Positions 1 through 64,000 of a stretch of 64,000 bases of DNA are shown one piece after another. Position 1 is the stretch's first letter. The number at the start of each line of letters is the position of its first letter. The stretch is taken from the NCBI GenBank assembly GCA_964016885.1, contig OZ024755.1, positions 39,990,001-40,054,000 of the forward strand, read 5' to 3'. The translations under genes and the position numbers were made by a program. The stretch comes from Eledone cirrhosa. Lineage: Eukaryota. The notes below the pieces were generated by a model. The model was not told the origin of the DNA and did no database searches. It saw only the letters and a list, made by a program, of their open reading frames with translations.

Positions 1-31096: not shown

Positions 31097-31560
31097 TTAC
31101 ACTTCACCTGTGGGTCTTGGCCACCGACAGGATGGAGAATATTTTGCCCGGTTGGACGGCGAGGGAGACGCACGGAGACAGCCACTCCACTTCACGGGGC
31201 TCGCACCTGCGGCCGGCCAACTCCCCTGTGGTAGCAGTGAGTAGGGATGTGGTCTATGGTGACCCAAGAACGTCGGAAGTCTCCATTGCCAAGAAGTTTG
31301 ACAAGAAGCCACTCCACCTCGTGGGATTCGCACCTGCAGGCGGCCAGCTTTGCTCCGATAGCAGTGAGTAGGGAAGTGGTGTATGGTGAGCCAAGAATGC
31401 CGGAAGTCTCCACTGCTACAGGCTCTACCACAAACCTATCTGAGAGTGGCCAATACTTGGGTAGTTTGCCCTCTTCGGCTATGTGGGCAGCAGTGCCTGG
31501 CCTGGTACTCGAACGCACCATGTTTCCACATGTCTAGGTCTCACGGTACTACGGAACATC
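31097..31560 (-). pseudogene. C-terminal restriction-like endonuclease region of a CRE-like non-LTR retrotransposon, with a ~126-bp internal duplication
   Basis: GTAAHIAEEGKLPKY..L...FVVEPVAVETSGILG matches the A..AE..K..KY...P.AVET.G pattern. agccactccac...gaagtctcca occurs at ~31180 and ~31307. Confidence 0.65.
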
Positions 31561-31764
31561 TCACTGACTGAAGCTACTGTTTATTTAGTTGTGAATGTTG
31601 GACCTCCGTCGGTTTCAACTGCGATTATTCCAGTTTAATCAACAGAACACCTTGCTATTGAAATAAACGTGTAGGTACCTGAGTTTAACACTGATGCAGG
31701 TATCTTTAACGTCAGTCACATTGAGTGACAAGGTCTGTTCTTTGAATTACAGGAAGAACCATTA

Positions 31765-32790
31765 GACCACGTCACCTCATCCGACACATTAATCACTAGG
31801 CCACACCTCTTCATCTGATACATTAACCACTAGGCCACACCGCTTCACCTGACACATTAACCACACGGCCACACCTCTTCATCTGATACATTAACGACTA
31901 GGCCACACCCCTTCACCTGACACATTAACCACACGGCCACACGTCTTCATCTGACCCTTTAACTACTAGGCCACACCTCTTAGCCTGACACGTAAACCAT
32001 TAGGCCACACCCCTTCACCTGACACATTAACCACTAGGCCACACCCCTTCACCTGACCCATAAAACACAACGCCGCCACACCCCTTCACCTGACACATTA
32101 ATCACAAGGCCACACCCCTTCACCTAAGACATTAACCACACGGTCACCACACCCCTTCACCTGACACATTAACCACTAGGCCACACCCCTTTACCTGACA
32201 CATTAACCACTAGGCCACACCCCTTCACCTGACACATTAATCACTAGGCCACACCCCTTCACCTGATACATTAACCACAAGGCTACCACACCCCTTCACC
32301 TGACACGTTAAGCACTAGGCCACAACTCTTCAGTTGACACATTAACAACTAGGCCACACCTCTTAGCCTGACACATTAACCACTAGGCCACACCTCTTCA
32401 CCTGACACATTAACCACAAGGCCACACCTCTTAGCCTGACACATTAACCACTAGGCCACACCTCTTCACCTGACACATTAACCACAAGGCCACACCTCTT
32501 AGCCTGATACATTAACCACAAGGCCACACCTCTTAGCCTGATACATTAACCACAAGGCCACACCTCTTAGCCTGACACATTAACCACTAGGCCACACCTC
32601 TTCACCTGACACATTAACCACAAGGCCACACCTCTTAGCCTGATACATTAACCACAAGGCCACACCTCTTAGCCTGTCACATTAACCACTAGGAAACTCA
32701 CTCACATCCGGTACATTAATGACTAGACCCCCACCACCACCACCTCATCCGACACGTGAGCCACAAGGCCACACCGCTTCATCTTCATTA
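31765..32790. repeat. 34-bp minisatellite (ccacaccccttcacctgacacattaaccactagg)n
   Basis: Unit read directly. Confidence 0.95.
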
Positions 32791-32821
32791 TTATCCACTA
32801 GGTTACGCCCCTTCATGTATT

Positions 32822-34058
32822 TACCATTCTAGTAACTATAGTACTACTGCTATGTTAGTACCATTCCAGTAACTATAGTACTACTGCTATGTTAGTATCA
32901 TTCCAGTAACTATAGTACTACTGCTATGTTAGTACCATTCCAGTAACTATAGTACTACTGCTATGTTAGTATCATTCCAGTAACTATAGTACTAGTTCTA
33001 TGTTAGTACCATTCCAGTAACTATAGTACTACTGCTATGTTAGTACCATTCCAGTAACTATAGTACTACTGCTATGTTAGTATCATTCCAGTAACTATAG
33101 TACTAGTTCTATGTTAGTACCATTCCAGTAACTATAGTACTACTGCTATGTTAGTACCATTCCAGTAACTATAGTACTACTGCTATATTAGTACCATTCC
33201 AGTTACTGTAGTACTATTGCTATGTTAGTACCATTCCAGTAACTATAGTACTACTGCTATGTTAGTACCATTCCAGTAACTATAGTACTACTGCTATGTT
33301 AGTACCATTCCAGTTACTGTAGTACTATTGCTATGTTAGTACCATTTCAGTAACTGTAGTAGTAGAGCTATGTTAGTACCTTTCCAGTAACTATAGTACT
33401 ACTGCTATATTAGTACCATTCCAGTTACTGTAGTACTATTGCTATGTTAGTACCATTTCAGTAACTGTAGTACTAGTGCTATGTTAGTACCATTCCAGTA
33501 ACTGTAGTACTAGTGCTATGTTAGTACCATTCCAGTAACTATAGTACTACGGCTGTTAGTACCATTACAGTTAATGTAATACTATTGCTATGTTAGTACC
33601 ATTACAGTAATTATAGTACTAGTGCTATGTTAGTACCATTCCAGTTAATGTAGTACTAGTGTCATGTTAGTACCATTCCAGTAACTATGGTACTAGTGTT
33701 ATGTTAGTGCCATTCCAGTAACTATAGTAGTAGAGCTATGTTAGTACCATTCCAGTAACTATAGTAGTAGAGCTATGATAGTACCTCTCCAGTAACTGTA
33801 GTACTAGTGCTATTTTAGTACCATTCCAGTAACTATAGTACTATTGCTATGTTAGTACCATTCCAGTAGCTGTAGTAGTATAGTACTACTATAGTACTAC
33901 TGCTTGTACCTTTCCAGTAACTGTCGTACTATTGCTATGTTAGTACCATTCCAGTAATTATAGTACTACTGCTATGTGTGTACCATTCCAGTAACTATAG
34001 TACTATTGCTATGTTAATACCATCCAGTTACTGTAATACTAGTGCTATGTTAGTACCA
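32822..34058. repeat. 37-bp minisatellite (taccattccagtaactatagtactactgctatgttag)n
   Basis: Unit read directly. Confidence 0.95.
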
Positions 34059-34059
34059 C

Positions 34060-34478
34060 TGTAGAGTGCTCAACTTATCGGGCTGGAAGGAGCCAATCAT
34101 ATATGTAATATAGAATATGCTTCGATCATTCCCGGTGGGAACTGTTTAAATGAAGTATTTCTGTAGGAAAGGTACAGGAAAAGAGTGCTCTATGTAGGCT
34201 ACAGAGCTTTTTAGTTATATAATAAACAACATAAGGTACTATTATTTCATTTACCAGTGGTTTCTTGAAGACAGTACCTTATGTTGTTTATTACATAACT
34301 AAAAAACTCCTTCCATCCCGATAAGTTGAGCACTCTACAATTTCAGGAAATTAACCAACATATATAGTTTTCTCGTCTGTGTAAATGAGGTGATTAATCT
34401 CATATTGAGCCAACGTATGCAGCTTCATATGTAAATGAGATTAATCACCTCATTTACACAGACAAGAAAACTATATAT
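34060..34478. repeat. Nested and adjacent inverted repeats
   Basis: Three pairs: tgtagagtgctcaacttatcggg.tggaaggag / ctccttcca.cccgataagttgagcactctaca; an inner pair at about 34208-34240/34272-34305; and a separate hairpin at 34360-34478. Confidence 0.85.
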
Positions 34479-34714
34479 TCTCGCCTGTCTTCTAGTCCAG
34501 CAGTCGCAAGCGGTGGGAGGGACCGTCCTAACGAAGGCCAGTTAAGCCTGCAATGCATAGACGGTTGTGCCCCTTGCTTCTGCTTGACATCACCAGAGGG
34601 CGTTAGTACCCCGATGTTTGCATAGCTACGGCTTCCTAAAACCGTGTTTCTTTGGAGATACGAAATATTTATTATACATATTATATAAAGCTATGCTTGA
34701 AGCGAAATCCTATT

Positions 34715-35072
<358 letters not shown>

Positions 35073-35712
35073 ATATATATATATATATATAACCCATTAG
35101 CAACCCTGCACCACGTTTTTCTCATATTTACACATATTTTTTCCCCGCTGTTACACGTCTATTTCGTTCTTACTGCTTCCTCTTTCTCTGTATCTTTACC
35201 CTCTCTAGCAGTCACTCTCTCTGTTAGCCTCTTCCTCACCCTTCACTCACTCATTCTCTGTTACTACCTCTCCTCCTCCCCCTTCTTCCCGTTTGACCTG
35301 TGCGTAATTCTTTTCTTTCGCACCCTTGGTCTAGCAGGTCGTTCTTTTTCTCTCTCTCGTCTACGATTTCACAGAACTTACGTTCACCGAATTCACAGAC
35401 TAGATCCCTTCTTCCTCCCGTTAGACCTGTACGGAATTCCTTCCTTGCTCACATTCCAACCAGGTTTGATGGTCTTTATTCTCTCTCGTTCACGATTTCA
35501 CCGAATTTAAATTCATAGAAATTTGGGACTTGACTCCTTCTTCCTCACTTTTCGTTGCTTCACCATTTTGTTTGTTTACACTCGTGTTCCCTTTATTTAC
35601 CTGTCCCAACGACTTTTTTTAGCCGTTGCTCGCACCAACCGGAGGTATATGGTCTTTAAAGCGATGAAATACCAATGATGGTTGGAAGATCACTGATGAA
35701 GGTCTAACTTTA

Positions 35713-35765
<53 letters not shown>

Positions 35766-35843
35766 GATTCTTTAATTTCTTCAAATAACCAAAGTCTCAC
35801 TCACGTATCAAATATCTAAAAACGCACACAGGGGGAAAAAAAT

Positions 35844-38800
35844 ATGACTACTGACCAGCAAGCCTACAACGGACGAAATTGGTCTGATAATGAAATTGAC
35901 CTCTTAATAAACACGTGGTTTTCTCTGTCCCAAACAATCTCAATACAAGCCCCTGCAACAGTCAAAACCAGCCACCTCACTAGCCTCCACCTTTTATTTA
36001 CCACGAGGTCTGCAGATACACAACAAACTAAAACATGTAGAAGTCTCTTTCAAACTAATTCAAAACCATTTTAAAAAACTTCGACATATTTACTCCAATG
36101 GACAAACATAACAACAGCAACAACAGCAACAACAACAACAACAGCAACAACAGCCACAACAACAACAGCCAGAAAATCAGGAGTCACCACCACCACCGCC
36201 ACCACTACTGAATTCAAGCATAATAGCTGAGTTACTGAATGACAGTATCCCTCAACCACTCACTCGGCCATCATTATCGCCATCACCACCGTCACCATCT
36301 TCTGTCACATCAACTGCTAATAATGGACCACTGCTTTCTCTCCCACCACTCTCACAGCCTCCACCACAGTTGTCATCATCACCACCACTGCTTTCTTCCC
36401 GCACATCACAGCCATGCCGTAGTTAAAAGAACTTTTAAAAAAAATCTATGGAGATGTATACGCCCCCACTACAATACTAGAAACCCCCAAATATGCCGCT
36501 ACTCACTACCTCAGAGACTATGCACACGTAGCGAGTGTATATTTGCCCATTTACGAGGTACTAGGCGCACTAACACTGCCAGCCAACACCAAAGCACGCT
36601 GCCCGAACGCATAATTCTGAGTCCCAAAATCTACCAACATTCCCAACGCGAGAGGCTGTCTGCTGACTGACTCTCCCTTCACTCATCTTCCTGGGACACA
36701 ACGCACGAACAGAAAAGGGGCTCCATGCCAACACACAAACCACAATGAAGGACCCCCTGCTGCAGTAATGCTGTTCCAGTCTCCTCACAAAGACACGAAT
36801 ACAACAACAAAAACAACAAAGACACGATTACAACAACAACAAATACAACAACAACAAAAGAGGAAACTGCAATGGTGTAACCACAAATCCAATCAAAAAC
36901 TGATACCTGAACAAGAAAATTTTTCTTTTTTAGCCATGAACATGGCAAAAGAGATAGAGAAAAACATTTTAGCCATCACCCAACACCATCCTTGCTGCCA
37001 CTAACACACAATCTCAAAACCAGCCACCACACTAGCCTCCACATTTTTACTCAATACACAAGGTATCAGCCCATCCATTAATGCACAGAAATGGAAAATC
37101 CAATTCATTGAGGATTGGGTTGGTAACCATCCATTTCACATCCCCCTCTTCATTCTTACTGAGACCGACCTTGACAACTCCCACTTGGAGGCCGAATTAA
37201 GAGTGAGGAATTTCACAACCATCCGTGAGGATCGTGTTGGCAGAAAGAAGGGTGGAACTGCCATTTTCCTGCATGATTCTTTTACGGCAGATGATAACGC
37301 AACATTCTCCAATGGCTACTGTAAATCAGTCACTGTGCACAACAAAGCCAATGACCTGACATTAGTTGCGCTCTATAGGCCACCACAAACACCCATAATC
37401 TGCTTCAAAGAATGCCTCAACAGTATTAAATGCTTTATTAAACAGTGCCATTCTGGCAACATACTTTTGATGGGAGACTTTAATCTTCCCTGTGTCGATT
37501 GGTCTACATGTAGTTTGAAACCAGTCACCACAGCCTCAACCACTGACAAAGAATCTGTCGAGTCACTTCTTGACTTCATGGATGAGTTTTTATTGTCCCA
37601 ACTTGTCATTGAACATTCTGGATCTAGTGTTTAGTAACCACACTAACATTATCCATAATATTACAGTGGAAAAACTCTTCTCTGCGACCATGACATGGTT
37701 CTTTGTAACCTGAAATTCCACCAGCCGAAAGCTAATCCCAGGGTCCTCTTTCCAGCCCACCCATTTGATAACATGGATCTCTACAATGCCAATTATGAAC
37801 GAACTATCACATGTTGACTGGTCTTTTACACACGCACACATTTCACCAACATCAAAACATCTTGGCAGATCTTTGTAGACACTGCCACAAATATATGTAC
37901 AAACCACACCCCACCAAAACCTGTGAACAAAACCAAGTGCAGTATCCCCCAAAACACAAAAACAATTATCAGAAAAATAAAAAGAACAAAAAAAGAAGAA
38001 ACTCACTAAAATACTACCACCAGCAACACACACATTCAATGGCTATTACCCTGCTTGAGTAAAAAAAATATAATCTCCAGCAATGCATGATGACCATCAT
38101 CAATAACCAGAGAATAGCGGAAGAGAGGTGGGCCATTGAGAAAATCAAACTCAACCCCAAAGTGTTCTTTTCATTTGCTAAAAAACACAAGGTCACCGTC
38201 TCCACTTTTGGCCCCCTAGTTGATGAAAATGACACACTCCAAGACAGCCAAAACCATACTGCTTTGTTTTCAGCAACCCTGATATGGCCGATCTGGGCCG
38301 TATCGATGATGTTAATCCCCAACACACTATATCAGACATAACGTTTGGCACCCCTGATGTCTTAGCGGCAATAAACGAAATTAAACACAATTCAGCAGTA
38401 GGCCCCGACAGGTTCCCTGCTTGTGTCCTGAAGGTGTGTCGACACCAACTTGCATCTCCTCTTGCTAATCTGTGGAGGAACTCACTGGGCACTGGCTATA
38501 TTCCTGAAAACTTTCTGTCCCAGTCCGTTAACCCAGTCTTCAAAAAGGGAAATAAGTCCCTTGCAGTGAACTACCGTCCGATTTCATTCACCTCTCATAT
38601 TATCAAGTATTTCAGAGGGTGGTGAGATCACGAATAACCCACTTTCTTGGAAGCAACGGCCTGCTGAACTCCAACCAACATGGGTTCCGTAATGGAAGGG
38701 ACTGCCTAACGCAGCTCCTGCATCACTTTGACGGTGTTTTGAGAGCTTTGGGAGAGGGTTCCAACACTGATGTCATGTACCTTGATTTCAGCAAGGCCTT

Positions 38801-39913
38801 TGACAGGGTTGATCATAAGATTCTACTGAACAAACTATCCAATGTTGGTGTCTCTGGAAGGTTACTACAGTGGATCAAATGTTTCCTGACAGACAGAACC
38901 CAGCATGTTGTAGTCGAAGGAGTAAAATCAACCCCTGCCAAAGTCAGCAGTGACGTCCCACAAGGCACTGTGTTGGGCCCACTTCTTTTCATCATCTACA
39001 TTAACGACATTACTGACATCATCAAGCACAGCAACATAAGAAGCTTCGCAGATGATTCCAAGCTCCAAAGGGTCACCAAGGAGGTGGGTGACCGGACTTG
39101 CCTTCAATCAGACCTACTGGCTGTTATCCAATGGGCAGAAAAGAATAATATGCTGCTGAACGAGGTTAAATTTGAACTAATCCACTTTGGAAAAAATGAT
39201 GCCCTGAAACTACCATACACTTTTCCTTCGGGTGAAACTCTAGTGGCATCCAACAACATCAGAGACCTGGGACTAATTGTGGACAACAATATAAGTAGGC
39301 CACTCATATAAACAGCAACGTTGATATGGCCCGAAGAATGTGTTCCTGGATTCCCAGAACTTTCCAGTCGAGAGATATCCACACTATTATCCTTCTCTTC
39401 TCCACATTTGCCCAACCCCACCTTGAATAATGTTGTCCTCTGTGGTCACCCCACATGAAACAAAGTATCATGAAAGTTGAAGCACCCCAAAGGTCAATTA
39501 CAAAAAAGATAGTTGGCACGACAGGCCTTGACTATTGGTGTCGATTAGAAAAGCTCAACCTTTATTCTCTCTAACGTCGCCGTGAGCTCTACATTATCTG
39601 TATGATGTGGAAAATATTCCATCAGCTTTTCCCAAATGATGTTGGCATCATCTTTAGTGTACACACAAGGCTTGGGCCCCGTGCTATCCGCCCACGACAA
39701 AATTCTCACTCGCATCTCATAACAACAATACCGCACAATTATTTCACCTCAATTGGCCCTGCTCTCTTTAACATTACACCAAAACACATCAAAGCAGAGA
39801 CAGACCCCATCAAGTTCAAGAAGACTTTGCATAAATTCCTTCAAGAAATCCCGGATAAGCCTCCTTCACACTGATATGCACCTAAACCTATCAAAGTTAT
39901 CAAAGTAAAGTTA
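35844..39913 (+). mobile_element. Older, near full-length CR1-group LINE (ORF1 remnant + APE + RT), many frameshifts
   Basis: Motifs [53 protein letters not shown]. The 3' end is tcaaagttatcaaagtaaagtta followed by TA. A pyrimidine-rich probable 5' UTR lies upstream (35090-35640). Confidence 0.9.
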
Positions 39914-39959
39914 TATATACATATGTATGTATGTTATCTCTTTCTCTTAATTTCGAGTA

Positions 39960-40160
39960 TATTTTTTTGACCGGCCACCTTCCTGGTGGCAAGGTTGTAA
40001 AAGAAGATAAATTGTCATCCCTTGAATCGCAAGAATGTTTAGCAAATTTTGAAGGTGGCAGCTATCGCAGCATTTTGTAGACTATGAATTAGGGAGCTGC
40101 GCTCTTTGTCCGCAAATCCAAGTTCAGTCATACTTTGGTCGAAGCGGGTTGGTATATAAT
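39960..40160 (-). pseudogene. Possible 3' end of an RLE-type non-LTR retrotransposon
   Basis: Minus-strand peptide ELGFADKERSSLIHSLQNAAIAATFKIC resembles RLE-LINE C-termini (from memory, not searched). Confidence 0.4.
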
Positions 40161-40176
40161 CCGTATGTATGTATGA

Positions 40177-40207
<31 letters not shown>

Positions 40208-40276
40208 TATATGTACAACAATGAACTTTTAAAATTTATTTTAAAACTTTTTCTTATCTGCTAAATCTTGATTGTA

Positions 40277-40307
<31 letters not shown>

Positions 40308-40313
40308 ATGTAT

Positions 40314-40345
<32 letters not shown>

Positions 40346-40388
40346 GTATATATATATGTATATATATATGTATATATATATGTATATA

Positions 40389-40427
<39 letters not shown>

Positions 40428-40794
40428 GTATATATATATGTATATATATATGTTTATATATATGTATATATATATGTTTATATATATGTATATATATATG
40501 TATATATGTATATATATACATGTATATATATATGTATATATATATGTATATATATGTATATATATATATATGTATATATATATAAATGTATATATATATA
40601 TGTATATATATATATGTATATATATATAAATGTATATACATATATGTATATATATATATGTATATGTATATATATATATGTATATACATATATGTATATA
40701 TATATATGTATATATATATATGTATATATATATATGTATATACATATATGTATATATATATATGTATATGTATATATGTATATATATATAAATG

Positions 40795-40885
<91 letters not shown>

Positions 40886-40951
40886 GTATATATATATATA
40901 TGTATATATATATGTATATATATATATATGTATATATATATGTATATATAT

Positions 40952-41064
<113 letters not shown>

Positions 41065-41086
41065 CATATATACATATATGTATATA

Positions 41087-41122
<36 letters not shown>

Positions 41123-41161
41123 CATATATACATATATGTATATATATATATGTATATATAT

Positions 41162-41218
<57 letters not shown>

Positions 41219-41262
41219 AATATATATATACACATATATACACATATATATATATATATATA

Positions 41263-41463
41263 CAACGAAGGAAATGTGGTAAGGAACCAGGTGGACCATA
41301 ACGCACCAAAGTACTCAATACTTGAGGTAGTAGAGTGGGTAATAGGAACCAGTAAGACCCCGACAGCTGAGCCCAAGCCGTTTCGACGGCCAATTCTGGA
41401 CTAGTCCAGAATTAGCCGTCGAAACGGCCCGAGCTCAGCTGTCGGGGTCTCACTGGTTCCTAT
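41263..41463 (-). mobile_element. Fold-back element; palindrome centred on ggac-ta-gtcc
   Basis: Arms 41342-41402 and 41403-41463 with 5 mismatches. Homologous to 6931-7123. Confidence 0.88.
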
Positions 41464-41509
41464 ATATATATACATATATATATACATACACACATATATA
41501 TACATATAC

Positions 41510-41543
<34 letters not shown>

Positions 41544-41557
41544 ATATATATATATAC

Positions 41558-41594
<37 letters not shown>

Positions 41595-41653
41595 CATATA
41601 TATATATATATATATACATATATATATACATATACATATATATATATATATAC

Positions 41654-41698
<45 letters not shown>

Positions 41699-41729
41699 CA
41701 CATACATATATATATATATACACATACAC

Positions 41730-41763
<34 letters not shown>

Positions 41764-41793
41764 ATACATATATATATATACATATATATATAC

Positions 41794-41830
<37 letters not shown>

Positions 41831-41873
41831 TACATATATACATATACATATATACATATATACATATACATAT

Positions 41874-41907
<34 letters not shown>

Positions 41908-42176
41908 ATATATATACATATATATACATATATATATACATATACATATATATATATATATATACATATATATACATATATATATACATATACATATATA
42001 TACATATATATATACATATACATATATATATATATATATATATACATATATATACATATATATAAATATATATATACATATATATATACATATATATATA
42101 CATATATATACATATATATAAATATATATATACATATAAATATACATATATATAAATATATATACATATATATACA

Positions 42177-42311
<135 letters not shown>

Positions 42312-42331
42312 ATATATATATATACATATAT

Positions 42332-44332
42332 ATTTCATCACTAGAGATTAAAAAACATAACCTCCAAAACAACATAATGTCCCTCATCAACAATCAGAGA
42401 AGAGCTGAAGAGGCCTGGGCCATTGAGAAGATCAAACTCAATCCCAAAGTGTTCTTTTCATTTGCAAAAAAACACAAAATCACTGGCTCTACTGTTGGCC
42501 CTCTAATTGATGAAAATGGCACTCTTCAAGACAATGCTAAAACCATGGGTGAGATACTGCAGAAACAATACTGCTCTGTTTTCAGCAATCCTGATTTGGC
42601 CGATCTGGGCTGTATCGGCGATGTTACTCCCCATTACACCTTATCGGACATAACGTTTGGCGCCCCTGATGTCTTGGCGGCAATAAAGGAAATCAAGCAT
42701 AATTCAGCAGTAGGTCCCGATAGGTTCCCTGCTTGTGTCTTGAAGGCGTGTCAACACCAACTTGCTTCTCCTCTTGCCAATCTGTGGCGGAACTCACTGG
42801 ATGCTGGATATGTGCCAGAAAACCTTCTATCCCAGTCTGTTGTCCCAGTTTTCAAAAAGGGAAACAAATCCCTTGCCGTGAATTACCGTCCAATCTCACT
42901 CACCGCTCATATCATTAAGGTATTTGAGCGAGTGGTGAGATCGCGAATGACCCACTTCCTTGAGAGTAACAATATGCTGAACTCCAACCAGCATGGATTC
43001 CGTAATGGAAGGGATTGCCTGACGCAACTACTGCATCACTTTGATGACATTTTGAGAGCCTTGGGAGAGGGTTCCAACACTGATGTTATCTACCTTGATT
43101 TCAGCAAGGCCTTTGACAGGGTTGATCATAACATTCTACTGAGAAAGCTGTCCAATATTGGTGTCACTGGAAAGCTGCTGCAGTGGATCAAGAGCTTCCT
43201 GTCAAACAGAACCCAACATGTTGTAGTTGAGGGAGTCAAATCAAGCCCAGCCAAAGTCAGTAGTGGAGTCCCACAAGGCACTGTGTTGGGCCCACTTCTC
43301 TTCATCATCTATATTAATGACATCACTGACATCATCAAACACAGCAACATTAAAATTTTCGCTGATGATTCCAAGCTCCAAAAGGTCATCAATGGCGTGG
43401 ATGACCGGATAAGCCTTCAGTCAGACCTACTGGCTGTTACCCAATGGGCAGAAAAGAACAACATGTTACTGAACGAAGACAAATTCGAACTGATCCACTT
43501 TGGAAAAGAGGATGCTCTGAAACTCCCGTACTCCCTTCCCTCCGGGGAAACTCTCGTGGCATCTAACAACATCAGAGACTTGGGAGTAACCGTGGACAGC
43601 AACATAAGCTGGACCACGCATATAAGCAGCAAAGTTGACATGGCCCGCAGAATGTGTTCCTGGATCCTCAGAACCTTCCAGTCGAGAGATTCCCGCACCA
43701 TTATCCTTCTCTTCTCTACTTTCGCCCGACCACACCTTGAATACTGTTGTCCACTGTGGTCTCCCCACACGAAACAAAGTATCATGAAACTTGAAGCTCC
43801 TCAAAGGGCAATCACGAAAAAGATAGATGGCATGTCAGACCTTGACTACTGGGGTCGATTGGAAAACCTGAAACTTTACTCACTCCAACGTCGCCGTGAG
43901 CGTTATATTATCTGCATGATGTGGAAAATGTTCCATCATCACTGCCCAAATGATGTTGGCATCGCCTTCAAGATACACCCAAGGCTTGGGCCCCGTGCTA
44001 TCCGTCCCATTCAAAAATCTAAATCGCAACTCATAACAACAATACGGCACAATTATTTCACCTCAATCGGCCCTGCTCTCTTCAACATCACACCAGGACA
44101 CGTCAAAACAGAAACTGACCACACAAAATTCAAGAAGTCTTTGGACAAATTCCTCCAAGTAATCCCGGACAAACCACCCACACCCGGATATGTCTCCGCA
44201 AACAGTAATTCTCTTCTCGAATGGGCCATGGTGCCCAAATCCTGAATTGAAAGACTTCGCCAGGTGGTGCTATTAAGTTAGACATGGCCTGGGCCAATAC
44301 TGGCCAAAACATTTCAAAGTTATTCAAAGTTA
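42332..44332 (+). mobile_element. Young 5'-truncated CR1-group LINE with an uninterrupted RT frame (42377-44245)
   Basis: 622-aa ORF containing all RT motifs; about 99% identical to 49745-51744. Ends ttcaaagttattcaaagtta followed by TA. Confidence 0.95.
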
Positions 44333-44355
44333 TACATATATATATATACATATAC

Positions 44356-44424
<69 letters not shown>

Positions 44425-44453
44425 CATATATATATATACATATATATATATAC

Positions 44454-44486
<33 letters not shown>

Positions 44487-44744
44487 CATATATATACATA
44501 TATATATATACATATATATATACATATATATATACATATATATATGTATATATGTATATGTATATATATATATGTATGTATATATATGTATATATATATA
44601 TGTATATATATATATGTATGTATATATGTGTATATGTATGTATGTATATATATATATATATGTATATATATATGTATATATATATGTATATATATATGTA
44701 TATATATATATATATATGTGTATATATATATGTATATATATATG

Positions 44745-44775
<31 letters not shown>

Positions 44776-44851
44776 GTATATATATATGTATATATATATA
44801 TATATGTATATGTATGTATATATGTATATATATATATGTATGTATATATGT

Positions 44852-44882
<31 letters not shown>

Positions 44883-45110
44883 TATGTATATATGTATGTA
44901 TATGTGTATGTATGTATATATGTATGTATATATATATGTATGTATATATGTATGTATATATGTATGTATATATGTATGTATGTGTGTATATATATATATA
45001 TATGTGTATGTATATATGTATGTATATATGTATGTATATATATATATGTATATATATATGTATGTATATATGTATGTATATGTGTATGTATATATGTATG
45101 TATATATATG

Positions 45111-45295
<185 letters not shown>

Positions 45296-45350
45296 GTATA
45301 TATATATATATATGTGTATATATATATATATATGTATATATATGTGTATG

Positions 45351-45440
<90 letters not shown>

Positions 45441-45448
45441 TATATGTG

Positions 45449-45497
<49 letters not shown>

Positions 45498-45574
45498 GTA
45501 TATATATATGTATATATATGTATATATATATAGATATATGTATATATATGTATATATATATGTATATATATATG

Positions 45575-45607
<33 letters not shown>

Positions 45608-45646
45608 GTATATATATATGTATATATATATATGTATAATTATATG

Positions 45647-45703
<57 letters not shown>

Positions 45704-45719
45704 GTATATATATATGTAT

Positions 45720-45929
<210 letters not shown>

Positions 45930-45938
45930 GTATATATG

Positions 45939-45993
<55 letters not shown>

Positions 45994-46040
45994 GTATATA
46001 TATATGTATATATATATGTATATATATGTATATATATATG

Positions 46041-46075
<35 letters not shown>

Positions 46076-46088
46076 GTATATATATATG

Positions 46089-46137
<49 letters not shown>

Positions 46138-46192
46138 GTATATATATATGTATATATATATGTATATGTATATATATATGTATATATATATG

Positions 46193-46223
<31 letters not shown>

Positions 46224-46233
46224 GTATATATAT

Positions 46234-61268: not shown

Positions 61269-62711
61269 GCAAAAGTTCTATTTAAAGTTGTTGGGATACA
61301 ACAAGTAAATATTTTTATAACTGATATAAAGCACTCGACAAATTTTTGGAGTAGATATACGATATTAATAAATGGAAACTATATTTATAAAACCATATTT
61401 ATTTCATTATACATATTTCAGGGATACCACATTAAATTATGGTATGCCTTCATCAGACAAAATACATTATATAACAGTTTATATTGTTATGGTTATATTT
61501 ATATTGTTATGGTTATATTTACAAATTATAATCCTTTGGTAATTTATTGATATTGGATTATCTCTATACAGATGCATATGTGTGTATTAACATGCATAGA
61601 AAGTGTTATAGATTGTTTGTGTTTGTATATGTGTCTGTATATATATATATGAGTGATGCATGAGGACGCACGCAAATATTTACTTATACATACGTATGTG
61701 TATATATGTATGTGTATATATCTATGTGGTTGAGAAGTATGTTGCAGATGTGCATAATATTAAACACATGAATGGTAATCGTATATATGAGGGCATGATT
61801 GTTAATTGTATATAGTTGTATATATATATACTGTGAAGTTTTTATAACACAATGAGTGTATAACAGTGATTAAGAGAAATTATTTACGTTTTGTATGGCT
61901 ATATTGTTGGCTTGAGTAAACATAATTTCTATTTTCAGGACGTGCGTATCTATATGTATGTGTATATACATATATATCTGTATGTCTTTGCATAAAATAC
62001 TAATCTCTATACCAAGGGTACATTTTGAACTCAGATTTTGGTATATTGATCTCAAGTTTCTAAACTAAACATCTGGTCATTATTGAACAATGTTTAATTT
62101 CTCATATTATATATCTATGTCCCATTCATGAATATTGATACTTATATTTTTATTATTCATTTCATATAAATTGTTAACTCAACTTAATATGACATGACGT
62201 AAAGTTGTCACTGTCCCCCTCTCTCTATATAGTATTTCTCTCTCTTGAGTTTCTCTTTCTGTATGATGACTTGTTATCTCTATGTTGCTTTCCTTTGTTT
62301 TTCTTATTCCTTCCTTTTCTTTCTTTTTTATTTCCTCCTATCTTTATCTATCTCTTTTTTTTCTCCATACATTTCTCTCTCTCTCCGATATTTCTCCAGG
62401 TTTTCTTTCTCTTTTCTTTCTCTCTCTCTCTGTCTTTGTTCTTTTCTCTCTCTCCGTCTTTTTTCTTTCTCTCCGTCTTTTTCTAATTGTGCTTAACACT
62501 ATGACTTATTATATAAACAAATCACTATCCAGACAGCCTCCAAAAGTAATGGTTGTATTTTAAAGGGTAATGTCAAACCTATTTGTAAAACTGTTATATA
62601 TTGTATTTTGTCTGATGAAGGCATACCATAATTTAATGTGGTATCCCTGAAATATGTATAATGAAATAAATATGGTTTTATAAATATAGTTTCCATTTAT
62701 TAATATCGTAT
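61269..62711 (-). mobile_element. PLE-type element with ~125-bp inverted arms, each carrying a hammerhead (61401-61463 minus; 62605-62667 plus)
   Basis: Arms 61357-61480 and 62587-62711 are almost identical reverse complements. Same family as the 8066 and 19155 copies. Confidence 0.8.
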
Positions 62712-63009
62712 ATATATATTGGTAAACGGAATAGAAAATGCTGACAAATTGTTCAGTGAAAAATAGTTTAATTAGGAATAAGTGAGAATTAGTAATTGTA
62801 TTGGTTAGTATTCAGTTTTGGTTTTAAGTTTTACCGGTTGCGCATTTCTAATGCTTTTCAAAAATAATTTTGAGATAGAGCGTCCGTGATGTTTGCTCTG
62901 ATCTCTCTCTCTCTATATATATATATATACACGTGCATACATGTATACATACATGTATGCATTCATGTATATATACATACATAGATGGGAGAAGTACACT
63001 ATTTTCTCC

Positions 63010-63645
63010 GATATCTCCAATTTCCTTAACGTTATCTACAATGGTGATATTGCATCTGAATGCCATAAACTAATATTATTTATTTACCTGGAACATCTAC
63101 CTAGGCTAACATCACTTTTTTCACTGTTCATTGTTTATTAATTGATTTGCATCGAATTATTTTTTTCTATTCTTTCTATTAGCCTATGTCTTCATCCTTC
63201 CTTTGTTACCTGAATATCCTCCCAAGTATTTTCCTATTCTCCATTTTTACACTCTTATCATACGTTATCAAGATTCCTCTACTTGTATTTCTTATTTAGA
63301 TTTGTCATTTACTCTGCAATAAATCTATGTTATTCCTCTTTTGTAACATATTCTCTCCGGCTTATTCAATTATCAGCAAGATATGTTACATTTTATAATT
63401 TTATTTGGCATTCTTTAATTCTTTATATTTTCTGTGTCATTCGATTAAGTGCAGGATTAATGTGTATTTCTCTGCAATGCATTGTTCGTATGGTTCAATA
63501 GTCTATTGTATATCTACATTTCTCTATATTCTGCGCTCCTCCGTATGTTCTAATGCCAATGTCTATGTACTTCAACATTTTCTTCTTACTGTTATATTTT
63601 CATGGGGTATTATGTAGTAATTACTTGATTCAGGTGGATACATGC
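63010..63645 (-). pseudogene. Highly decayed RTE-like RT C-terminal relic
   Basis: Minus-strand ENRKILGRIF resembles ERKILRRIFG; many stops. Confidence 0.3.
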
Positions 63646-63650
63646 CTTCC

Positions 63651-63737
<87 letters not shown>

Positions 63738-63778
63738 ACTCTCTACCTCTATTTCCTTCTATCGCTATCACTCTCTCT

Positions 63779-63819
<41 letters not shown>

Positions 63820-64000
63820 TGTGTGTGTGTGTGTGTGTGTATGCGCGTCTATCTATTTGTATATCTATTCTATCTATCTATTTGTGGGATGGACACACGC
63901 GTGAAACTTGCTGGGTAAGTTCTGCCTAAATTTCTATAGAAACTCTTAACTGTGAACCTTCATTTTTATACCAATTTGTAGAGGGACTGCCAGGTCAAAT

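Follow-up and report, generated by a model that had tools for sequence, protein, structure and literature searches.

Clustered one-strand A-to-G changes in a fold-back Penelope-like stub of Eledone cirrhosa fit ADAR editing of a folded transcript

A short hairpin at 41 kb in the window (the whole 64,000-nt stretch of Eledone cirrhosa DNA analysed here, to whose first letter coordinates refer) carries five A-to-G changes on a single strand, spread over both arms. The cluster is real in the assembly, private to this copy and far beyond chance, and it is also rare. The hairpin is a stub of a Hydra-type Penelope-like element inserted in (TA)n, and the pattern fits ADAR editing of a folded transcript followed by reverse transcription; at 41 kb, editing likely preceded insertion. 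The strength of this five-site case is drawn from a more heavily changed neighbour at 46 kb and from other edited copies. ADAR activity is high in cephalopods, which we treat here as a lead only.

RESULTS

The 41-kb hairpin belongs to a Hydra-type Penelope-like family

The 41-kb copy (41264-41461) consists of a 59+59-nt palindrome and an 80-nt tail (Table 1). An exact 37-mer of the tail occurs 5360 times in the 3.0-Gb assembly; the window itself is rich in (TA)n arrays and transposon pieces. We sampled 93 copies in positional order from one chromosome arm, chosen by exact tail match, which favours young copies. For one pile-up in this analysis, 27 overlapping loci were removed beforehand. The usual order is tail, tail-side arm, variable junction and inverted arm, inside (TA)n, which flanks nearly all copies. 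Fold-backs with the tail on one side make up 65 of the 93, and repeated ends are present in long copies. In 70/70 copies the inverted arm stops at one and the same base, and the junctions show 57 geometries in 65 copies.

Table 1. Features of the two window hairpins, the sister copy and the surrounding repeats
Feature	Position	Strand	Observation
Sister copy, same family as 41-kb hairpin	6930..7121	-	unedited; other junction; minor allele at 7024
Host cassette	41000..44545		(TA)n arrays, interruptions mainly C on +, around a 2-kb LINE fragment
41-kb unpaired 3' tail, 80 nt (Penelope-like stub)	41264..41343	-	A changed 0/15
41-kb tail-side arm (element sense), 59 nt	41344..41402	-	A>G at 41373, 41391
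41-kb inverted arm, 59 nt	41403..41461	-	A>G on minus at 41429, 41430, 41451
5'-truncated LINE fragment	42334..44328	+	same cut and C-type arrays at two other loci
46-kb family inverted arm	46239..46435	+	A>G on + in 13/56 A
46-kb family loop	46436..46501	+	0/27 aligned A changed
46-kb family tail-side arm	46502..46698	+	A>G 18/77; starts with hammerhead-like core
46-kb family 3' tail	46699..46760	+	unedited
LINE 3' end, same LINE family	46882..47310	+	possible priming site for passenger copying

One long copy has a tail that passes, without change of sense, into a 786-codon open frame, with about 90 nt between the tail and the first ATG. Because the tail runs into the ORF in this direction, arm-then-tail is the RNA sense, which at 41 kb is the minus strand, as an earlier note on this DNA had proposed. 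The ORF of this family in L184 contains YRDD followed by VIY...YIG near the C-terminus; DKT, RWR, CxCx5C, CxxC and CxH were read by eye. Atlas neighbours carry GIY-YIG and RVT_1. A direct Pfam scan of the ORF returned 0 families, a PDB search gave 0 matches and a phage search was also empty; among 858 homologues, the 120 listed had no informative names.

A single ORF with RT and GIY-YIG, a one-sided tail and inverted or tandem ends are features of EN+ Penelope-like elements, and the unit of about 3 kb lies at the stated Hydra limit of <3 kb. According to the available text of Craig et al. 2021 (PMC8557442), the Hydra clade is defined by DKT, RWK, a CxCX5C linker, CxxC and CxH, and a C-terminal EN, and inverted 5' copies and one-sided tails are known hallmarks of Penelope-like elements. 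The 41-kb family shares with the clade described there the C-terminal GIY-YIG, DKT, the CxCX5C linker, CxxC and CxH, the (TA)n targets, the inverted 5'-truncated copy and the one-sided tail; it differs in its 80-nt tail (30-40 in the clade), in RWR for RWK, which is one residue off, and in having edited copies, which that text does not describe. A further possible difference is that no canonical hammerhead was found in the 41-kb family: L184:5300-9500 gave no Rfam hammerhead match, and a regex for the core was negative in 1.1 kb of this family (it was positive in the 46-kb family). By its motifs, the 41-kb element is a new member of a known clade.

L184 also contains ends of the 46-kb family, and L188:8429-9902 holds an ORF piece with YVDD and a CxxxxCxxC motif ahead of a GIY-YIG-like stretch. 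A Neptune-type element is a candidate parent for the 46-kb family.

The five changes are private to the 41-kb copy

Compared with the sister at 7 kb, the 41-kb copy shows two T-to-C changes on the plus strand in the tail-side arm and three in the far arm. These are the five positions, in both arms, that the earlier note had reported, and its statement that the unpaired extension is the same in the two copies was confirmed by alignment, which showed them to be identical. It had overlooked a sixth T/C difference (41358 versus 7024), in which the minor allele belongs to the 7-kb copy, as well as a junction difference of a 6-nt indel and 1 substitution. The five sites form G-U pairs on the minus strand and open mismatches on the plus strand. 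L102, an unedited copy that shares the junction, differs from the 41-kb copy at exactly 5 of 197 nt, each change being A>G on minus. The nearest relatives, from the 40 of 2040 candidates that were scored, are perfect palindromes free of edits; they share this junction, which is too common for donor tracing.

In the arms of the 93 position-ordered copies, T>C changes occurred at 1/1496 sites and A>G changes at 3/1504, giving a Poisson probability of at least five changes of 6e-10 per copy, or about 3e-6 corrected over 5360 copies. Each of the five C alleles was absent from the 64-75 position-ordered copies covering its site, from 30 copies chosen by likeness to the 7-kb copy, and from all but 0-1 of 29 chosen by likeness to the 41-kb copy, where two were never found together. 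The C alleles are thus not the common subfamily variants that the earlier note had considered as an objection. No multiply edited copy was present in the position-ordered sample (93 copies, 65 hairpins), and the strand bias that it had anticipated across the family was absent (0/65 hairpins). Three contig sets from one sample and one RAD-seq run from another contained no piece spanning the five-C haplotype, although the family is abundant in them; one single-depth contig had a double C only, and the animals may be other individuals.

Changes in both window hairpins follow the duplex

All arm-to-arm mismatches of the 46-kb hairpin (31/31; 18 and 13) are A>G on the plus strand, just as all five at 41 kb are A>G on one strand. 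The 46-kb tail served as the tail reference and showed no A>G difference from the 38 tail-bearing arms tallied. For the two copies pooled, 36/160 A were changed in the duplex versus 0/70 in loop and tail (p=7e-7), so the restriction to the duplex suggested earlier is upheld for the pool; for the 41-kb copy alone (5/28 in the arms, 27 on recount, versus 0/15 in the tail, p=0.14) it is not significant. Other copies carry many edits in the corresponding loop stretch (21/59, 19/57, 12/25). Since the duplex was changed and loop and tail were spared, editing followed each copy's own fold-back geometry. The two copies are edited on opposite strands, each in the sense of its own element.

In the window copies, the A was changed in 18/47 cases with U as 5' neighbour, 12/52 with A, 4/34 with C and 2/25 with G, a 5'-W preference of 30/99 versus 6/59. 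Taken alone, these copies gave p=0.07 for 5'G, p=0.45 for 3'G and p=0.004 for 5'U; pooling 5 copies (6 arms), 5'G was depleted (p=0.012) and 3'G was highest (p=0.086). Depletion of 5'G and enrichment of 3'G form the ADAR motif in the available part of PMC4365171.

The tail-side arm at 46 kb begins with a hammerhead-like core, matched by regex only. This core (46502-46540) is intact in the window copy and is struck by edits in six edited copies (L175, L177, L263, L274-L276).

Further edited copies and the polarity of editing

Searches with single edited arms, which can find either polarity, yielded 8 further edited copies; since the sample is enriched, no frequency can be derived from it. All belong to the 46-kb family, all are changed A>G in element sense, and none has an edited tail. 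In 5 of the 8, the same A>G set is mirrored in both arms (shared edits 34/34, 34/34, 4/4, 28 of 30/29 and 11 of 14/12), and one mirrored copy has about 100 changes per arm. L256 and L276 are edited only in the inverted, tail-less arm, past the reach of the short tail-side arm, and L263 is edited but has no inverted arm.

The earlier note had generalized that the edited strand is the one bearing the 3' tail. This is true at 41 and 46 kb (2/2, 5 kb apart and maybe non-independent) but is contradicted by 7/8 further copies of the 46-kb family, where A>G changes lie also, or only, on the strand without the tail. Its view that the RNA already held the fold-back is likewise supported for the two window copies, in which both arms are changed on the same strand and loop and tail are spared, and does not extend to a rule; the edited strand is indeed the element's RNA strand, but the usual transposition RNA lacks a fold-back, as the same seven copies indicate.

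Same-strand editing of both arms was seen only in the two window neighbours, and 65 hairpins, 438 inverted pairs, repeat clusters and a genome-wide 35-mer search revealed no other case. The antisense-edited 35-mer, with 3 mismatches allowed, matched itself alone in the genome, and for a sense-edited 36-mer there were matches at 7 places in 5 elements, a rough comparison because one stretch of each was used. The pattern was absent from all 72 other inverted pairs within 264 kb around the window hairpins (one weak flag, 6/667). A consensus-free scan of the 438 inverted pairs, which ran through loops, flagged the 41-kb copy, under-called the 46-kb copy and raised 7 weak flags that we do not count as cases. 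In 291 kb of covered repeats, most of them fetched with edited queries, 11 clusters of at least five like changes were A>G/T>C versus 1 of another type; at a looser threshold the counts were 13 versus 7.

In 7/8 sense-edited copies of the 46-kb family, the edits end at least 78 nt before the arm end (L175, L169/L177, L256, L263, L274, L275 and L276; the exception is L162), hinting that the 3' region is protected or that an antisense start lies at this point. Separately, L017:1335-1365, of a third repeat family and found without selection for editing, has six T>C changes in 31 nt. Fold-back stubs of other families in the 64-kb window (19253-19558, 34060-35067, 53953-54496, 57660-57837, 58570-59277 and 61411-62657) showed no one-strand A>G pattern.

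DISCUSSION

Formation of the fold-backs

A private edit set mirrored in both arms means that a single edited RNA was the template for the two, and therefore that the fold-back normally arises at insertion. The fixed end of the inverted arm leads us to infer that one molecule was primed twice; snap-back of the cDNA, or conversion between the arms at a later stage, would mirror edits likewise. The fixed end and the variable junctions agree with the two initiation sites found in vitro for PAc/Poseidon, between which the tail lies (Frangieh et al. 2024, PMC11167929). As in that system, two internal reverse-transcription starts delimit the tail and both target strands are extended; the available text of that study leaves the formation of the inverted copy open, and here the mirrored edits indicate that one RNA templates both arms. 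Inverted-end formation of Penelope-like elements is described as still undefined in the accessible portions of PMC8557442 and PMC11167929.

Some alleles are confined to one arm. The 7024 allele is tail-side in 8/30 look-alike copies and in the inverted arm in 1/65, a second allele is asymmetric between arms in 3 copies, and one-arm alleles were noted in the 7024 copy, L009, L010, L017, L021, L022, L025, L030 and L136, hinting at two templates or at independent cDNA changes. Given such arm-specific alleles, two templates may have been used in some insertions.

Origin of the same-strand edits

For the window hairpins, same-strand edits call for an extra step, in which a fold-back is transcribed, edited and reverse-transcribed through both arms. 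In the account that we prefer, a Hydra-type element would enter (TA)n by two reverse-transcription starts on its RNA, one at the tail end and one 80 nt upstream, and the two cDNAs would be joined head to head at a variable junction, giving the tailed fold-back stub whose anatomy is observed. The stub would then have been transcribed through in element sense and folded as a 59-bp hairpin, in which ADAR could have turned five duplex A into I; finally, this RNA would have been reverse-transcribed through both arms and integrated at 41 kb, with the inosines fixed as G. We give re-mobilisation of an edited fold-back RNA, ending in integration here, an even chance. It would represent a rare second-round or passenger route, not the normal cycle, and the two window hairpins are probably re-copied read-through transcripts.

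Re-mobilisation is favoured by changes that are A>G only, on one strand (the ORF strand) and in both arms, and landing at this site by two cases within 5 kb that are edited on opposite strands, each following the sense of its element, and by the clean neighbours. It is disfavoured by the 46-kb junction, which was found nowhere else in the assembly: none of 25/25 candidates was an unedited donor. In a lizard element, a protein-binding site lies downstream of the start sites (PMC11167929, available text), so a stub should be a poor substrate. That the two rare same-strand cases are only 5 kb apart points to something local. On the edited strand, the 46-kb tail is followed at a distance of 120 nt by a LINE 3' end, and passenger copying by a LINE is possible at 46 kb.

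Alternatively, the stub was inserted unedited, and an ADAR-edited read-through transcript of the locus later templated DNA repair or conversion, in a setting of fragile palindrome and (TA)n sites. We consider this possible but doubtful. It would accommodate the lack of a donor for the 46-kb junction (25/25 candidates) and for the 46-kb TA-LINE junction (1/1 candidate), the restriction to two neighbours, whose closeness is otherwise unexplained, and the edit polarity shared by flanking arrays at 41 kb, 46 kb and L263. Yet transcripts from both strands within 5 kb would be required, the 72 other inverted pairs nearby lack the pattern, and the flanks give no sign of co-editing, since their C-type arrays are part of a cassette that has the same array type at two other loci, where the stretches fetched lack the hairpin, and since the array patterns are periodic and vary from copy to copy. 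The wider claim, that read-through ADAR edits are written back at their own locus into palindromes and possibly (TA)n arrays, we hold to be unlikely; if true, RNA editing would act locally as a source of heritable mutation instead of being a by-product of transposition.

Strand-coordinated A>G change by an error-prone polymerase crossing hairpin-forming DNA, or a base-calling or polishing artefact at palindromes, is a still more doubtful source of the changes. The 5'-W preference would suit it, and the U>A>C>G order also resembles the WA preference of polymerase eta; so would the absence of the five-C haplotype from the four sequencing sets, maybe of other individuals, and the strong regional strand bias in (TA)n arrays. 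A polymerase tract, however, should strike the A-rich loop and tail too (0/70), the assembly contains hundreds of other hairpins that are free of such changes, and the mirrored sets, with up to about 100 changes per arm, show edited RNA entering the genome.

That the normal transposition RNA already contains the fold-back, the edited strand always being the 3'-tail strand, agrees with the two window copies but is very improbable in view of the mirrored edits in 5 copies, the inverted-arm-only edits in L256 and L276, the 57 junction geometries in 65 copies, and the antisense-edited 35-mer that matched only itself against 7 places in 5 elements for the sense-edited 36-mer. Ordinary subfamily variation or chance mutation is next to impossible: four of the five alleles each occur singly in 1/29 look-alike copies and genuine A/G-type subfamily alleles exist in the family, but the alleles are absent from position-ordered copies, never occur two together, and have a corrected probability of about 3e-6.

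Fixed edits as records of insertion

ADAR-type A>G changes affecting up to about half of the A occur in an inverted-repeat region of the avian retroviruses RAV and ALV (PMC12925331, available text). The present case likewise has A>G changes in an inverted repeat of a reverse-transcribed RNA, but in a non-viral retroelement of an animal genome assembly rather than in infectious retroviruses. According to the accessible part of a 2016 review (PMC4982230), it had yet to be established what roles ADAR editing plays in the evolution of Alu. We found no paper on genomically fixed ADAR edits in Penelope-like elements, nor on edits as barcodes of their insertion mechanism, in a literature search whose coverage excludes most subscription papers. 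APOBEC DNA editing of retrotransposons was reportedly described by Carmi et al. in 2011; it too is said to leave clustered, strand-specific deaminase marks in genomic element copies, but as G>A from deamination of cDNA, unlike the A>G from duplex RNA seen here.

Fixed ADAR edits serve as single-molecule barcodes of insertion: mirrored sets mark both arms as copied from one RNA at insertion, arm-only sets mark each arm as a separate cDNA, and same-strand sets identify fold-back transcripts that were copied again. Counting these classes across the genome would test the insertion mechanism without experiment, and the same count would gauge ADAR as a germ-line mutagen of retroelement RNA, a counterpart to APOBEC editing.

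The LINE cassette and the (TA)n arrays

The 41-kb hairpin lies inside the left array of a host cassette in which (TA)n arrays surround a LINE. Interruptions number 72 C and 0 G right of 41 kb, and 146 G and 15 C left of 46 kb; their patterns are periodic and differ between copies. Two further loci carry the array-LINE-array cassette, with the LINE cut at the same 5' base and with 2 and 8 differences over 2 kb (window 41462-44545; L271:2558-4542; L272:204-2198), and the stretches fetched there contained no matching hairpin. Co-editing of the flanking arrays was considered and rejected, and an inversion of 41.0-44.5 kb was dropped, because C-type arrays belong to the LINE cassette, also seen at those two loci, and because the LINE at 41 kb has 6 private changes of mixed type. 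Comparison of the two window LINE pieces with each other revealed no editing. Cargo of this kind seems to travel as a cassette from one TA array to another. Inspection by eye of 145 candidate frames in 264 kb revealed no host exon.

On a larger scale, long domains share one strand polarity in their (TA)n interruptions (window 40000-64000 and L231-L238, window-relative 65000-137000). Between 65 and 137 kb, 31/33 arrays with at least five interruptions are G-type on the plus strand (1199 G, 64 C), and other stretches are mixed. Neighbouring polar arrays at other loci have the same polarity in 52/61 cases.
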